NCBI GenBank assembly: GCA_016839365.1
Contig: JAEOUH010000067.1
Coordinates: 1 to 53,935 of the forward strand
Reading direction: 5' to 3'
Length of the DNA stretch: 53,935 bases
From: Candidatus Hermodarchaeota archaeon
GTDB taxonomy: Archaea; Asgardarchaeota; Hermodarchaeia; Hermodarchaeales; Hermodarchaeaceae
Part shown: positions 1-53,935 of the stretch, in pieces
How positions within the stretch are numbered: the stretch's first letter is position 1
How the letters are laid out: every line of letters starts with the position of its first letter
The notes under the pieces: generated by a model
What the model saw: the letters and a program-made list of their open reading frames with translations, nothing else
Databases searched by the model: none
Told to the model about the DNA's origin: nothing
Position numbers and translations under genes: made by a program

Positions 1-272
1 CATGAAATCATTCTCCATAATGATGCTTACTGAATTGGTGATTGTTCTTCTTTGTTATGCTGAGTGTAACTTAGGAGTGTTACCGGGTAAAAGCCTTTTA
101 TTCTTGGTTTCACCGAATGAAAGTGGAGGCAAGCATTACTTGCCTGTCCTCGTTGTGATTCCGCTGGCCATGCCAATGAAATGCAACAATGGGCAGAATC
201 GAAACGAAAGTATCCTCACTCTTGTCAACGAATAGCTCCTTATTCGTTGATTAAACCACGATTTGAGTAAGT

Positions 273-1289
273 CTAGCTAACACCAGGAACCTTCGGAAAG
301 GGTGAGCATTCCCAGATATGTGGAACGCCAGCGACGTATCGGGTTAATCGCTCCAATCCTATGCCAAAACCAGCCGAGGGAGGAATCCCCTCTTCCAACA
401 TGTCCAGATACCATCCATATTTTTGCGGCTCCTCGCCTGTTTCGTGCATCCGTTGCAATACTCCCTTATTGGTGTATTCCCGCTCCCCTCCACTTGAGAG
501 TTCACCATACCCCTCAGGTAACACCAAATCCATGGATCGGACGAGTTCAGGATGGTCAGCATCCCGCAGATAATAGAATCCCCGGGATGTGGCGGGATAG
601 TTGGTAATCCAGAAGGGTGTGCTAAATTGATTGGATAGGTGACACTCTGCTTCCCATGGAATTTCTTCAGCGGGGTCTAGCGTAAAGCCGTCGTTTAGGA
701 GGAGTTCAATAGCTTCTGAAAATGTCAATTGTGGTAAGGTTCGAGGTGGTAAATGAAGGGTGCGTCCAAGTGTAGCCAACTGCTCTTTGCATTTCTGACG
801 GACAGTGCGGATGACCTCGAACATCAACGTGTCTCCCAGCGTCATCACATCTTCGCAGGTGCCATGCGCTACTTCCAAATCGAGTTGGTAGAACTCGACC
901 AGGTGTCTTCCTGTGGTGGAGCTGGCTGATGCTTCAAGTCGAAGGTTGGGGGAAAAAGAGTATACGCGGGGGAAACTCGCCACTGTCATCTGTTTATACA
1001 AGATCATACTAGTCATCAGCACATAGGTTTCACCATAGAAAGGCACTTCAATCGTTCCTGCACCTCGGATGCCTGGATCAGTCACTGGACCAATAATTGG
1101 TGCCAAAACTTCCAAGAATCCTTCACTGTCCAAGACTTTTCGAAACACCCGTGAGATCTCATGTTGAATTGTGAGGATGGCTCGGGCTCGTGCGGATCGG
1201 ATGGATCGGTAACGGAACCGAACACCGCGTCCCACGTCTACGGCTACTTCGCTTGAGAGCTGACGATGCGGGATCGATTCCATTACCAT
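273..1289 (-). CDS. asnA: Archaeal asparagine synthetase A (AsnRS-like catalytic core without anticodon-binding domain)
   Basis: Class II aaRS motifs (GFLEV..P, FSPNLRLE...RHLVEFYQLDLE, GFGIGLERL); TDPGIRG and MTSMILYKQ segments; 338 aa, no N-terminal OB fold. Confidence 0.85.
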   Translation of the reverse strand: MVMESIPHRQLSSEVAVDVGRGVRFRYRSIRSARARAILTIQHEISRVFRKVLDSEGFLEVLAPIIGPVTDPGIRGAGTIEVPFYGETYVLMTSMILYKQMTVASFPRVYSFSPNLRLEASASSTTGRHLVEFYQLDLEVAHGTCEDVMTLGDTLMFEVIRTVRQKCKEQLATLGRTLHLPPRTLPQLTFSEAIELLLNDGFTLDPAEEIPWEAECHLSNQFSTPFWITNYPATSRGFYYLRDADHPELVRSMDLVLPEGYGELSSGGEREYTNKGVLQRMHETGEEPQKYGWYLDMLEEGIPPSAGFGIGLERLTRYVAGVPHIWECSPFPKVPGVS

Positions 1290-1396
1290 ACGAACGCACC
1301 CAGCAGTCTTGGGCTAGTCGGCTAATATTAGCTTTTTGCTAATGGCAATGGTAATATGCTAAAATATGATAATAATTATATATGTGATTTGGCAAA

Positions 1397-1849
1397 ATGC
1401 TAATTATGATTGATGATAAGGACCAGCAGATTCTCGGAGAGTTGCGAAAGGATGCAAGTCAATCGGCGCTGAAAATTGCTCGGAAATTACGATTGCCACG
1501 CTCAACGGTTCAGCATCGGATTGATCGGATGAAATCAAGTAAGATCATCTCACGGATCGTAGCAATTCCTGATTATCCACTGATTGGGCTCCCGGTGACA
1601 GCCTTCGTATTAGTCAATTATAATCCAGTGGCTGGAATATCACAACAGGATGTGGCTCATGCGATAGCAAAACTGGATAATGTGGTTGAAGTGCATGTGG
1701 TTGCTGGACAATGGGATATCATTCTGAAGGCAAGGGGCAAGTCGCTTCAGGAAATCGGTGAGCTTGTGGTTAATCAGTTGCGTCAGATCCAAGGAGTTGG
1801 ACAGACTGTAACATCAGGGAGCTTTTTTAAAATCAAAGAAGAGCTGTGA
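1397..1849 (+). CDS. Lrp/AsnC family transcriptional regulator
   Basis: IDDKDQQIL..L..DA HTH start; C-terminal RAM domain with VAGQWDIILK; divergent from asnA. Confidence 0.92.
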   Translation: MLIMIDDKDQQILGELRKDASQSALKIARKLRLPRSTVQHRIDRMKSSKIISRIVAIPDYPLIGLPVTAFVLVNYNPVAGISQQDVAHAIAKLDNVVEVHVVAGQWDIILKARGKSLQEIGELVVNQLRQIQGVGQTVTSGSFFKIKEEL

Positions 1850-1864
1850 AATTATCCAGACAGG

Positions 1865-2356
1865 CTATTTTTGGATGCGCTTGATGAGAGGTCGGAGTTT
1901 CGCATAGTGTTGATTGGTTTCGATATCGTCATACAATGTGTCTTCAAGGGATCGGTTTAGGGCTTCTCGTAGTTGTGCTTCGGCTTCTTTTTCTTTACCA
2001 AGTTCAATGAGGGCCCAGGCATGGTTGAGGAAAATCGTTGGTGTGGGATCAGGGAGAGTGGCTGCTTTTGCGTAACAACGTTCGCCTTTATTCCAGTTAC
2101 CTTGGAGTAAATAGAGGTATCCAAGGTTGTTCCAGCCTTGGAGATTTTCAGGATCGAACTCGGTGGCTTTAGTCGCCGCCTGAATGGCCTTGTCGAGGTG
2201 TTTTTTGTGCTGGTAGATATTCGCTAGCAAGCTCCAACCATCTGTATTTTTGGGCTCAAGTTCCAGGAGCTCTTTTGTGAGTTTTTCAGCTCGGTCATAA
2301 TCTTCATCACTTAAAGCAATAACTGCGCGTTGAAACAGATCGCTTGCGTCTCCCAT
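1865..2356 (-). CDS. TPR-repeat protein
   Basis: Repeated TPR patterns (ELEPKNTDGWSLLANIY; FDPENLQGWNNLGYLY). Confidence 0.85.
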   Translation of the reverse strand: MGDASDLFQRAVIALSDEDYDRAEKLTKELLELEPKNTDGWSLLANIYQHKKHLDKAIQAATKATEFDPENLQGWNNLGYLYLLQGNWNKGERCYAKAATLPDPTPTIFLNHAWALIELGKEKEAEAQLREALNRSLEDTLYDDIETNQHYAKLRPLIKRIQK

Positions 2357-2449
2357 TAGTCTGCACCTTTGTATGCTTTCACGTGTATCTTCCTCTTAAA
2401 TGCCCCTTTACAAATGTAATTAATCTCAGTAGATGCAAGCGAATTAGAA

Positions 2450-2839
2450 TTACTCTGATGACTTCTCCCTGTCGTCGGAGGTGTCGAGTCCCATTCTCTT
2501 GCGATATTGTTCGTATTGAGCTTGATCCATTCGTTCGAAGCGTTTTCGAAATTCACGTTTGAGAAAAGATTGCATGACAAAATAGGTTAGACCTACCGCA
2601 AACCCAACACCAACACTCACGTAGATTATGATAATGGTGAATAATTGCAGGGCAAGGGAAATGGTATAGAGCCCCCACAATTGAAAGAGGTAACTCAATC
2701 CAAAAAGGATGACAACAAGAATGATTAGCCCAACCAAGACCAAGATAAGGTCTCGGATGCGTGAACGACGTGGGTAATCATCACCTTCGTCCCGTGGAAT
2801 GCGTCTAGGTGGACGATAATATCGGACAGCAGTGGGCAT
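2450..2839 (-). CDS. Hypothetical 2-TM membrane protein
   Basis: Two hydrophobic helices between a basic N-terminus and a charged C-terminus. Confidence 0.7.
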   Translation of the reverse strand: MPTAVRYYRPPRRIPRDEGDDYPRRSRIRDLILVLVGLIILVVILFGLSYLFQLWGLYTISLALQLFTIIIIYVSVGVGFAVGLTYFVMQSFLKREFRKRFERMDQAQYEQYRKRMGLDTSDDREKSSE

Positions 2840-3014
2840 GGATTATTCACCGATTCATCAATTCACTCGCATTGTGAGCTGTTAAATTTATTTGGGTAAC
2901 GGATTTGTAAGCTTTCTTCCAAAAGCCTAGTATATGAGTTGTTTTTTATACACGAAAGCCTTTTCAGAGGAGGCAATACAAGAGTTGTCACCTCGTTATG
3001 GAGGATGTTAAACT

Positions 3015-3362
3015 TTGGCTTATGAACAATATGTCCGACTACTGAGCTTTTGGGGCGCAATCATCGCCATAATCTTAGCAATTGTTTCAATTCTCTTCCA
3101 AGGCGTAACTATTATGCTAGCGGGAATATGGGCGGTCTTTGTACTTCCAAGTGCGATGCTGTACATAGCGTTAGATATCGTTGCACTAATTGCTGCTTTT
3201 TTGGTTTGGCGAAGATATGTGCCTATGCTTGAAACTGCTTACCATGCAACCTGGATCCCTCTCATTATCTTAGGTATCCTTTCTTGGGCTGCCGTTGGAG
3301 GTATCCTTATTTTCATTGCTGGAATCCTTGTGGTTCTGGACAAAGAAAATGTAAAAGCATGA
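3015..3362 (+). CDS. Small multi-pass membrane protein
   Basis: About 4 TM segments; GGAGG SD upstream; followed by terminator-like hairpin. Confidence 0.7.
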   Translation: MAYEQYVRLLSFWGAIIAIILAIVSILFQGVTIMLAGIWAVFVLPSAMLYIALDIVALIAAFLVWRRYVPMLETAYHATWIPLIILGILSWAAVGGILIFIAGILVVLDKENVKA

Positions 3363-3384
3363 TATCCAGCGGACGCGAATAATC

Positions 3385-3428
3385 GAGGAACTAGCGGTCT
3401 ATTCGCTAGTGTCCTCTTCTTTTTTCTT
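3385..3428 (+). terminator. Hairpin plus T-tract
   Basis: GAGGAACTAGCG pairs with CGCTAGTGTCCTC, followed by TTCTTTTTTCTT. Confidence 0.55.
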
Positions 3429-3481
3429 CGTAAACTCTATTAACCAAGTCCTAGCGATTAGATGTAGATAATATCAGGTGT

Positions 3482-3841
3482 GTGATATCGATGGAATTGA
3501 TTGAAGCCGCGGAATATCTTGTTCGTGTTGGCGCAATCCTGGGATTGGTGTTGGGTCTTCTTTCAAGTTTATATTGGGGCTTTATTGTGTTGCTTGGTTT
3601 TGCTCCACCTTATCTTGCAGTGAACGTCTATGAGATATTGATGCTGATTGTCAGCATCTTGGCACTAGGGTTCTGCTATACTATTCTAAGTCGATTTCTT
3701 CAATGGCTTCAAGCAGATCCCATGCGTGCGGCTTTGTATTTGATAGGCTTGGGTATTATCGTAGCCATTGGTGCGTGGGGGATCGCAGGATTACTTATTG
3801 TGATCGGGGCGGTCCTCATTCTTATTGATGAAACAAGCTAA
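3482..3841 (+). CDS. Small multi-pass membrane protein, probable paralog of 3015-3362
   Basis: Similar size and pattern (GAI...L; GGILIFIAGILVVLD vs AGLLIVIGAVLILID); AGGTG SD. Confidence 0.7.
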   Translation: MISMELIEAAEYLVRVGAILGLVLGLLSSLYWGFIVLLGFAPPYLAVNVYEILMLIVSILALGFCYTILSRFLQWLQADPMRAALYLIGLGIIVAIGAWGIAGLLIVIGAVLILIDETS

Positions 3842-3861
3842 TCGTGATTGCTACCTTATTG

Positions 3862-4950
3862 CTAAATCGTGAGCTTTTCGTCCATGATAACAGCTGTGGG
3901 TCCAATGCTCACAATGGCATCGTTGAGTGTATGACTATATGCAACATTGCTGTGGCTACTCCCCCCCAAGAATGTATTCGCTCCCAATCCCAGTGTGATT
4001 GAACCTGGAATCAAATCGTCGAGGGGCTGTCCAAGGTTGGTTGTGGCTTTCTCATTAATGCCAAAGGTTAAGCGGGTGAGTTGGTCCTTTGTTCCCTTTC
4101 CGGACTGTAGTGCTCCTTCGATGGTCTTTTCACCTTTTAAGGCACGGGTGCCAACAACTTGCCCCTTTTTAAAATCCAATCGAAGATTTTCAATGGTGTC
4201 TCCAAGGTACGCACGAGGCCACTTGAAAACCACAGTGCCTTCAGCACTCGAAGGTTCAACGGGAATGGAGATGGACCCTGCCGGCATCTGTGCTAAGACG
4301 TTTCTGGTTTGCACATCACCTTGATCAATAATACCATCATCGATGAATGAGCGACCACGAGTCCGGAATCGTAGGTCTGTTCCTTCACTCGAACTGAGAT
4401 GAATTTCTCTGTGCTTACTGAGAAGTGTTTTGATACGGTTTCCCAAATTGATTATGGCTGACTGTGTTGCTGACATACAATGGTTATTTTCTTGGATAAG
4501 GGCTGAATGCGAAAGCCCATAGGCTTTAGCTGCTGCTTCTGTGAATGCAGTTGATCGAACAAATAGAGTGCGTACTCGATTAGACACTGCTGTGCTGAGA
4601 AGCTGGATGAGTTGCCCAGTAGCATAGAGCGCTTTTCCTTTATCTGCAGCTTTGAAGGGGGCCGGATCGTTGGGACCATCTAATACGACCAACACATCAG
4701 ACTTTCCCACTCCCTCTAACCAATGAGCAGGTGTTGTAGTTATGGCTTCCTGTGGAGCTTTCTTCAGAATATGCGAAAGCAAAGTTTCAGTCATTAAAGT
4801 GAGAGTTACTGAGGCCCCGTGTAATTGTGCTTGCTGCGCCACTTCCTCCGCTAAATCCAAAGTGTGATCCCAAGTATGAATCCATACTCTTTCTTGATCA
4901 CGGACTCGCAAAGCATCTCGGATAATTTGACGAGCTAAAGCCATTGTCAT
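3862..4950 (-). CDS. M29 (aminopeptidase T/thermophilic metalloprotease)-like protein, probably catalytically inactive
   Basis: GTDLRF, DDG, MPAG, FGIN and LGLGAN segments match the M29 layout but lack metal ligands; start moved to ATG 4950 (MTMALARQII). Confidence 0.75.
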   Translation of the reverse strand: MTMALARQIIRDALRVRDQERVWIHTWDHTLDLAEEVAQQAQLHGASVTLTLMTETLLSHILKKAPQEAITTTPAHWLEGVGKSDVLVVLDGPNDPAPFKAADKGKALYATGQLIQLLSTAVSNRVRTLFVRSTAFTEAAAKAYGLSHSALIQENNHCMSATQSAIINLGNRIKTLLSKHREIHLSSSEGTDLRFRTRGRSFIDDGIIDQGDVQTRNVLAQMPAGSISIPVEPSSAEGTVVFKWPRAYLGDTIENLRLDFKKGQVVGTRALKGEKTIEGALQSGKGTKDQLTRLTFGINEKATTNLGQPLDDLIPGSITLGLGANTFLGGSSHSNVAYSHTLNDAIVSIGPTAVIMDEKLTI

Positions 4951-5125
4951 CTGAATACACCTTTTGGCATCAATCGATACCATCCTTTGAAACCTGTACT
5001 TTATAACCTCTTGCCCAACGAAATGAATGGTTCTCCAGCAACTCCCAAAGGGAATATCAGTTAGCACCCCCCCTCTCAGTCTATTTAAGTCACCCTCTGA
5101 TTAGAGGGGTTGCTGGTGAACAATC

Positions 5126-5233
5126 ATGACCAGTAACCCTCCACGGGACCCCCAACGCCCCTATTTGCATCCCCGCAAATGGCGAATAACCTATCTACCA
5201 GATGACGACACCGTCATCAATTGCGACAACTAA
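5126..5233 (+). CDS. Candidate 35-aa small ORF (MTSNPPRDPQRPYLHPRKWRITYLPDDDTVINCDN)
   Basis: TATTTAAG at 5082-5089; GGTGA SD-like sequence 6 nt before ATG; below the ORF-track cutoff. Confidence 0.35.
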   Translation: MTSNPPRDPQRPYLHPRKWRITYLPDDDTVINCDN

Positions 5234-5351
5234 CCACGTACTCAAGAACCTATTACATCACGGGGGCTCATGGAAGAGAGGGGAGCCAGGGGAACCACTC
5301 GCTTGAACCGGAACAAATAAAAAGCGACCAAAACACGCGGCAAATGCAGAG

Positions 5352-6041
5352 GTGACGCCCATGCGGGCACAACATCTGCACACCTATCTGTTGTTTGTCC
5401 TTTTGCTTTTCACGATCTTTACTCTATCTACCGTTGAAGCCTTTGAGGGCTATTGGATTGCAACGGGGCAAGACTACATTGGCTACTTTGAACCCCTCCC
5501 TGGTAACAGCCAATGGACTTTCAATGCCTCTCGTGGACCTACAGAACGGTGGGGCATCAACTTCACCATCAGCGGGTTCGGCTTACATCCCACCACACTT
5601 CTGGTATGCGACCAAATCCAATACAACCACTGGCTGGATACAGGCACGTCCAGCCACTGCCATTACTCCACTACCGTCAACTACAGCCTCCACATCATCG
5701 TCGACCTTCCCCAACAGGGTCAGTGGTATCTAGTTGTAAACAACACTGGGCCAATCTTTCTCTTCTTTTCTCTTCGCCTCACTCGCTACCAATGGACCAA
5801 TGACTTCCCTTCAACGCCCACTAACCCTGTTGAATCACTCAGTAACCTCTTTGTAGACATTCTAGTTATTGGTGTCATTGTCCTCATCGTTATTCCCTGT
5901 ATCTGCAAGGTGAACTGTTTGAGTTTCAGCCGACGCCGCTCCAAAAAGCAAGTCCATTCCAAGAAAGTTAATCATCAAACCACCATCTTGGTCGTTACAC
6001 CCAAGCAGCTCGAGACGTTTAACGACGACGAAGATCCCTGA
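5352..6041 (+). CDS. Type I membrane protein with extracellular beta-sandwich (GOLD/p24-like)
   Basis: Signal peptide, beta-rich domain ending LPQQGQWYLVVNN, Pro/Thr linker, TM helix, Cys plus basic cytoplasmic tail. Confidence 0.6.
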   Translation: MTPMRAQHLHTYLLFVLLLFTIFTLSTVEAFEGYWIATGQDYIGYFEPLPGNSQWTFNASRGPTERWGINFTISGFGLHPTTLLVCDQIQYNHWLDTGTSSHCHYSTTVNYSLHIIVDLPQQGQWYLVVNNTGPIFLFFSLRLTRYQWTNDFPSTPTNPVESLSNLFVDILVIGVIVLIVIPCICKVNCLSFSRRRSKKQVHSKKVNHQTTILVVTPKQLETFNDDEDP

Positions 6042-6169
6042 CTACGCTCAATACTAAGTGTTTCTATTTACTTACGAAGTAAAATGCAAGGACCACCAAT
6101 CGAGTTAAAAGCCAACATAGAAAATAAATACCTAGGCACCTTACTGACCCTCTACAGGAGATACTGTCT

Positions 6170-7252
6170 ATGAGTAAAGCGACCTACATCTTCAAAGTCC
6201 CCGTTGCCGGCGACGGCGCTGTGGGCAAAACTAGCCTTATCGTCCGGTACACACAGGGAACCTTCACCGACACGTACAAAATGACCATCGGTACGTCTTT
6301 TGCTGTCAAGACTGTTGATTTAGGGAATGTGATTGTCAAGCTGCAAATTTGGGACTTAGCGGGTCAACCTCATTTTGGAGGAGTGCGCCCCTTATTTTAT
6401 CAGGGCTCGACCGGTGTCATCTACGTGTTTAGTGTGATTGACCGGGCGTCCTTTGATCACCTTGTTGGTTGGCTGGAGGAGACACGGAAGAATGCGGGGA
6501 ATATTCCAGGCATTCTGATAGGGAATAAGACGGATTTACTGGATCAGCGTGTTGTGTCGCGGGAGGAAGCAGAGTCCTTTGCGACGCAGGCAGGATTGCG
6601 GTATGTTGAGACGAGTGCAAAGATGGATGAGAATGTAGGAGACTCATTTATTATGATGGCGAAAACGATTATTGGGTCCAAGTGGCCGGACCAGGTGGAA
6701 GAGGAGGCTGAACCAACACCCGCTGAGCCTGAAACTCCTCCATTGGTTGCTGAATCGGCATCGGATGAAGAGTCGACTTTAGACCCTGAGGATATTAGGG
6801 CGATTGCAGCTGCGAATGCAGGCGATGTAGTATTTGAAGAGCCGAAACCTGTGGCTCCTGAGCCGAACGTTGAGCCAATTCCCAAGCCGGTGGTTGAGGT
6901 AACTACCGAACCCGAACGGGAGCCCATTGTTGAACCTGAAGTGGTTGTTCCAGTGGAGCCTCCACCAGTAATCACACCTGATCCTACTCCAATTCAGCCA
7001 CCAAGTGCACCACAACCAGTTCATGAGGATGTTGTGGTAGAGGTTAAGAAGGAATCAAGTTTGGTGGAGTTCATTGGTGTTGACCCGCAGGATCTCTCAT
7101 CAGATGATTTTGAGAAACGGACAATTCATGCTATGCAACGGCTTGGTGTCAGTGAAGTCGGTGTGTTGGGAACATTTCTACGAAGCCTCATCCGACAGGG
7201 TCAACGTGATGTTGTGATTGAGAGCCTGGAGAGCTTGCAAGAAGAACGCTAG
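6170..7252 (+). CDS. Rab/Ras-like small GTPase with long Pro/Glu-rich C-terminal extension
   Basis: G1 GDGAVGKT, G2 TIG, G3 WDLAGQ, G4 GNKTD, G5 ETSAK; CAGGAG SD. Confidence 0.92.
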   Translation: MSKATYIFKVPVAGDGAVGKTSLIVRYTQGTFTDTYKMTIGTSFAVKTVDLGNVIVKLQIWDLAGQPHFGGVRPLFYQGSTGVIYVFSVIDRASFDHLVGWLEETRKNAGNIPGILIGNKTDLLDQRVVSREEAESFATQAGLRYVETSAKMDENVGDSFIMMAKTIIGSKWPDQVEEEAEPTPAEPETPPLVAESASDEESTLDPEDIRAIAAANAGDVVFEEPKPVAPEPNVEPIPKPVVEVTTEPEREPIVEPEVVVPVEPPPVITPDPTPIQPPSAPQPVHEDVVVEVKKESSLVEFIGVDPQDLSSDDFEKRTIHAMQRLGVSEVGVLGTFLRSLIRQGQRDVVIESLESLQEER

Positions 7253-7258
7253 CCTGTC

Positions 7259-7687
7259 TCATCGGCCTTGTTGCCGCGCGGCCATCCATGCGATAAAGAG
7301 CACTTGAGCAACGATAATCATAATGGGATATGTAACAGGATCCCAATATCCAGAATCCGCAGTGACCAAAATGAGTCCGACTTCATCCACGGCTAGTCCC
7401 AATCCTAAACCTAAGAAAAAAGCTCCAAAGACTTTGGCTCGTCGGCTTTCCCAATATAAGGCTATGAAGCCCCCCATTGTCATAAGAATCAATCCCCACA
7501 AAATATGATGATAGTGATAGATGCCCGTTTCAATGCTTATGCCGGGAGCGATGATGACAGTGATGAAGCGGGAGGTAATGATACTGATTGCGTACCAGAT
7601 GAGGACGATACCGGTAATTTGGGCGATAGAAGCGGTTTTAATTCGTTCGCTGACGGTCTTCTTACTACTCATCATATCGACTTCCAT
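7259..7687 (-). CDS. Membrane protein with HHxxWG motif
   Basis: 4 TM segments; YHYHHILWGL and GLGLAVDE motifs. Confidence 0.7.
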   Translation of the reverse strand: MEVDMMSSKKTVSERIKTASIAQITGIVLIWYAISIITSRFITVIIAPGISIETGIYHYHHILWGLILMTMGGFIALYWESRRAKVFGAFFLGLGLGLAVDEVGLILVTADSGYWDPVTYPIMIIVAQVLFIAWMAARQQGR

Positions 7688-7823
7688 GGGAACTTGTGGG
7701 CTAGGGTTTGGTGGCTTCTGTGATATAAGCTTAGCCTTACTCTTGTGAAATGCATAGCTGAGGGGGACTGGGCGAAGCTATTTAGGGAAGCAGGCTCGTA
7801 TCTTAGCGCTAGTTGTGTAGGAG

Positions 7824-8228
7824 TTGAAGATGATGCTCTTTCTTTCACCCGCTCAGATTAACGCTGTGATAACATTTGTCGTGAGCTTAATAGTAGCCAC
7901 GATTGCCTTCTTCGCAGCAGGTCGACTACTGTCTGGTGTTAATGCCAAGTTCACGGATGCGATTTTTGTTGCACTGCTCGGGTTGTTACTGAAGCTTGGA
8001 ATTGATTGGGCCATCAGCTATGTTCTTGTTCCCGGCCTGAATGAGATTGTCATCTTTGCCTGGAGTGTGGTAGGCCTGTTAGCCACCTTTATTATCTGGA
8101 TGATTTTGGTGCAGCATTTCTTCGATACGATGTTCGTCCGTGGTTTGACAATCGTAGTTATTGCAATAATCCTTATCTTCGTAATTGACTTTGGCATCAA
8201 CTACGTTTTTCTCATTTTCTTCCCTTAG
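7824..8228 (+). CDS. Hypothetical 4-TM membrane protein
   Basis: Strongly hydrophobic ORF with AGGAG SD. Confidence 0.7.
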   Translation: MKMMLFLSPAQINAVITFVVSLIVATIAFFAAGRLLSGVNAKFTDAIFVALLGLLLKLGIDWAISYVLVPGLNEIVIFAWSVVGLLATFIIWMILVQHFFDTMFVRGLTIVVIAIILIFVIDFGINYVFLIFFP

Positions 8229-8243
8229 GTCTCTGAACGCATT

Positions 8244-8477
8244 CTAGCGTTTGTAGGTCAACACTTGGTCAGATGCATCCTTTCGAATATACCGTCCTGT
8301 ACAAAAGGAAAGAAGAATAAAGATGACTAAGAGGACTGCGAAGCCCAAGGCAAAGGGAAGTACCACCGGATTCACCAAGACTAATATCCAAGTGATTAAG
8401 AGTGCAATGAAAAGTAATAATAGTGGACACAGGATATCGATTCTTCGCATTACCATCACTTCGATTAGACTTCTCAC
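8244..8477 (-). CDS. Small 2-TM membrane protein
   Basis: Hydrophobic hairpin with polar tail; start uncertain. Confidence 0.5.
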   Translation of the reverse strand: MRSLIEVMVMRRIDILCPLLLLFIALLITWILVLVNPVVLPFALGFAVLLVIFILLSFCTGRYIRKDASDQVLTYKR

Positions 8478-8572
8478 TCATTTAATGCTTTGGCTAAAAT
8501 CTTGTTGGATTTTTGTAATTCATAGACGTATAATTAAAAGGTGAAACCTGCATAGATGAGACAATTTGCCAC

Positions 8573-9301
8573 ATGCTATGTGTTGTGAATGGAAGTGGAA
8601 TAAGGTTGACGAAACAGCTGACCATGCCAGTCTATAAGCCTTGGTTTCAAGGACCACTTCGCTATACGGATTCGGAAATGATTCAGGTAATATTCCAACC
8701 AACAAAAGAATGCTATGAACGAATCCTCCCCAAACCCCTTAAGCCCGGGTTGTTAGGGGGTGCTTATCTTGCTCAGTTCCGCAATTCCCCCTGGGGGGAT
8801 CTTTGGGAATCAGCTATAGTGGTCCAATGTCTATATGAAGCATATTTCGGTGTCTACTGTGTCACCATGCACACAGATAATATAGTTTCGATGACCGCTC
8901 ATCGAGAAATCTGGGGCTTCCCTTCCAAACCTGGCAAGTTCAAATATACTCGAAAGGAGAATCGAATTAAAGCCCAAGTTCTCAGCAACAAGGTTCCTAT
9001 CATGAAGTTTGATATCAACCTTGAAGGGCCTGGAGAATGGATAGACACGGGGGATACCATTAATCTCAAAATTATTCCAAGTGTTGACGGTGAATCCTAC
9101 GACGTCCACCATATCACTGCAGCCAAATTAGATTTTGTTATTCATGAAGGACAAGCTGGGAATGGAAAACTTGCCCTGCAGAACACAGAAGATGACCCAT
9201 TGGCAGATCTGTTTGAATTCGAAAGCATAGTTGCTGGAACTTGGTTCCGAGTTGATCTCACGACCAATTTAGGCAAAACTATCGCCAAAGCAGAATTGTA
9301 A
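8573..9301 (+). CDS. Acetoacetate decarboxylase family protein
   Basis: REIWGFPSK motif with Schiff-base Lys; LPKPLKP and INLKIIPSVDG; true start probably TTG 8606 or later. Confidence 0.8.
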   Translation: MLCVVNGSGIRLTKQLTMPVYKPWFQGPLRYTDSEMIQVIFQPTKECYERILPKPLKPGLLGGAYLAQFRNSPWGDLWESAIVVQCLYEAYFGVYCVTMHTDNIVSMTAHREIWGFPSKPGKFKYTRKENRIKAQVLSNKVPIMKFDINLEGPGEWIDTGDTINLKIIPSVDGESYDVHHITAAKLDFVIHEGQAGNGKLALQNTEDDPLADLFEFESIVAGTWFRVDLTTNLGKTIAKAEL

Positions 9302-9522
9302 TTTCATAGCCTTCGCCTTGGTTTCACTTCACTTAACCTCCTGAAAACCTTGGAAGTTATATGTCAGAGTACAATATACTCTCTGGTTCGGCTAGAGTTT
9401 AGCCATAGCTATCTGAGCACTCAGAAATGCCATCGAAGGACCTGAAGGCATTTAAGTAGAGATACTGCTTGGGAGCGCCGAATCGAATCAAGACGGTTGA
9501 GTGTTGAAGGGAGGCATATCCT

Positions 9523-12500
9523 GTGAAAGTTGAGAAACGTGATGGACGAATCGTTGATTGGGATCCAATCAAAATCGAGAACGCTATTAGACGCGCCTTT
9601 GAATCACATAAGGCAGACATAAGACCTGCAAAAAAACTGACAGATGAAGTTGTCAAAATCATCAAGGACAAAAACGTTGACACAATCCACATTGAAGAAA
9701 TCCAAGACATCGTAGAAGAGGTACTGATGATCAACGGTTATACTGAGACAGCAAAGCGATATATCAAATACCGAGAGAAACGAGCCGTAGCACGACGCCT
9801 ACTCCGCATCGTAGGCGTAGTCGATGACTTGAAACTGGGACCGAACGCAGCCACAGTTGCGAAACGTTACCTCCTAAAAGACAAAGACGGTAACTCCATC
9901 GAAACCCCATCGCAACTCTTCGGTCGAGTCGCGAATGCAGTCGCAAAAGCCGAAAAAATCTTCGACAAAAGTGCCGACTATAAAACCTACGAAGAGCTCT
10001 TCTACGACATGATCGCCAACCTCGAGTTCATGCCCAACAGCCCCACCCTCTACAACGCCGGCACCGAAATCGAACAACTCAGCGCTTGCTTCGTACTACC
10101 AATTCGCGATGACATCGACTCTATCTTCAACACTCTCTGGCATATGGCCCGAGTTCAGAAGTCTGGCGGTGGTACGGGGTTCTCCTTTTCTCAGCTCCGA
10201 CCGAAGGGTGCAAAGGTCGGATCTACAGGTGGAGTCGCCAGCGGTCCAGTCTCCTTCATGCGTGTCTATGATACTGCCACTGATGTAATTAAACAAGGAG
10301 GCAGGCGACGCGGTGCGAACATGGCCATTTTGCAGTGTGATCATCCCGATATCATGGAGTTCATCGCTGCGAAAGGCGACAAGAAATCCTTCCGTAATTT
10401 CAACATCTCCGTCGCCGTCACCCACGAGTTCATGCATGCCTTGAAGACTGATGGCGACATCGACCTAATCAACCCTCACACCGGCGAGGTGGAACAGACT
10501 ATCAGTGCCCGCATGATTTTCGACTCTATGATCCTGAACGCCTGGAACACCGGAGACCCTGGCATGATCTTCATCGACCGCATCAACGACGAACACCCCC
10601 TCAAAGGTATGCAAATTGAATCAACTAATCCCTGCGTTACTGGTGATACGCTAATTGCCGTAGCTGATGGGAGAAATTCTGTGTCAATTGAGGATCTTGC
10701 CCGAGAGGGTAGGGATGTTCCAGTCTTTTGCTGGTCAGGTGATGAGATGGTTGTCAGAATGGGTCGAAATCCAAGAAAAACAAGAGAGCAAGTTCCAATT
10801 GTTGAAGTTACTTTTGATGATGAAAGCTCCATCAAACTAACTAAAGATCATAGGGTGATGTTAAGGGACGGGTCCTACGTTGAAGCTTGCAGCCTGAAGG
10901 AGGGGGATCGAATTATGCCATTTTTCAAGATTCAATACAGGCAACGGGGTAAAAAAAGTAAGTATTGGCATATTCATCAAAATCACAATGTCATTCATCG
11001 TGGAGCGCATAAAATAATTGCAGAATTTATGCTTGGACGGAAATTAAAGCGAAGTGAGATTGTTCATCACATAAACTATGATACATTGGACAATTCATTG
11101 ACTAACCTTCAAATTATGACATCAAAGGAGCACAGAAAACTTCATCGGCAAGATATGCTTGGATCTAACAATCCCTACCATCGTATGCCAGAGGATTGGA
11201 TAAAGGAAAACATGGCTGTCGGAAGAACTGGTGAAGATAATGGTATGTTCAGCCGAATCCACTCGTATGAAACAAGAGCAAAAATCGGTGAATCAACCCG
11301 TAGAAGATTTTCTGACAAGAAGTTCAGAAAGAAAGTCCGAGAAAAAATGAATGAAGTAATGGCTGATCAAGAAATCCGGGAGAAAATAAGCATAGCTGCA
11401 AAAGAAAGGTGGAAAGATAGTAATTTGGAGGGCGAGTGTCCAGTTTGTGGAACACGAATTGAGTATATTAAATCAAAACCACAGGTATGCGGTTCAAGAG
11501 GTTGTTCCAATACCTACAGAGCTTTAAACAAACCTCCTATGGCTGAATTGAATCACCGTGTTGTTTTGGTTCAGGATCATGGAATTTCCGATGTTTATAA
11601 CATCACGGTAGATGAGTGTCACAACTTTGCCACAATAACTCGAGAATATGAAAGCAAAAAAGGGAACAAAAAACTATCAGGAATCATTGTTTCAAATTGC
11701 GGTGAGCAACCACTCTTGCCTTACGAGTCGTGTGTGTTGGGGAGTATCAATTTGTCTCGTATGGTGAAGGATGGTGAGGTGAATTGGCAGCGGCTGGGTG
11801 AAATCATTCCGTTGGCGGTCCGGTTCTTAGATAATATTATTGATTTGAATAAGTATCCGGTGGAAGAGATTGCCATTCAGACCAAAGCTACGCGGAAGAT
11901 TGGGCTTGGGATTATGGGCTGGACGGAGATGCTCATCCAGTTGCGGATTCCATACGATTCTGAAGAAGCCTTGGAATTGGCGGAAAAGGTGATGGAGTTT
12001 ATTCGGAATCGTGCGGAGCGGGCTTCAGCGGAACTGGCGAAGGTGCGGGGTAATTTCGAGCACATTGATTTATTGAAGCAGCGTCGGAAATGGAAGCGGA
12101 ATGCAACATTAATCACGATTGCACCTACAGGGAGTATTAGCTTGATTGCGGGGACCAGTAGTGGGATTGAACCTTTGTTTGCTATTGTGCATGATCGGGT
12201 ACTCACTGAAGGTGTCCGCTTGACGGATACGAACAAATACTTTGTCGAAATTGCCGAAGAGCGTGGCTTCTGGAGCGAAGCCGTTGAACAGCAGTTAGCC
12301 GCGACGGGCTCCGTGCAGGACGTAGAAGGTGTACCCGACGATATCAAGTGCTTGTTTAAAACTGCTCATGAAATCGATCCTGAATGGCACGTACGCGTGC
12401 AAGCGGCCTTCCAGAAACATACAGACAATGCTGTAAGTAAAACCGCTAATCTGCCAAACAATGCATCAACGGAGGATATTCGGCGGATCTTCCTGTTGGC

Positions 12501-12618
12501 GGATGAGTTGGGGTTGAAGGGCATTACAGTGTTTCGTGATGGGTCCTTGGAAGGGTTGCAGGTGTTGTATGCTGGGTGCCCGACTTGTGAGGATGTCCGG
12601 TTCACGGACAGCCCCTAG
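9523..12618 (+). CDS. nrdJ: Adenosylcobalamin-dependent (class II) ribonucleotide reductase with N-terminal ATP cone and intein
   Basis: ATP cone (VEKRDG...IEEIQDIVE), FMPNSPTLYNAG, QLSACFV, GGGTG, RRGANM, NP/CGEQ split by intein, IAPTGSIS, AVSKTAN, C-terminal CPTC. Confidence 0.93.
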   Translation: MKVEKRDGRIVDWDPIKIENAIRRAFESHKADIRPAKKLTDEVVKIIKDKNVDTIHIEEIQDIVEEVLMINGYTETAKRYIKYREKRAVARRLLRIVGVVDDLKLGPNAATVAKRYLLKDKDGNSIETPSQLFGRVANAVAKAEKIFDKSADYKTYEELFYDMIANLEFMPNSPTLYNAGTEIEQLSACFVLPIRDDIDSIFNTLWHMARVQKSGGGTGFSFSQLRPKGAKVGSTGGVASGPVSFMRVYDTATDVIKQGGRRRGANMAILQCDHPDIMEFIAAKGDKKSFRNFNISVAVTHEFMHALKTDGDIDLINPHTGEVEQTISARMIFDSMILNAWNTGDPGMIFIDRINDEHPLKGMQIESTNPCVTGDTLIAVADGRNSVSIEDLAREGRDVPVFCWSGDEMVVRMGRNPRKTREQVPIVEVTFDDESSIKLTKDHRVMLRDGSYVEACSLKEGDRIMPFFKIQYRQRGKKSKYWHIHQNHNVIHRGAHKIIAEFMLGRKLKRSEIVHHINYDTLDNSLTNLQIMTSKEHRKLHRQDMLGSNNPYHRMPEDWIKENMAVGRTGEDNGMFSRIHSYETRAKIGESTRRRFSDKKFRKKVREKMNEVMADQEIREKISIAAKERWKDSNLEGECPVCGTRIEYIKSKPQVCGSRGCSNTYRALNKPPMAELNHRVVLVQDHGISDVYNITVDECHNFATITREYESKKGNKKLSGIIVSNCGEQPLLPYESCVLGSINLSRMVKDGEVNWQRLGEIIPLAVRFLDNIIDLNKYPVEEIAIQTKATRKIGLGIMGWTEMLIQLRIPYDSEEALELAEKVMEFIRNRAERASAELAKVRGNFEHIDLLKQRRKWKRNATLITIAPTGSISLIAGTSSGIEPLFAIVHDRVLTEGVRLTDTNKYFVEIAEERGFWSEAVEQQLAATGSVQDVEGVPDDIKCLFKTAHEIDPEWHVRVQAAFQKHTDNAVSKTANLPNNASTEDIRRIFLLADELGLKGITVFRDGSLEGLQVLYAGCPTCEDVRFTDSP
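10633..11697 (+). mobile_element. Intein (355 aa) with HNH homing endonuclease
   Basis: Starts CVTGDT, block B LTKDHRV, block F VYNITVDECHNF, ends IVSN before Cys; internal VHHINYDTLDNSLTNL; more AT-rich than the exteins. Confidence 0.92.
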
Positions 12619-12725
12619 GAGCACTCAGCAAGAACTGGGTCATTCCTGGGGAATGATGGGCGATTTCTTGCAGCAGTGCTGGTGCCTTTTTAGCAGTATG
12701 TACTGTCACACCGGTGGTGTGTTTG

Positions 12726-13043
12726 ATGGGACGTACAGTACCTACCTACCGACTACAACTGGAAAAGGAGCGCCGGCGTTGGGGAATCTTTCGTGCCGCG
12801 CTGCGTGCCGACGAGCAACCAGCCTTTGATAACCTCTTTGTGTATGCCCGGACCTATGCGGATGCGGCCAGTGCTGTGGCTCGTCCGTGTGCTTCTGAAG
12901 CCTTGTTTATGTCCATGATTCTGGGGCTGTATCAGGAGGTGCTACAGTTGCGCCTGGCCCTCGCTACGGTGGCAGGTCATGCGAGCTCGATTGCCAATCA
13001 CAACTACCATGGGTTTGTGCGCCGAGTGCAAGCCGAATTGTGA
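12726..13043 (+). CDS. Small helical protein of the family usually encoded with archaeal PolB2 (arCOG07300-like)
   Basis: MGRTVPTYR...W..FRAALR..EQPAFD.LF..AR..ADAAS pattern recalled for this family. Confidence 0.7.
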   Translation: MGRTVPTYRLQLEKERRRWGIFRAALRADEQPAFDNLFVYARTYADAASAVARPCASEALFMSMILGLYQEVLQLRLALATVAGHASSIANHNYHGFVRRVQAEL

Positions 13044-13055
13044 TTCTGCTGTGGT

Positions 13056-14327
13056 TTGCCTGTATCATTTGAGTTTTTAACCGTTAGATTGAGAGCCTGT
13101 CTACTTGAGGTGTGGCAAGTGAATGTTCGCTTTCAGGTTATTTGGGTTGTGTTGTTCATTCTCATCCCAGTGAGTGCAGCACTACCTTCACCGAACCTTG
13201 AGAGTGGTCCACGTGAACCAGATTATTGGCCCACGGATGGTTGGCGGTTCGCTTCTCCGGAATCTCAGGGTATGGATTCACGTCTCCTGGACCAGTTAGA
13301 TGCGAAGCTATACTCTTATGATATTTGCTATAACGCATTCTTGGTGGTGCGTCATGGTTACATCATCTTCGAAACCTATCCTAATCCTGTCTACGATGAG
13401 AACCAGCTTCACTTTCTTGCTTCTGTCACTAAGAGTATCACCGCGGGTGTCTTTGGAATTGCTGTTGACAAAGGCTACATTAGCAATATTCAGAATCCTG
13501 TTCTTGCATATTTTCCTGAGCGGACCGTAGCAAACCAGAGCCCCCTAAAGGATATGATGACTGTTCGGGATTTATTAACAATGAAAACAGGCCTTCAATG
13601 GGATGAAGGAACCTACTCCTATGATGATTCAAGAAATTCTTTTGTGCAATGGATACGTAGCGAGGATGGTGTCCAGTTCTTCCTTGATTTGCCGATGGAG
13701 TGTGCACCAAATTGGAAATGGTACTACAACACCGGTGCCTCATCCATGCTCTCAACACTCATTACCATGACCAGCGGAAAGACTATGCACCAATTTGCTG
13801 ATGAGAATTTGTTTCAACCTTTAGGGATTACACACCACTATTGGGAGTCGGATAGTCAGGGAGTCAATTATGGTGGTTTTGGACTTAGTCTCTTACCACG
13901 AGACATGGCTAAGTACGGATTTCTCCATTTACATAAGGGGCGCTGGGATCAGCAACAGGTGATTTCGGAAGAGTGGGTTGTTGAATCAACTCGAATGCAT
14001 ACGATGTTCTGTCCCGGTTATGGCTATGGGTACCATTGGATATGCTATCCTATAATTGGTGCTTACGCCGCTTTTGGTGCTGGAGGTCAGGGTATCTGCG
14101 TCATTCCACAACATGACTTGGTTATTGTGGTTACAGCTGAAGAACCTGATGGCGTTCCGTTTCTTAATCTTATCAAAGACTTCGTATTACCCTCACTGTC
14201 AGCTTCAACCTCAAAAACAAATGCTTTTGTCAATATTGCAGGCTTCTTAGCCTTAATCTTCGGAATAGTAGTTTCTTTGCTGATTATCAAAAAATATGTT
14301 CGGAATCAAAGAAGCCATAGAGAATAA
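13056..14327 (+). CDS. Membrane-anchored serine hydrolase (beta-lactamase/AmpC family)
   Basis: SxxK (SVTK), YxN-like YYNT, LLTMKTG, PRDMAKYG; signal peptide and C-terminal TM; start probably near GTG 13119. Confidence 0.88.
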   Translation: MPVSFEFLTVRLRACLLEVWQVNVRFQVIWVVLFILIPVSAALPSPNLESGPREPDYWPTDGWRFASPESQGMDSRLLDQLDAKLYSYDICYNAFLVVRHGYIIFETYPNPVYDENQLHFLASVTKSITAGVFGIAVDKGYISNIQNPVLAYFPERTVANQSPLKDMMTVRDLLTMKTGLQWDEGTYSYDDSRNSFVQWIRSEDGVQFFLDLPMECAPNWKWYYNTGASSMLSTLITMTSGKTMHQFADENLFQPLGITHHYWESDSQGVNYGGFGLSLLPRDMAKYGFLHLHKGRWDQQQVISEEWVVESTRMHTMFCPGYGYGYHWICYPIIGAYAAFGAGGQGICVIPQHDLVIVVTAEEPDGVPFLNLIKDFVLPSLSASTSKTNAFVNIAGFLALIFGIVVSLLIIKKYVRNQRSHRE

Positions 14328-14486
14328 TGGTGACAAAAACCTTTCATGACACGTTTTTTTGGCTACATCTTTTCTCGGATTTTAGTTGGAAATGCCAGTA
14401 TCTAGGCAATCGATTTAAGAGCGTATCTAGCAAAAATAGTTAGACAGGTCTTTGAAAGACACTTGTGTTGGGAAGTTGAGGCTGCG

Positions 14487-15116
14487 ATGATTCATGATAT
14501 TCTCATAGTGCATCGGCAAACCGAGAATCCGCTCTTTCACCTGGCTCCTGCTGGTAAAAGTCGGTTAGTTGCGATTGGAATGGATCCCCCTGTGTTTTCG
14601 TCTCTTGCTGTCACTCTCGTGAATGTGTTGCGGAATGCCGGAGCCTTGGAACGGTTGCGGTTGCTTCAGGTAAAGATGGCTTTCAACGTGTTTGAGAATC
14701 TCGTGTTTGTGATTTTGTCATCAAATGACCATGATGAGTTTGAGCTCAATGATGCGTTGAACCGGTTAAGCTCCTTGTTTCTCCAATCGTATACTGCTGA
14801 AGTTATTGACCAATATAAGGATAAACCACTCAGCTTCAACGGTTTTGATGTGAAACAAATTTTTCGCTCAGATCGTATTGTCATCAGCGATACAGATACC
14901 CTGATGAAAAGCATGATTCAACGGCTTGCGGATATGGTCTCGGTTGCTGGACGCCTACAAGATGAAGCTGCAATGCTGGCTGAGAAACAAAGCTTAGATG
15001 GCACAGTGATTATGAGCATTACCGCAATGCACCAAGAACTCCTAAAGAAGCTCGATGCCTTAAAGGCTCAAATGGATCAGTTTCCGGTTTTATCAGGTCC
15101 TCACTTTCCGGGCTAG
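14487..15116 (+). CDS. Longin/roadblock-like domain protein with C-terminal helical region
   Basis: N-terminal MIHDILIVHRQTENPLF and LVFVILS...L..L..LF..Y resemble longin-like folds; heptad-like C-terminus. Confidence 0.5.
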   Translation: MIHDILIVHRQTENPLFHLAPAGKSRLVAIGMDPPVFSSLAVTLVNVLRNAGALERLRLLQVKMAFNVFENLVFVILSSNDHDEFELNDALNRLSSLFLQSYTAEVIDQYKDKPLSFNGFDVKQIFRSDRIVISDTDTLMKSMIQRLADMVSVAGRLQDEAAMLAEKQSLDGTVIMSITAMHQELLKKLDALKAQMDQFPVLSGPHFPG

Positions 15117-15124
15117 CACCGAAA

Positions 15125-15925
15125 TTAGTCAAAGTTGAATCCGTGTTTTCGTAATGTATCAAGTAATGATCCTTTCGACCATCCACCCGAGATGAATTTT
15201 CGGGAGATGTGTTCACACCAAGAGTAGGTGTCATAATCGATAGAGTCCTTCCCTTTTAGAAGTGGAATCTTTATCTGCCGTTCAATATAGTAATCTTGGG
15301 CAAGATATCCTTCATCCATGACTTTCATGGCCTCAAGTAGCTCTTTATTTGATGGTTGGTGATATTTGTCCTCAAATGCACTAAAACTCAGGGGATACCG
15401 GGGTCGAATTTCGGTATGTTCTGCAGGATCTGGATATCCCAAGCATAGTCCGACAACTGGAAATGCGCGTTTGGGGATATTGAACATCTTCACTAGTTCA
15501 TCGGCAACAATTGGTGCTGCCCCTAGCAAGACGGATCCTAGACCATAGCCTTCTGCTGCTAAGGTGAGGTTTGCAACAACGAGAGAGACATCCTGTAGTC
15601 CAAGCCAGAGGGCTAGAGTATCATCAAAATTGTAGGAATGTCCTCGTTGGTTCATTACTTGCTCGTGGCGATTTAAATCAATGAGAGGGAATATTAGCAC
15701 CTGGGTTGTCGGATATACTCCCATTGGCTGTAGGTCTTTGATTTTTTTGCGGTCGCGGGTGTAGATGAGGCTACATAGTTGTGCTGCGAAGGGAGCGCGA
15801 AAACCTGCATTGAGGATAGCTTCAAGCACATCATCTGGGACTGATTTTTCCAAGAATATGCGCTTTGATCGACGATTCTGAATCACTTCGAAGAGGTTGT
15901 CATAGATTGGTCTAGCCGATTTCAT
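15125..15925 (-). CDS. Nitroreductase family flavoprotein (NfsA/NfrA-like)
   Basis: IQNRRSKR, AP, LAAEGYGLGSV, LCLGYP, RPRYP. Confidence 0.88.
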   Translation of the reverse strand: MKSARPIYDNLFEVIQNRRSKRIFLEKSVPDDVLEAILNAGFRAPFAAQLCSLIYTRDRKKIKDLQPMGVYPTTQVLIFPLIDLNRHEQVMNQRGHSYNFDDTLALWLGLQDVSLVVANLTLAAEGYGLGSVLLGAAPIVADELVKMFNIPKRAFPVVGLCLGYPDPAEHTEIRPRYPLSFSAFEDKYHQPSNKELLEAMKVMDEGYLAQDYYIERQIKIPLLKGKDSIDYDTYSWCEHISRKFISGGWSKGSLLDTLRKHGFNFD

Positions 15926-16010
15926 TGCTTATTCTCATCTCAAAGGGCTCGATTGAGGCGACTGTGACTCTATCTATTAGATTAATATCTCGGTTGAGGT
16001 ATACTCTGAA

Positions 16011-16250
16011 GTGGTGATTGAGGTGCCGGTTGTAGTGTACATTCTAATCCGAGTTGAAGCAGGGAAGGTATGGGATGTTGCACAGGCCATTGGGAAGATT
16101 TCTGGTGTGGATCGATCCAATGTGGTTACAGGACCCTACGATGTGATTGCCTACGCAGTGCTTCCATCAACAGAAGATTTACGTCAATTGATGGAAGGCA
16201 TTCATAGTGTAGATGGGGTGAATCGTACCGAAACCTGCATTGCTATTTAA
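16011..16250 (+). CDS. Stand-alone Lrp/AsnC ligand-binding (RAM) domain protein
   Basis: YILIRVEAG...VTGPYDVIA...GVNRTETCI; no HTH. Confidence 0.85.
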   Translation: MVIEVPVVVYILIRVEAGKVWDVAQAIGKISGVDRSNVVTGPYDVIAYAVLPSTEDLRQLMEGIHSVDGVNRTETCIAI

Positions 16251-16262
16251 CTTGGGAAAGAA

Positions 16263-16595
16263 TCACCAGACCATCGGAGTATAGCCGTCTTTGATATGCT
16301 CAGAAATGATAGAGCCAACATATTCGACTTGAACGCCAAGTTTTGTTGTTGAATCAGCTATATCATCTCGGTCCGCGATGAATTTACAAGCAAATGTTTC
16401 GCCTTGTTTAGCGAGTTCTTCAACGGCTTTGGAGACATCGGGGTCAGTGACCATGAGGTTTTGGGCAGGACCGAAGAAGATGGTCTTGACATCGTCAACC
16501 CAACCGTACTTCATGGCGTTTGTGGCATACATTAGCCCAGTGAGAGCTTTCTCTTTATTTTCCGTTGCAATGATTACGAGGATTTTTCCTGGCAT
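16263..16595 (-). CDS. DsrE/DsrF-like protein
   Basis: KILVII, IFFGP, ACKFIA with conserved Cys, GY near C-terminus. Confidence 0.8.
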   Translation of the reverse strand: MPGKILVIIATENKEKALTGLMYATNAMKYGWVDDVKTIFFGPAQNLMVTDPDVSKAVEELAKQGETFACKFIADRDDIADSTTKLGVQVEYVGSIISEHIKDGYTPMVW

Positions 16596-16610
16596 TTTTT
16601 TCCTCCTGAT

Positions 16611-18014
16611 TTAGGAATTGTGTTCATGTTCGTGGTGATGGACGTGGGATGGGTCGTACAGGTTCCCGAGTGCTGATGTAATTAACTCGGTAAGTGCTGG
16701 GTGAATGTGCATTCCTTGAGCGAGGGTCCACATATTTCCGCCGATAGCCATGATGTCGACGACTTCTTGGATGAGCATTGCCGCATAGGGGCCAATGATG
16801 TGAAAACCAAGGATTCGGTAGGTGTTCTTGTCAACTATGGCTTTGGCAAATCCATCCTCTTCCACCATGGCTTCACCTTTGGCGACATCCGAATACTTCG
16901 CAGTCCCAATGAGCACTTCATACTTCTTAGTGGCTTCAGTGGTGGTAAGTCCGACCCCGGCAATCTGCGGGTAGGAAAACACGGCATAGGGGACTGCTTG
17001 GTATTCCATTTTCTGTTTGTTGTCTCCGACGGCATTATTCCAGGCAATTTGAGCCTCGCGGTTGGCGACGTGTTTAAACATATAGCGTCCAGTGACATCT
17101 CCAAGAGCCCAGATGTTCTTTTTGCTCGTTTCGAGATAATCGTTGACCAGAATAAACCCGCGTTCATCAGTTTTAACCCCGGTCTTTTCAACGTTCAAAA
17201 CATCGGCGTTGGATCGTCGACCAGTTGCCACTAAAATGCGCTCGCCTGTAAATTCCATCTCCTCACCAGTGGTTTTGTTTTCAGCGACGACTGTGTCTCC
17301 TTTGGCTGTTTGTTTCACTTCAATGGCTGATGTGTTAGTGAAGATGCGCATTCTTTTCGAGAGTGCTCGTTGAAGAGTTAGAGATATTTCAGGTTCGTTT
17401 TGGGGAACCAATCTGGTTCCTCGTTGTAGCATGGTGACTTCTGAACCCATAGCTGCCAAGAAATGGCTATATTCAGCAGCGATGTACCCTCCACCGATGA
17501 TAACGACGCTTTTTGGTAGTTCAGTTAATTCAAGGAGTGTCTCATTCGTGAGGTAGTTGATTTGGTCTAAACCTTTTATGGGAGGAATTGAGGGACGTGC
17601 CCCTGCGACAATGAAGATTTTTTCTCCCCGAATCTCGTCTCCTGCAACCTCCATAGTGTAGTTTCCGGTGAAGTGGCCTTCCGCTTCGTAGAAGTCAAGG
17701 TTTTGAGCGTGCTGGAGTCCCGCTCGCATGTGCGAAAGGCTTTCGTCAATTGGTTCACGCATCCGTTTCATAATCGCTTTGAAATCGATGTCCTTAATCT
17801 CCGCATCGATTCCAAGTTTGTGTGCCTCTTGGATTTCGACGACTCGGTCAGCAGGGTAAATTAGCATTTTCGATGGGATGCACCCAACGTTCAGACATGT
17901 ACCACCTAGCGGTCCACGATCGACATAGGCAACTTTGAATCCCGCCCGGTAGGCTTGATCAAGAATGATTCCACCGGAGCCTGAGCCAATGACGATAACA
18001 TCATATTTTTTCAT
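16611..18014 (-). CDS. Pyridine nucleotide-disulfide oxidoreductase (dihydrolipoamide dehydrogenase/mycothione reductase-like)
   Basis: GSGSGG, GGTCLNVGCIPSK redox pair, GGGYIAAE, HIHPALTE; His-rich tail. Confidence 0.9.
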   Translation of the reverse strand: MKKYDVIVIGSGSGGIILDQAYRAGFKVAYVDRGPLGGTCLNVGCIPSKMLIYPADRVVEIQEAHKLGIDAEIKDIDFKAIMKRMREPIDESLSHMRAGLQHAQNLDFYEAEGHFTGNYTMEVAGDEIRGEKIFIVAGARPSIPPIKGLDQINYLTNETLLELTELPKSVVIIGGGYIAAEYSHFLAAMGSEVTMLQRGTRLVPQNEPEISLTLQRALSKRMRIFTNTSAIEVKQTAKGDTVVAENKTTGEEMEFTGERILVATGRRSNADVLNVEKTGVKTDERGFILVNDYLETSKKNIWALGDVTGRYMFKHVANREAQIAWNNAVGDNKQKMEYQAVPYAVFSYPQIAGVGLTTTEATKKYEVLIGTAKYSDVAKGEAMVEEDGFAKAIVDKNTYRILGFHIIGPYAAMLIQEVVDIMAIGGNMWTLAQGMHIHPALTELITSALGNLYDPSHVHHHEHEHNS

Positions 18015-18168
18015 GGTTCAAGATTGGCTATTGTTCCTTAAAATAGCTTTAGAAATTTCTATCAGAACTCGTTAGCCTCTTTTAGGTGTGGCTTATTGGT
18101 GGGTACAGAACTTTTTCAAGGAGAAACGAGTATGGATTGAAAACATTGTTCGAGAGGAGCTGGAACTG

Positions 18169-19350
18169 ATGCCAAAGACTGTAAAAACTGCCTCACGCCT
18201 CCAGGGTGTATCGCCGAGTGGACTCCGTGAGTTTTTCGAAATTGGTTCAAAGCTGGCAGCGAAGGGTGTGGATGTGATTTCCTTAGGAATTGGAGATTTG
18301 GACTTACCGCTTCCTCCCTTTCTGGGTGACGCCATAGCTGATGCGTTCGCAACTGGGCAAACTCACTATTCGTCTAATGCAGGTATTGTCGAATTGCGCC
18401 AAGCGATTGCTGACCGATACCAAGAAACCTATAACCTCGAATATTCGGCTGATGAGGTTTTAGTCACGTGTGGTGCCTTGGAAGGGTTACTCGACACGAT
18501 GCTAGCTCTCATCAATCCTGGTGATCGGGTGTTGGTTCAAGATCCCGCCTTCGGCTACTTCGCTAATCAAGCCAAACTAGCCGGGGCAGAAGTGGAACTG
18601 ATTCCAATGACATCATCTTTTGACCTTGATATTGACAAGTTCCGAATAGCCTTTGAGCAGAAACCTCCAAAGATGGTGATAATTAATTCACCTTGTAATC
18701 CCACTGGTTCGATTGCCTCAACTCAAAGTGTGAAGGCAATCGTTGAACTCGCTAGTGATTATGATAGTATTCTAATTTCCGATGAATGCTATGAGTTCTT
18801 GCGTTTCGATGGGTCTCCACACACTTGTGCAGGTACCTTTGATCGGGACAATGTTATAATCGTCAACAGTTTCTCCAAGGCTTTGGCGATGACTGGATTA
18901 CGACTCGGTTATGTTATCGCTCCAGTGAATTTGATGCGACCAATTTATCAGGTGCATCAATACAACACCGCCTGTGCTCCTACACCCATTCAGGTGGGTG
19001 CTATGAAGACACTATCGAATCCTAGAGCCTTCAAAGGAATCATTGAGCAGCATCGTAATGTATTGAATGATCGTCGAAAGGTGGCGTTGGAAAGTATCAA
19101 ACCCATCAAAGGCTTTACGTTCACATACGAACCTATGGCAGGTTTCTATCTGTTTCCAAACGTAGAAAAAACAGGGATGTCGGGTCCCGAATTTGCTATC
19201 TCACTTCTCGAGGAGAAAGGTGTGATTGTAGTTCCTGGGGATCAATTCGGGGTTGCGTACCCCAATAACATTCGCATCAGTATTGGCTCCGCTCCACCGA
19301 ATCGGATACGTGAAGCTGCAGCACGTATTACCGAATTTGTGAAAAAGTAA
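18169..19350 (+). CDS. Class I/II PLP-dependent aminotransferase
   Basis: INSPCNPTG, SDECY, SFSKALAMTGLRLG; ATG 18169 follows GAGGAG. Confidence 0.92.
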   Translation: MPKTVKTASRLQGVSPSGLREFFEIGSKLAAKGVDVISLGIGDLDLPLPPFLGDAIADAFATGQTHYSSNAGIVELRQAIADRYQETYNLEYSADEVLVTCGALEGLLDTMLALINPGDRVLVQDPAFGYFANQAKLAGAEVELIPMTSSFDLDIDKFRIAFEQKPPKMVIINSPCNPTGSIASTQSVKAIVELASDYDSILISDECYEFLRFDGSPHTCAGTFDRDNVIIVNSFSKALAMTGLRLGYVIAPVNLMRPIYQVHQYNTACAPTPIQVGAMKTLSNPRAFKGIIEQHRNVLNDRRKVALESIKPIKGFTFTYEPMAGFYLFPNVEKTGMSGPEFAISLLEEKGVIVVPGDQFGVAYPNNIRISIGSAPPNRIREAAARITEFVKK

Positions 19351-19358
19351 GTACCTGG

Positions 19359-21566
19359 CTACTTGCGAACTCGAATATGAGAGTCCAGAACAGTCTGGAT
19401 TGGTTTGTCGCTGAAGTGTTGCGTGAGTCGTTCGTACTTCCAGCCGAGGGGTGTCAGGAGGGTATCGGTGGCGCGAAGCAGCAGCTCGGTATACTTGTCC
19501 TTGTCATAGTGGGTCGCCGCTGCGGTGTGGGGGAGTGCCACGCGTCGCAAGGGGTGGCGGGACGTGGAGTCAGTGTGCACGTATTTGATGGCTTGTCCCG
19601 GTTGGATGTCGTGTCCATATCGGATGGCAAGTTTGGCGGCAATGGCTTGGCTGCACTGCTGCTGGTATTCGTGGGGGGATCGGCTGATGTGTTGGGTGAT
19701 GATGAGGTCATCGGGGGTTACTCCACCGCTGTGCAGAAGGTCGAGGTATTCTTTGACGATGTCGAGTAATTGCGGGAGCAGCTGCTGCATCTCATCGGTG
19801 TCTTCGGCACCCGCCAGGCAAGTGAGGAGGTCCATCTGGAGCTGCTTGATGAGCGGTGGGGTATCACGGCGTCGCAGCTCAATGCCCCGGGCTTTGATAG
19901 TACCATCGTGTTTTACCCCGCAGTAGCGCGTCAGCGCGCCGTAGGGTTGATTGCGGCATGGCAAGAACATGATCCATCGGTAACGGCCTTCAAACTCCAT
20001 CGGCAGTCCGGTTACTTCCTCAACCACCTCGCTGAGGGCCAGATAGTCTTCAACGGAGGCGCCAGACTTCTGCAGCCAGACGCAGTCCACAATACCATGG
20101 AGCACTTGAAAGCCCTTGCGTTCACAGACGGCCTTGGTCTGCAGCAGTACGCGTCGGCTGAACGCCGTGACACACTCGTACGCTTCGACGCGACCAAAAC
20201 GTGAGGCTCGAAACCCGAGATAGCCAAAGGAGACGACGAGGAGCCATTTCAACGCAGCTTGCCGCGCCTCATATACGGGGTCATCATGGCGGTGTCGCTT
20301 GTAGTAGGTTCGCTTCTTCAGAATGGGCTCAAGGAAGGTGGGCACGATGCCGCGCTGGCGCCGACACAGCCAATAGCCAACCTCGGGAACCACAGTGGCA
20401 TCATCGGGACAACAATCGCAGAACAAGGCTTCCGGCGAGATGTTGTACTTGACCATCAGCGACGGATACATCGACAGGAAGTCGAGTTCGCCCACATCAC
20501 TGAAAACACCAACGCGCGGGGTGATGACGTGACCACCCCGGTCAGCGTTGAGGAGCTCAAGCCCGGTCTTGTACTCCTCGGGGTCCGCTTTGGTTTCGGG
20601 AATCAGAACGCCTCGATTGAGCGCCTCTTGCATCTGGAGCATATTGATGCCGGTGCCCGGGCTGCTTCGGGCCATCCGCTGGGGTGGAAAGGCGGTAATC
20701 CGACTTGACTCGACGAGCCCCTCAAAGTTGCCAAAAGTCATATGCGACCGATCCAGATGCAAACGTCCATGGAGTAGAAATGGATGAGGACGATAAAACA
20801 CCGGGCCGCCATACCGGAAGACCGCACGACCTGCCGGGAGGGTCTTGTCACTGAAGACATGAGGGGTGTCATCCCGGCTCAGCGAAAACTGGTGCAACAT
20901 CCCCTCCTCTTGAACGCGTCGAATCAGGGTGGGGAAGATCCGGGAGTCACCGTCTTCGGTGAAGATGATGTCTGGATCATGGGTATTAATCCAATCCTGG
21001 AGCATCATGGGCTCTGTGGTCTGCAACGTGTCACCCGAGGAGCTGGTGGCACAAAACAGGTCTTCCCCTTCTAGGCGGAGATCCACAGTATCAAAGGTAG
21101 GAAGAGCATAGTCGAGGGCCCACCGGGAGTCGCAGGAGTCGATGTGGGTAACACGGGTCCCCGACTGGTCGGTGTGAACCTCCACCTGCTCGAAGGGGAA
21201 GCGCCGCTGCTCGAGATACCAAAGTTGGGTTGCGGAGAGATCGCCGTTGAAGACGCGAAAACGGGGGACGGCGAGGGTCTTGATTTCGCGGACGACGCGA
21301 GAGAGTTGGGTGCAGGAGGAGACTGTTACGGCAAGAACTGGTCGTCGCGTGCCCCGCAACTGCAGCCGGTGAAATGCCGGGGTCACAACGCTCACCAGTG
21401 GGTGATTTTCGAACAGCGGCGCATAGTCCTCGAATTGGACGCCGGGTGCATGTAAGTAAAATTGTGGCTGATAAGGCACCTCCAAGGGAACGCATTGTGT
21501 TGCCGTGCGCAACCACAAGACCAAGTGGTCGGGCCGGGGAGTTATGTCGAGGATCCAGCCACGCAT
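19359..21566 (-). CDS. polB2: Family B DNA polymerase, PolB2 type
   Basis: DFLSMYPS (motif A), KWLLVVSFGYLG (motif B), HGIVDCVW replacing YGDTDS (motif C), KARGIELRRRDTP; degenerate exonuclease region. Confidence 0.88.
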   Translation of the reverse strand: MRGWILDITPRPDHLVLWLRTATQCVPLEVPYQPQFYLHAPGVQFEDYAPLFENHPLVSVVTPAFHRLQLRGTRRPVLAVTVSSCTQLSRVVREIKTLAVPRFRVFNGDLSATQLWYLEQRRFPFEQVEVHTDQSGTRVTHIDSCDSRWALDYALPTFDTVDLRLEGEDLFCATSSSGDTLQTTEPMMLQDWINTHDPDIIFTEDGDSRIFPTLIRRVQEEGMLHQFSLSRDDTPHVFSDKTLPAGRAVFRYGGPVFYRPHPFLLHGRLHLDRSHMTFGNFEGLVESSRITAFPPQRMARSSPGTGINMLQMQEALNRGVLIPETKADPEEYKTGLELLNADRGGHVITPRVGVFSDVGELDFLSMYPSLMVKYNISPEALFCDCCPDDATVVPEVGYWLCRRQRGIVPTFLEPILKKRTYYKRHRHDDPVYEARQAALKWLLVVSFGYLGFRASRFGRVEAYECVTAFSRRVLLQTKAVCERKGFQVLHGIVDCVWLQKSGASVEDYLALSEVVEEVTGLPMEFEGRYRWIMFLPCRNQPYGALTRYCGVKHDGTIKARGIELRRRDTPPLIKQLQMDLLTCLAGAEDTDEMQQLLPQLLDIVKEYLDLLHSGGVTPDDLIITQHISRSPHEYQQQCSQAIAAKLAIRYGHDIQPGQAIKYVHTDSTSRHPLRRVALPHTAAATHYDKDKYTELLLRATDTLLTPLGWKYERLTQHFSDKPIQTVLDSHIRVRK

Positions 21567-21719
21567 TGTTGGTCAGGACGGCTCTCTCAGGAGCCTACTT
21601 AAAGTCGGCAACTGGGATGCAAAAGAACAGCGTTTGTGCCTGGTTTTTCGGGAAGTTTTTGTATCCTACTGTGGTCTGAGATGAAACGTATATTCGGGGA
21701 GAGGTTGGCTAGGTGGAGT

Positions 21720-23624
21720 TCAATCCGTCGAGGAACCACAAATGGGACAATAGCGGGCACGAGGCGGAACTGCTCCACCACAATAGGCGCAGAATTTCGT
21801 GCTTTCGGTCGGTGATTGTGCTGAACGGGCTGTGTATGTTGTGGTGGTGTAGCGGTGCGGTGGTTCGGTACTGCTAGATTGTCTTTGTCGGTAGATGATG
21901 ATGACGATAACGCCAACGAGGATGCCGACGACAATGCCTGCTATTAACATGATCATGGTTGGAGGAGGTATTGGAAAGATAGGACCAGTACCTGAGGGAG
22001 TATTAACTTGGAGCAGAAAGATACCGGCGCTAAGATAGCCCGTTGGATACGAATATACCTCAATGTAGTAGGTGTCACCTGCGTTCAAACTGATTGTGAT
22101 GGTTTCTGACGAGTCAGAGCTAATCGACTCAGCCAGTTGGTTTTGGTAGGCATTGTAGATGTAGAGGTCAAAATCAGTTTCATATTGGGCCCAGGCCGCA
22201 TCAATGGCAAAGGTATACGGACCTGTTTCTGTTGCTGTGAAGATATAATATACAGAATCGTAAGCGCCTTCAAGATATCCACAGTGCAGTCCCGGAATAG
22301 CTCCTGGGCCTTGATATTGCACGAGCGGGTAAGCTTCAGTAAATGATGCACCGATATTTAGATAGGCCTCGATGAATTCATCCCATTCTGTATCGGTGGC
22401 AAGCGCGAGTTGATGAGATCCATAAGTGCCAAACACAACTCCTAGCCCATTGGCGTCAGGAACGTCACTTAAGTGTAATTCCTCGTATACGGCAGCTTGG
22501 ATGAATGTGGATAAATTAGTGGCCCTTTGAAGGTACGGATTAGTATTGAGGTGAGTGGAAAGAGATGAAGCGAAAGAGCCCAAGTCAATGAATTCAGTCC
22601 ACGAGAAGCTTTGTGTGCTTTCTCTTGCCCAGGATATCGCCTCATAGAGCTGGGGATCGTTCATGTTTGTATAAAGTAACAGTGCAAGTTCATTCAATGT
22701 CTCTGCAACTGCCTCGAGCATGTCACATTCGACAGCGGATAGACAAATATCAAGGCTCATTGGATCATAGTATCGTCCACCAATATCGTAGGCTGTTACA
22801 TAATAGTAAACAAGGCTGGTCGCCACCGTTCTGGGGTTAGAGGTTGGAAATGTCGTGAGGTTGAGCAGTATGTCTTCGTATGGAAATCCCGTCACAGGAA
22901 CTGATTCTTCGGAAAACACTATCAAATCCGCCGTATCACGGATTTCGTAAGCGACTTCAACTTGCCCCATCAGGCAGGCATCAAAGGCAACGATGTCTAA
23001 ATGCTGAATTTGTGGATCACTGAGCGATTGTTCCAACTCCTCAATCGTTAGCTGAGAAAGGCTTGTATCATCTTCACACAACCCAAACGCTCCACTACCA
23101 TGATCCCAAATAATCAACAGATAATTATCAGCAGGAGCGTACGATTGACCAAACACGATGAAATCGCGGAGAATGGTGGGTGAGCCCATATCCGGTTCCG
23201 TTGGTAGTGGTGTAGCAAGTTCTACAGAGTTAATAACGTTAAGATTCGAATCTTGGCTCACTTCGTAGCATTTTGCGCCGGTGAAGGGTGCATAGGTTCC
23301 GTCCCAAAAATCAACTAGTACAATTATTTTCACATCTTGTGTTGATCCAATTGTCTCCATTGAGTTCAGATCATCGAACGCGTACTCTTCTAGATTGTTA
23401 TCTCCATCAAGATATACTAGAACTGTCCAGTTATCATTCCCGTTTTGCATTTTCGCCTGGCTAGTAAACGTCATTAGCTCGTTTCCGAAATCAGGCTGTT
23501 TCAATTCAACACTCTCAGCCAAACCAGTTACTTGAACAGGTGTTATTATAGTACTCAAAAGAAAGGCAAAGGTAAATGCCAGGATGAGGAAGCCACGATT
23601 ATTGAACAATATCTCCCACCTCAA
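21720..23624 (-). CDS. Clostripain-family (C11) cysteine peptidase, membrane-anchored, with PPC-like domain and cytoplasmic zinc ribbon
   Basis: WTVLVYLDGDNNLE, WDHGSG (His), FDACLMG (Cys), DFDLYIY...SETI...GDTYYIEV, TM helix, CAYC...CPIC. Confidence 0.88.
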   Translation of the reverse strand: MRWEILFNNRGFLILAFTFAFLLSTIITPVQVTGLAESVELKQPDFGNELMTFTSQAKMQNGNDNWTVLVYLDGDNNLEEYAFDDLNSMETIGSTQDVKIIVLVDFWDGTYAPFTGAKCYEVSQDSNLNVINSVELATPLPTEPDMGSPTILRDFIVFGQSYAPADNYLLIIWDHGSGAFGLCEDDTSLSQLTIEELEQSLSDPQIQHLDIVAFDACLMGQVEVAYEIRDTADLIVFSEESVPVTGFPYEDILLNLTTFPTSNPRTVATSLVYYYVTAYDIGGRYYDPMSLDICLSAVECDMLEAVAETLNELALLLYTNMNDPQLYEAISWARESTQSFSWTEFIDLGSFASSLSTHLNTNPYLQRATNLSTFIQAAVYEELHLSDVPDANGLGVVFGTYGSHQLALATDTEWDEFIEAYLNIGASFTEAYPLVQYQGPGAIPGLHCGYLEGAYDSVYYIFTATETGPYTFAIDAAWAQYETDFDLYIYNAYQNQLAESISSDSSETITISLNAGDTYYIEVYSYPTGYLSAGIFLLQVNTPSGTGPIFPIPPPTMIMLIAGIVVGILVGVIVIIIYRQRQSSSTEPPHRYTTTTYTARSAQSPTESTKFCAYCGGAVPPRARYCPICGSSTD

Positions 23625-23693
23625 ATGCCATTCAAGGTCCCTATTCGTAATCTCTCCTAATAAGCTTACAGTTTGATAAAAGAGGCTGAAACC

Positions 23694-23783
23694 TCAATGG
23701 AGGTCAGTTTCTATTATCGTATTCCTTAGTAATATGATTTCTTGCTCTTTGATGTCCTTATCCCGTTGCTTTTCTGCATTCCA
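23694..23783 (-). pseudogene. Displaced original 3' end of the MFS gene at 30388-31689
   Basis: Minus strand reads WNAE-KQRDKDIKEQEIILLRNTIIETDLH-stop in the same frame as the shared core; followed by GAGG-TTTCAG-CCTC hairpin and TTTT. Confidence 0.7.
23772..23783 (+). repeat. Left attachment-site core TTCTGCATTCCA
   Basis: Identical to 30403-30414; 16/19 identity over 23770-23788 vs 30401-30419. Confidence 0.8.
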
Positions 23784-23824
23784 AAAAAGATGATTGATTA
23801 ATTTCTTTTTAATTCGATTCTAAA

Positions 23825-23853
23825 TACGTTATAAATGAGTGTAAGTACGTTAT
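23825..23853 (+). promoter_or_regulatory. TATA-like box with tandem TACGTTAT direct repeats (candidate operator)
   Basis: TACGTTAT at 23825-23832 and 23846-23853 (21-bp period) overlapping TTATAAAT, just before ATG 23858. Confidence 0.5.
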
Positions 23854-23857
23854 CAGT

Positions 23858-24130
23858 ATGATTGAAAGCACCACTAGGAGTATCTTAAGATCTGGCGATT
23901 CACGAGGTGTAGCACTTTCTCCTAAATGGCTTGAAAGATACAAACCAACGCGTCTTAATGTTGTTCATGTAAATGGATTTGTCCTTGTTTTCCCGGTTGA
24001 ACAAGCTAGTTTCCTAGAAAACAACTTTGGAAAAATTGTAGCAAAAGCGGTTGAAAAAGCCATTATCAAAAATCAACTACCAAGAGATCAGGAAAGTGAG
24101 CAGAGTGACCCCTCAGGAAAAACCGAGTGA
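23858..24130 (+). CDS. AbrB/MazE/SpoVT-like DNA-binding protein
   Basis: RSILRSGDSRGVALSPKWL matches the swapped-hairpin signature (GxSxxVxLPxxW-like). Confidence 0.65.
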   Translation: MIESTTRSILRSGDSRGVALSPKWLERYKPTRLNVVHVNGFVLVFPVEQASFLENNFGKIVAKAVEKAIIKNQLPRDQESEQSDPSGKTE

Positions 24131-24836
24131 ATTTTGTGAAGATATTTTCACAATAAAAGACTTACTAGCAGAAATCTATAGGCGAAGAAAAGACCGTACT
24201 CGACCTTGTGAAGACACTACGACTACCACGACAAACTTCCAAACTTCCAAAGAGGGTTGTTCACGTGAAGATAATTTCACAAAGGTTTCCATTAATCGTG
24301 TATTCCAAATTCTCACTGGGCCCCAAGTCTACGGACTTTATCGCGGAAAATCCTCTAAAGAAACCGCGAAGCTCGTTCACTACTTAGCATTAAACCGGGG
24401 AGCCATCACCATTCGCAATCCGAATATTCTAGGACCTAAGGGCATTTTCACAGATCGCCGGGAGCTTCATAACGTAATGCTTAAACTCGAAGATTTGGGG
24501 CTTGTCGAGAAGTATTTACAAAAACCCTGGAGTGGTGGTCGACCTTTCGCCATCTGGAAAGCAGTGTGGGCATCAAATAGCGATGTACAACTTGCAATAG
24601 AAGAACACAACAATTCACTAGATAAGCAAAACTATCCAGAGATTCCACCAACCGGTATCCCAAATGAAAAGCAGCTTATCAAAGCGTCAATGGGACCAAA
24701 GAAACAATGGACCTCTGAAGATCAGGTTAGAAGGGCTAAACATATTCTTGAAGATCCTAATTCAAGTAATTCCCTTAAAGAAGCAGCACAAACCACACTT
24801 CAAAGACTTGTGAAGGAGGTGGAAGTGAGTGAATAA
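24051..24836 (+). CDS. Hypothetical element protein with probable winged-HTH (possible replication or regulatory protein)
   Basis: ELHNVMLKLEDLGLVEK...GGRPFAIW resembles a wHTH recognition helix and wing; start uncertain. Confidence 0.5.
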   Translation: MKKPLSKINYQEIRKVSRVTPQEKPSEFCEDIFTIKDLLAEIYRRRKDRTRPCEDTTTTTTNFQTSKEGCSREDNFTKVSINRVFQILTGPQVYGLYRGKSSKETAKLVHYLALNRGAITIRNPNILGPKGIFTDRRELHNVMLKLEDLGLVEKYLQKPWSGGRPFAIWKAVWASNSDVQLAIEEHNNSLDKQNYPEIPPTGIPNEKQLIKASMGPKKQWTSEDQVRRAKHILEDPNSSNSLKEAAQTTLQRLVKEVEVSE

Positions 24837-24966
24837 TGCGCTCTCCGTTGCGATCTCAGTTCTCGCGCTCTTCATCGGAACCACAATGGACCTCATCCTC
24901 AAGGCCACGAACCTCGACGTCACCCATTCGGTAGACCCGAACCAAATCCTTGACTTTTATAAATGA
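24829..24966 (+). CDS. 45-aa small membrane protein not in the ORF track (MNNALSVAISVLALFIGTTMDLILKATNLDVTHSVDPNQILDFYK)
   Basis: GTG start overlapping the upstream gene end; strong GGAGGTG SD at 24815-24821; one hydrophobic helix. Confidence 0.5.
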   Translation: MNNALSVAISVLALFIGTTMDLILKATNLDVTHSVDPNQILDFYK

Positions 24967-24973
24967 CATTTTT

Positions 24974-27787
24974 TCACCTCAATACTGAAAGATCATAACG
25001 GGCAACCCGTGCCTCAATGAAAATCGGAATAAACGTAGCTAGGAGTAGCATGCCTATAATAAGTCCTGTCTGAAGGAGAAACATCCCCAAAAATTCTGGT
25101 GGCAAGAAACGGGCAGATAGGAGTGGTGGAACAATATTCGCCGTCCCTCCACTCACAAATCCGTTATAGATTATCAATCCCACAATGAATCCAATAAAGA
25201 TCGCAAACACAATTATAGTGAAGATTTCTGCCAGTAATATTATCACAGTCTGAGAATACGTCATTCCACGGGCACTCATTAAGGCAGTAATAGTGCGGCG
25301 TTCCCTGAGCGTTAAGTAGATGATGACCAGTGTGCCCACTGAGGCGAGAAGAAAAGCACAAATTACACCCAACTGCATCATATTCGTCGTGGAGCTAAGA
25401 ACAGCATTCGAGTTGTACTCTTCAATGTCTGTGATGGCGGATTCAACACGCAGGACATCATCTAAGGCTTCGATGGCCTCGACGACAGCGGTATTGTCTA
25501 TTGGTGAATCGAGAGCAACGAGAACGTGACCTGTTGGTGTGAGTTCATTGGAAAATTCTTCCATTAATTCGACTGGAACGTAAGACCAGGTTTCCTCCGC
25601 GAGCCACTCACTGACCCAGGGATACGGATTCAAGATGGGATCTGGTCCCATATAACTGACAACCGTTAGATTATGATATGAATCAGAATCTGAGAATTGT
25701 ACAGAAATATTGTCTCCTAAATCAACACCTAATTCGACAGCATGCCGTTTTTCCAAAATGATTGTCCTATTTGCGGCTGCAAGTTGTTCGAAGGCAGCGA
25801 GGCTGGAAAGCCCTGATATCCAGTCAGGCTCCCAGTACGCTACTCCCAGCCATTCACTCACATTAATTGCCCGAACGTTTAAAATACCAACTCCAGCAAT
25901 CGTAAACCTATACTGTCCTGCGGCTCCGCTTACACCGTCAATCGCTCGAATCGTTGAAAGTAGATCAGTAACGTTTTCCGGTGCGCTAACTCGGACATTC
26001 AAATCGGCTCCTACGGTGGTATAGGCGTCTCTTACAGCCAGGTCTAGACTAGTGCCCAAAATTCCAATTGACTGGACACTATAGCCGATTAATAACGCTG
26101 TAATAAAGATAATCGCCGCGGTTCGACCCAGTCTCCGTCGAATGTTAAGCGATGCAAGCCCTCCCAATTCACCGAGTACCCGGCTAATGAATCGTTGAGA
26201 GTACGTATAGAAACCTTTCCAGCCTTTCACGATGATTGTGACAAGACCCCATAGGAAAAGGAGTGGGACCCAGAAAGTAATGAGGGCATCAAACAGTAAC
26301 CAAAAGCTTGCAAATGAAGCCAAAAAGGGATTCGTAAACCTGAGTTGGAGCACAATTTCAGTGACATTGATGCCTAGAAGCCAAATGACTAGCTTGTAAC
26401 TACCCAAAATTAACGCTGTCCAAGCAAGCATTCTTGGATATGACAAGGTTTCTCCGACTGTTGAATATTCACGAATTGCTTCAGTCGTCGGAATCTTTGA
26501 TGCCTTACGAGCGGGAAGATAGGAGGCAATAACTGCAAGGAAGACACCAAACATTATAGTCAAAAATATCGTGTCTAATCCGATTCCTGTTGCAATAATG
26601 GAAGCCCACGTCACCGTTGAAATGAAGAATGGAATAAGAAAAATTGTTAATACTATACCAAGAAGACTTGCCACGAGTCCGATGAGGAGGGCTTCCCAGA
26701 CGAATAGGCTTGTTATTGTGCTCCGGGTTACTCCTTTGGTGAGAAGGAGACCGACTTCACGGCGCCTTATGGAATATGACACGTCGTTTAAGGTGATTCC
26801 CATATAGAGCGCAATGAAAAAGACTGGAATCGACACCTGGAGGAAGACTACGCGAAAGTTCTCCGAAATACTCACAAAAAAGTTAAGGGTCCAAACAAGC
26901 GGTGGCAGAAACGATCCGTAGTATCCCTGAGAAGATAATGAATTTTCAATACGATATGCTAGTTGCTGCAATTCCTGGGCTGAGAGTTGAACGTTATACG
27001 GGTTGATTGAAGTTACTCGATCCACAAAGATGAAAATGAACTGATCCAGGTCAGTAAAAACTACTTCAGGATCCGTCGCAGCATGATCAAATATTGGTAG
27101 GAAGGTTGATTCGACATCAACGAGAAAGAAGCTGAAGTAGTGTTGATACCAGGAGGGTTGGTAACCTGGGTAAGGGGTTTCATACTTGAGTAAGTCTTGA
27201 GCTTGAGATGTTAGTTCAACATGACCCACAACCTCTAAGGTAAGATTATAGATAATTGTCATATCAATATCAGTACCGGTATCTTCCCAGATTCTGACTC
27301 CAATGGAATAATTACTCCCAACTGGGTAATTTGCAGCTTGTGCAGAGCTTGCGGTGAGTAATGTTTGATTGGCCTCTAGATTCATAGTCCCGGAAATTAG
27401 TGTCATCCCGTCATAGACGGTCGAGTTGTGCTGAATGCCACTTGTGAGTATTAATTGTTCTTCTAGTGGTTTAGTTGCGTCAATTAAGTGGTGCTCATAG
27501 GATCTAATGAAAAGTTCTGAACGGGTAACCTCTGAGTAACCCTCGATGATCTGCCTCATCGAAAAGAAATCTGATCTATTATAAATTTCCCTGTACCTAT
27601 ATGTAGAAACCTGCCAGGTCAAATCAACGGCAACATCTTCAAGAATATCGTACAGCATGGCTACCATCATGGAGTTACCACCGATATTTGAAGCGGCAAA
27701 CAATGTAGTCGCTATCATGACGCCCATAAGGATGGCGAAAATGAGCTTTTTGTTCCGGGTTGTTCGACGGACAGCGTATCGATACAC
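24974..27787 (-). CDS. FtsX/MacB-like ABC transporter permease (two permease repeats)
   Basis: RRREVGLLLTKG and ERRTITALMSARG motifs, ASYLPARKAS, GADL, two large extracellular domains. Confidence 0.88.
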   Translation of the reverse strand: MYRYAVRRTTRNKKLIFAILMGVMIATTLFAASNIGGNSMMVAMLYDILEDVAVDLTWQVSTYRYREIYNRSDFFSMRQIIEGYSEVTRSELFIRSYEHHLIDATKPLEEQLILTSGIQHNSTVYDGMTLISGTMNLEANQTLLTASSAQAANYPVGSNYSIGVRIWEDTGTDIDMTIIYNLTLEVVGHVELTSQAQDLLKYETPYPGYQPSWYQHYFSFFLVDVESTFLPIFDHAATDPEVVFTDLDQFIFIFVDRVTSINPYNVQLSAQELQQLAYRIENSLSSQGYYGSFLPPLVWTLNFFVSISENFRVVFLQVSIPVFFIALYMGITLNDVSYSIRRREVGLLLTKGVTRSTITSLFVWEALLIGLVASLLGIVLTIFLIPFFISTVTWASIIATGIGLDTIFLTIMFGVFLAVIASYLPARKASKIPTTEAIREYSTVGETLSYPRMLAWTALILGSYKLVIWLLGINVTEIVLQLRFTNPFLASFASFWLLFDALITFWVPLLFLWGLVTIIVKGWKGFYTYSQRFISRVLGELGGLASLNIRRRLGRTAAIIFITALLIGYSVQSIGILGTSLDLAVRDAYTTVGADLNVRVSAPENVTDLLSTIRAIDGVSGAAGQYRFTIAGVGILNVRAINVSEWLGVAYWEPDWISGLSSLAAFEQLAAANRTIILEKRHAVELGVDLGDNISVQFSDSDSYHNLTVVSYMGPDPILNPYPWVSEWLAEETWSYVPVELMEEFSNELTPTGHVLVALDSPIDNTAVVEAIEALDDVLRVESAITDIEEYNSNAVLSSTTNMMQLGVICAFLLASVGTLVIIYLTLRERRTITALMSARGMTYSQTVIILLAEIFTIIVFAIFIGFIVGLIIYNGFVSGGTANIVPPLLSARFLPPEFLGMFLLQTGLIIGMLLLATFIPIFIEARVARYDLSVLR

Positions 27788-28046
27788 ACCAAATCCCTGC
27801 TCACGAACCTAATATGTTTCGGAGCCTAAAAGCGTTAAGTTTCAGGAAACCATCCTTAGTAGTAAGTGGCTCTAATTTGTCCCGAAGTTTGGAGGTGGAA
27901 TGTTTGTTCTCAGAAAACTTCACGCGCCGAGAAACGGATGGGAAGGGGTACGTCCGTAATCCAAGAATGGCGGGCGGAGCTCTGGCAGGACAGCGCATTT
28001 TCGGTTCTTCGCTTATGAAAAGAAATTCCGAAAAATAGAAAATCAA

Positions 28047-28319
28047 GAAGAACACCCCCATAACATCCGCCTGACGAACTGCAAAGGAAAATAGGAAAAG
28101 GGGCCTAGCATAGGAAAACGCCCTAAGAGCCCCAAAGAAGGTAGGGGTAGTTCTTCGGTTTGTTCAGTTGTTTTTAAGAAGAAAAAACAATTCAACAATT
28201 TAGAAATCCAGACAACACACCCCTATTGCCCTCGAAACCGCCAATTCTCCAGCTCAGGATGCTGTAAAACCACGTCAGAAACTCGTGCTGAAAAAATAGA
28301 TGTGGGGTGTGTTGTTTGG
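28047..28319. repeat. Two pairs of related inverted repeats ending in C/G runs
   Basis: GAAGAACACCCC (28047) / GGGGTAGTTCTTC (28144); CCAGACAACACACCCC (28208-28223) / GGGGTGTGTTGTTTGG (28304-28319, 15/16); ~160-bp period. Confidence 0.55.
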
Positions 28320-28446
28320 TTTGAAGGGTAGATATTTTGAGGTATTTTGTTGTCTAAACGAATTAGGAGAACTATTCGATAAAGAAAATAAGTCGAATAG
28401 ACTTCTTGTTAGAATATTTAAGTAGATATTTTCTGAGTTATAATAT

Positions 28447-28914
28447 ATGAAAAAGAAAACCTCCGCGCAGCAATTTAAAGACTGGCTATGGTGGACTTGG
28501 CTTCTGTGGTTGAATCTGGCTATCACGATAATTGTTGCGTTTCTGAACATTCAAGTGGTGAGTGCTATTGCAGTTTCCATATTGCAGGTATTAATCCAAG
28601 TATATGGAATTTTATTTGCATTTACAGCAGTAATCTTTAGTGCGATTTATGCCTCGTTATCAACCAAAGCGATGAAAGAGTCTATTGAAGAAAGTCCTAG
28701 GTTTATGACTGAAACTGCGAAACCCCGATATGATGCACTTAAGAGTTTCTTGAAGGCGTCAACGGCGATTCTCATAACTTCAGTGGTTGGGATTGTAATA
28801 ATCATTCCACTAGTTGCACCCCTAGCAACACTTCCTGCCTTTCTACTCGTTATGTGGACTGTTCCGTTGTGCCTTGAAGCGGGAGTTCTACAATGGTTTG
28901 CTACAAAAGTATAG
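28447..28914 (+). CDS. Hypothetical 4-TM membrane protein (element cargo)
   Basis: Hydrophobic AT-rich ORF preceded by TATTTAAG. Confidence 0.65.
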   Translation: MKKKTSAQQFKDWLWWTWLLWLNLAITIIVAFLNIQVVSAIAVSILQVLIQVYGILFAFTAVIFSAIYASLSTKAMKESIEESPRFMTETAKPRYDALKSFLKASTAILITSVVGIVIIIPLVAPLATLPAFLLVMWTVPLCLEAGVLQWFATKV

Positions 28915-28942
28915 ACAAAATGGAGGAATCGAAACAACTTAA

Positions 28943-30349
28943 TTAGGGCTTGTCCTTCCTCATTTCTTCTCTTACGATTTGCTTCACCACGACGATTCCT
29001 GCAGCCTCATCGAGTGTCATTTCACCGCGCTCAACAAGATACCAAACACTGCTGAAGTAATGATGAACATGTTCATCTGTGATTTTTCCGTCGAATGTGT
29101 CAAATACAGCCTTGTGTGACTGAATAACTTCTCTCGAAAGTCTTTGAGATAATTTCTGCTCTTGAAGCAGGTCCTCTAATTTGAAGAGTTTGTCATACTC
29201 CTTGAATTTTTGTTCGGAATGTTGTTTTTGCTCAGCATATTGTTGTTTCAGAAGATCTATCTCTTCTCGATATTGCTCAGCTGCCCTCCGATTTTCTTTG
29301 ATAGATTCTCGATGTAGTTCAACAGTTTCTCTATCCTGAATCTGCCCGCAATGAGGACAATAGACACTCGTTGGACTGAGTACTTCCCTGCAATTAAGAC
29401 ACTCTTTCCTGATTTGCGGCTCTTCAACTGTCTCAACGTGCGGTTTGATGCCAAGACGTTTCGCATAGCGTTCATGAACCGCATTGGGGTTCTGACGAAT
29501 GTACCGGCGCATTTGACTGCTGTTTGGAACCCAGCCACCCATTTGTGCGATATCCCACGAATCCAGATCATATTTTTCTTTCATCATGGAGGCCCACTGC
29601 TTCCGAAGAAGGTGCGGGTGCACGCGCTTCTTAATCCCAGCACGTTTCGCAGCCTGTTGGACAATGCGCTTCATCGCTCCGTATTTCAATGGGTAGAGCT
29701 TCCCGCCTTGTTGGTAACACCAAAGGGGATCATTATCCTGCTGAGTGGGGTGCAAGGTGAGCCATTGTTTGAGATCCGCGGCGTAATAGTAGATTGGAAC
29801 CCAGCGTTCTTCCCGATCCTTCGTGTGCCGGACATGAATCTTGTAACCATGCGGTACCTTCTCCACATCACCAAAAGCCATATACCCTGCTCCGGTTTTG
29901 CGCGCAGGGGATTCTTTGGGAAATTCTGCTAAGGCTCCGATTCGCATTCCGCCTTCAATGAGCACAACAAGCAGAGCCTTATCACGCGGGAGAGTGGCAG
30001 CACTTATCAGTTGCTGGAGTTCAGCATCACTCAAGATTTCGGGGGATTCGATGGGAATCGATTCCTTCTCTAGCTTTGGGTGGTTCATTACTTCCGGTTT
30101 CTTCAGGTACTTCTTGAAGAAATGGTGAAACGTATCACGCGCAGTGTTTCGCGTGGCAGTTTTCAACTCATCCAGTGTTCGTAGGTACTTGGCCAGATCG
30201 TCAGCACTCATCGCCTCGAAAGGCTTCGCTATGTGTTCCGCAAGTTTCGTGAGCCAATAGGTGTAGCGATCCTTCGTAGCTTGGCTGCGCTTTTTATCGG
30301 TGAGGTGCTGGATGAAACGTTTGAGAGTGGCTCCTTGCTCCGGCAACAT
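28943..30349 (-). CDS. Tyrosine recombinase/integrase with C-terminal zinc ribbon and coiled coil
   Basis: SAM-like N-domain; catalytic R (GMRIG), K (HTKD), HxxR (HPHLLRK), W (GGW), Y (MRRY); CLNC...CPHC. Confidence 0.92.
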   Translation of the reverse strand: MLPEQGATLKRFIQHLTDKKRSQATKDRYTYWLTKLAEHIAKPFEAMSADDLAKYLRTLDELKTATRNTARDTFHHFFKKYLKKPEVMNHPKLEKESIPIESPEILSDAELQQLISAATLPRDKALLVVLIEGGMRIGALAEFPKESPARKTGAGYMAFGDVEKVPHGYKIHVRHTKDREERWVPIYYYAADLKQWLTLHPTQQDNDPLWCYQQGGKLYPLKYGAMKRIVQQAAKRAGIKKRVHPHLLRKQWASMMKEKYDLDSWDIAQMGGWVPNSSQMRRYIRQNPNAVHERYAKRLGIKPHVETVEEPQIRKECLNCREVLSPTSVYCPHCGQIQDRETVELHRESIKENRRAAEQYREEIDLLKQQYAEQKQHSEQKFKEYDKLFKLEDLLQEQKLSQRLSREVIQSHKAVFDTFDGKITDEHVHHYFSSVWYLVERGEMTLDEAAGIVVVKQIVREEMRKDKP

Positions 30350-30387
30350 AATTATCCTGTAAGTATTTTCATCCTAAAAATAAAAAG

Positions 30388-31689
30388 TTAACTATCTGCA
30401 TCTTCTGCATTCCAGAAGAACAAGGCATATAGCACAGTTTGGGTTCCATAGAATGCTAGAGTCAACCAGAAGGGGATTAGGTATAGCCCTTGGTCGAAGA
30501 GTTGTCCTGCGAATTGTACGCTAGTGGCTCGACCGAAACTCATGGCGGAAGTATTGAGGGCTTGAAGATTCGGGCGCCAGGAACTGGGAACTAACTCCAT
30601 GCGGAGGGTTTGCCCGATGGGCATTGTCGCGTTCATTAATGCATTTCGAAGCAAGTAGCTGATGATGGCAATTAAGGGATTCACCACTGAGGCAAGGAGG
30701 ATGATGAAAGGTAACGATAATGCTTGGGTTATCACCACGGAGGGCACCTTCCCAATTCGGGTTGACAGAATGGGCGATAGGAGAACCCCAGTTGCCATGG
30801 TCGCTTGTCCAAGTCCGATGATAAGCCCCACCATATAGGTGGGCAAGTTATAGAATTCCCAGAAGAAGACGTTAATTAATGGAACAATGAGGCCTGCGCC
30901 CAAACCAATAAGGACACTACAGATAACAAACCGAAAAACAATGCTGATTCGACCTTTAGGTTCAAGTGACGGTATGGAATCTGGGGCTAGATCGCGCTCC
31001 TCGGATGTTTTGGCAGGTGGTCTTGATTCTTTCATACCTAAGAGGGGGATTATTCCGATAACACTTGCGATAATCCAGATGATGAGTGTGAGTTGGAAGG
31101 TAATAGGACTGTCGATTGGAACAAGGAACCACAGGGCAAAGAGTCCGGGTAGAAACCCACCAAGCAAGCTACCGAAGAAACTAGAACCTATCCGGGAGGC
31201 CTGCGAGGTTCCAAAAAGGTGAGTCCGTTCATACGGAGAACTACTCCGGGCCATCAAAGGGCTGTATGAGGTAATGGAAAGACTGTTTCCAAAATAGAAC
31301 AAGATCATCATCATGATCAAGATTTCAGGAATTGGGATGGTGATCAGTGCGCTGGCAGCGATAGCCATGACTACTCCTGATAAAACCATGGTTGTCTTTT
31401 CACCAATCCGAGTGGTATAGGGACCAGCGATTAAGGCACCAATTGCCATGGTGTATAAGCCCAAAGACAGTAGCCCGGCAATGAAGCCCGTGGAAAAGCC
31501 AACTGATAGCAAATAGAGGTTGAAGATAGCCTGGTACATTCCAAAGCCCAGTCGGCTGATTGCCTGGCTGATGATGACTCGTCGTGCATTTGGAGTAAAC
31601 CGTTGAACTCTATGCCAATAAGCAGCTGCCTCTGAACTAAGACTCTCAGCGAGGTTCAACGACTGGCTCCTCCAAAACCATGCAAACAA
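30388..31689 (-). CDS. MFS transporter (integration target; last four residues DADS derive from the element)
   Basis: About 12 TM; RIGEK and RIGKV loop motifs; paralog of 32898-34217. Confidence 0.88.
   Translation of the reverse strand: MFAWFWRSQSLNLAESLSSEAAAYWHRVQRFTPNARRVIISQAISRLGFGMYQAIFNLYLLSVGFSTGFIAGLLSLGLYTMAIGALIAGPYTTRIGEKTTMVLSGVVMAIAASALITIPIPEILIMMMILFYFGNSLSITSYSPLMARSSSPYERTHLFGTSQASRIGSSFFGSLLGGFLPGLFALWFLVPIDSPITFQLTLIIWIIASVIGIIPLLGMKESRPPAKTSEERDLAPDSIPSLEPKGRISIVFRFVICSVLIGLGAGLIVPLINVFFWEFYNLPTYMVGLIIGLGQATMATGVLLSPILSTRIGKVPSVVITQALSLPFIILLASVVNPLIAIISYLLRNALMNATMPIGQTLRMELVPSSWRPNLQALNTSAMSFGRATSVQFAGQLFDQGLYLIPFWLTLAFYGTQTVLYALFFWNAEDADS
30403..30414 (+). repeat. 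Right attachment-site core TTCTGCATTCCA (within the last codons of the MFS gene)
   Basis: Identical to 23772-23783; encodes WNAE on the minus strand. Confidence 0.8.
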
Positions 31690-31831
31690 CCGAGGACGAC
31701 TACCCCGCGTTCTTGATATGGCAATTCGGTAGTCCTTGCCTCGTGCTTACAATAATAAAAGCTTGTGAAAGGATAAGAAAAAAGGAAATGCGACGTCGCG
31801 AAGATTCCAGGGCCCTGAGTGCGAGAATGGC

Positions 31832-32035
31832 TTAAGCGCTTTTCTTCTCTTCTTTTTCAAGGTCGGAGATCCGTTCATCAATGTGCTTGATGTAGTCTTC
31901 AAGCTGGGCTTTCATGGCTTCCAGACCTTTGATGCGAGCTTCTTTACTCGGTTCATATCCGGGACTGCAGCACATCTGACCTATGAACGGAGCCATACCT
32001 CGGAACCTGAAGTGGTGTTCTGTTGGTCCACACAT
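31832..32035 (-). CDS. Small Cys/His-rich coiled-coil protein (DUF5320-like)
   Basis: MCGP..HH...CC then SKEARIKGLEAMKAQLEDYIKHIDERISDL; AGGTGA SD; co-transcribed with padR. Confidence 0.65.
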   Translation of the reverse strand: MCGPTEHHFRFRGMAPFIGQMCCSPGYEPSKEARIKGLEAMKAQLEDYIKHIDERISDLEKEEKKSA

Positions 32036-32048
32036 AGCTGTTTCACCT

Positions 32049-32621
32049 CTATTCTAATTCGTCAGAGCTTTTCAACTCGGTGAGTCGTTTTTCAACCCAT
32101 TTCAGTTCACGTTCCAGGTATTCCCGATAGCGTTTCATGAATAGGAGGTGTCGTGGGGTACAATGGCCCGGTTCGCAATCACATTGTATCTTCATGGCCA
32201 TGAAAGCTGCAGGGCTTTGCTCGCGGACACTCCAATCTAAAAGTTCGTCTTGGGCTTTGCCATTCATGCTGGTTCCTAAGAACCGCCAAAAATGGTCTTG
32301 CGCTTTGAACTCGGACCTGAGATTACGAAGCGCTTCGTCGAGTACCTTTTTCCCCTTTGGGGTCAACTGATACTCTACGGCATCTGGGCGGTCCTCTTGG
32401 GTTACCCGTTCACTAGAAATAAGGTCTCGTTCAGCCATTCTATGGAGTGCAGGATACACTGTACCGCTCTTCAGCCTCCAGCCACCAAGTCTGCCCTTCA
32501 GACCTTGCAGCACACGATAGCCATGCGCTGGACCCTGATTCAAGAGGGTGAGGATGATAATTTCTACGAAGCTGACGCTGCCTTCACTAGTTTCAATGCG
32601 TCCTTTACCACAGAATGCCAT
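32049..32621 (-). CDS. PadR family transcriptional regulator
   Basis: GPAHGY, SGTVYPALHRM, YQLTPKG; Cys/His-containing C-terminal coil. Confidence 0.9.
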   Translation of the reverse strand: MAFCGKGRIETSEGSVSFVEIIILTLLNQGPAHGYRVLQGLKGRLGGWRLKSGTVYPALHRMAERDLISSERVTQEDRPDAVEYQLTPKGKKVLDEALRNLRSEFKAQDHFWRFLGTSMNGKAQDELLDWSVREQSPAAFMAMKIQCDCEPGHCTPRHLLFMKRYREYLERELKWVEKRLTELKSSDELE

Positions 32622-32638
32622 TATGTAGTCACCGAGTT

Positions 32639-32681
32639 ATGTAGTGCTCTACATAGCTATGTAGAAGTCTACCTATATAAA
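32639..32681 (-). promoter_or_regulatory. padR promoter: TATA box plus two PadR-type boxes
   Basis: ATGT-N8-ACAT (32639-32654) and ATGT-N8-ACCT (32659-32674) between the minus-strand TTTATAT (32681-32675) and the padR start. Confidence 0.65.
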
Positions 32682-32897
32682 CCTTCTCACACTACGATAT
32701 CATCAAATATAACGCTATCGCCAACCACCTTTTCTAAAAAAACACTCGGATCCTTCAAGCTAGGACTGGGGATTGGCCTCATCTTCATGATTACTGGTAT
32801 CATCATTGTCTATGTACTGATGCGACGACGATTCTAAGTCACACCATCCACCGGACCAATGGGACAAATTCCTGTCACGGTCCAGCGTTCTCTCTTG

Positions 32898-34217
32898 TTA
32901 GCTCACCTTGTTGGTGTTGTGTCCATGAGTATGTTTCTGTCTTTTCTCGATATTCCAAAAGAACGCTGCATATAGAAAGGTGGATGCTGAATAACTACCA
33001 AGAGTGAACCAGAACGGAATTAAATATAATCCCAAATCGAAGAGCGGACCAGTCACAAGAGTGCTAAATGCCCAAGGGAAATTCCAGGCAAACGACGATG
33101 CCGCACTCATCTGTGGACGGTAAGCTTCTGGAGTCAATTCCATTCGGAGTGCTTGATCCACCGGACCGCTAGCATTCATGAGAACTACACGAAACAGGTA
33201 GCTCACAATCGCGATAAAAGGGTTGATGATGGTGGCGATGAAGAAAAGAAATGGAAGTGATAAACTTTGGGTTACGAGAACGGTTTTCACCTTTCCGATT
33301 CGCGTTGATAATACTGGTGAGAGAAAAGCACCCGCAGCAACTGAAAGAGATCCAAATCCCTGAACGAGTCCAACCATGTAGGTGGGGAGGTTATAGAAGT
33401 CCCAGAAGAAAATGGTCAGATAGGGGATAACGAAACCAGCCCCAAGGCCAATGAACGCATTAACAATCCCGAATCGAAGGAGAAGTCTTCGTACATCTTG
33501 TTTAGCGACAGGTTCAATTTCTACAACTTCGTAGGGAATCTCACGAGGTATGGGCTGATCCTTTTCACGTACAAGAAGGAGTGGAACAATGCCTAACGAT
33601 AATGGGAGGGCTTGGATGAGGAGTGCCAGTTGAAACGTAATAGAGCTATCCAAGGGGAATCCGAAATAAATGGCGAACATACCTGGGAGAAATCCGGCTA
33701 ATGTGTTGGCGAAAAAGGAGCTAAGAATGAACGCTGATTGGGAGGTGCCAAATAAATGCGTCCGTTCATAAGAAGTGCTACATTTGGCTAAGAAGGGACC
33801 AAAAGCCACATTACGCATAGCCTGTCCGAGTCCACTGATTATTGCCATTGTATAAAGAATGGGAGGCAGAGGAAAGAGAATCTGGGTCATTGATGCTAAA
33901 AACGTGATGAATGAAGCCAGTATGAGTGAACGTTTGGTGCCGAACCGTGAGACGAGAAATCCCATAAACAGTGAGCAGATGGCCATTGTGAAAGCGTTGA
34001 TGGACATGAGGCTTCCGACAAAGGTGTTAGAATAACCTAAACTGATGATGTAAAGGTTTAACAGGGTTTGAGAAATTCCCCAACCAAAGGCAGAGAAGAC
34101 GTTACTAAGAATCAGCTTTTGTGCATTAGGTGTGAACTGGCGCATACGTTGCCAGTAGCCAATAGCATCCTGCCGTAACGTATTACTCAAAAGGGTCTCC
34201 TCAAATAGGGAAGGCAC
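32898..34217 (-). CDS. MFS transporter, paralog of 30388-31689
   Basis: Shared FTPNA, YERTHLFGTSQ, LSTRIGKV and FFWN.E segments. Confidence 0.88.
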   Translation of the reverse strand: MPSLFEETLLSNTLRQDAIGYWQRMRQFTPNAQKLILSNVFSAFGWGISQTLLNLYIISLGYSNTFVGSLMSINAFTMAICSLFMGFLVSRFGTKRSLILASFITFLASMTQILFPLPPILYTMAIISGLGQAMRNVAFGPFLAKCSTSYERTHLFGTSQSAFILSSFFANTLAGFLPGMFAIYFGFPLDSSITFQLALLIQALPLSLGIVPLLLVREKDQPIPREIPYEVVEIEPVAKQDVRRLLLRFGIVNAFIGLGAGFVIPYLTIFFWDFYNLPTYMVGLVQGFGSLSVAAGAFLSPVLSTRIGKVKTVLVTQSLSLPFLFFIATIINPFIAIVSYLFRVVLMNASGPVDQALRMELTPEAYRPQMSAASSFAWNFPWAFSTLVTGPLFDLGLYLIPFWFTLGSYSASTFLYAAFFWNIEKRQKHTHGHNTNKVS

Positions 34218-34265
34218 CAGGTAAATGGGCTATTTTAAGCTAATGTCTATGAGAATAATCAAAGG

Positions 34266-35426
34266 TTACAGATCATATTCTTTGAAGACTTCGCGCTGGA
34301 TGAGGTATCTCAGAATTTCAGCAGTGCCTCCACCAATCGTCATCAAGCGCGCATCACGAAGGAATCGCTCCACTGGTCGTTGTTTCGTATATCCAATTCC
34401 GCCTAGTACCTGGAGGGCATCCGTAGCAGTTTCGATGGACTTCTCACAAGCATAGAGTTTTGCAATGGCTGCATCCTTGGTCGCGGATTTCCCAGCATCG
34501 ATTAATCGGGCTGCTTTATAGGTTAGTAACCGAGCGGCTTCAAGTCTTGTAGCCATATCGGCAATTTTGAAGCTAATACCTTCAAACTCACGGATCTTCC
34601 GTCGAAATTGCACTCGATGATTGCTATAATGCACCGCCTCTTCCATCGCGGCACGAGCAACTCCATTCATTTCAGCTGCGAGAATCGTGCGTTCAGCATC
34701 AAGTCCAGCCATGACAACACGGAATCCACCATTAAGATCTCCGAGGATTTGTTCCTCTGAAACCTCCACATCATTGAGGGCTAGTCGACCTACATGCGCC
34801 CCATGCATACCCAACAATTCGTATTCTTCGACGACTTCAAATCCTTTTGCCTTGGTTTCAACAATGAAGGCAGTCATTCCTTGTTTGGCTTTTACTGTTG
34901 GATCGGTGACGGTGTAACAGAGCAGATAGTCGGCAACCGGTCCGTTGGTGATAAACCGTTTTTCACCATTAATAACATATTTACTACCCCGCTTTTCTGC
35001 ACGCGTTTCGGTTCCGGCAACATCGCTGCCAACGTTTGGTTCTGTAATTCCCAAAGCACCAATCTTTTCGCCCTTCGCCACGGGGGCTAGGTATTTCTTC
35101 TTCTGGGCTTCAGTGCCGAATTCATAGACTGGATGTGCAAAGAGTATACACGATGCGACTCTGGCCATGTCAAAGCCTGCGTGGACTGCACAGATTTCTT
35201 CAGTGACCAATACCTCATACATTAACCCTTTTCCAATTCCGCCATATTCAAGGGGATACCGGGATCCCAGGTATCCCGCTTTGCCAAACTTTCGAATAAT
35301 ATCCCAGGCCTCTACTTTGCCTTGCTCTATATCTTCAGCCACCGGTGCTAGAGTCTTCTGTACGAAATCACGGGCCTTTATTTGAAACTTAATCTCATCT
35401 TCGGAAAGGAATGCGATCTCTGTCAT
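34266..35426 (-). CDS. Acyl-CoA dehydrogenase
   Basis: ITEPNVGSD, INGEKRFITNG, RVQF, QVLGGIGY, IGGGTAEILR; start moved to ATG 35426 (MTEIAFLS). Confidence 0.92.
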   Translation of the reverse strand: MTEIAFLSEDEIKFQIKARDFVQKTLAPVAEDIEQGKVEAWDIIRKFGKAGYLGSRYPLEYGGIGKGLMYEVLVTEEICAVHAGFDMARVASCILFAHPVYEFGTEAQKKKYLAPVAKGEKIGALGITEPNVGSDVAGTETRAEKRGSKYVINGEKRFITNGPVADYLLCYTVTDPTVKAKQGMTAFIVETKAKGFEVVEEYELLGMHGAHVGRLALNDVEVSEEQILGDLNGGFRVVMAGLDAERTILAAEMNGVARAAMEEAVHYSNHRVQFRRKIREFEGISFKIADMATRLEAARLLTYKAARLIDAGKSATKDAAIAKLYACEKSIETATDALQVLGGIGYTKQRPVERFLRDARLMTIGGGTAEILRYLIQREVFKEYDL

Positions 35427-35526
35427 GGTAATCACAAATCGAATAAATGCTAAGTCGAGAAACATAAGACGCGGGTTTTTAAAGTACTTCGCCACGCGCA
35501 AAAAAGAATTATGTTGATATCTAAGG

Positions 35527-35928
35527 TCAAGCCTCTTTCTGCCGCTTGGACTTATGCAGAGCGGATACAGCTTGTTTCCGGGTCTGCCGTTTAATCTCCT
35601 CGATTTGCTCAATGGCTGGGAGAATTGTGTCCACTAGCTCGCTTTTCGCTTGGATACCCTCATGGGTTAGAAACGCCACGGCTTCACTTCGACTCTTGAA
35701 AATCTCTAGTGCAATTAACGCATCGACGATTCTCAAATCTGAGTCCCACAGTCGGGTCATCACAATATTGTCTCGACGTTTCGCTTCAGGAAGATCGCCT
35801 TTCATGAAGAGCTGTTTTAACTCTTCCATTACTTCCTGCTTCAATGCAGGTGTCATATCCAGGTCATCCGTTGTGACTGAGGCTGCAGGAGTTCTCCGCT
35901 TCGTTTTGGTCTTGGACGAGGAGGTCAT
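35527..35928 (-). CDS. Ribbon-helix-helix (CopG-like) putative regulator
   Basis: NIVMTRL...IVDALI...FKSRSEAV...GI pattern. Confidence 0.65.
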   Translation of the reverse strand: MTSSSKTKTKRRTPAASVTTDDLDMTPALKQEVMEELKQLFMKGDLPEAKRRDNIVMTRLWDSDLRIVDALIALEIFKSRSEAVAFLTHEGIQAKSELVDTILPAIEQIEEIKRQTRKQAVSALHKSKRQKEA

Positions 35929-36097
35929 AGGCTTTCCCTATTCTATTGGTGAGTGAAACTTAGCATTTTAGCGTTACGCCTCACCGTCTTTATGCGTTAC
36001 ATTATTGCACTTTGGTAGGTTGTTAGTGATTGGGGCAAGCTTAAATACGGGTAGAACTTAACACTGTTAAGCTTAGGGATTTCAGAGGCGCATTGGA

Positions 36098-36367
36098 ATG
36101 TCTGAAGAATCAAAGAAAACAACACACAGCAAGGTCGAAATCCATCACACGATTGATGCACGGGGTCTGTATTGTCCAATACCCGTGTACAAGACCAGGC
36201 AGGCAGTGCTAGAAGCTAAACCCGATGAAGTTGTCGAAGTGCTAGCTGACGATCCTGCCTCAGAAGAGGACATATCACGATGGGCAAAACGCACTGGAAA
36301 CACGATTTTAAAAATCGAACATTGTGAAGATTATCTTCGGTTCCTGGTTCAAAAGACTGAGAAGTGA
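36098..36367 (+). CDS. tusA: TusA/SirA sulfur carrier
   Basis: IDARGLYCPIP motif; LADDP..EEDI..W. Confidence 0.9.
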   Translation: MSEESKKTTHSKVEIHHTIDARGLYCPIPVYKTRQAVLEAKPDEVVEVLADDPASEEDISRWAKRTGNTILKIEHCEDYLRFLVQKTEK

Positions 36368-36373
36368 GTAAAA

Positions 36374-36736
36374 ATGCCAAAAAAAATCTTATATATAGTA
36401 ACAAGCGGAACAGACGAACCCCACCGGCTTTATGCTCCATTTGTATTAGCCACTACCGCTAGAGCAATGGATATTGATGCCACAATCTACTTTCTTATTA
36501 ACGGTGTTATGGTCATGAAACAAGGGGAAGCTGAAAAAATCCAGTTAGGTAGTTTTCCTCCACTTAAGGAGGTTATCGACCAGGCTATCAAAGCTGGAGT
36601 TAAACTGATGGCCTGTGACCAAAGCACACAGATGTTAGGTTTAGAACGTGGCGGTTACTTGAAAGAATGTGGAGTCGTTGGGTCAGCAACCCTAAACGAT
36701 CTTGCTTTAGAAGCTGATGCAATCCTAAGCTTCTAG
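36374..36736 (+). CDS. DsrE family sulfur-transfer protein
   Basis: KILYIVTSG, IYFLINGV, GVKLMACDQS with conserved Cys. Confidence 0.85.
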   Translation: MPKKILYIVTSGTDEPHRLYAPFVLATTARAMDIDATIYFLINGVMVMKQGEAEKIQLGSFPPLKEVIDQAIKAGVKLMACDQSTQMLGLERGGYLKECGVVGSATLNDLALEADAILSF

Positions 36737-36770
36737 CACCGCATGGATATGAAATAGGGAGTGATTTGCC

Positions 36771-37982
36771 ATGGTGGAACAGGTCAATTTCAATCATAGT
36801 GCAGGAGTACCGATTGATGAACGAGTCCTTGCAGCAATGCAACCCTATTTCCGAACTTATTATGGTAATCCCGGCTCCGTGCATACAGCGGGACAACAAT
36901 CAGCAAAGGCTGTTGAGAATGCCCGAATCCAAGTCGCCCGACTCATCGGTGCGGATGCAAAAGATAAAATCATCTTCACAAGTGGAGCCACGGAATCAAA
37001 CAATTTGGCTTTGCAGGGCTTTGCCTATCGTAACCGTAGGAAAGGGAACCATATCATCCTCTCACAGGTTGAACACCTCAGCATCATCAATACAGTGAAA
37101 TTCCTCAACAAACAGGGATTCGAATCGACGCAAGTGCCTGTGGATGAATTTGGGTTAGTGAACACAAAAGCACTCGAAGAGGCAATCACTGACCAGACCA
37201 TCCTCATATCAATTCAGCATGCTAATAATGAAGTAGGTACAGTCCAGCCTTTAGCAGAGATTGGAAAAATCGCCAAAAGCGCTGAAATTCCATTACACGT
37301 GGATGCTGTGGCTAGCGCCGGTCAAATCCCCATCAACGTTTCTGACCATGGAATTTCGTTATTAACCCTATCATCAAATGACCTTTATGGTCCAAAAGGA
37401 GTGGGTGCCCTTTACTTGGAGAAAGGGATTGCTGTTCAAACAATTATCCTTGGTGGAGGTCAAGAGTATGGTATCCGGTCCGGATCAGAAAATGTTCCTG
37501 GAATCGTTGGAATGGGGCTAGCCGCAGAGATAGCTATGAGACAGCAACCGGAATTTGCCAGTTATCTTACAGGACTACGTGATGACTTGATACAAGGAAT
37601 ACTCAAAAAAGTCGATGAAGCATATTTGAATGGTCATCCAACCAAACGCTTACCGAACAATGCTAATATCCGGTTTAGCTATATTGAGGGTGAAGCAATC
37701 ACCTTGCATTTAAGTTTCCAAGGTTTTTTGGTTGCAACTAGCTCTGCCTGTACTTCAAAAACACTAGCCCCCTCACATTGCTTAATGAGCATGGGCATTT
37801 CAGAAGCTGAAGCCCACGGGGCACTCCAACTCACATTAGGACGTGAAAACACTCAAGCACAAATCGATCGATTTGTTGAGGTGCTTCCACCAATTGTCGA
37901 AAAGCTGCGGGCAATGTCACCGCTTTCAAAAGATGTACCATACGAACTGTTTGAAAACGAAGAGCATGAACATCATCATTAA
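36771..37982 (+). CDS. iscS: IscS/NifS-like protein with the PLP lysine replaced by Asp
   Basis: YGNPGSVH, FTSGATESNN, ANNEVGT, HVDAV, SSNDLYGPKG (normally SxHKxxGPKG), SSACTS. Confidence 0.88.
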   Translation: MVEQVNFNHSAGVPIDERVLAAMQPYFRTYYGNPGSVHTAGQQSAKAVENARIQVARLIGADAKDKIIFTSGATESNNLALQGFAYRNRRKGNHIILSQVEHLSIINTVKFLNKQGFESTQVPVDEFGLVNTKALEEAITDQTILISIQHANNEVGTVQPLAEIGKIAKSAEIPLHVDAVASAGQIPINVSDHGISLLTLSSNDLYGPKGVGALYLEKGIAVQTIILGGGQEYGIRSGSENVPGIVGMGLAAEIAMRQQPEFASYLTGLRDDLIQGILKKVDEAYLNGHPTKRLPNNANIRFSYIEGEAITLHLSFQGFLVATSSACTSKTLAPSHCLMSMGISEAEAHGALQLTLGRENTQAQIDRFVEVLPPIVEKLRAMSPLSKDVPYELFENEEHEHHH

Positions 37983-38007
37983 TCACTAGAAAAGGAGATG
38001 AAACAAC

Positions 38008-38397
38008 GTGTACAGCGAAAAAGTTGTAGAACATTTCACTAATCCCCGAAACATGGGAGAAATGGAAGATGCCGATGCAGTAGGAAAAGTTGGAAATCCA
38101 ACTTGTGGAGATCTCATCTGGATCTACATCAAAGTCAAAGATGACATCATAACCGATGTCAAATTCAAGACCTTTGGGTGTGCAGCAGCCATCGCCACAT
38201 CGAGTATGGTGACTGAACTTACGAAAGGGAAGACTCTCAAGGAGGCCTACCAGATTACTCGTAATGATGTCGCGGATAATCTCCAAGGTCTCCCTCCAAT
38301 CAAAATGCACTGTTCGAACCTAGCTGCAGATGGTCTACACAAAGCCATAGAAGATTATCTTAGGAAGACAGGACGAACAATCGAGGACCTCAAATAG
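38008..38397 (+). CDS. iscU: Fe-S scaffold IscU/NifU-N
   Basis: YSEKVVEHFTNPRN, CGD, FKTFGCAAAIA, LPPIKMHCSNLA. Confidence 0.93.
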   Translation: MYSEKVVEHFTNPRNMGEMEDADAVGKVGNPTCGDLIWIYIKVKDDIITDVKFKTFGCAAAIATSSMVTELTKGKTLKEAYQITRNDVADNLQGLPPIKMHCSNLAADGLHKAIEDYLRKTGRTIEDLK

Positions 38398-38408
38398 ATT
38401 CTGATCCT

Positions 38409-38789
38409 CTACTCAGCAGATTTGATGTGTTTCTTGATTTCTGCTTTGAAGGTGTCCGATGATACAGGCTTAATCAGGTAACCTTTTGCCCCCAAATCCA
38501 TGACCTCTTGCACGGTTTCGTGATCATCGATTGCTGTCAAAGCGACGATGGGGATATCAGGATACTCCTGTGAAACCTGCTGAATGAGGTCGGTACCACG
38601 AATTTTTGGTAATACTAGGTCCACAAAGAAGATGTCTGGTGGATTAGCCCTAAGCTTGGCGAGAGCCTCCTCTCCATCAAGTGCGGTTTCAATCTCATAG
38701 TCACGAAGGAGTAGCTGGGCCGAACGGAGAAAGTGTGGTGAATCATCTGCTAAGAGGATGTGGATTTTATCCGATTTCTTGGAAGCCAA
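38409..38789 (-). CDS. Stand-alone response regulator receiver (CheY-like)
   Basis: LLADD, phospho-Asp in VDLVLP, LTA, YLIKP; probable TTG start at 38789 overlapping the upstream gene. Confidence 0.88.
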   Translation of the reverse strand: MASKKSDKIHILLADDSPHFLRSAQLLLRDYEIETALDGEEALAKLRANPPDIFFVDLVLPKIRGTDLIQQVSQEYPDIPIVALTAIDDHETVQEVMDLGAKGYLIKPVSSDTFKAEIKKHIKSAE

Positions 38790-40233
38790 TTTGAGGGTTT
38801 CCCTCCACAAGGTGTGTGAAGATGCAGTATTGAGGAGTCGAGGGATTGATTCCGTGAAAGACTGTAACTCCTTCCTTAACTGCCAATTGAACATGAATGT
38901 CGGCTAGATCTGCCAGATATCGGTTGATATCCTTAGTGCTGCTATAACCAATGGTGACGGCTAAGTTACTTTCCGTAGCAGTATCATTGGCAATCCGTGT
39001 AGCCCAACGAGGTAATTCTGTTGGACCCAACCACGAATGTAACCAACCAAAGCCCACAATGCTTAGTAGATTTTTACAACCTTGATTTCGGAGTTCTTCT
39101 AACACCATACTCCACGCATTCTCAAGATCGGAGCCTTCACGGAATGCCACGGTCTTGTAATATGGTTCACCCAGTTCTCCGGTTGCACTGGAAACACCTA
39201 AGCTAGTCGCCGCACTAGCGAAGAATCGGAGGCGAGTGTTGAGTTGGTCAACAAATCCGTAGCGAAGTGAGGCTGCTTTAAGTCGACGAAAGCTCAGTTT
39301 GTTTGGTGGAACAATGACAACTCCGCTGTCTTGGCGCAGGAAGTTGGCCACCATACTGAAGACTAAACTGTGAATCGTTTCGTTGGCAACACCTTCAGCG
39401 ACATCAATGAAGAATGTGCTTCCTCGGCGGAAACCGCCAAACACAGTATCTAGTTCTGGGACTCCTGATGAAAAACGACCGCCAGTGTGGGCGATAACTT
39501 CGAAATCGGAAACACGGTTGGCTTGTTCTGCATCAAATGAATGTAAAATGGTAAATCGGCTACCCCTAAGAGAAAACCCGCGCATACCTTGATCTATTGG
39601 GGTCCCACGAAGCTTGATTAACTGAAAACTACGCCACATCCGCTCTGCAGTGAATTCCTTTGTGACACAGACAATACCATCAACGATATGATCTAGCGTC
39701 GATTCTTCAACTCCCTCTACAATGAGAATGATTTTCCCACAGAGGATCCGACCAAGATTCGTTAAAGCGCTGGTCAGGCGCTGAGGGTCAGCCTGTGCGG
39801 CTTCTATAATCGCATCGAACGAGTCTATGACACACACAGGATTGGCAAGGTTTTGTAGTCGATCATTAACGGCGCTAATAAACGTCAACTCGTCGGAGTA
39901 GACCATTCGATTAGTAAAAGGCTCACCGCACTCTAGGGTGGTTTCAGGAACTCCCATGAGTGATGGTGTCGCATCGATGATTTGATTTTCGGAAAGCATC
40001 TGAAATGCCCAAGGAAATTGGGTTTTCAGGCTTGAGCTTGCAACACGTGTTGAAAGGTACACAAAGTTTTCGACCTTAAATTTCTCTGGAAGCGCCTCGG
40101 CAAGATGGCCAAGTAAGGATAAGGCAAGTGTGGATTTCCCAGTACCTGATTTCCCCTTGATGAGAAGGGTTTGTCCCTGTTCTTGGTTCAGGAATTCAGT
40201 GATTTCCCTTGGGAGCGTCACGAGTTCAAGCAC
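38767..40233 (-). CDS. GvpD-like two-domain RecA/KaiC-superfamily ATPase
   Basis: LIKGKSGTGKS, YLSTRV, VIDSFDA, LIKLRG; second domain starts SSGVPELDTVFGG and lacks Walker A. Confidence 0.8.
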   Translation of the reverse strand: MLELVTLPREITEFLNQEQGQTLLIKGKSGTGKSTLALSLLGHLAEALPEKFKVENFVYLSTRVASSSLKTQFPWAFQMLSENQIIDATPSLMGVPETTLECGEPFTNRMVYSDELTFISAVNDRLQNLANPVCVIDSFDAIIEAAQADPQRLTSALTNLGRILCGKIILIVEGVEESTLDHIVDGIVCVTKEFTAERMWRSFQLIKLRGTPIDQGMRGFSLRGSRFTILHSFDAEQANRVSDFEVIAHTGGRFSSGVPELDTVFGGFRRGSTFFIDVAEGVANETIHSLVFSMVANFLRQDSGVVIVPPNKLSFRRLKAASLRYGFVDQLNTRLRFFASAATSLGVSSATGELGEPYYKTVAFREGSDLENAWSMVLEELRNQGCKNLLSIVGFGWLHSWLGPTELPRWATRIANDTATESNLAVTIGYSSTKDINRYLADLADIHVQLAVKEGVTVFHGINPSTPQYCIFTHLVEGNPQIGFQEIG

Positions 40234-40242
40234 CTTTTTCTG

Positions 40243-40782
40243 TTATTTTGTTGAAGCGAGAGTATGTTCTAAGAGATATTCAGAGATGGTTTGAAAGAGT
40301 TCTTTGACATTGGTTCCGTCCTTAGCCGAGGTTTCGAGGTAACCGAGCATATTCAAATTCTTTCCAACTTTCTCAGCTGTGGTAGGTTTTACCATCCGGT
40401 CTTCCATTAAATCTGCCTTGTTGCCAACAAGGAACAAGAGCACTTCAGGTGCACCCTGGCGTACATCTTTCACCCATTCTTTGACACAGTCAAGAGTATC
40501 TTTCCTTGTTAAATCAAACACCACGATTGCGAAGTCAGTGCCGAAAAGATATTGCACACGAACCCGACGGAAGGAGGTTTGACCGGCCAAATCCCAAACT
40601 TGCAGCGATACATCTGAGCCTCTAACGCTGGTCTGAAACGAGGAGATGGCAGCACCAAGAGTTGCTTTGTAGCCCTCATCAAAGGAATCAGTCATGTAGC
40701 GTTTAATCAGTGAAGTTTTCCCCACTGCATAATCACCAATTACTGAAACCTTGAACATGTATCGGCTACTTTTAGGGTTCAT
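40243..40782 (-). CDS. Rab/Ras-like small GTPase
   Basis: GDYAVGKT, WDLAGQ, GNKAD, ETSAK; no C-terminal Cys motif. Confidence 0.92.
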   Translation of the reverse strand: MNPKSSRYMFKVSVIGDYAVGKTSLIKRYMTDSFDEGYKATLGAAISSFQTSVRGSDVSLQVWDLAGQTSFRRVRVQYLFGTDFAIVVFDLTRKDTLDCVKEWVKDVRQGAPEVLLFLVGNKADLMEDRMVKPTTAEKVGKNLNMLGYLETSAKDGTNVKELFQTISEYLLEHTLASTK

Positions 40783-40881
40783 TTTCTATCACCAAACCCA
40801 GTTGATTGTTACCCTCGTGCAGTTCCTTTCTTTTTGTTGAGATTTAAGCTAGTTGGTTGAATGTAGTTGCTCTTGGCTGGT

Positions 40882-41622
40882 TTATTGTATGGGTGGAAGG
40901 TCAGAGACTTGCATACCTTTTTCTCCAATTATGAGAAGAAGGGGGTTCATTTGATGGCTGGTTCCTCGCATTTTGCCGATTTCTATAGTTCGAATGCGGA
41001 CAGTTCCCTGGCTCATAAGCTTCATCATGATGACTCCATCCATTAGAAAGCCTTCGACATCAAACCTACCGATACTATCCCCGGTAGGGCTTTCTACTGC
41101 TACCAGGCAGGTGGCTTGGCTCATGCGAAGGGAACGTACCATATTCAGTAAGTCGTGACGAATCCGGAAGAGATCTTTATGTTGTAGCGTTAAGGTCGAA
41201 ATAGAGTCAATAGCAACACGTTTAGCCTTCACGCGACGAATTTCACGGTGAATCAAGGAGAGAAGGGATTCCATGGTAAATTCTTCTCTACCAAGAACTG
41301 GATGTTCCGGTTTGAGAACCACTCGTTCATTTTGAATCATTGGCGAGGCATCGACCAATGCGATTAACCCCTTATCCATGAGTTCTTGCAAATCCCAGCC
41401 AAATTGTTTCATGTTCCTGATGGTAGAGGTGAGGGTTTCTTCCATTGATACGAGAACACCAGGTTCTTTGAATTGCGAGGCGCCGTTGGCAAGGAACTGG
41501 TTCATTAAAATGGATTTGCCGGTTCCAGGACCGCCACTAATAAGAATCACTGAACCTTTGGGAAATCCACCATGCAAAGCTTCATCTAACCCTGGTACAC
41601 CTGATTTTGTCTTTTCAGCCAC
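40882..41622 (-). CDS. KaiC/RAD55-like ATPase (single domain, motifs intact)
   Basis: SGVPGLD..LHGG, GGPGTGKS, SMEE, RVAIDSIS, KMRGTSH; probable GTG start at 41622. Confidence 0.9.
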   Translation of the reverse strand: MAEKTKSGVPGLDEALHGGFPKGSVILISGGPGTGKSILMNQFLANGASQFKEPGVLVSMEETLTSTIRNMKQFGWDLQELMDKGLIALVDASPMIQNERVVLKPEHPVLGREEFTMESLLSLIHREIRRVKAKRVAIDSISTLTLQHKDLFRIRHDLLNMVRSLRMSQATCLVAVESPTGDSIGRFDVEGFLMDGVIMMKLMSQGTVRIRTIEIGKMRGTSHQMNPLLLIIGEKGMQVSDLPPIQ

Positions 41623-41817
41623 ACTAATCCCCCGATTAGTTAGTCTCCTACTATTCAAGTACCAAGATGGTGGCTTAAGAGGTTTCCGTCTCTCCTCAAT
41701 ATAACCATGAACAACTACAGACTTCCCAAAACCTTTATTCCTACTCAGGAGAGCTAGACTATGAACTTGGCTACAGAGCCAATCTGAGGTGCGAATAAGA
41801 GAACCGAGGGGGCTATC

Positions 41818-42525
41818 GTGATCCTCGACCCAATCCTACAGGGTGGGCTCCCACAGGGAACAAGTATTGCCCTAGTCGGGCAACCAGGGTCGGGAAAAAC
41901 CTGCTTCAGTCTCCAATTTGCGTTGGATACAGCAAAAAAAGGGCTTGATGTCCTCTACCTTTCAACGGAAAATACGCCATCCTCACTTATCCAGCAAGCC
42001 CGTAGTTTTGGTCTTCCTTTTCCTGACCAGCCTGGTAAACTTCCCATTCATTTTGTCGATGCATATAGTTGGAGAATTGGAATGCAAAACGATCCCTTTG
42101 CATTTAATCGTATCAACAATCCAGGAAATCTAAATGAAGTCAATTTGATAATGACGGACCAAGCCAAGATTTTAGATCCAGGTTCTGTTGTCATTATTGA
42201 TTCGGTGTCAGGACTCAGCCTGTCTGCCCCAGATGAGCAACGCATCCGAACCTTTGTTCACAGCATCGCACAACGCATCATTAACCTCAAAAAAATACTT
42301 ATCCTCGTCTTAGAAGACCAAGCCCACGATCCGGAGCTAATTACCAATCTTCGGTCCTTAGTCCAAGGCTCGATTTATACAAAAGTGGTGGATGGCCCCA
42401 AAGGGTCCCTAAGTTGGTTACTCCGCATGTACAGCCTAATTGGAGTACAACATGAGACTAAATGGCACCAAGTGAAAATTGGGAAAAATGGGCTTTTCCT
42501 GCAAGGAGGGACTAGCTATGAGTGA
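41818..42525 (+). CDS. RAD55/KaiC-like ATPase (divergent)
   Basis: LQGGLP, GQPGSGKT, YLSTE, FVDAYS, IIDSVS; no KxR finger. Confidence 0.85.
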   Translation: MILDPILQGGLPQGTSIALVGQPGSGKTCFSLQFALDTAKKGLDVLYLSTENTPSSLIQQARSFGLPFPDQPGKLPIHFVDAYSWRIGMQNDPFAFNRINNPGNLNEVNLIMTDQAKILDPGSVVIIDSVSGLSLSAPDEQRIRTFVHSIAQRIINLKKILILVLEDQAHDPELITNLRSLVQGSIYTKVVDGPKGSLSWLLRMYSLIGVQHETKWHQVKIGKNGLFLQGGTSYE

Positions 42526-43201
42526 CCTTATTAGTCCAGATTTTGTTCCCAAGAGCGCTTTTCAGCTCCCACGCGGGTCACAGCTGCTCTTCATTGGCCC
42601 TCCTGGTGTGGTGAAAACTACTTTAGCTCTGCGTTATTTGGCTGATCGGATTAAAGCCAACGAACCCGCAGTTTTTGCTACCACCCTCTGGTCGCCTGGT
42701 CAAATTCGTCAGACTTTGAGTCGAATCAGTGAGAAAAACGTGGCCTCACAGCTTCAAATTGCCGACGGGGTTTCTTGTGTTACTGCCCAACATTCCTCTG
42801 AACCCTATTCATTTCAAAACCTCTATGACCTCAACACAATTAGCTTGCTTCTTCTTCAAGCCATTGCGGACCTTAAGAATGGTCACCTCTGCCTAGATAA
42901 TTTAACAACACTGATGACCTATTCGGCACCTCATTCAGTCATTAAATTTCTTCAAGTCCTCTGTGCTCGGGTCAAGGATCGTGGAGTAACGGGAATTTAT
43001 CTCATTGAGGAAGGTGTACATGCAAAAAATGTTGTAACGACATTGCGATTCTCTGTGGATGGGGTGGTAGAAATCTTTGATGAAGAAGAGAAAGACCAGC
43101 TAAAACACAAAATTCGGTTACTTCATCTACGAGGTGCTCAGGTCGACACTCGCTGGCTAATCTTTGATGAAACCAAGCCATTACAATGGGCTGAAGAATA
43201 A
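42518..43201 (+). CDS. RAD55/KaiC-like ATPase with degenerate motifs
   Basis: GPPGVVKT, TTLW (no catalytic Glu), CLDNLT, VDGVVE, HLRG; ATG 42518 after GGAGG. Confidence 0.8.
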   Translation: MSDLISPDFVPKSAFQLPRGSQLLFIGPPGVVKTTLALRYLADRIKANEPAVFATTLWSPGQIRQTLSRISEKNVASQLQIADGVSCVTAQHSSEPYSFQNLYDLNTISLLLLQAIADLKNGHLCLDNLTTLMTYSAPHSVIKFLQVLCARVKDRGVTGIYLIEEGVHAKNVVTTLRFSVDGVVEIFDEEEKDQLKHKIRLLHLRGAQVDTRWLIFDETKPLQWAEE

Positions 43202-43262
43202 ACCAATGGTCTATTCTATATTGGGCTAGAACGAAATGAAGTGAAACCATAATTTGCCCACA

Positions 43263-43880
43263 TTAGGATTGAACCAGGTTTTCGGTATTACTTGTAAGCT
43301 TTTCAGTGGTTGATGATTTGACAACGTCGCCGTTCTTAGGTTTTGGCGGAAAGAGGTAGTAAATCATGTCTTCGAAGGTTTCAATGAAGCCTGGCACTAG
43401 GAAAATCGCCACAATACAAAGGACAAAAACTCCCACGACACCTAAAATGAAGCTCATAGGATAGTGAGCAAGTTCCCAAGGGAGAATACCCATGTAGACA
43501 AGCCAAATTTCGAAAACTACTCTTAAGACATTGGCTACAAACAGAAGAATAGTGACAACGGCAACGGCAAGCCCTTTCCGGGACCAGGTTCCACGCGGCA
43601 GTGGAAGAATTAGACCCATGAAGACTGCAATTACTTGAATGCCTGTACATTCACGAACAATTTGGTAATACTGGAATCCTATCACATAGACATAGACTAC
43701 TCCAAAAATCCAATCGACCAGAGCCACAGATGGAATTCCTATCCAGCTAAGTAATACAGCGGAGACAACCGCAGTTGGAATAGCAAGAAAGAAGGGTTGG
43801 GGCAGGAAATAAACTAAAAGGGTTATAGTGATAGCAATAATCAAGTACAGGATTAATGCCCTAGGAGTCGGTCGTTCCAT
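43263..43880 (-). CDS. Archaeosortase/exosortase family protein
   Basis: IVRECTGI (Cys), ANVLRV (Arg), LAHY (His) in a multi-TM protein; start set at MERPTP because the upstream 75 codons look like antisense to a TM gene. Confidence 0.8.
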   Translation of the reverse strand: MERPTPRALILYLIIAITITLLVYFLPQPFFLAIPTAVVSAVLLSWIGIPSVALVDWIFGVVYVYVIGFQYYQIVRECTGIQVIAVFMGLILPLPRGTWSRKGLAVAVVTILLFVANVLRVVFEIWLVYMGILPWELAHYPMSFILGVVGVFVLCIVAIFLVPGFIETFEDMIYYLFPPKPKNGDVVKSSTTEKLTSNTENLVQS

Positions 43881-44091
43881 GTCTTCTAATGAAGCCTCAG
43901 CACCCTTTTCTGGCTCATCTCGATTAGCTATCGGTTTTTCCGTTGTGATTGGGTTCACCGTCCTTGTTGCAGGAGGCGTAGCCTTCCTATTGAACTTGCA
44001 GTTTCTTGGCGAGATTTTAGTGCTTGCCGGGGTGTTTCTGTTTGCTTTTACCTTGATTTGCTGGTTAGCAGCACGCCGGCGCCGGAAATAG
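43879..44091 (+). CDS. Small 2-TM protein ending in ARRRRK
   Basis: Two clean TM helices and a polybasic tail; ATG overlaps the archaeosortase start codon. Confidence 0.5.
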   Translation: MSSNEASAPFSGSSRLAIGFSVVIGFTVLVAGGVAFLLNLQFLGEILVLAGVFLFAFTLICWLAARRRRK

Positions 44092-44172
44092 TAAGCGTGT
44101 AACACACCAGTTCCTTATTACACTTCGTTTTACACCATCATAATCACTTATTCTGTATTGTAAAACCTGTGA

Positions 44173-47100
44173 TCACGTCCACATTGGTAAGAGAAAAATG
44201 AATTTTGCACCTTGATCATGGGTATCTTTGACTCGGTCTTCGACCCAGATTCGACCTCCATATCGATCGATAATGCGCTGAACAAGTGTCAAACCAATAC
44301 CAGATCCCTGAGTCTTCGCACCCACCTTTTGGGTGTAGCGGGCAAAAATCCGTTCTTTCAGGTCATCAGGGATTCCTGGGCCATGATCACTGACCTCTAT
44401 CCTGAGGAAACGTTTATTGATGTCTGGATGGATTTTCACTTCAAGGTCGACTTTTTCGCTACGATCAAATTTCACGGCGTTATGTAGTAGATTATAAAAT
44501 AGATCCATAAGGAAGTCATCTGCTAAGACCTTGAATTCTTCGGGATGAATGTTGGTATCAACGAGGATGGTCTTTTTGGGAAAAGCTTGTTTAATTGCTT
44601 CCAAGGCTGAACGAAAGTCAGGTTCAATGTCGCGAACCTCCATAAGGATTTGAACCTCATCCATCCCTGAGAACTTCTTGACGCGTCCAATTAAAGCGGC
44701 ACTTCGCTCAACTTGCTCTAAGGACAATTGAAGTTGTGTGCGTAGCTTTTCAGGGAGTTCTGGGTTCATCAGCTGTAACTCTATTCCAGAGAGGATGGCT
44801 TGGTTGATATTGTTGAGGTCGTGAGCCATCAGGTCTGTGAAGAACTCTGATCGCGCTTTAGCCTCCCTCAGGGCTTGTTCGGCTTGTTTTCGTTCGGTGA
44901 TGTTACGAGCAACAATGATGTATCCTGATGGATTACCCTCGGCTCCAATGAGGAGTGATGCACTAATTTCCGCTGGAAAAGTCGAACCATCTTTTTGAAT
45001 AAGGGTGAAGAGAAGGGGAACCGACGGTCCATGCTCTCTGGTGTTTTTCAAAGTTTCAATGGCTCGATTTCGCTCATCGGGTACGATGAAATCAAAGCAA
45101 TTTTTGCCCCATAATTCAGCAGGTCTATTAAAACCTAACAATTGAACGGCACGTTCATTGACTAAGACAATCACTCCATCTGGATCCGTAAGCGTGATGG
45201 CATCAGGAGATGTTTCAACTAGTGATCGATACCGTGATTCAGATTCTCGCAGGGTTTGGTCAGCCCGCATACGTTCCGTGATGTCACGGCATACTCCTCG
45301 ATAACCGATTAGGTTTCTCTGCTTATCAAAGACTGGTCGACCACTGCCTTCCAGAATCACAATGTTGCCATCTCGGTGAACGAAGCGATCCACAAGATTC
45401 TTGAACGGTTTCTGCTTTTCAACCGTTTCAGTGAATATAACCTCACCATTTTCTAAACTCGTTGAATCCATATAATCGAAAAAGGATCTGCCAATGATTT
45501 GTCCAGCGGTATAGCCGAGCATGTCTTCAACCGCACTGTTTGAATAGACGAGTCTTCCTTCACGATCTATTTCCCATACCCAATCGGTAGTGTCCTCTAC
45601 GAGGGAGCGGAATTTTTCCTCTGAGGCGCGGAGACCCTCTTCAGCAATTTTTCGTTCAGTAATATCTTCTCCAGAACTTAGAATACCTGTGATATTTCCT
45701 TCCTCATCTTCTAGTAGAGTAGTATGCCAAAGAATCATCCGCTCGGTGCCTTGTTTAGTCTTGATAGGATTTTCAACATATTCGCTTAGCTGAAATGTTC
45801 CCGCCATAGCCCGATCAAACCGATCTTTCATTTCCTCACGAAGTTTTTCAGGGATACACAAATCGAAGTAGTTCTGCTCTATCATTTCATCTTCTGAGTA
45901 CCCGAATATCTCGAGGGTCTTTTGATTAACTAGAGTGATATTCCCTCTAGTATCAATTGTAATGAACATAACCCCTGCCATGTCCAGATACCGTTGAGCC
46001 CAATCCCTTTCTAACCGGATGGCTTCTTCGATCATTTTTCGCTCATCAATATCCATGATCGTTACTTGCGTAGCAAGTTTACCTTGGTATTCAATAATAG
46101 ATAATGAAAGTTCAAACCAACGTTCGGTACCATCCTTTTGAATTCCTCGCAACTCCATGCTGGATGAAACCGGTTCGCCATGAATGATTTTCTGCAAATG
46201 TTCCAATGGAACATTCCTATCATCTGAATGAATGATATCAAATATCTGCCACGGACCAAAAGCTAAGATTTCCTCTTCATTGTAACCACTAATTCGAAGA
46301 AACGCTGCGTTGGCGAATATGACCTTTCCATTTTGGATGATAAGTAAACCTTGAATTGATTGATCAACAAGTTTGTGATATGCTTCTTCGACCTTTGTTC
46401 GCTCTGTGATGTCACGAGTGACCTCAACACAACCTACTAAATTATCACTCTCATCATAAAGCGGATATCCACGCACATGCCATACGCGACCGTCAGGTGT
46501 ACGCATCTCATGTTCTTGAAAAGAACCAGTTTCACTAGCCAGAACAATAGGGCAGTCAAAGCATGGTGTATCCCGCTGATTCCACACTTCGTAGCAGTGT
46601 TTACCAATGATTTTCTCTACCGTGCTATTCACCGATTCAGCAGCAGCACGGTTAGCCCAAATGATGCGGTTCTCCAGATCTTGAAATATAACGTGTTCTG
46701 AAATACTGTCCAGAATCACAGATTTTTCCTCTTCTGATTTTTTCAATGCATTTTGGCTTTGCTTGAGTTCATCTTGCTTTTGACGTAGCTCAGTAATATC
46801 TTGCTGAATCGAAATGGAATAGGCCAAGGAGTCATCAGGCTTACGAATAGCGTTCGCACTTAAGAGAACGATGCGCTGCTCACCAGTTTTGGTTTGGATA
46901 ATGAGTTCTTCATCAGTAATTGTACCCTCTTTCTTCCATGAAATAAACAGATCTTTGACCTTCTCCTCGCATTCTGGCGCGTAGATAGTCCGAATGTGTT
47001 TACCTATTAACTCTGTTCGTGTGTAACCTAACACCTTGAGAGCAGCTTTGTTGATGTCCAAGATGATTCCCTGAGGTGAAACCATATAACAGTAGAGGGG

Positions 47101-47178
47101 GGCATTTTCAAAAAAGAGTCGAAACCGTGGTTCGTCGTCACCGTTGATGATATTGTAGTCTCGCTCATGTGAAGACAT
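44173..47178 (-). CDS. Cytoplasmic sensor histidine kinase with six PAS/PAC domains
   Basis: Six repeats ending DITE/DIDE/NITE; H-box MAHDLNN, N-box NLLHNAVKF, DHGPGI, GSGIGL; no TM segments. Confidence 0.93.
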   Translation of the reverse strand: MSSHERDYNIINGDDEPRFRLFFENAPLYCYMVSPQGIILDINKAALKVLGYTRTELIGKHIRTIYAPECEEKVKDLFISWKKEGTITDEELIIQTKTGEQRIVLLSANAIRKPDDSLAYSISIQQDITELRQKQDELKQSQNALKKSEEEKSVILDSISEHVIFQDLENRIIWANRAAAESVNSTVEKIIGKHCYEVWNQRDTPCFDCPIVLASETGSFQEHEMRTPDGRVWHVRGYPLYDESDNLVGCVEVTRDITERTKVEEAYHKLVDQSIQGLLIIQNGKVIFANAAFLRISGYNEEEILAFGPWQIFDIIHSDDRNVPLEHLQKIIHGEPVSSSMELRGIQKDGTERWFELSLSIIEYQGKLATQVTIMDIDERKMIEEAIRLERDWAQRYLDMAGVMFITIDTRGNITLVNQKTLEIFGYSEDEMIEQNYFDLCIPEKLREEMKDRFDRAMAGTFQLSEYVENPIKTKQGTERMILWHTTLLEDEEGNITGILSSGEDITERKIAEEGLRASEEKFRSLVEDTTDWVWEIDREGRLVYSNSAVEDMLGYTAGQIIGRSFFDYMDSTSLENGEVIFTETVEKQKPFKNLVDRFVHRDGNIVILEGSGRPVFDKQRNLIGYRGVCRDITERMRADQTLRESESRYRSLVETSPDAITLTDPDGVIVLVNERAVQLLGFNRPAELWGKNCFDFIVPDERNRAIETLKNTREHGPSVPLLFTLIQKDGSTFPAEISASLLIGAEGNPSGYIIVARNITERKQAEQALREAKARSEFFTDLMAHDLNNINQAILSGIELQLMNPELPEKLRTQLQLSLEQVERSAALIGRVKKFSGMDEVQILMEVRDIEPDFRSALEAIKQAFPKKTILVDTNIHPEEFKVLADDFLMDLFYNLLHNAVKFDRSEKVDLEVKIHPDINKRFLRIEVSDHGPGIPDDLKERIFARYTQKVGAKTQGSGIGLTLVQRIIDRYGGRIWVEDRVKDTHDQGAKFIFLLPMWT

Positions 47179-47381
47179 ATTAGTGCACGCAGATGTCTTT
47201 CTTTGGTCCCCTGAGTCAAGTGACTAAAGAACTCTCTGACAAAAGACAGTACATATCTGTTTCGGGTTTCGGAGAAAAAAACATTGAAAGCTGCGTGAAT
47301 CACACCTAAATCTCCCAAAGTTTTAAATATTGTACGATAAAGCACGCAAAAGTTAGCATCTAATTATTGCCATCCTCGCGA

Positions 47382-47585
47382 CTAATCACCATCCTTGGTG
47401 TCTCTCTCCTTTTTCTTCCACCATCTGTTTCGATAATTGAAGTATCCCCATCCAACTGCCGTGGATATCATCGCAATGGAGACGGCATACCAGTAGAACT
47501 GAAAGCTCCATAACAAGACTGCTACACACATTGTGGTGACATACAACACAATGGCAACGAAATCTTTCTTTAACATCTTTTTCAC
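47382..47585 (-). CDS. Small 2-TM membrane protein
   Basis: Two hydrophobic segments with basic ends. Confidence 0.5.
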   Translation of the reverse strand: MKKMLKKDFVAIVLYVTTMCVAVLLWSFQFYWYAVSIAMISTAVGWGYFNYRNRWWKKKERDTKDGD

Positions 47586-47790
47586 ATTAGACCCATCATG
47601 GATGTTTTTAGTTTCCTGTGTAATATTTCACTGTAATATTTTGTATCCTGTGTGACGGTAAATTTTAAATAGCGCTTTCTGTGACCGGAACGCGTTCCCT
47701 TGTAAAGACACGAATCAGAAGTTCTGAGGGGACAGAGAGTTGAAGACTTGAAAGCAATACGCTTGCTAGTTAAGACGCCGGTGACAAGCC

Positions 47791-49755
47791 TTGAGTAAGA
47801 TTGAGATTACATCAACTGAAGCTCGGAAATTCCCCCCTTCGAAGGCCTTCAGTAAACAGGCATTCATTAGGAACATGGAGGAATTAAGAGAACTTTATCA
47901 AGAATCCATCAAGGACCCTCCAGCATTTTGGGCTAAACAGGCTGAAAACCTTGATTGGTTCGAAAAATGGCCAGGTCCTGTGCATACATGGGATCCTACT
48001 GAAGCCCGACATACCTGGTTCAAAGGCGGGAAACTCAATGCTGCTTATAACTGCTTGGACCGCCATGTCAAAACAGAGCTAAAGGATAAAATCGCAATCA
48101 TCTGGGAAGGCGATGACCCGAACCAGAACAAAACCTACACCTATCAACAGTTGCATGAAGAAGTGAGTAAATTCGCGAATGTCCTTAAGAAGCTCGGGTA
48201 TAAGAAGGGCGACCGTCTTGCCATTTACCTGCCCATGATCCCGGAGCTCGCAATTGCCATGTTGGCCTGTGCACGATTAGGAATCATTCACAGCATTGTA
48301 TTTGGTGGATTCAGCGCCGATAGCCTAAAAGACCGCATTCTAGATGCTGACTGCACAGGGATCGTTACAAGTGATGGCAGCTATCGTGGTGGAAAGACCA
48401 TCCCTTTGAAAACAAATGCTGATGAAGCTCTCAAAAAGTGTCCCAGGGTCAAACATAGTATCGTGGTCAAACGGACTGGCATCGATGTTGAGATGAAAAA
48501 GAAACGCGACCTATGGTGGCATGAACTGATGGAAGATTCTGCCGCACAAGGTGAATGCCCTGCCGAACCCATGGACGCGGAAGATCCCCTTTTCATCCTC
48601 TACACCAGTGGATCAACTGGTAAGCCCAAAGGGGTGCTCCACACTACAGGTGGATATTTGACTTACAACATGACTACCTTCAAGTACATCTTCGACTACC
48701 ACCCAGAGGATATCTACTGGTGCACCGCTGACATCGGATGGATTACTGGGCATAGCTACATCGTCTATGGACCGCTAGCCGCCGGCGCAACATCCGTCAT
48801 GTTTGAAGGCATCCCAACCTATCCCGAACCCGATCGTTTCTGGGCTATTGTCGAAAAATACAAGATTAACCAATTTTATACTGCCCCAACAGCCATCCGG
48901 GCTATCATGCGCAATGGCGACGAATGGGTGAACAAGCATGACCTCAGCAGCATCAAACTGCTGGGTACTGTTGGTGAGCCAATCAATCCTGAGGCATGGC
49001 TTTGGTACTACAAAGTCGTTGGTAAAGGCAAAGCCCCTATTGTTGACACATACTGGCAAACCGAAACCGGTGGAGTGGTCATCACACCCATCCCTGGGGC
49101 TGTTGAACTTAAACCCGGATCAGCGACCCTGCCCTTCTTAGGTATCGAAGCTATGATTGTCGATGAATCCGGTCAAGAAGTCGGCACCAACGAGGGTGGC
49201 TATCTTGTCATTAAGAAACCTTGGCCAGGTCTAATGCGGACGGTCTATGGTGATCATCAACGCTTCGTTGACACCTATTTCAAGACCTTCCCACCTTACT
49301 ATATGACAGGCGATGGAGCGCGTAAAGATGAAGATGGTTATTTCTGGGTCGTTGGTCGAATTGATGACGTTGTCAATGTATCCGGACATCGCATGGGTAC
49401 CGCGGAAATCGAATCTGCCCTCGTTTCACATCAATCCGTTGCTGAAGCAGCCGTTGTTGGGTTCCCGCATGACATCAAGGGCCAAGCACTCTACTGCTTC
49501 GTCACTCTCAAGATGGGTTATGAGAAGACCGATGATCTCCGAACTGAACTCCGTGGACATGTCCGCAAAGAAATTGGTCCGATTGCCACACCTGATAAAA
49601 TCCAGTTCGCCGATGCACTACCCAAAACCCGAAGCGGCAAAATCATGCGCCGCATCCTGAAGAAAATCGCCGCTGGCGAAACAAAGGATTTAGGTGACAC
49701 AACCACCCTAGCAGACCCATCAGTCGTGGAAAAACTGATCAACGAGCGAGTTTAG
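47791..49755 (+). CDS. acs: Acetyl-CoA synthetase (AMP-forming)
   Basis: [51 protein letters not shown]. Confidence 0.96.
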
Positions 49756-50007
49756 TAAGTCATCGGAGACAGCGAAATCCTCTGACTCTTTCTTTCTATA
49801 CTCTACAGGTTAACTAACGGAAGCTAGGTATATGTAAAGAGTTAGATTACTGGCTTTAATTGGTACTCAGTAAACTATTTTCCGAACTTGCCGGTTCCTA
49901 AGAGATTATAGCAGTCTTCGTTAGAATGGGTCATCAATGTGTTTACAACAATCTGAGAAACCCTTTAAATAAGAAATCCATAGGAATCAAAAATTGAGTT
50001 TCGCTAG

Positions 50008-51687
50008 GTGGTTTTTTTGACAAGCGATGTGCTAGAAAACGATAGCAAAGAAGGAATTAGCAATGACGTTTTTTATACTGTCTTAAAAAGCCAAGCCGTG
50101 CTTTGGCTTTTATCCTTTAATGGCTGGGATAAAAAGGAAAAAAAGAATCGCAATTCAAGTTTTCTCCTCTTAGGCATGACGAGCCTGTTATGGTTTCTCT
50201 TTCGTACAGGAACCAAACCAACACGAGCCCTATATCCGTGTCAACGTGCAGCGCTTGAAACAGTGTCGATGTCAGCACAAGCGTTTCTGCCAGCTGCATT
50301 AACCTCGCTTTTTGTTGGATTCTCCTTTCGATCAATGCGACTCTCCATGGACAAGATGAAAGCGGGTATCAAACGCTATTGGAAGCCCATTCTTGCCCTT
50401 GTGATCATATTACCGACTGCTGGCTTTGGCATCGCATTTCTCTGGAATTCCATGCAGCCGTCTGGGAATGATGTCCTTCTCACTCTGACCCCTCAGGTTG
50501 CCACCACGTCACCTGCCTCTGATATTTATGTGCTTCAAGGAAGGACTTTCGCAACCATCCCTAATCTCATTAACCTCATGGGCACCCAAGGTCTGGCTTT
50601 CTATCAATCGGATACAACGGGGGCAAACCAAGGACCTACAGGGCTCATTGCATCTAATGATGTGGTGTTAATCAAAGTCAACAGTCAATGGGCCTACCGA
50701 GGTGGCACTAACACCGACTTGCTACGTCAACTCATCCAAGCCCTTATTGATCATCCCGATGGATTCGAAGGCGAAATAGTGGTTGCGGATAATGGTCAAG
50801 GTTTCGGAAACCTGGATTGGGCTGAAAATAATGCAGAAGATCGAAGTCAATCCTTTACTGATGTTGTTGCGAGTTTTGCAACTGATTATGCTGTCAACGT
50901 GTATGACTGGCAATCAATTCGTCCAACAGAAGTCGATGAGTACTCCGATGGAGATATGAACGACGGCTACATTCGAGCATCCGTATTAGACGTCGATACC
51001 GGCATCCGAGTGACCTATCCCAAGTTCCAAACAACGGACGGAACCTATGTCAGCTTCAAACATGGAATCTGGAACGGTACTGCCTATGAGAACCGTCTTA
51101 AAGTGATTAACTTCCCCATTCTCAAATCCCACCAACGCTATGGGGTTACGGGAGCTACGAAACACTACATGGGCGTGCAATCAGAAGGACAAGCTAATCC
51201 AGGTGGACTTGGAAACGGCCATTATGCCATCGCTGATGGAGGAATGGGCACCCTTCTTTCTGAAACGCGCTATCCAGTCCTTAATATTCTGGACGCAATC
51301 TGGATTAACGCAAATCCCTATCCTGAATCGACATGTGGACCTAGGACTACATATGAAGCGGCCACACGCGTCAACGTCCTCATGGCAAGCACTGATCCAA
51401 TCGCATTAGATTATTGGGCGGCAAAACATGTGCTAATGCAAGCAGCTGAATTGATTGGCTACACTAACCTCTATACCATGGATCCCGACAGCGATATACG
51501 TGGATCCCTTACCGAGGCCTTTGGAGTCTGGCTCCCCCTTACGGAAGCCGAACTCATTCGAAACGGATACACTGTCACCTGTGATGAATCAAGAATGAAC
51601 GTATACATTACCCAGCCCCTATCTATTCCCATCGACATTCCTTCATTATCTATGTTTCTCAAAGAAGAAGTCCATAGAATTGATTAG
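50008..51687 (+). CDS. DUF362-like protein with N-terminal membrane segments
   Basis: RTGTKPTRALYPCQ, VLIKVN, TNTD, INFPILKSH..YGVTGATKHYMG, LNILDA, STDPIALD; start uncertain. Confidence 0.7.
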   Translation: MVFLTSDVLENDSKEGISNDVFYTVLKSQAVLWLLSFNGWDKKEKKNRNSSFLLLGMTSLLWFLFRTGTKPTRALYPCQRAALETVSMSAQAFLPAALTSLFVGFSFRSMRLSMDKMKAGIKRYWKPILALVIILPTAGFGIAFLWNSMQPSGNDVLLTLTPQVATTSPASDIYVLQGRTFATIPNLINLMGTQGLAFYQSDTTGANQGPTGLIASNDVVLIKVNSQWAYRGGTNTDLLRQLIQALIDHPDGFEGEIVVADNGQGFGNLDWAENNAEDRSQSFTDVVASFATDYAVNVYDWQSIRPTEVDEYSDGDMNDGYIRASVLDVDTGIRVTYPKFQTTDGTYVSFKHGIWNGTAYENRLKVINFPILKSHQRYGVTGATKHYMGVQSEGQANPGGLGNGHYAIADGGMGTLLSETRYPVLNILDAIWINANPYPESTCGPRTTYEAATRVNVLMASTDPIALDYWAAKHVLMQAAELIGYTNLYTMDPDSDIRGSLTEAFGVWLPLTEAELIRNGYTVTCDESRMNVYITQPLSIPIDIPSLSMFLKEEVHRID

Positions 51688-51755
51688 ACAAGAACGTAGG
51701 GATATAACCAGTCAGCAAAGCTGAAATCACAGCTCGCTAGTAGTGCGATTTATAG

Positions 51756-51772
51756 TATTTCATTGTGAAATA
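51756..51772 (+). promoter_or_regulatory. Palindromic candidate operator downstream of a TATA box
   Basis: TATTTCA-TTG-TGAAATA immediately after TTTATA and upstream of ATG 51799. Confidence 0.4.
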
Positions 51773-51798
51773 TTGGTATTCTAGTGTAGGCGATACTT

Positions 51799-52566
51799 AT
51801 GGCATTACAGGATTTGTTAATCCTGGACCATTTCACGTATTCCTTTCCTCCACAGGTCATTAATCGGCTCCAGGCCCTGTGTGGAGTCCTGAAAAGTTGT
51901 GAAACTCGAAAGATCACTCGACCGGATGGCAGTTACGAAGGAGTATATCTGTTTGCTCACGATGGTAGCTATTTCGAAATGCTAAAGCAACCTGAGCATA
52001 CGCCACCCCTCTTTGCTCTTTCAATGAGTTGCTTATCATCGGACCAAGAAACAGTCAGAAACCTTCCTTCCCAACATCCGCAACTCCAATGGCATAAACA
52101 TCAAATCAACGATTCAAAGAATAAACCATGGTATACTTATCATGGACAAGTACCAATCGAAGAGGTAGAACGTCAAGGTTTGATGTTCTGGGCAATGGAA
52201 TACAATAATCTTCAACGCCACCGACCCTACCAGCATCAGAAAAAAACACCCTCAAAAGGAAAATTTACAGTCCAAGGATTCAAAGCTATGCGGGTAAAAG
52301 GTCCTGAGCTTTATCTTGATGTAATTCGAGAACGATCCCAATGGATACCTGGCAATCACACCATCGCTGACCAAAAGGCTGTACTTCGATTGTTGAATCC
52401 CTCCTTTGACGTATTCGAAGTCAGCATCGAAGTTGACAAAGAGAAGGGAGAAAGCAAACCCATTAGCCTTACAATGCTAATCGATAAGAACGCAGAAATC
52501 GGATCACAAGAGACGAAAGGTATCCGAATCACTCGTATCCAAAACACACTAATCCTCAACTTCTAG
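51799..52566 (+). CDS. Hypothetical protein, VOC/glyoxalase-like N-terminus (DUF5829-like)
   Basis: LDHF...ETR...DGSYEGVYLF...YFE pattern. Confidence 0.5.
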   Translation: MALQDLLILDHFTYSFPPQVINRLQALCGVLKSCETRKITRPDGSYEGVYLFAHDGSYFEMLKQPEHTPPLFALSMSCLSSDQETVRNLPSQHPQLQWHKHQINDSKNKPWYTYHGQVPIEEVERQGLMFWAMEYNNLQRHRPYQHQKKTPSKGKFTVQGFKAMRVKGPELYLDVIRERSQWIPGNHTIADQKAVLRLLNPSFDVFEVSIEVDKEKGESKPISLTMLIDKNAEIGSQETKGIRITRIQNTLILNF

Positions 52567-52695
52567 AAGGCCTGAAAGCAAAACAACAACATACTTCTTC
52601 AAGCCTGTGGTGAATCAACCCAAACAGGATGGCTATCCAATATATTGATCCTTTCTTCTCTTTTTCTTACAGAGCAAATGTGGAAGCTATTTCAC

Positions 52696-53016
52696 TCAGA
52701 TTCCTTCAAACATGTGCCGCATTTGTCGTTGATATTGTTCGAAGGCTTGACGTCCAGATTGTGTCAACTGAATCAGCGTGTATGGTTTTCGGTCAACAAA
52801 TTTTTTGATCACTTCCACGTATCCCGCATTCTCGAGTTTAGTGATATGGGAAGAGAGGTTCCCCCACGTCATTCCTGTCTGTTGCTTGAGAAAAAGGAAG
52901 TCAGCACGGTCTAATACATACAGATGGGACATAATAACCAGTCGGGCAGGTTCGTGAATAACCCGATCAATGTCATCGATGATTGGGAACTTCGCATCGA
53001 CTGGCTCTTCAGGCAC
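52696..53016 (-). CDS. Winged-helix transcriptional regulator (MarR/ArsR-like)
   Basis: IHEPARL.IM, TWGNLSSHITKLENAGYV, LTQSGRQAF; GTG start at 53016. Confidence 0.88.
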   Translation of the reverse strand: MPEEPVDAKFPIIDDIDRVIHEPARLVIMSHLYVLDRADFLFLKQQTGMTWGNLSSHITKLENAGYVEVIKKFVDRKPYTLIQLTQSGRQAFEQYQRQMRHMFEGI

Positions 53017-53623
53017 CCTCCATCTCTCCAAGCGATTCTTTCGGATACATACGGAGGAAACGGTACAATTGCACTGACCCAAATACGGTCATGACCAGGC
53101 CAACAGCTACCAAAGGTAAGACTACGATTATCGGGAAGTAGAAGGTGAACACTGATGATCCAAGAAAGATAACGGCATAAACATAGAATCGTCGGATATT
53201 GGATGCTAAGCCGATGACAGCGAAAATGATGCCTCCAACTGCACCAACTATTAAGATAGTAAAGGCGGACTCAAAAATCAACACTCCTAATGGTGGATAC
53301 AACATTGCAATGATTCCCAAAACATTTCCAAACACTAGGAGTACAACTAAGACCAAGAAGATGTAGGTGATCCTTAGTCGTCGAGCTGCCGAGAACTCGA
53401 CATACCCCATCCGAGGAATCGTGATCCTATGTTTTGCAGCCATGTATGATGAGAAGAGAGCAAAAAATCCACTAACAAGGAAGAACCAGAATGTCGGAAA
53501 GAACCAAACTGTCACACCTAGTAATATGAGTAAAATGCCAACGAAGATATCGATTAATCCGTCCTGATGATAGGAAAGATAAGCCTGTCGCTCAATTGAT
53601 TTCAAATCAGTAGTTTTACTCAT
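53009..53623 (-). CDS. Multi-pass membrane protein
   Basis: DGLIDI and ITIPRMGYVEF motifs, about 6 TM, ends FLRMYPK; operonic with the regulator. Confidence 0.75.
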   Translation of the reverse strand: MSKTTDLKSIERQAYLSYHQDGLIDIFVGILLILLGVTVWFFPTFWFFLVSGFFALFSSYMAAKHRITIPRMGYVEFSAARRLRITYIFLVLVVLLVFGNVLGIIAMLYPPLGVLIFESAFTILIVGAVGGIIFAVIGLASNIRRFYVYAVIFLGSSVFTFYFPIIVVLPLVAVGLVMTVFGSVQLYRFLRMYPKESLGEMEGA

Positions 53624-53935
53624 TTTAAATCACCCTGTAATTCATTGTTCCATTCCTCAACCAGCTCGTCACTCTCTCTTACTTTAGGGTATTTCCTCAA
53701 AAACCGGTATAGCAAAATAAAACCTAATCCGGCTATAGCTATCCCTAAAGCGATAATGGGGTAGGTTATTGGCAACACGAACACATGAGCTGCCGAGAAG
53801 GCGAGAAGCGTTATAACGCCATAACCAAGGAGGCGGTATATTTGTGTGGCCCACCCAAACAATGCAAACAATCCTCCACCCACTGTTGCCACAACCAACA
53901 GGCCGTACTGGTTCAAAAAGGCTACAGCCGCAGAC
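53620..53935 (-). CDS. Membrane protein, paralog of 53009-53623 (5' part outside window)
   Basis: Ends LYRFLRKYPK like its neighbour; frame runs to the window edge. Confidence 0.7.
   Translation of the reverse strand, partial: SAAVAFLNQYGLLVVATVGGGLFALFGWATQIYRLLGYGVITLLAFSAAHVFVLPITYPIIALGIAIAGLGFILLYRFLRKYPKVRESDELVEEWNNELQGDLK

Follow-up and report, generated by a model that had tools for sequence, protein, structure and literature searches.

Evidence for a small integrative element in the 3' end of a Hermodarchaeum MFS transporter gene, carrying a permease gene from a related lineage

The window is a 53,935-nt stretch of contig JAEOUH010000067.1 (assembly GCA_016839365.1), from a Hermodarchaeum genome (Asgard archaea). 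Within it, a 12-bp direct repeat at 23772-23783 and 30403-30414 bounds 6,631 bp of a tyrosine-integrase-type element. The first-pass annotation, made from the letters of this stretch, had placed the 12-mer at both positions and read it as the trace of site-specific integration into an MFS gene; both copies are there, and they are the only two in the 2.2-Mb assembly. The features of the locus are as follows.

23694-23771, minus strand: original 3' end of the MFS gene, now separated from it, with 25 codons and the stop and a hairpin/T-run terminator immediately past it; this is host DNA and lies outside the element (68/78 nt identical to the in-gene tail of the closest relative, G007)
23772-23783, no strand: clostripain-side att core, spacer GGAATGC (minus strand) plus inner arm bases (junction spanned by a contig of run X7)
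23784-23857, no strand: AT-rich attP arm on the element side, probably holding the promoter of the small regulator gene (71% identical in DNA to the corresponding arm at sister locus L054)
23858-24130, plus strand: orf90, small AbrB/MazE-like (antidote-like) protein, candidate element regulator (homologs; weak profile match)
24105-24836, plus strand: orf243, predicted winged-helix DNA-binding protein with a poly-Thr linker, outside named families (structure model)
24906-24966, minus strand: stub (about 20 codons) of a LolD-like host ABC ATPase gene, one edge of the captured segment (DNA alignment to G004/G005)
24974-27787, minus strand: intact 937-aa MacB/FtsX-type ABC permease gene, second, foreign copy of a host gene (Pfam FtsX, E=1e-13)
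27788-27917, no strand: captured host promoter and first codons of a 168-aa host gene in divergent orientation, opposite edge of the segment (homology to G004)
27990-28450, no strand: non-coding element region with conserved blocks (82-91% matches in L053 and L106)
28447-28914, plus strand: orf155, element-borne membrane protein, four helices predicted from hydropathy (82% identical homolog beside the L053 sister integrase)
28943-30349, minus strand: tyrosine integrase, 468 aa, with SAM-like N domain, catalytic domain, zinc ribbon and coiled C-terminal extension (Pfam PF13495 and PF00589)
30350-30402, minus strand: element arm whose four codons and TAA now close the MFS gene, then a T-rich tract (match to L054)
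30403-30414, no strand: MFS-side att core, encoding W-N-A-E (repeat match; contig of run X1)
30388-31689, minus strand: target host MFS transporter gene, 433 aa now versus 454 in the reconstructed empty allele (Pfam MFS_1, E=4e-29)

The insertion is real because three observations coincide: an empty site in G007, an exact empty joint in the same species and the joined site of a sister element. In G007 the MFS is 91% identical, keeps a 25-residue tail and adjoins the clostripain gene. A contig from X1, a same-species run that also contains pieces of the element, joins 23771 to 30403, skipping 6,631 letters with 12 shared, and thereby places the orphan tail back on the MFS gene. At L054, a contig from SRR34261176, the homologs of orf90 and the integrase lie on either side of the same core, in the joined (attP) order. 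The clostripain-side junction itself is covered by an X7 contig spanning 23579-24189. The first-pass annotation had predicted such an empty site, and also direct adjacency of MFS and clostripain genes in relatives, which is seen at 9/9 same-genus loci that reach past the MFS (10 fetched). None of the 10 orthologs ends in DADS, and integrase-less relatives do not hold the internal genes in synteny. Its proposed search for junctions succeeded in part: the empty joint was found in X1, while in four runs, covered as contigs only (depth 2-7), no circular junction turned up for this particular copy. Likewise, of its proposal that integrase homologs would lie at MFS 3' ends with the same core, a 77%-identical integrase beside the joined attP core bears out one half, and no homolog was seen directly next to the 3' end of an MFS gene.

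The integrase retains the intact catalytic residues ascribed to it (R136, K177, H246-x-x-R249, W273 and Y283). Its reading frame starts 54 nt from the core; the gene is whole after integration and the att site lies outside it. This catalytic set, the intact gene with external att, and the direct repeats with an empty site agree with archaeal type II (non-suicidal, lambda-paradigm) integrases, in which the gene likewise stays whole (Badel et al. 2021, PMC8371274). The motif is H246-L-L-R249, in contrast to the Y-x-x-R of pNOB8 (PMC8371274), which puts the integrase outside the strict pNOB8 subfamily. A suicidal SSV/pTN3 integrase was rejected on the whole gene and the core outside it, and a chromosomal XerA on a score of 91.8 bits against an NCBIfam equivalog cut-off of 220 and the lack of a close homolog in 18 family genomes. 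Close homologs are 69% (L053) and 77% (L054) identical; 400 genomes of the phylum yielded only distant integrases (34% or less), and integrase searches of JGI metagenomes and IMG/VR returned nothing. No tRNA genes occurred at 16 distant-integrase loci scanned, most with flanks of only 1.5 kb.

The att core consists of a 7-bp spacer between imperfect inverted 9-bp arms. Tyrosine recombinases need such a spacer between inverted arms. In both attB and the attP of L054 the arms match at 7/9 positions; the genomic background is 0.16% for 7-bp spacers and 0.48% for spacers of 6-8. We spotted this dyad after the site was already known; pattern searches with the core and one arm gave no match in JGI metagenomes or IMG/VR. 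Dyad symmetry of coding-region att sites is posed as an open question in a review of type II integrases (PMC8371274), whereas here one can see a spacer of 7 bp flanked by inverted arms. The host site without the element, the integrated form bounded by the shared core and the sister site joined around the same core are all states of one recombination system, and their availability as sequence makes possible a direct integrase assay that would bear on that question (PMC8371274).

At the target gene, the earlier reading of the ends was accurate throughout: the MFS now ends WNAE-DADS-stop, the minus frame from 23783 runs WNAE, 25 more residues and a stop at 23694, a hairpin overlaps that stop with a T-run next to it, and the paralogous MFS (32898-34217) ends FFWNIEKRQK. 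The 25 nt past the core are almost identical in L054, where they would give WNAE-NEDS-stop. As judged from its letters, the T-rich tract in 30350-30402 may serve as a terminator and/or as the TATA box of the integrase gene. Since the spacer falls in the W-N-A codons, conservation of the protein would keep the site available across the genus, and the spacer is kept in 7/10 MFS orthologs. Past the core, ortholog tails run to about 16-30 residues and are conserved neither in length nor in sequence, and the tail swap is therefore probably neutral.

The small gene orf90 has homologs at L054 (51%), L108 (59%) and L121 (46%); in G007, L106 and L109, counterparts could be aligned to it. The first-pass annotation called it AbrB-like; a motif and a weak profile match to an addiction-module antidote (E=0.21) point the same way, while Pfam gave no match, including across six homologs. 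Its call of a winged helix for orf243 gains from the predicted fold, with pLDDT about 90 over residues 81-170 (an initial model with pLDDT 44 was set aside). The model aligns with the winged helix of TFIIIC tau138 (VIA Z 9.7, rmsd 2.6, 93 aligned) and with pSSVx Stf76 (Z 7.2); Foldseek gave no match at E<=0.001, ESM Atlas none that was informative, and structure comparison none to a named Rep family. Homologs of orf243 number 10 among 1.8 billion representatives, it was matched in 2/400 phylum genomes searched, and a search of GTDB contigs found nothing. We regard orf243 as a candidate initiator or regulator. The orf155 query found no counterpart in 18 family genomes. The non-coding region at 27990-28450 holds a 19-nt inverted repeat (28205-28223 / 28304-28322) and, judged by sequence features, is possibly an origin or transfer signal. 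Open reading frames at 27760-28038, 27801-28061 and 28275-28550 were discarded as genes, since they overlap captured promoter or non-coding DNA; the two that were scanned had no Pfam match.

The AbrB-like and winged-helix module recurs beside three other integrases. The same backbone occupies a different, intergenic site in G007, flanked by a repeat of 9 bp; G000 has this site in empty form. At L053 the sister integrase has no core upstream and adjoins an unrelated gene; this is a 3-kb scaffold with an unverified junction, and we excluded it as support for the target site. In G007, L108 and L121 a 288-aa gene (orf288) follows the winged-helix gene; here it is missing, and the copy is possibly defective in part.

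The cargo is a 3-kb piece of chromosome, with DNA homology to G004 over 24906-27917. In G004 and G005 the permease gene is followed by a full 296-aa ATPase gene, of which the element has only the stub. The cargo permease groups with G004 and G005 (100/100 support), the native copy groups with G007, and an AU test on the cargo placement gave p=7e-5. Because stubs of both neighbouring genes are present and the tree agrees, these comparisons show a foreign capture, by sequence from another Hermodarchaeum lineage, related to H. yapensis, into this species. The earlier description had noted cargo genes, which are present, and had not recognised the main cargo as a stretch of chromosome captured from a different species. 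With no ATPase of its own, the permease would have to use that of the host, which maps to G000 C4:13423-14313. Variants in the cargo gene (8 synonymous, 9 non-synonymous) form a partial list from low-depth contigs and were not used as evidence. A permease with both neighbour stubs makes this a clear case of an element moving chromosomal DNA between Asgard species.

Across all five reading frames, Pfam hits above curated cut-offs were confined to the integrase and FtsX, and among the four non-FtsX frames PHROGs returned only the integrase at E below 1e-3. The reported lack of capsid and conjugation genes therefore holds among the five frames (Pfam, PHROGs), and the same searches found no terminase, primase or helicase gene and no replication gene of a known family. 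An integrative conjugative element was rejected, with no VirB4/VirD4 or relaxase match and all five frames accounted for, as was a casposon, given no Cas1 and no terminal inverted repeats; a nearby PolB gene is chromosomal and syntenic in relatives. What remains, a multi-gene insert that belongs with neither proviruses nor casposons, ICEs or IS, is a cryptic integrated element. Our data indicate, with high confidence, a small Hermodarchaeum integrative element inserted by its own tyrosine integrase in the 3' end of an MFS gene, with a foreign permease as cargo.

Taken alone the repeat would be weak evidence, as a direct repeat of at least 12 bp occurs within the preceding 10 kb in 10% of random 150-bp windows. 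The element is, moreover, present in just a single genome of the family. A chance repeat or assembly artefact is nevertheless refuted by the G007 empty site, the X1 and X7 contigs and the joined L054 site: empty allele, clostripain-side junction and joined sister site come from separate data sets and all break at the same 12 bases, so that we give this reading practically no credence. It is also very improbable that the element acts as a switch, its integration and excision alternating the transporter between two C-termini that both function. Both alleles do occur in the species, and two elements with 77% identity between their integrases have kept the four-residue end and its stop. However, the conserved 25 nt contain the T-tract and, putatively, an integrase-binding arm, which explains their conservation without a function for the peptide; ortholog tails vary in sequence and length; and supplying a stop is an ordinary means of sparing a target gene (PMC6563490). 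Repair of the target gene, probably neutral, is thus probably at work rather than a switch.

Whether this copy still moves is a separate matter, and an element of the same origin that is now immobile is a reading we take seriously while holding it to be the lesser possibility: a backbone gene would have been lost at cargo uptake, and the X1 empty site would derive from strains that had never carried it. The absence here of orf288, the weaker dyad of the reconstructed attP of this copy (4/9), the unseen circle joint in four runs' contigs and a long cargo branch (0.34 vs 0.19) all lean that way. Set against them are the intact reading frames of the element, the retained catalytic residues, an orphan tail hardly more decayed than the gene body (87% vs 89% identity to G007) and the presence of element DNA in runs from several studies with only scattered differences. 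No RNA run was listed among those that contain it, a result that has no bearing on expression. Immobility would alter the claim of activity and leave the identity of the element as it is. That the element is a satellite of a virus, or what is left of a larger provirus, and in either case packaged by a helper, seems unlikely, though the small size, the integrase with divergent regulators and the missing transfer genes would suit it, and at L053 a 201-aa gene that matches a PHROG weakly (E=0.0016) lies directly beside the sister integrase. That scaffold is the 3-kb one with the unverified junction; capsid, terminase, primase and helicase genes are all absent from the five frames, and IMG/VR gave no match. 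Packaging of this kind is compatible with the integrative element preferred here, as one possible route of spread.

For the integrative element, the steps of movement can be sketched as follows. The integrase would bind the two inverted arms and exchange strands across the spacer, and a DNA circle would thereby enter the chromosome in the manner of phage lambda. The element arm provides an in-frame stop four codons on and a T-tract, so that the transporter would keep its membrane part and lose only the variable tail. In the circle, the integrase gene and the genes for the AbrB-like and winged-helix proteins would diverge across attP, and these two proteins probably control expression, excision or replication. 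The element took up the 3-kb chromosomal piece at some stage and so brought the ABC permease into this species. Spread, the weakest step of the scheme, most likely went through a helper element or host DNA exchange, since capsid and conjugation genes are absent.

The interpretation of the first-pass annotation, site-specific integration into a protein-coding gene, is upheld by the empty sites and the sister attP, but the novelty attached to it was overstated: insertion into a protein-gene 3' end with replacement of the stop codon is already known from other archaea (PMC6563490). In Thaumarchaeota, 14/68 iMGEs, casposons included, use protein-gene 3' ends (PMC6563490), and coding-region targets are known for type II integrases, for example the heavy-metal efflux gene entered by provirus Msmi-Pro1 (PMC8371274). 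The literature searched held no description of this element family and no mobile element described for Hermodarchaeia. Since the class reportedly lacks CRISPR arrays (PMC13700489), spacer matching cannot reveal its elements; four short DNA matches in relatives, considered as CRISPR spacers, lie in long open frames without repeats and were dismissed as chance. We tentatively suggest, at somewhat less than even confidence, an undescribed Hermodarchaeia element family with an AbrB-like and winged-helix backbone (maybe a new replication initiator), which would gain access to various non-tRNA sites by exchanging its integrase and would carry chromosomal genes from one Asgard species to another. If so, it would be a documented vehicle of gene flow in the lineage and would offer a ready integrase/att pair for Asgard genetics.

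The nearest parallel is NitEve-E2, a cryptic integrated element with a short att in the 3'-distal part of a protein gene (13 bp, 12 bp here), an element-supplied TAA stop and an empty site in a relative as proof (Krupovic et al. 2019, PMC6563490). It replaces 8 nt including the stop (PMC6563490), whereas 25 residues give way to 4 here, and it differs in host lineage and in its target (a zinc-finger gene rather than an MFS gene); the backbone here lies outside named families. Among Asgard archaea, Yucahu-i and iMGE-xvi of Atabeyarchaeia are of similar size (8-11 kb vs 6.6 kb) and are likewise known in integrated and empty as well as circular states; they have a tyrosine integrase (Yucahu-i), an 11-bp att, HTH genes and cargo (Valentin-Alvarado et al. 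2024, PMC11529989). Yucahu-i is set apart by an AT-rich att and by genes that are absent here, namely those for an SF3 helicase, a Holliday junction resolvase and restriction-modification, and the section consulted mentions no repair of a protein gene (PMC11529989). The C-terminal swap is the least surprising part of the locus. The bacterial elements phage 21 and e14 in icd, and SXT/R391 in prfC, have an att core within coding sequence and rebuild the gene end, which they do with a long homologous replacement. In contrast, the element described here contributes no more than four codons, unrelated to those they replace, with a stop.

The 12-bp repeat from which the first-pass annotation proposed an insertion into the 3' end of the MFS gene occurs in the host assembly only at 23772-23783 and 30403-30414, and the sequence bears out both copies, the MFS C-terminus DADS and the displaced 25-residue tail. 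The MFS gene presently encodes 433 aa; excising the 6,631 bp between the repeats reconstructs a 454-aa MFS with the 25-residue tail. The repeat is unconvincing by itself, since one in ten random 150-bp windows showed a comparable repeat within 10 kb, and the GC content of the element differs little from that of the genome (43.7% versus 45.9%). The same annotation had held that relatives lacking the integrase and ending in DADS would make the repeat coincidental, and had suggested seeking relatives with MFS directly adjacent to the clostripain gene. The related genome G007 has this empty arrangement: its MFS is 91% identical to the window's, its tail is 76% identical to the orphan tail, and the clostripain gene directly follows. 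Long tails also occur in nine other same-genus orthologs, with clostripain next to MFS in all eight whose contigs extend far enough, and neither G007 nor any of the nine ends in DADS.

The empty site, with MFS joined to the orphan tail, also exists in a contig of sequencing run X1, where position 23771 runs straight into 30403, with precisely the 6,631 intervening bases missing and 12 letters shared. Other X1 contigs cover element genes. The source sample may have been X1 itself, which leaves the existence of the empty form unaffected. A contig from run X7, from a different study, spans the clostripain-side junction; the run contig pieces listed include neither the MFS-side junction nor the circle joint. 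This Hermodarchaeum species, which is Asgard as the first-pass annotation supposed and belongs to the class Hermodarchaeia, is thus polymorphic for the element, either through excision or because strains are mixed. That the integrative element is a real feature is virtually beyond doubt, and the mechanism described, a lambda-type integrative circle, is very probable.

A joined site is present in a sister element. Two homologs of the window integrase are close (69% and 77% identical). The 77% one is on Logan contig L054, which carries an orf90 (AbrB-like) homolog, the core and the integrase in that order, the two genes being divergent; when the window element is closed into a circle on paper, L054 aligns over its joint. 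We infer that contigs assembled from 31-letter words are unlikely to be falsely joined through an overlap of 12 bases. The 25 nt past the core, including the T-tract, are nearly identical in L054 and the window, and the L054 arm would give a target ending WNAE-NEDS-stop, so the supplied stop codon is a conserved property of attP. In another contig (L053:20-660), a gene of 201 aa that matches a PHROG weakly directly adjoins a sister integrase; the N-terminal third of that integrase is more diverged, and the core is absent. L053 is thus a scaffold of chimeric origin or else the product of recombination with a virus.

The shared core holds a 7-bp spacer, GGAATGC, between imperfect inverted 9-bp arms, which match at 7/9 positions in the empty site and in L054, 6/9 in each junction and 4/9 in the window copy's attP. 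Arms matching at 7/9 have a genome background of 0.16% (0.48% across spacers of 6-8), and this symmetry is support rather than proof since it was noticed once the site was already known. The spacer overlaps the W-N-A codons and is retained in 7 of 10 orthologs. The tail swap falls C-terminal to the final hydrophobic segment of the MFS, and because ortholog tails vary freely in length and sequence, we would read it as a neutral repair. Displacement of the tail also removed the native hairpin terminator, for which the T-tract of the element may substitute; alternatively, the tract may be the integrase TATA box.

The backbone recurs with other integrases. No more than 10 homologs are detectable for the winged-helix gene orf243, which matches no named family although the winged-helix core of its structural model is confidently predicted. 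Homologs lie downstream of an orf90-like gene in G007, L106, L108, L109 and L121, with integrases nearby in G007, L119 and L121. The G007 copy belongs to a second element:

L077:130-8531 (contig C33 of G007), 8,393 bp: same backbone layout, unrelated 443-aa integrase

A 9-bp repeat marks both ends of this element, which lies between two divergent genes, one apparently for an M20 peptidase and the other NfeD-like; its site, where a 6-bp spacer is flanked by perfect 6-bp arms, is empty in the host assembly (C17, about 42060). In L121:1-6263 (6,263 bp), an integrase 34% identical to the window's faces away from orf90, as in a circle, and orf243 and orf288 homologs follow a circle-like order. When its ends are joined in silico, the integrase frame meets a stop codon at once, which is no more than suggestive in a contig that lacks a terminal repeat. 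L121 may be a complete episome. It also carries a 129-aa gene, RelE/ParE-like by eye, without a match in NCBIfam or PHROGs. The backbone is thus modular, combining with differing integrases and sites. A 288-aa gene (HTH, with a possible nuclease-like C-terminal part) lies behind orf243 in three relatives; it is absent from the window element, where cargo occupies its place. A decaying relative at L106:6600-12200, without a recognised integrase, holds orf73, a truncated orf243 homolog, metabolic genes and a conserved non-coding block matching window 27990-28059.

The cargo permease (937 aa) duplicates a gene present across the family. The host's native permease is divided between two contig ends (C4:14321-16174 and C26:1-1081), so these contigs are probably chromosomal neighbours. 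DNA homology between the cargo and the related genome G004 spans 24906 to 27917 and takes in truncated starts of both neighbours: some 20 codons from the ABC ATPase gene that lies downstream, and the opening codons of the gene that diverges upstream. Over the shared half, identity is 77% between cargo and G004, 66% between cargo and native copy, and 87% between native copy and G007. The permease tree places the cargo with G004 and G005 (Ca. Hermodarchaeum yapensis; 100/100), unlike the MFS tree, in which the host pairs with G007; under LG+G4, with four distant rows omitted, the AU test ruled against a constraint grouping cargo, native copy and G007 (p-AU 7e-5). The donor is related to the H. 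yapensis group but is not among the genomes sampled.

Insertion into protein-gene 3' ends is already known: 14 of 68 thaumarchaeal elements lie there, and NitEve-E2, with a 13-bp att, supplies its own TAA (Krupovic et al. 2019, PMC6563490). Badel et al. (2021, PMC8371274) added more coding targets, an efflux gene among them, and from Atabeyarchaeia small elements are described that have an integrase and att sites of 11 bp (PMC11529989). The Hermodarchaeum element very probably inserts as a circle in the manner of lambda and can be placed among the cryptic integrated elements; SSV-type elements, ICEs, casposons and XerA are excluded as its class. Its novelty lies in the host group and the target, in the backbone, and in cargo carried from one species to another.

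Neighbouring genes also vary among relatives. The clostripain-family protease (window 21720-23624; L027-L031) is about 630-660 aa in the host, G007, G006 and G011, and about 1050-1110 aa, with a long extra N-terminal region, in five relatives. The window PolB gene (19359-21566) is uninterrupted; that of G005 (L029:7513-11313) has an intein-like in-frame insertion of ~530 aa near residue 446, that of G006 (L032:489-4550) has a frame-broken insertion at about the same position, and that of G003 (L027:8465-11129) has one that begins there and continues off the contig end. At window 30388-34217, a PadR gene and one small gene lie between two MFS paralogs that share about 46% identity, and this interval holds additional genes in several relatives.

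Follow-up and report, generated by a model that had tools for sequence, protein, structure and literature searches.

The window analysed here is a stretch of 53,935 nucleotides from Candidatus Hermodarchaeota archaeon (GCA_016839365.1, contig JAEOUH010000067.1, positions 1-53,935, forward strand), which contains four ORFs on the + strand between positions 36098 and 38397, tusA-dsrE-iscS*-iscU, separated by successive gaps of 6, 34 and 25 nt (Table 1); the label iscS* (IscS* for the protein) is used for the IscS-like gene without the PLP lysine. The spacing of the genes suggests that they are co-transcribed, and the TTAAATA element is a candidate archaeal promoter of the operon. All Hermod-type loci inspected have a homologue of the 133-residue ORF in this divergent position; a Pfam search of this ORF, lenient threshold included, returned no credible family, and it may act as a local regulator of the operon. 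All four operon genes are under purifying selection, with dN/dS of 0.05-0.14 measured against the closest relative, and iscS* is therefore not a decaying gene; the possibility of a decaying pseudogene was ruled out by a dN/dS of 0.06.

Table 1. Features of the tusA-dsrE-iscS*-iscU locus, in window coordinates.
Feature	Position	Strand	Remarks
Divergent 133-aa ORF	35527..35928	-	unknown family
TTAAATA, TATA-box-like element	36041..36047	+	50 nt 5' of tusA start; read from sequence
tusA, 89 aa, TusA-family sulfur carrier	36098-36367	+	PF01206 2e-24
dsrE, 120 aa, DsrE-family sulfur carrier, DsrE3A-like	36374-36736	+	PF02635 9e-18
iscS*, 403 aa, class-I cysteine-desulfurase homologue	36771-37982	+	PF00266 5.5e-70
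iscU, 129 aa, Fe-S scaffold	38008-38397	+	PF01592 1.2e-48

IscS* matches the aminotransferase class V family over its full length (PF00266) and falls below the NCBIfam equivalog cut-offs for both NifS (TIGR03402, 462 vs 531 bits) and IscS (TIGR02006, 376 vs 643 bits). The position of the PLP lysine is occupied by Asp204 (GAC, 37380-37382) in the motif SSNDLYGPKG; among 109 lysine-bearing relatives this column is lysine in 100% and the preceding one histidine in 99%. The N-terminal motif reads NFNHSAGVP in place of the LDxxATTP of lysine-bearing relatives, and T12 within it is conserved in 95% of these relatives and in 0% of the Asp clade. The mobile-loop cysteine, Cys327 in SSACTS (codon 37749-37751), is retained, and its column does not vary across an alignment of 88 sequences, lysine-less members among them. 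The first-pass annotation, made from the sequence, had described a four-gene operon with this Lys-to-Asp change, the altered N-terminal motif and the preserved loop cysteine, and these three readings are borne out.

Further substitutions lie beyond those listed in that annotation: the glutamine of HxDAVQ has changed to alanine (Q181 to A) and the substrate arginine to glutamine (R353 to Q). The residue before Asp204 is also replaced (H203 to N). H203, Q181 and R353, which we take to correspond to the PLP and substrate contacts His205, Gln183 and Arg354 of E. coli IscS, are each present in 97-100% of lysine-bearing relatives and in 0% of the Asp clade. The loss is coordinated and confined to PLP and substrate contacts (T12, Q181, H203, K204 and R353), with H102, D178 and Cys327 spared. 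A new role for Asp204 itself is unlikely, because alanine, serine and proline also occur at this site within the same well-supported clade; IscS* groups with the other D-type sequences with 99% support. The best PDB match is A. fulgidus IscS2 (4EB5/4HVK, E 1.4e-135), which carries the same SSNDxYGPKG motif, and the precedent drawn earlier from this protein was apt: it is the closest solved structure and is published as inactive (PMC7585200, PMC8918507).

The flanking proteins retain the residues expected of sulfur carriers and of a scaffold. TusA carries Cys26 in LYCPIP (codon 36173-36175), and this cysteine of the CPIP motif is invariant in 47/47 linked homologues; the protein is well above the Pfam cut-off (PF01206, 85.7 vs 28.6 bits) and below the E. 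coli TusA equivalog cut-off (NF001423, 47.3 vs 78 bits), scoring equally with YedF, and among PDB entries it is nearest to 1JDQ and to E. coli TusA (3LVJ_C). DsrE (PF02635, 64.9 bits) carries Cys81 in MACDQS (codon 36614-36616), present in 31/31 aligned homologues and aligned with a cysteine of its best solved relative, 3MC3 (S. solfataricus SSO1125, E 1.7e-14). As 3MC3 is treated as a DsrE3A protein (PMC11094781), DsrE here is probably DsrE3A-like, a subgroup assignment that follows one PDB relative and not a family tree. IscU exceeds its curated cut-off (TIGR03419, 206.8 vs 187.9 bits) and has the ligand residues Cys33, Asp35 (in CGD), Cys58 and Cys102, the last preceded by His101; its three cysteines, noted before as intact, are indeed conserved in 96-100 of 101 homologues.

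A recurrent linkage of tusA and dsrE to lysine-less IscS genes had been predicted, and the data bear this out for Asgard families, for metagenomes and for one bacterial clade, although the independent evolutionary events behind it are few. Counting as linked any TusA and/or DsrE gene at most 2.5 kb away on the same strand, 47 of the 52 informative lysine-less loci are linked, compared with 0/69 lysine-bearing loci; the linked set spans at least 10 Asgard family-level groups, metagenome contigs and a bacterial Caldithrix MAG. DsrE is absent from part of the linked loci, and the exceptions are five lysine-less loci with good flanks (in families f15 and f17, a second copy in family f3, and L134).

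The figures of 47/52 and 0/69 overstate the evidence and may reflect one ancient event followed by inheritance, because the lysine state changes only three times among the 149 sequences on the tree, which provides two independent contrasts (sign test p 0.5), and because a single lysine-less clade is not rejected by the AU test (p-AU 0.69, with the constrained tree 17.7 log-likelihood units better). The raw 47-vs-0 count was accordingly dropped as a statistic. Support for the linkage comes instead from rearranged gene order, from the use of two DsrE subfamilies and from within-genome contrasts. Lysine-less sequences form only two clades on the tree; the second has the reversed order iscS*-iscU-dsrE-tusA and a DsrE2-like protein of 160 aa (PF13686), as against the short PF02635 type of the Asp clade. 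The carriers stay adjacent in bacteria and in several archaeal phyla, even where protein identity has fallen to ~50%, and in one genome (G146) a D-type pair is accompanied by dsrE-tusA and a K-type IscS-IscU pair is not.

Beside this operon, the host's family seems to have no Fe-S scaffold system, since SufB/D occurs in 1/19 of its genomes and an A-type carrier (PF01521) in 0/19, which is a new observation; the operon is therefore probably housekeeping in this family. In the window's own genome, which is 84% complete, SufB/D was not found, iscU is the only NifU_N-type scaffold and is present in single copy, and one TusA gene was found.

The best overall explanation of these observations, to which we give about an even chance, is a carrier-fed assembly operon in which IscS* is PLP-dead. 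The operon would be a four-gene Fe-S cluster assembly unit of the minimal ISC (MIS) type, with IscS* as a structural partner of IscU, as in A. fulgidus IscS2-IscU, and with TusA (through Cys26) and the DsrE3A-like protein (through Cys81) replacing the sulfur-supply step lost by IscS*. DsrE and/or TusA would be charged with sulfane sulfur, which would pass to the retained Cys327 in the mobile loop of IscS* within an (IscS*-IscU)2 complex, and IscS* would then deliver it to a nascent [2Fe-2S] cluster on Cys33, Cys58 and Cys102 of IscU; IscS* would also help to ligate this cluster. Polysulfide can charge DsrE3-type proteins, and these pass sulfur on to TusA; the characterised ones are homotrimers that carry persulfide or thiosulfonate (PMC11094781). 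E. coli TusA docked on IscS has its cysteine ~4 A from the IscS loop cysteine, the TusA-binding residues being W45, E49 and D52 (PMC2854127). On this path TusA would contact IscS*, and sulfur would flow from the carriers towards IscU. The ultimate donor could be a SufS-type desulfurase acting on cysteine, or the polysulfide or thiosulfate of a sulfidic habitat.

Cysteine as the ultimate source is a sub-case of this explanation, in which a SufS-type enzyme makes the persulfide and TusA and DsrE shuttle it to IscS*-IscU in the manner of SufE or SufU. A SufS-family desulfurase with both the PLP lysine and the active-site cysteine is found in the window's genome (FSGHKGP and HHCC) and in 16/19 genomes of the family, no rhodanese that could load the carriers from thiosulfate was found in the window's genome, and in the sister Asgard family f12 sufS lies within the operon itself, tusA-dsrE-iscS*-orf121-sufS, where orf121 has no credible match in a lenient Pfam search. 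The adjacency of sufS is, however, seen in that one family only, and the genome that contains the window carries its SufS-like gene on another contig beside a MoeB/ThiF/UbaA-type E1, a position that points to thiocarboxylate chemistry (tRNA, Moco) and not to Fe-S supply; we regard this source as possible but less likely than not. The presence of a lysine-bearing SufS nevertheless means that sulfur could still derive from cysteine, so that the "cysteine-independent" route proposed in the first-pass annotation finds no support, and the relay is not needed for avoiding cysteine. That TusA-DsrE-IscS*-IscU is the sole Fe-S machine of Hermodarchaeota-type Asgard archaea and is fed through the carriers by environmental polysulfide or thiosulfate, and not by cysteine, seems unlikely; if true, it would define a distinct, carrier-fed mode of Fe-S biogenesis common to the large clade of lysine-less IscS in anaerobic archaea and to some bacteria.

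Alternatively, free sulfide could feed IscS*-IscU directly, with TusA and DsrE linked to them for some other purpose, for example to buffer or detoxify reactive sulfane sulfur or to regulate the scaffold. Such a supply has been proposed for A. fulgidus IscS (PMC8918507), SMS uses Na2S and free sulfide is enough for related minimal systems (PMC12192291), and some lysine-less loci are without tusA and dsrE; a regulatory role would be in line with E. coli TusA, which competes with IscU on IscS and is reported to modulate IscS and Fe-S assembly. Direct feeding leaves unexplained, however, why carriers sit beside lysine-less and never beside lysine-bearing IscS, why two DsrE subfamilies were recruited and why the loop cysteine is invariant, and we consider it quite unlikely. 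Still less probable is a flow in the reverse direction, or a role in thiolation and not in Fe-S supply, in which IscS*-IscU would work with TusA and a TusD-like DsrE in the formation of tRNA 2-thiouridine or Moco: the trio of IscS homologue, TusA and DsrE/TusD-family protein corresponds to that of the E. coli tRNA thiolation relay (PMC2854127), and any TusA-dependent thiolation must use the operon's TusA, since no other was found in the window's genome, but IscS*, judged by its residues, should be unable to generate a persulfide, TusE, MnmA and Moco genes are absent from the operon and its flanks, and the constant fourth partner is IscU and not a thiolation enzyme. That the linkage is merely historical, with genes joined once in an ancestor and left adjacent without functional coupling, would suit a single origin of linked lysine-less IscS, which the AU test does not reject, and a tree with two contrasts only, but is most improbable given that adjacency has been kept over such divergence and across archaeal phyla and bacteria, has outlasted both a complete inversion of gene order and the exchange of one DsrE subfamily for another, and that purifying selection acts on all four genes.

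If the carrier-fed explanation is true, the mechanism would be housekeeping, not accessory, in a lineage close to the ancestor of eukaryotes. Reviews treat the sulfur source of Archaeoglobus-type IscS-IscU, which lacks desulfurase activity, as an open question (PMC8918507), and carriers encoded beside exactly these dead enzymes are concrete candidates for the missing sulfur step, with the caveat that the weight of the co-occurrence counts shrinks to one or two evolutionary events. A literature search for TusA or DsrE together with lysine-less IscS, MisS or Asgard found no paper.

Several known systems share parts of this arrangement. The sHdr/rDsr and Metallosphaera DsrE3A/TusA cascades likewise have a DsrE3A-like gene next to a TusA gene, but their sink is a sulfur-oxidising complex, whereas here the two carriers are encoded beside Fe-S assembly proteins, in a window free of sHdr and Dsr genes. 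SUF (SufS-SufE/SufU to SufBCD) also has a small carrier that takes sulfur from its source to the scaffold, and SMS (SmsCB) also assembles Fe-S clusters from sulfide without a dedicated desulfurase; in both, however, scaffold and carriers belong to families with no relation to those of the operon, and SufB/D was found neither in the window's genome nor in 18/19 genomes of the family. The E. coli IscS-TusA-TusBCD relay serves tRNA 2-thiouridine and Moco and draws on the same families, namely IscS, a TusA with a CPxP cysteine and a DsrE/TusD-type carrier. In that relay sulfur passes from an active IscS to TusA, whereas IscS* is predicted to make no persulfide, in which case any transfer between the carriers and IscS* must start at the carrier and end on IscS*/IscU. 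A further difference is that the window's TusA scores below the TusA equivalog cut-off.

The MIS system (MisS-MisU; Garcia et al. 2022) is described as having two components and an active cysteine desulfurase (PMC13066941, PMC12192291). The operon resembles it in that an anaerobic archaeon has an IscS-like gene adjoining an IscU-like gene (25 nt apart here), accompanied by neither chaperones nor an A-type carrier, and differs in that the desulfurase appears catalytically dead from its lost residues and in that two sulfur-carrier genes are conserved in the operon. The closest counterpart is A. fulgidus IscS2-IscU (PDB 4EB5, 4EB7 and 4HVK; D199K variant 4R5F), with the same Asp in SSNDxYGPKG, the loop cysteine and an adjacent IscU. 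A. fulgidus IscS2 has no desulfurase activity and donates a cysteine ligand to the [2Fe-2S] cluster of IscU (PMC7585200, PMC8918507); this inactivity, the binding of PMP and the cysteine ligation are biochemistry of the Archaeoglobus protein, beside which IscS* is placed by sequence. The accounts of that pair consulted here mention no TusA or DsrE and call its sulfur source open (PMC8918507), whereas the pair described here lies within a four-gene operon of an Asgard archaeon without SufBC. The inactive IscS-IscU pair is thus already known from Archaeoglobus, and the new part is its linkage to the carriers.

The four genes are plus-strand ORFs separated by gaps of 6, 34 and 25 nt (Table), flanked by a divergent upstream gene and a convergent downstream response-regulator gene, in an Asgard archaeal genome of 2.2 Mb in 93 contigs that is 84% complete. 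The 133-aa ORF divergent from tusA keeps its place in all Hermod-type loci and was found at no other sampled locus; its C-terminal half resembles, by eye, a ribbon-helix-helix regulator.

Coordinates of the operon genes and of other features discussed (G, genomes; C, contigs; L, loci compared; f, Asgard family-level groups)
Feature	Location	Strand	Characterisation
tusA	in window 36098-38397	+	Pfam TusA, 2e-24
dsrE	in window 36098-38397	+	Pfam DsrE, 9e-18
iscS, lysine-less	in window 36098-38397	+	Pfam aminotransferase class V, 5.5e-70
iscU	in window 36098-38397	+	Pfam NifU_N (IscU), 1.2e-48
Asp204 codon	window 37380-37382		GAC, in SSNDLYGPKG
133-aa ORF	window 35527-35928	-	no fitting family in Pfam search
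SufS-family gene and convergent E1 gene, own genome	L001:716-2745 (contig C24)		SufS with PLP lysine and active-site Cys
f12 operon	L162:4875-8570 (closed genome G023)	-	tusA-dsrE-iscS-orf121-sufS
f12 IscU ORF	L173:187-1812 (G023)	+	intein-split
f4 IscS-like gene	L179:1402-2652 (G003)	+	lysine present (SSQK)
Second IscS-IscU pair, f9	L193 (G146:C2:25000-34500)		lysine-bearing
SufB/D-like gene, f9	G146:C2:27457-28113		317 aa, PF01458 2e-20

The first-pass annotation had read an aspartate in place of the PLP lysine of IscS, and this observation is right throughout. The best structural match of the protein is Archaeoglobus fulgidus IscS2 (4EB5, 4EB7, 4HVK; E 1.4e-135), with which it shares SSNDxYGPKG, followed by 4R5F, an engineered D199K variant. 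A. fulgidus IscS2 has no desulfurase activity, binds PMP and supplies a Cys ligand to the IscU [2Fe-2S] cluster; sulfide is its conjectured sulfur source (PMC7585200; PMC8918507). The window's IscS scores below the NCBIfam cut-offs for both NifS and IscS. Of the columns with 85% or higher conservation among 107 lysine-bearing relatives, the lysine-less sequences have lost a small and specific set, namely T12, Q181, H203, K204 and R353. In the E. coli enzyme the counterparts of Q181, H203 and K204 contact PLP, and that of R353 is the arginine that grips the carboxylate of the substrate. Retained residues include H102, D178 and loop Cys327. A broken gene is ruled out by the dN/dS of 0.06 against the nearest relative (0.05-0.14 for tusA, dsrE and iscU), and the product is thus a maintained protein without PLP chemistry. 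Since Ala, Ser and Pro occur at the lysine site within the same well-supported clade as Asp, Asp is probably not special in itself. In family f4, an IscS-like gene with adjoining iscU and no tusA retains its lysine (SSQK), although the HxDAVQ Gln, the ATTP motif and the substrate Arg are gone; it looks like an intermediate state.

IscS-like loci were collected from species-representative genomes, 300 Asgard genomes, coordinate-defined genome stretches and 80 metagenome contigs, the last selected solely for their resemblance to an alignment that mixed sequences with and without the lysine. Neighbours were scored with profile HMMs built iteratively from hits, unique sequences were counted, and a locus was called linked if TusA and/or DsrE lay on the same strand within 2.5 kb. 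The proposed recurrent association of the Asp variant with tusA/dsrE was borne out: 47 of the 52 informative lysine-less loci are linked versus 0/69 lysine-bearing ones, with contigs ending too early at a further 8 and 40 unlinked loci respectively (109 lysine-bearing in all). Linkage is present in at least 10 family-level Asgard groups, as tusA-iscS-iscU, tusA-dsrE-iscS-iscU or tusA-tusA-dsrE-iscS-iscU, whereas in Asgard families that keep the lysine IscU adjoins but a carrier does not. One genome (G146) has both, an Asp-type IscS with dsrE-tusA and a lysine-type IscS without. The five lysine-less loci unlinked despite adequate flanks have no adjoining carrier; the f15 and f17 genomes of this set have a TusA gene at another location. 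The Asp-type protein is widespread, with Asp in all of the best 120 hits (90%-cluster representatives), whose named sources are Asgard groups, Bathyarchaeota, Thermoplasmatota, Euryarchaeota and one Desulfosporosinus MAG. Genomes of f9 carry a second, lysine-bearing IscS-IscU pair, with a short, divergent SufB/D-like gene ~2.3 kb away.

The linkage is worth less than these raw counts imply, because the lysine state changes only three times on a 149-sequence tree, giving two phylogenetically independent contrasts (sign test p 0.5), and because a single origin is compatible with the AU test. Linked lysine-less genes fall into two clades, both supported: an Asp clade and a mixed one (NQ/NS/SQ/DQ/QT) to which a Caldithrix MAG belongs. 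Union of the two was not rejected, the constrained tree being 17.7 log-likelihood units better (p-AU 0.69), and the lysine may have been lost in a single ancient event with the carriers already linked. Functional coupling, as opposed to mere inheritance, draws support from the reversed order in the mixed clade (iscS-iscU-dsrE-tusA), from its different DsrE subfamily (160 aa, DsrE2-like, PF13686 at 1e-44 to 1e-49, versus 120 aa and PF02635 type in the Asp clade) and from persistence of the neighbourhood to ~50% IscS identity.

The other three operon proteins keep their key residues. IscU has Cys33, Asp35, Cys58, His101 and Cys102 and exceeds its NCBIfam equivalog cut-off; the TusA CPxP cysteine is present in 47/47 linked homologues, the window's TusA scoring below the E. 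coli TusA equivalog level, and DsrE Cys81 in 31/31 aligned homologues. The closest structure to DsrE is 3MC3 of S. solfataricus (E 1.7e-14), classed as DsrE3A, and DsrE3-type proteins are sulfur donors to TusA that polysulfide can load (PMC11094781). In many Asgard loci (L074-L079, L163, L164, L188-L200) the IscU beside the lysine-less iscS is 265-450 aa long, versus ~130 aa, with an additional C-terminal part. In f12 (G023, likewise G012 and G034), IscU is an ORF of 518-541 aa apart from iscS, in which an intein containing a homing endonuclease of the LAGLIDADG type (PF14528 4.5e-16; PF14890 1.3e-05, under its cut-off) splits NifU_N after approximately profile position 34, and a ThiF-family gene adjoins.

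A 'cysteine-independent' route, as originally suggested, is unsupported, since a SufS-family desulfurase is encoded in the window's own genome and in 16/19 genomes of that archaeon's family. Its gene, on a separate contig, is convergent with a MoeB/ThiF/UbaA-type E1 (NF047750 SAMP-activating E1 1e-58; MoeB 4e-65), and the pair is likely a thiocarboxylate sulfur route apart from the Fe-S operon. In f12, a family with two closed genomes, a lysine-bearing sufS (TIGR01979 1e-128) follows the dead Asp-type iscS within an operon from which IscU is absent; orf121 (121 aa), between them, matches no known family. No rhodanese was found in the window's own genome. The carriers could be loaded by cysteine via SufS or by inorganic sulfane sulfur.

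SufB/D was found neither in this genome nor in 18/19 family genomes (72-91% complete), the lone match lying where a contig of a fragmented MAG ends, and A-type Fe-S carriers in 0/19; an Mrp/ApbC-type protein (~1e-97) is present in 17/19. SufB/D occurs in 95 of 151 Asgard genomes at least 85% complete, and was unfound in f1 (0/7), f12 (0/3), f27 (0/2) and many f4, f6, f9 and f21 genomes. With the genome's single IscU and single TusA both inside it, the four-gene operon is the sole recognisable Fe-S scaffold system in the family, which argues for a housekeeping role.

A carrier-fed mechanism, whose direction and contacts we infer, is in our estimation evenly poised: sulfane sulfur would pass from DsrE and/or TusA to the mobile-loop cysteine (Cys327) of the lysine-less IscS, bound to IscU as in 4EB5, and thence to a nascent cluster that IscS would co-ligate. 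The TusA-IscS transfer geometry is plausible because the E. coli TusA cysteine lies ~4 Å from the IscS loop cysteine (PMC2854127). The dead IscS and the minimal ISC system (MIS; MisS-MisU) are already known, the latter described in recent reviews as having two components (PMC12192291), and our literature search found no paper tying TusA or DsrE to lysine-less IscS genes. The present analysis contributes a caveat from phylogeny, the recognition of two DsrE subfamilies, the evidence on SufS and the absence of SufBC from this family.

Follow-up and report, generated by a model that had tools for sequence, protein, structure and literature searches.

KaiC-family ATPases encoded with a Rab-like GTPase and two-component proteins in a probable Asgard signalling module

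In mBio in 2017, Makarova, Galperin and Koonin reportedly described archaeal KaiC-like ATPases as 'signal transduction hubs'. The locus analysed here resembles such hubs in its expanded set of single-domain and inactivated KaiC-family ATPases, clustered with receivers, PAS domains and kinases; it differs in that, in Asgard archaea, Ras-superfamily GTPases recur beside a two-domain, GvpD-like subfamily. The action of haloarchaeal GvpD on its partner protein depends on the P-loop. The locus resembles the GvpD/GvpE pair in its matches to GvpD models above their cut-offs and in the order of a P-loop domain and then a second region, but no gvp genes lie nearby, and a receiver and a GTPase take the place of GvpE, the activator. 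The rings formed by the ATPase KaiC recruit small partners with switch folds: KaiB, and CikA through its pseudo-receiver domain. Like cyanobacterial KaiC, the GvpD-like ATPase folds into two RecA-like domains in tandem (Foldseek E 1e-24; profile E 1e-25), but its second domain carries no P-loop, neither KaiA nor KaiB is encoded here, and the equivalog cut-offs were missed by far.

KaiC-receiver fusions occur in Methanosarcinaceae, and coupling of KaiC-like ATPases to two-component parts has been proposed previously (PMC5847659). The view of KaiC-like ATPases as proposed archaeal signalling hubs, which the first-pass annotation of this DNA had adopted, is a theme already in the literature (PMC5847659). 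Its further remark that it did not recognise the locus as a described system stands for the link between KaiC-family ATPases and small GTPases, which is not described in the literature searched (a body that did not include Makarova, Galperin and Koonin 2017), but not for the coupling to two-component signalling. Bacterial small GTPases also work with kinases and receivers, as in the actinobacterial conservon CvnA-D and in MglA/MglB/RomR (PMC4316618). There, as here, a Ras-superfamily GTPase is coupled genomically or physically to a histidine kinase or receiver; here, however, the GTPase is Rab-like rather than MglA-like, KaiC-family ATPases are central, and the island genes include no Roadblock/MglB gene of the conservon or MglAB type.

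Asgard archaea encode dozens of Ras-superfamily GTPases, whose roles matter for the origin of eukaryotic cell organisation. Most of these genes have no conserved neighbourhood (PMC10933270; bioRxiv 10.1101/2020.10.19.343400), which makes the regulators and effectors of the GTPases hard to assign. Among the few conserved neighbourhoods reported is an operon of a LAMTOR1-like Roadblock protein, a Rab-like GTPase and a DENN protein (bioRxiv 10.1101/2020.10.19.343400); its partner genes differ from those described below, and KaiC is unmentioned in that report. A recurrent, tight neighbourhood names candidate GTPase partners, in this case a defined ATPase family and a phospho-receiver, and because these candidates are all soluble they should be expressible and testable in vitro. 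The KaiC-hub idea of archaeal signalling would gain GTP as a further class of switch, making three with phosphorylation and ATP.

Gene content of the island

The window, that is, the whole stretch of 53,935 nucleotides that was analysed, comes from an Asgard archaeon that belongs to the same genus as Ca. Hermodarchaeum yapensis and whose genome is 84% complete. Open reading frames and domain searches bore out all eight genes of the island as first annotated, in position and in domain content:

38409..38789, minus strand: stand-alone CheY-like receiver, with the longest open reading frame extending to 38894 (Pfam Response_reg, 86.8 bits)
38767..40233, minus strand: GvpD-like two-domain KaiC-family ATPase (GvpD_P-loop, KaiC and GvpD_bR2)
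40243..40782, minus strand: Rab-like Ras-superfamily GTPase (Pfam Ras, 155 bits)
40882..41658, minus strand: KaiC1, a single-domain KaiC-like ATPase (Pfam KaiC, 219 bits)
41659..41817, no strand: divergent intergenic region of 159 bp between KaiC1 and the degenerate-KaiC pair (read from the sequence)
41818..42525, plus strand: Rad55a, KaiC-family (Pfam KaiC, 96.5 bits)
42479..43201, plus strand: Rad55b, KaiC-family, inactivated (Pfam KaiC, 63.7 bits; DUF7504, 50.5 bits)
43263..44105, minus strand: archaeosortase-family membrane protein (TIGR04178 signature, 42.4 bits; cut-off 23)
44173..47178, minus strand: six-PAS histidine kinase (six PAS stretches; HATPase_c, 82 bits)

The island holds 4 of the 10 KaiC-family genes of the host and lies between housekeeping genes, those for IscS/IscU at one end and for acetyl-CoA synthetase at the opposite end. 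The tight packing noted at first pass was confirmed: the GTPase stop lies 9 bp from the GTG start codon of the GvpD-like gene, which itself overlaps the receiver gene. We could refine this overlap. The longest receiver open reading frame overlaps the GvpD-like gene by 128 nt, but the TTG at 38789 is the most likely start, as the resulting protein of 126 aa has a 23-nt overlap that matches the orthologues; gene calls for the receivers of loci L268, L269, L270 and L261 give 127-132 aa and the same 23 nt, and the call in L262 gives 38 nt. For Rad55b, an alternative ATG at 42518 would leave an 8-nt overlap with Rad55a. The 159-bp divergent region is presumed to contain a bidirectional promoter. 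An Rfam scan found no match in the window, and a promoter and terminator scan of bacterial type, whose models are not applicable to archaea, gave background level only.

Family membership and predicted activities

Several lines of evidence place the GTPase among the Rab-like members of the Ras superfamily: the Pfam Ras score, the motifs GDYAVGKT (G1), DLAGQ (G3) and NKAD (G4), and the best PDB matches, with Rab6, Ypt6 and Rab1 as closest solved relatives (E about 1e-35). Unlike a eukaryotic Rab proper, it has no C-terminal Cys prenylation motif (it ends in ...EHTLASTK); it contains no hydrophobic segment and is soluble. An unusual feature of its P-loop is a Tyr where Ras has the equivalent Gly12.

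The GvpD-like ATPase scored above the cut-offs of both GvpD models (GvpD_P-loop, PF07088, 51.9 bits against 24; GvpD_bR2, PF20440, 33.5 bits against 27.9) and of Pfam KaiC (46.5 bits). In a 12-sequence alignment, the Walker A, Walker B and catalytic Glu of its N-terminal domain are invariant, and the degenerate C-terminal half carries no Walker A. The N-terminal domain is thus predicted to be active, and the C-terminal domain has lost its P-loop. The sequence profile matches full-length KaiC, and a Foldseek comparison of the AF2 model (pLDDT 83.6) with KaiC aligned about 500 columns at a TM of 0.38, which is low because the domain orientation differs from that of KaiC. The model assigns the protein to the KaiC/RecA-like superfamily with tandem RecA-like domains, and it has neither the two active P-loop domains nor the equivalog score of a circadian KaiC. 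A search for longer homologues returned, among the matches listed, no fusion of a GvpD-like protein to a GTPase or a receiver, which says little because long proteins crowded out the search.

The three other KaiC-family proteins range from intact to inactivated. In KaiC1 the P-loop is intact and two catalytic Glu residues stand in tandem; orthologues keep its GGPGTGKS and ME-E motifs. Rad55a also keeps its Walker A, but just one catalytic Glu of the two is present. Rad55b has lost the catalytic Glu altogether, and its Walker A reads GPPGVVKT (with KA or KI in orthologues) and is degenerate. The original description of an overlapping, divergent 'RAD55-like' pair therefore holds for position and arrangement but not for the label, as these are KaiC-family proteins of signalling type, one with a destroyed P-loop, and not recombination proteins.

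Both two-component proteins can be recognised by their motifs. The kinase has an H-box (MAHDLNN) and N, G1 and G2 boxes, and the acidic pair, phospho-acceptor Asp, Thr and Lys of the receiver are readable. No hydrophobic segment is present in the kinase, so that it is soluble, as the first reading of a six-PAS histidine kinase had stated. The archaeosortase-like gene was also correctly identified. Its product is a polytopic member of the exosortase/archaeosortase family by TIGR04178, with about seven hydrophobic segments and a conserved N-terminal extension of ~75 aa; it scores below the specific subfamily cut-offs (heimdallarchaeosortase, 52 bits against 130; ArtH, 41.6 against 200).

Conserved core and variable GTPases across Asgard lineages

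The conserved core consists of the receiver, the GvpD-like ATPase, KaiC1 and the divergent pair of one partly and one fully degenerate KaiC-family protein. Synteny within the Hermod family proves little, because the housekeeping flanks are syntenic too. The receiver, the GvpD-like ATPase, KaiC1 and the degenerate pair have 1:1 counterparts in a Thorarchaeota-like genome (locus L163), with supports of 99 for KaiC1, 100 for Rad55a and 99 for Rad55b; besides the receiver, that locus contains PAS kinases and a Ras-like GTPase. The genera g1 and g2, like L163, keep the divergent layout of KaiC1 and the degenerate pair. The GvpD-like protein groups with those of L162 and L163 with full support (100/100). 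L162 has a receiver and a GvpD-like gene that point away from a Ras GTPase gene, and a PAS kinase is encoded close by. PAS kinases adjoin the orthologous modules L163/L261 and L162/L266 as well, making three lineages in all, and on this co-location the kinase is the likely, predicted phosphodonor of the receiver.

A Ras-superfamily GTPase lies inside or beside the module in most lineages. When the GTPase was used as query for related loci, three Hermod lineages yielded orthologues with 67-89% identity, encoded upstream of the GvpD-like ATPase; two of these lineages share the position seen here. In the Hermod lineage of L270, the GTPase gene is still beside the ATPase gene after a rearrangement that inserted LplA and a small open reading frame. 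Between Hermod lineages, identity is 67-72% for the GTPase compared with 58-64% for the ATPase, and this higher conservation points to purifying selection on the GTPase. The sister genus g2, by contrast, has kept the receiver, the GvpD-like gene and KaiC1 and has a 112-129-nt gap with no GTPase at the GTPase site; its best GTPase matches pair with other paralogues in the C20 tree. A careful tree of the GvpD-like proteins gave a basal trichotomy, compatible with loss of the GTPase in g2 or with its later gain. The GTPase is dispensable and not an obligatory part of the module. Conservation of the neighbourhood across Asgard genomes, which the first-pass annotation named as a check, thus extends beyond close relatives for the linkage of ATPase, receiver, kinase and GTPase, but the operon of the sister genus does without the GTPase.

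Beyond the Hermod family, we sampled 71 GvpD-like genes. A receiver follows directly in 16 of them (six families) and a GTPase in 10 (two Asgard families); the others have heterogeneous housekeeping neighbours, and about 40 of the 71 adjoin neither a GTPase nor a receiver gene. In many lineages the receiver gene overlaps that of the GvpD-like protein. The sample includes a closed 4.36-Mb genome with an operon of GvpD-like, Ras and RagA-like genes, in that order. At least four GTPase clades occur beside GvpD-like/KaiC genes, with supports of 98 (Hermod), 100 (the f6 module), 99 (f14) and 100 (the Thor locus). GTPases linked to such genes in f27, a family that includes genomes assembled as single closed contigs, are probably a fifth group, although they do not form a single supported clade in the C20 tree. 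The two distant orthologous modules carry a Ras-like GTPase from a different clade than that of Hermod, and by this clade structure the module-linked GTPases of different lineages are non-orthologous. As GTPases make up only ~1% of genes (22 per 2.2 Mb in the host), repeated chance adjacency to GvpD-like genes is unlikely. A sister relation between the Hermod and f27-linked GTPases, which had a support of 96 under LG+G4, vanished under the site-heterogeneous C20 model and is likely to reflect long-branch attraction.

A candidate mechanism and alternative readings

Gene context gives good support to the view that KaiC-family ATPases are functionally coupled both to small GTPases and to two-component signalling. 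We consider it reasonably probable that the island encodes a variant of the archaeal 'KaiC hub', a cytoplasmic module for signalling with KaiC-family ATPases at its centre, and that it works as follows. The soluble six-PAS kinase would sense an intracellular cue and phosphorylate the stand-alone receiver, which has no output domain and would act by binding to the product of the overlapping gene, the GvpD-like ATPase. The Rab-like GTPase would be a second switch, either a binding partner of the same ATPase or a protein that this ATPase loads or unloads, so that the ATPase could integrate phosphorylation state and GTP state. KaiC1 and its two degenerate paralogues may form partner rings or mixed rings, and as output a target protein may be captured or released in an ATP-dependent way; the analogies are the action of haloarchaeal GvpD on GvpE and the recruitment of partners by KaiC. 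The circuit of phosphorelay, KaiC rings and small GTPase put forward at first pass is in keeping with the gene linkage across lineages, but the GTPase has to be dropped as an obligatory part.

The reading that competes most directly accepts the core as a working unit and regards the GTPase as a passenger paralogue that settled in an intergenic gap and is co-transcribed while working elsewhere. The empty site in the sister genus, the 22 GTPase paralogues of the host, the non-orthology of module-linked GTPases between lineages and a tentative sister relation of the GTPase to a paralogue within the same genome (support 85 in the C20 tree) are all consistent with it. It fits poorly with the at least four separate GTPase clades beside GvpD-like/KaiC genes in distant lineages, the tight 9-bp spacing, the stronger conservation of the GTPase than of the ATPase across Hermod lineages and its retention near the ATPase gene in the rearranged L270, and we hold it to be unlikely, if still worth reckoning with. 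We consider it improbable that the module output is the adjacent archaeosortase, with signalling controlling the processing or anchoring of surface proteins. In both Hermod genera, g1 and g2, the gene does have the degenerate-KaiC pair on one side and the kinase on the other, and its product keeps an unusual N-terminal cytoplasmic extension; yet the link is confined to this one family, in which IscSU, ACS and an acyl-CoA dehydrogenase are equally syntenic, and the orthologous loci L163, L162 and L270 have no counterpart.

Two further readings take the ATPases at the value of their relatives, and we give each very little credence. If the four RecA-fold ATPases were recombination or repair paralogues of RadA/Rad55/RadB type, their signalling neighbours would be incidental. 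The first-pass label 'RAD55-like' and weak NCBIfam matches to RadB and RadA point that way, but these matches are slight: at 39 bits against 172 for RadB and 27-34 against 403 for RadA (sms; 27 bits in the weakest case) they miss the equivalog cut-offs 4- to 15-fold, so that RadA/RadB/Rad55 membership was not found. KaiC (PF06745) is the best family for all four, the GvpD-specific models score above their cut-offs, one paralogue has a destroyed P-loop, and receiver genes overlap GvpD-like genes in lineage after lineage. A timing oscillator of KaiABC type, or a genuine gas-vesicle regulator of GvpD type, would account for the KaiC-like fold and sequence and for the GvpD_P-loop and GvpD_bR2 matches. 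Against an oscillator, the KaiC equivalogs score far below cut-off (PRK09302, 31 bits against 408; TIGR02655, 20 against 546), the second domain has no P-loop and hence no KaiC CII kinase site, and the 84%-complete host genome has no match to the KaiB family (PF07689). Against a gas-vesicle regulator, the window contains no gvp genes, and so neither the gvp cluster nor the gvpE neighbour that go with GvpD function. The earlier statement that KaiB and gas-vesicle genes are absent is upheld to this extent; in a genome-wide GvpA search the controls gave no match, and the absence of gvp genes refers to the window.

Returning to the signalling module, receivers and GTPases appear to be interchangeable partners of the GvpD-like ATPase family, since in other Asgard clades the gene immediately after that of the GvpD-like protein can be either. 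A bolder version, which we find possible but doubtful, is that GvpD-like ATPases are dedicated small-switch partners in Asgard archaea, with receivers and Ras-superfamily GTPases as exchangeable subunits, and that the ATPase reads, loads or resets the nucleotide state of Rab-, Ras- or Rag-like GTPases. If so, this would be an ATP-driven form of GTPase regulation, unlike that by eukaryotic GAP, GEF and GDI proteins or bacterial MglB, and present in the lineage that gave rise to eukaryotes. In Thorarchaeota, a separate conserved locus combines Roadblock, KaiB-like, KaiC and Rab-like GTPase genes.

Gene content and motifs of the island

The first-pass annotation had proposed an island linking KaiC-like ATPases, a Rab-like GTPase and a two-component system. 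ORF and domain searches placed all eight of its genes at the claimed coordinates, with matching domains.

Genes of the island
38409-38894, minus strand: stand-alone receiver (longest ORF)
38767-40233, minus strand: GvpD-like ATPase, 488 aa (GvpD_P-loop, KaiC and GvpD_bR2 matches, each over cut-off)
40243-40782, minus strand: Ras-family GTPase (155 bits)
40882-41658, minus strand: KaiC1 (KaiC, 219 bits)
41818-42525, divergent from the minus-strand run: Rad55a, KaiC-family
42479-43201, divergent from the minus-strand run: Rad55b, KaiC-family
43263-44105, minus strand: archaeosortase-family membrane protein
44173-47178, minus strand: soluble histidine kinase with six PAS domains

The sequence also bore out the 9-bp spacing: the GvpD-like gene begins at a GTG 9 bp past the stop codon of the GTPase. 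Gene calls at orthologous loci gave receivers of 127-132 aa, whose overlap with the ATPase gene is 23 nt (L261, L268, L269 and L270) or 38 nt (L262). The window receiver is probably 126 aa, not 161 aa, because a TTG start at 38789 reproduces this 23-nt overlap with the GvpD-like gene. Housekeeping genes flank the island: acetyl-CoA synthetase at one end, and TusA, DsrE, IscS and IscU at the opposite end.

Motif checks showed that KaiC1 retains GGPGTGKS and the tandem Glu pair, and that Rad55a retains Walker A and B with a single Glu only. The Walker A motif of Rad55b is degenerate (GPPGVVKT; KA or KI in orthologues) and the catalytic Glu is missing; by these motifs, Rad55b is an inactivated KaiC. 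In the GvpD-like alignment, Walker A, Walker B and Glu are invariant in the N-terminal half, and the C-terminal half has no P-loop. The GvpD-like profile matches full-length KaiC into the second domain (E = 1e-25). An AlphaFold2 model (pLDDT 83.6, pTM 0.78) aligned with KaiC over about 500 columns (Foldseek E = 1e-24), with a low TM score of 0.38 because the orientation of the two domains differs. The histidine kinase retains its H, N, G1 and G2 boxes, and its description as a soluble six-PAS protein stood, as six PAS domains and no hydrophobic segment were found. In the receiver, the acidic pair and the Asp, Thr and Lys typical of such domains are in place. The window GTPase carries GDYAVGKT, DLAGQ and NKAD, its closest solved relatives are Rab6, Ypt6 and Rab1, and its sequence has neither a C-terminal Cys nor a hydrophobic segment.

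Conservation in the Hermod family and beyond

The window genome (2.2 Mb, 93 contigs, 84% complete) belongs to a genus that also contains Ca. Hermodarchaeum yapensis. The order KaiC1, GTPase, GvpD-like gene, receiver was found in every genome of this genus with a GvpD-like gene on a sufficiently long contig. The stretch from IscU to acetyl-CoA synthetase is collinear in six long-flank loci; in a seventh, L024, the contig ends after KaiC1. Such synteny proves little alone, since it extends to the housekeeping flanks.

In the sister genus (n = 3 genomes), the receiver, GvpD-like and KaiC1 genes are present, as are the divergent pair, the archaeosortase and, in divergent orientation, a PAS kinase. 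The gap between KaiC1 and the GvpD-like gene is just 112-129 nt there, and there is therefore no GTPase at that site; the best matches to the window GTPase in this genus (44-46% identity) cluster with other paralogues of the window genome. In two more Hermod-type lineages, a GTPase orthologue does lie upstream of the ATPase. Identity to the window is 72% for the GTPase versus 64% for the ATPase in L268, and 67% versus 58% in L270, where the vicinity also holds an inserted LplA gene and small ORF. In the ATPase tree from a careful search, the sister genus, L270 and the window's genus group form a trichotomy, and either loss of the GTPase in the sister genus or gain after its split is possible. 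The slot beside the degenerate-KaiC pair, occupied by the archaeosortase and kinase in the window, holds another Ras GTPase along with two TackOD1-domain proteins in the Hermod-type locus from Guaymas Basin (L270:117-3145).

Checked across Asgard genomes, the proposed linkage of ATPase, receiver and GTPase recurred outside the Hermod family. The GvpD-like protein clades with full support (100/100) with proteins of a different Asgard family, f6, from L162 (GCA_030669595.1) and L163 (GCA_024275415.1, a Thorarchaeota-like genome). L163 has a PAS kinase, a PAS protein and then the receiver, GvpD-like and KaiC1 genes on one strand; divergent from these are Rad55a-like, Rad55b-like and Ras GTPase genes, followed by a HisKA-receiver protein. 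KaiC1, Rad55a and Rad55b are 1:1 orthologues in L163 (support 99, 100 and 99, respectively). In L162, a Ras GTPase is divergent from the receiver and GvpD-like gene; farther out lie a 272-aa gene and a PAS kinase. The L162 and L163 GTPases are mutually orthologous (support 100) and share 33-35% identity with the window GTPase. Because they are not its nearest relatives in those genomes, one ATPase-receiver module carries different GTPase clades by lineage.

Independent support for a link between KaiC-family proteins and small GTPases comes from a separate, conserved Thorarchaeota locus. The nearest non-Hermod relatives of the window GTPase (35-38% identity) lie in this locus with KaiC-family genes in 29 of 30 loci from a search seeded with the window GTPase, mostly titled Thorarchaeota, with others labelled Promethearchaeota or bearing no lineage label. 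The KaiC genes there are paralogous, not orthologous, to those of the module.

Genes of the Thorarchaeota locus (for example, L059:1230-8342; also L052-L118)
One strand: Roadblock/LC7, 109-aa thioredoxin-fold protein (weak KaiB match), KaiC1-like, inactivated KaiC, TPR protein
Divergent strand: Rab-like GTPase, WD40 protein, second Ras GTPase

Gene neighbours of GvpD-like ATPases across Asgard archaea

The GvpD-like profile matched 159 of 400 Asgard genomes at E <= 1e-15, with full-length matches in about 20 families, and a genome often has several copies. We surveyed neighbours at 60 further loci and eight distant loci with custom profiles, checking selected loci by Pfam, and counted them for 71 GvpD-like genes outside the Hermod family. 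Directly after the GvpD-like gene lay a same-strand small GTPase in 10 of the 71 (gaps -42 to +38 nt), a receiver in 16 (six families) and a KaiC-family gene in 5; the rest, one genus excepted, had unrelated housekeeping neighbours or nothing recurrent. In a genus of family f19 (L189-L193, L203), a protein of about 730 aa, a metallo-beta-lactamase/beta-CASP by Pfam (one copy), follows the GvpD-like gene in 6 of 7 genomes sampled, in the position of the receiver slot of sister clades.

The adjacent GTPases came from two families, f14 (3/10) and f27 (7/7). In f27 (L182-L186, L201, L202) the adjacent gene encodes a Ras-like GTPase of 166-168 aa, and a Gtr1/RagA-like GTPase of 428-450 aa is third in order in all four loci annotatable there. 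The closed 4.36-Mb f27 genome GCA_021498095.1 (L184:2890-6346 = L259) encodes proteins of 489 aa (GvpD-like), 168 aa (Ras-like) and 428 aa (RagA/Gtr1-like), with a further RagA-like gene near the operon. Three f14 loci (L151:4296-4925, L155:4304-4945, L156:4309-4956) have a 210-216 aa protein directly after a GvpD-like paralogue; the one copy checked, in L155, had no Pfam match, and a further partner type is possible.

In the ATPase tree, partner type tracks clades, with two changes for the GTPase and four for the receiver. In the GTPase tree, the linked GTPases fall into separate clades (support: Hermod 98, f6 module 100, f14 99, Thorarchaeota locus 100), and those of f27 form another group that is not a single supported clade. 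Small GTPases make up about 1% of genes (22 matches in 2.2 Mb in the window genome). With about 20 ATPase clades and two neighbour slots for each, fewer than one chance GTPase adjacency is expected and at least four were seen; the comparison is a rough estimate rather than a formal test, and related genomes are not independent samples. The linkage is real, conserved and beyond chance.

Candidate mechanism and the GTPase P-loop

The analysis shows which genes are present, how competent their motifs are, that the spacing is tight and that the neighbourhoods recur. Because the slot downstream of the ATPase gene holds a receiver in some clades and a GTPase in others, the survey suggests that they are interchangeable switch partners of GvpD-like ATPases. 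In the mechanism that seems most likely, the PAS kinase would phosphorylate the stand-alone receiver, which, having no output domain, would act on the ATPase whose gene overlaps its own. The GTPase would be a second switch, acting on the same ATPase or acted on by it; KaiC1 and its two degenerate paralogues might build partner rings or mixed rings, and the output would be ATP-dependent capture or release of a target. The analogies are GvpD, which acts on GvpE, and KaiC, which recruits KaiB and the pseudo-receiver of CikA. We lean moderately towards functional coupling of the whole set, GTPase included; coupling of the receiver-ATPase-KaiC core is likelier, and any specific mechanism is far less likely.

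PMC5847659, citing Makarova et al. 2017, already describes KaiC-like ATPases as signalling hubs of archaea, along with inactivated KaiC domains and fusions of KaiC with receivers, and small GTPases with ties to kinases and receivers are known from bacteria (PMC4316618). The KaiC/receiver/GTPase module is a variant within this KaiC-hub kind of system. Conserved neighbourhoods are rare for Asgard GTPases (PMC10933270; bioRxiv 10.1101/2020.10.19.343400): MK-D1 GTPase genes are generally outside operons with Roadblock, longin or TRAPPC3 genes (PMC10933270), and an Asgard operon of Roadblock, Rab-like GTPase and DENN is described (bioRxiv 10.1101/2020.10.19.343400). Neither of these two papers mentions KaiC. 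Full-text searches turned up nothing relevant linking KaiC or GvpD to Asgard archaea, or KaiC to a small GTPase or to Roadblock and a GTPase; an earlier mention in the 2017 hub paper is possible. The module is of value mainly because it points to candidate partners of Asgard Rab/Ras-like GTPases.

The residue equivalent to Ras Gly12 is mostly non-Gly in module-linked GTPases (window P-loop near 40735), a possible sign that GTP hydrolysis is controlled in an unusual way. It is Tyr (GDYAVGKT) in 11/11 Hermod orthologues, Pro (GEPNVGKS) in the f6 module GTPases (L162, L163) and Asp (GSDGVGKT) in most f27-linked GTPases (L182-L184). The f14-linked GTPases retain Gly (GDGMVGKT), as do most other sampled Asgard paralogues. 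The closest same-genome paralogue of the island GTPase (G000:C36:847-1359; L208:661-1359) is 46% identical and shares GDYAVGKT; it has an in-frame TAG near the start within the match, and the called ORF has a 67-aa N-terminal extension. Elsewhere in the window, G+C peaks at 0.565 at 19359-21566, compared with about 0.45 in the remainder, coinciding with a 735-aa minus-strand ORF.
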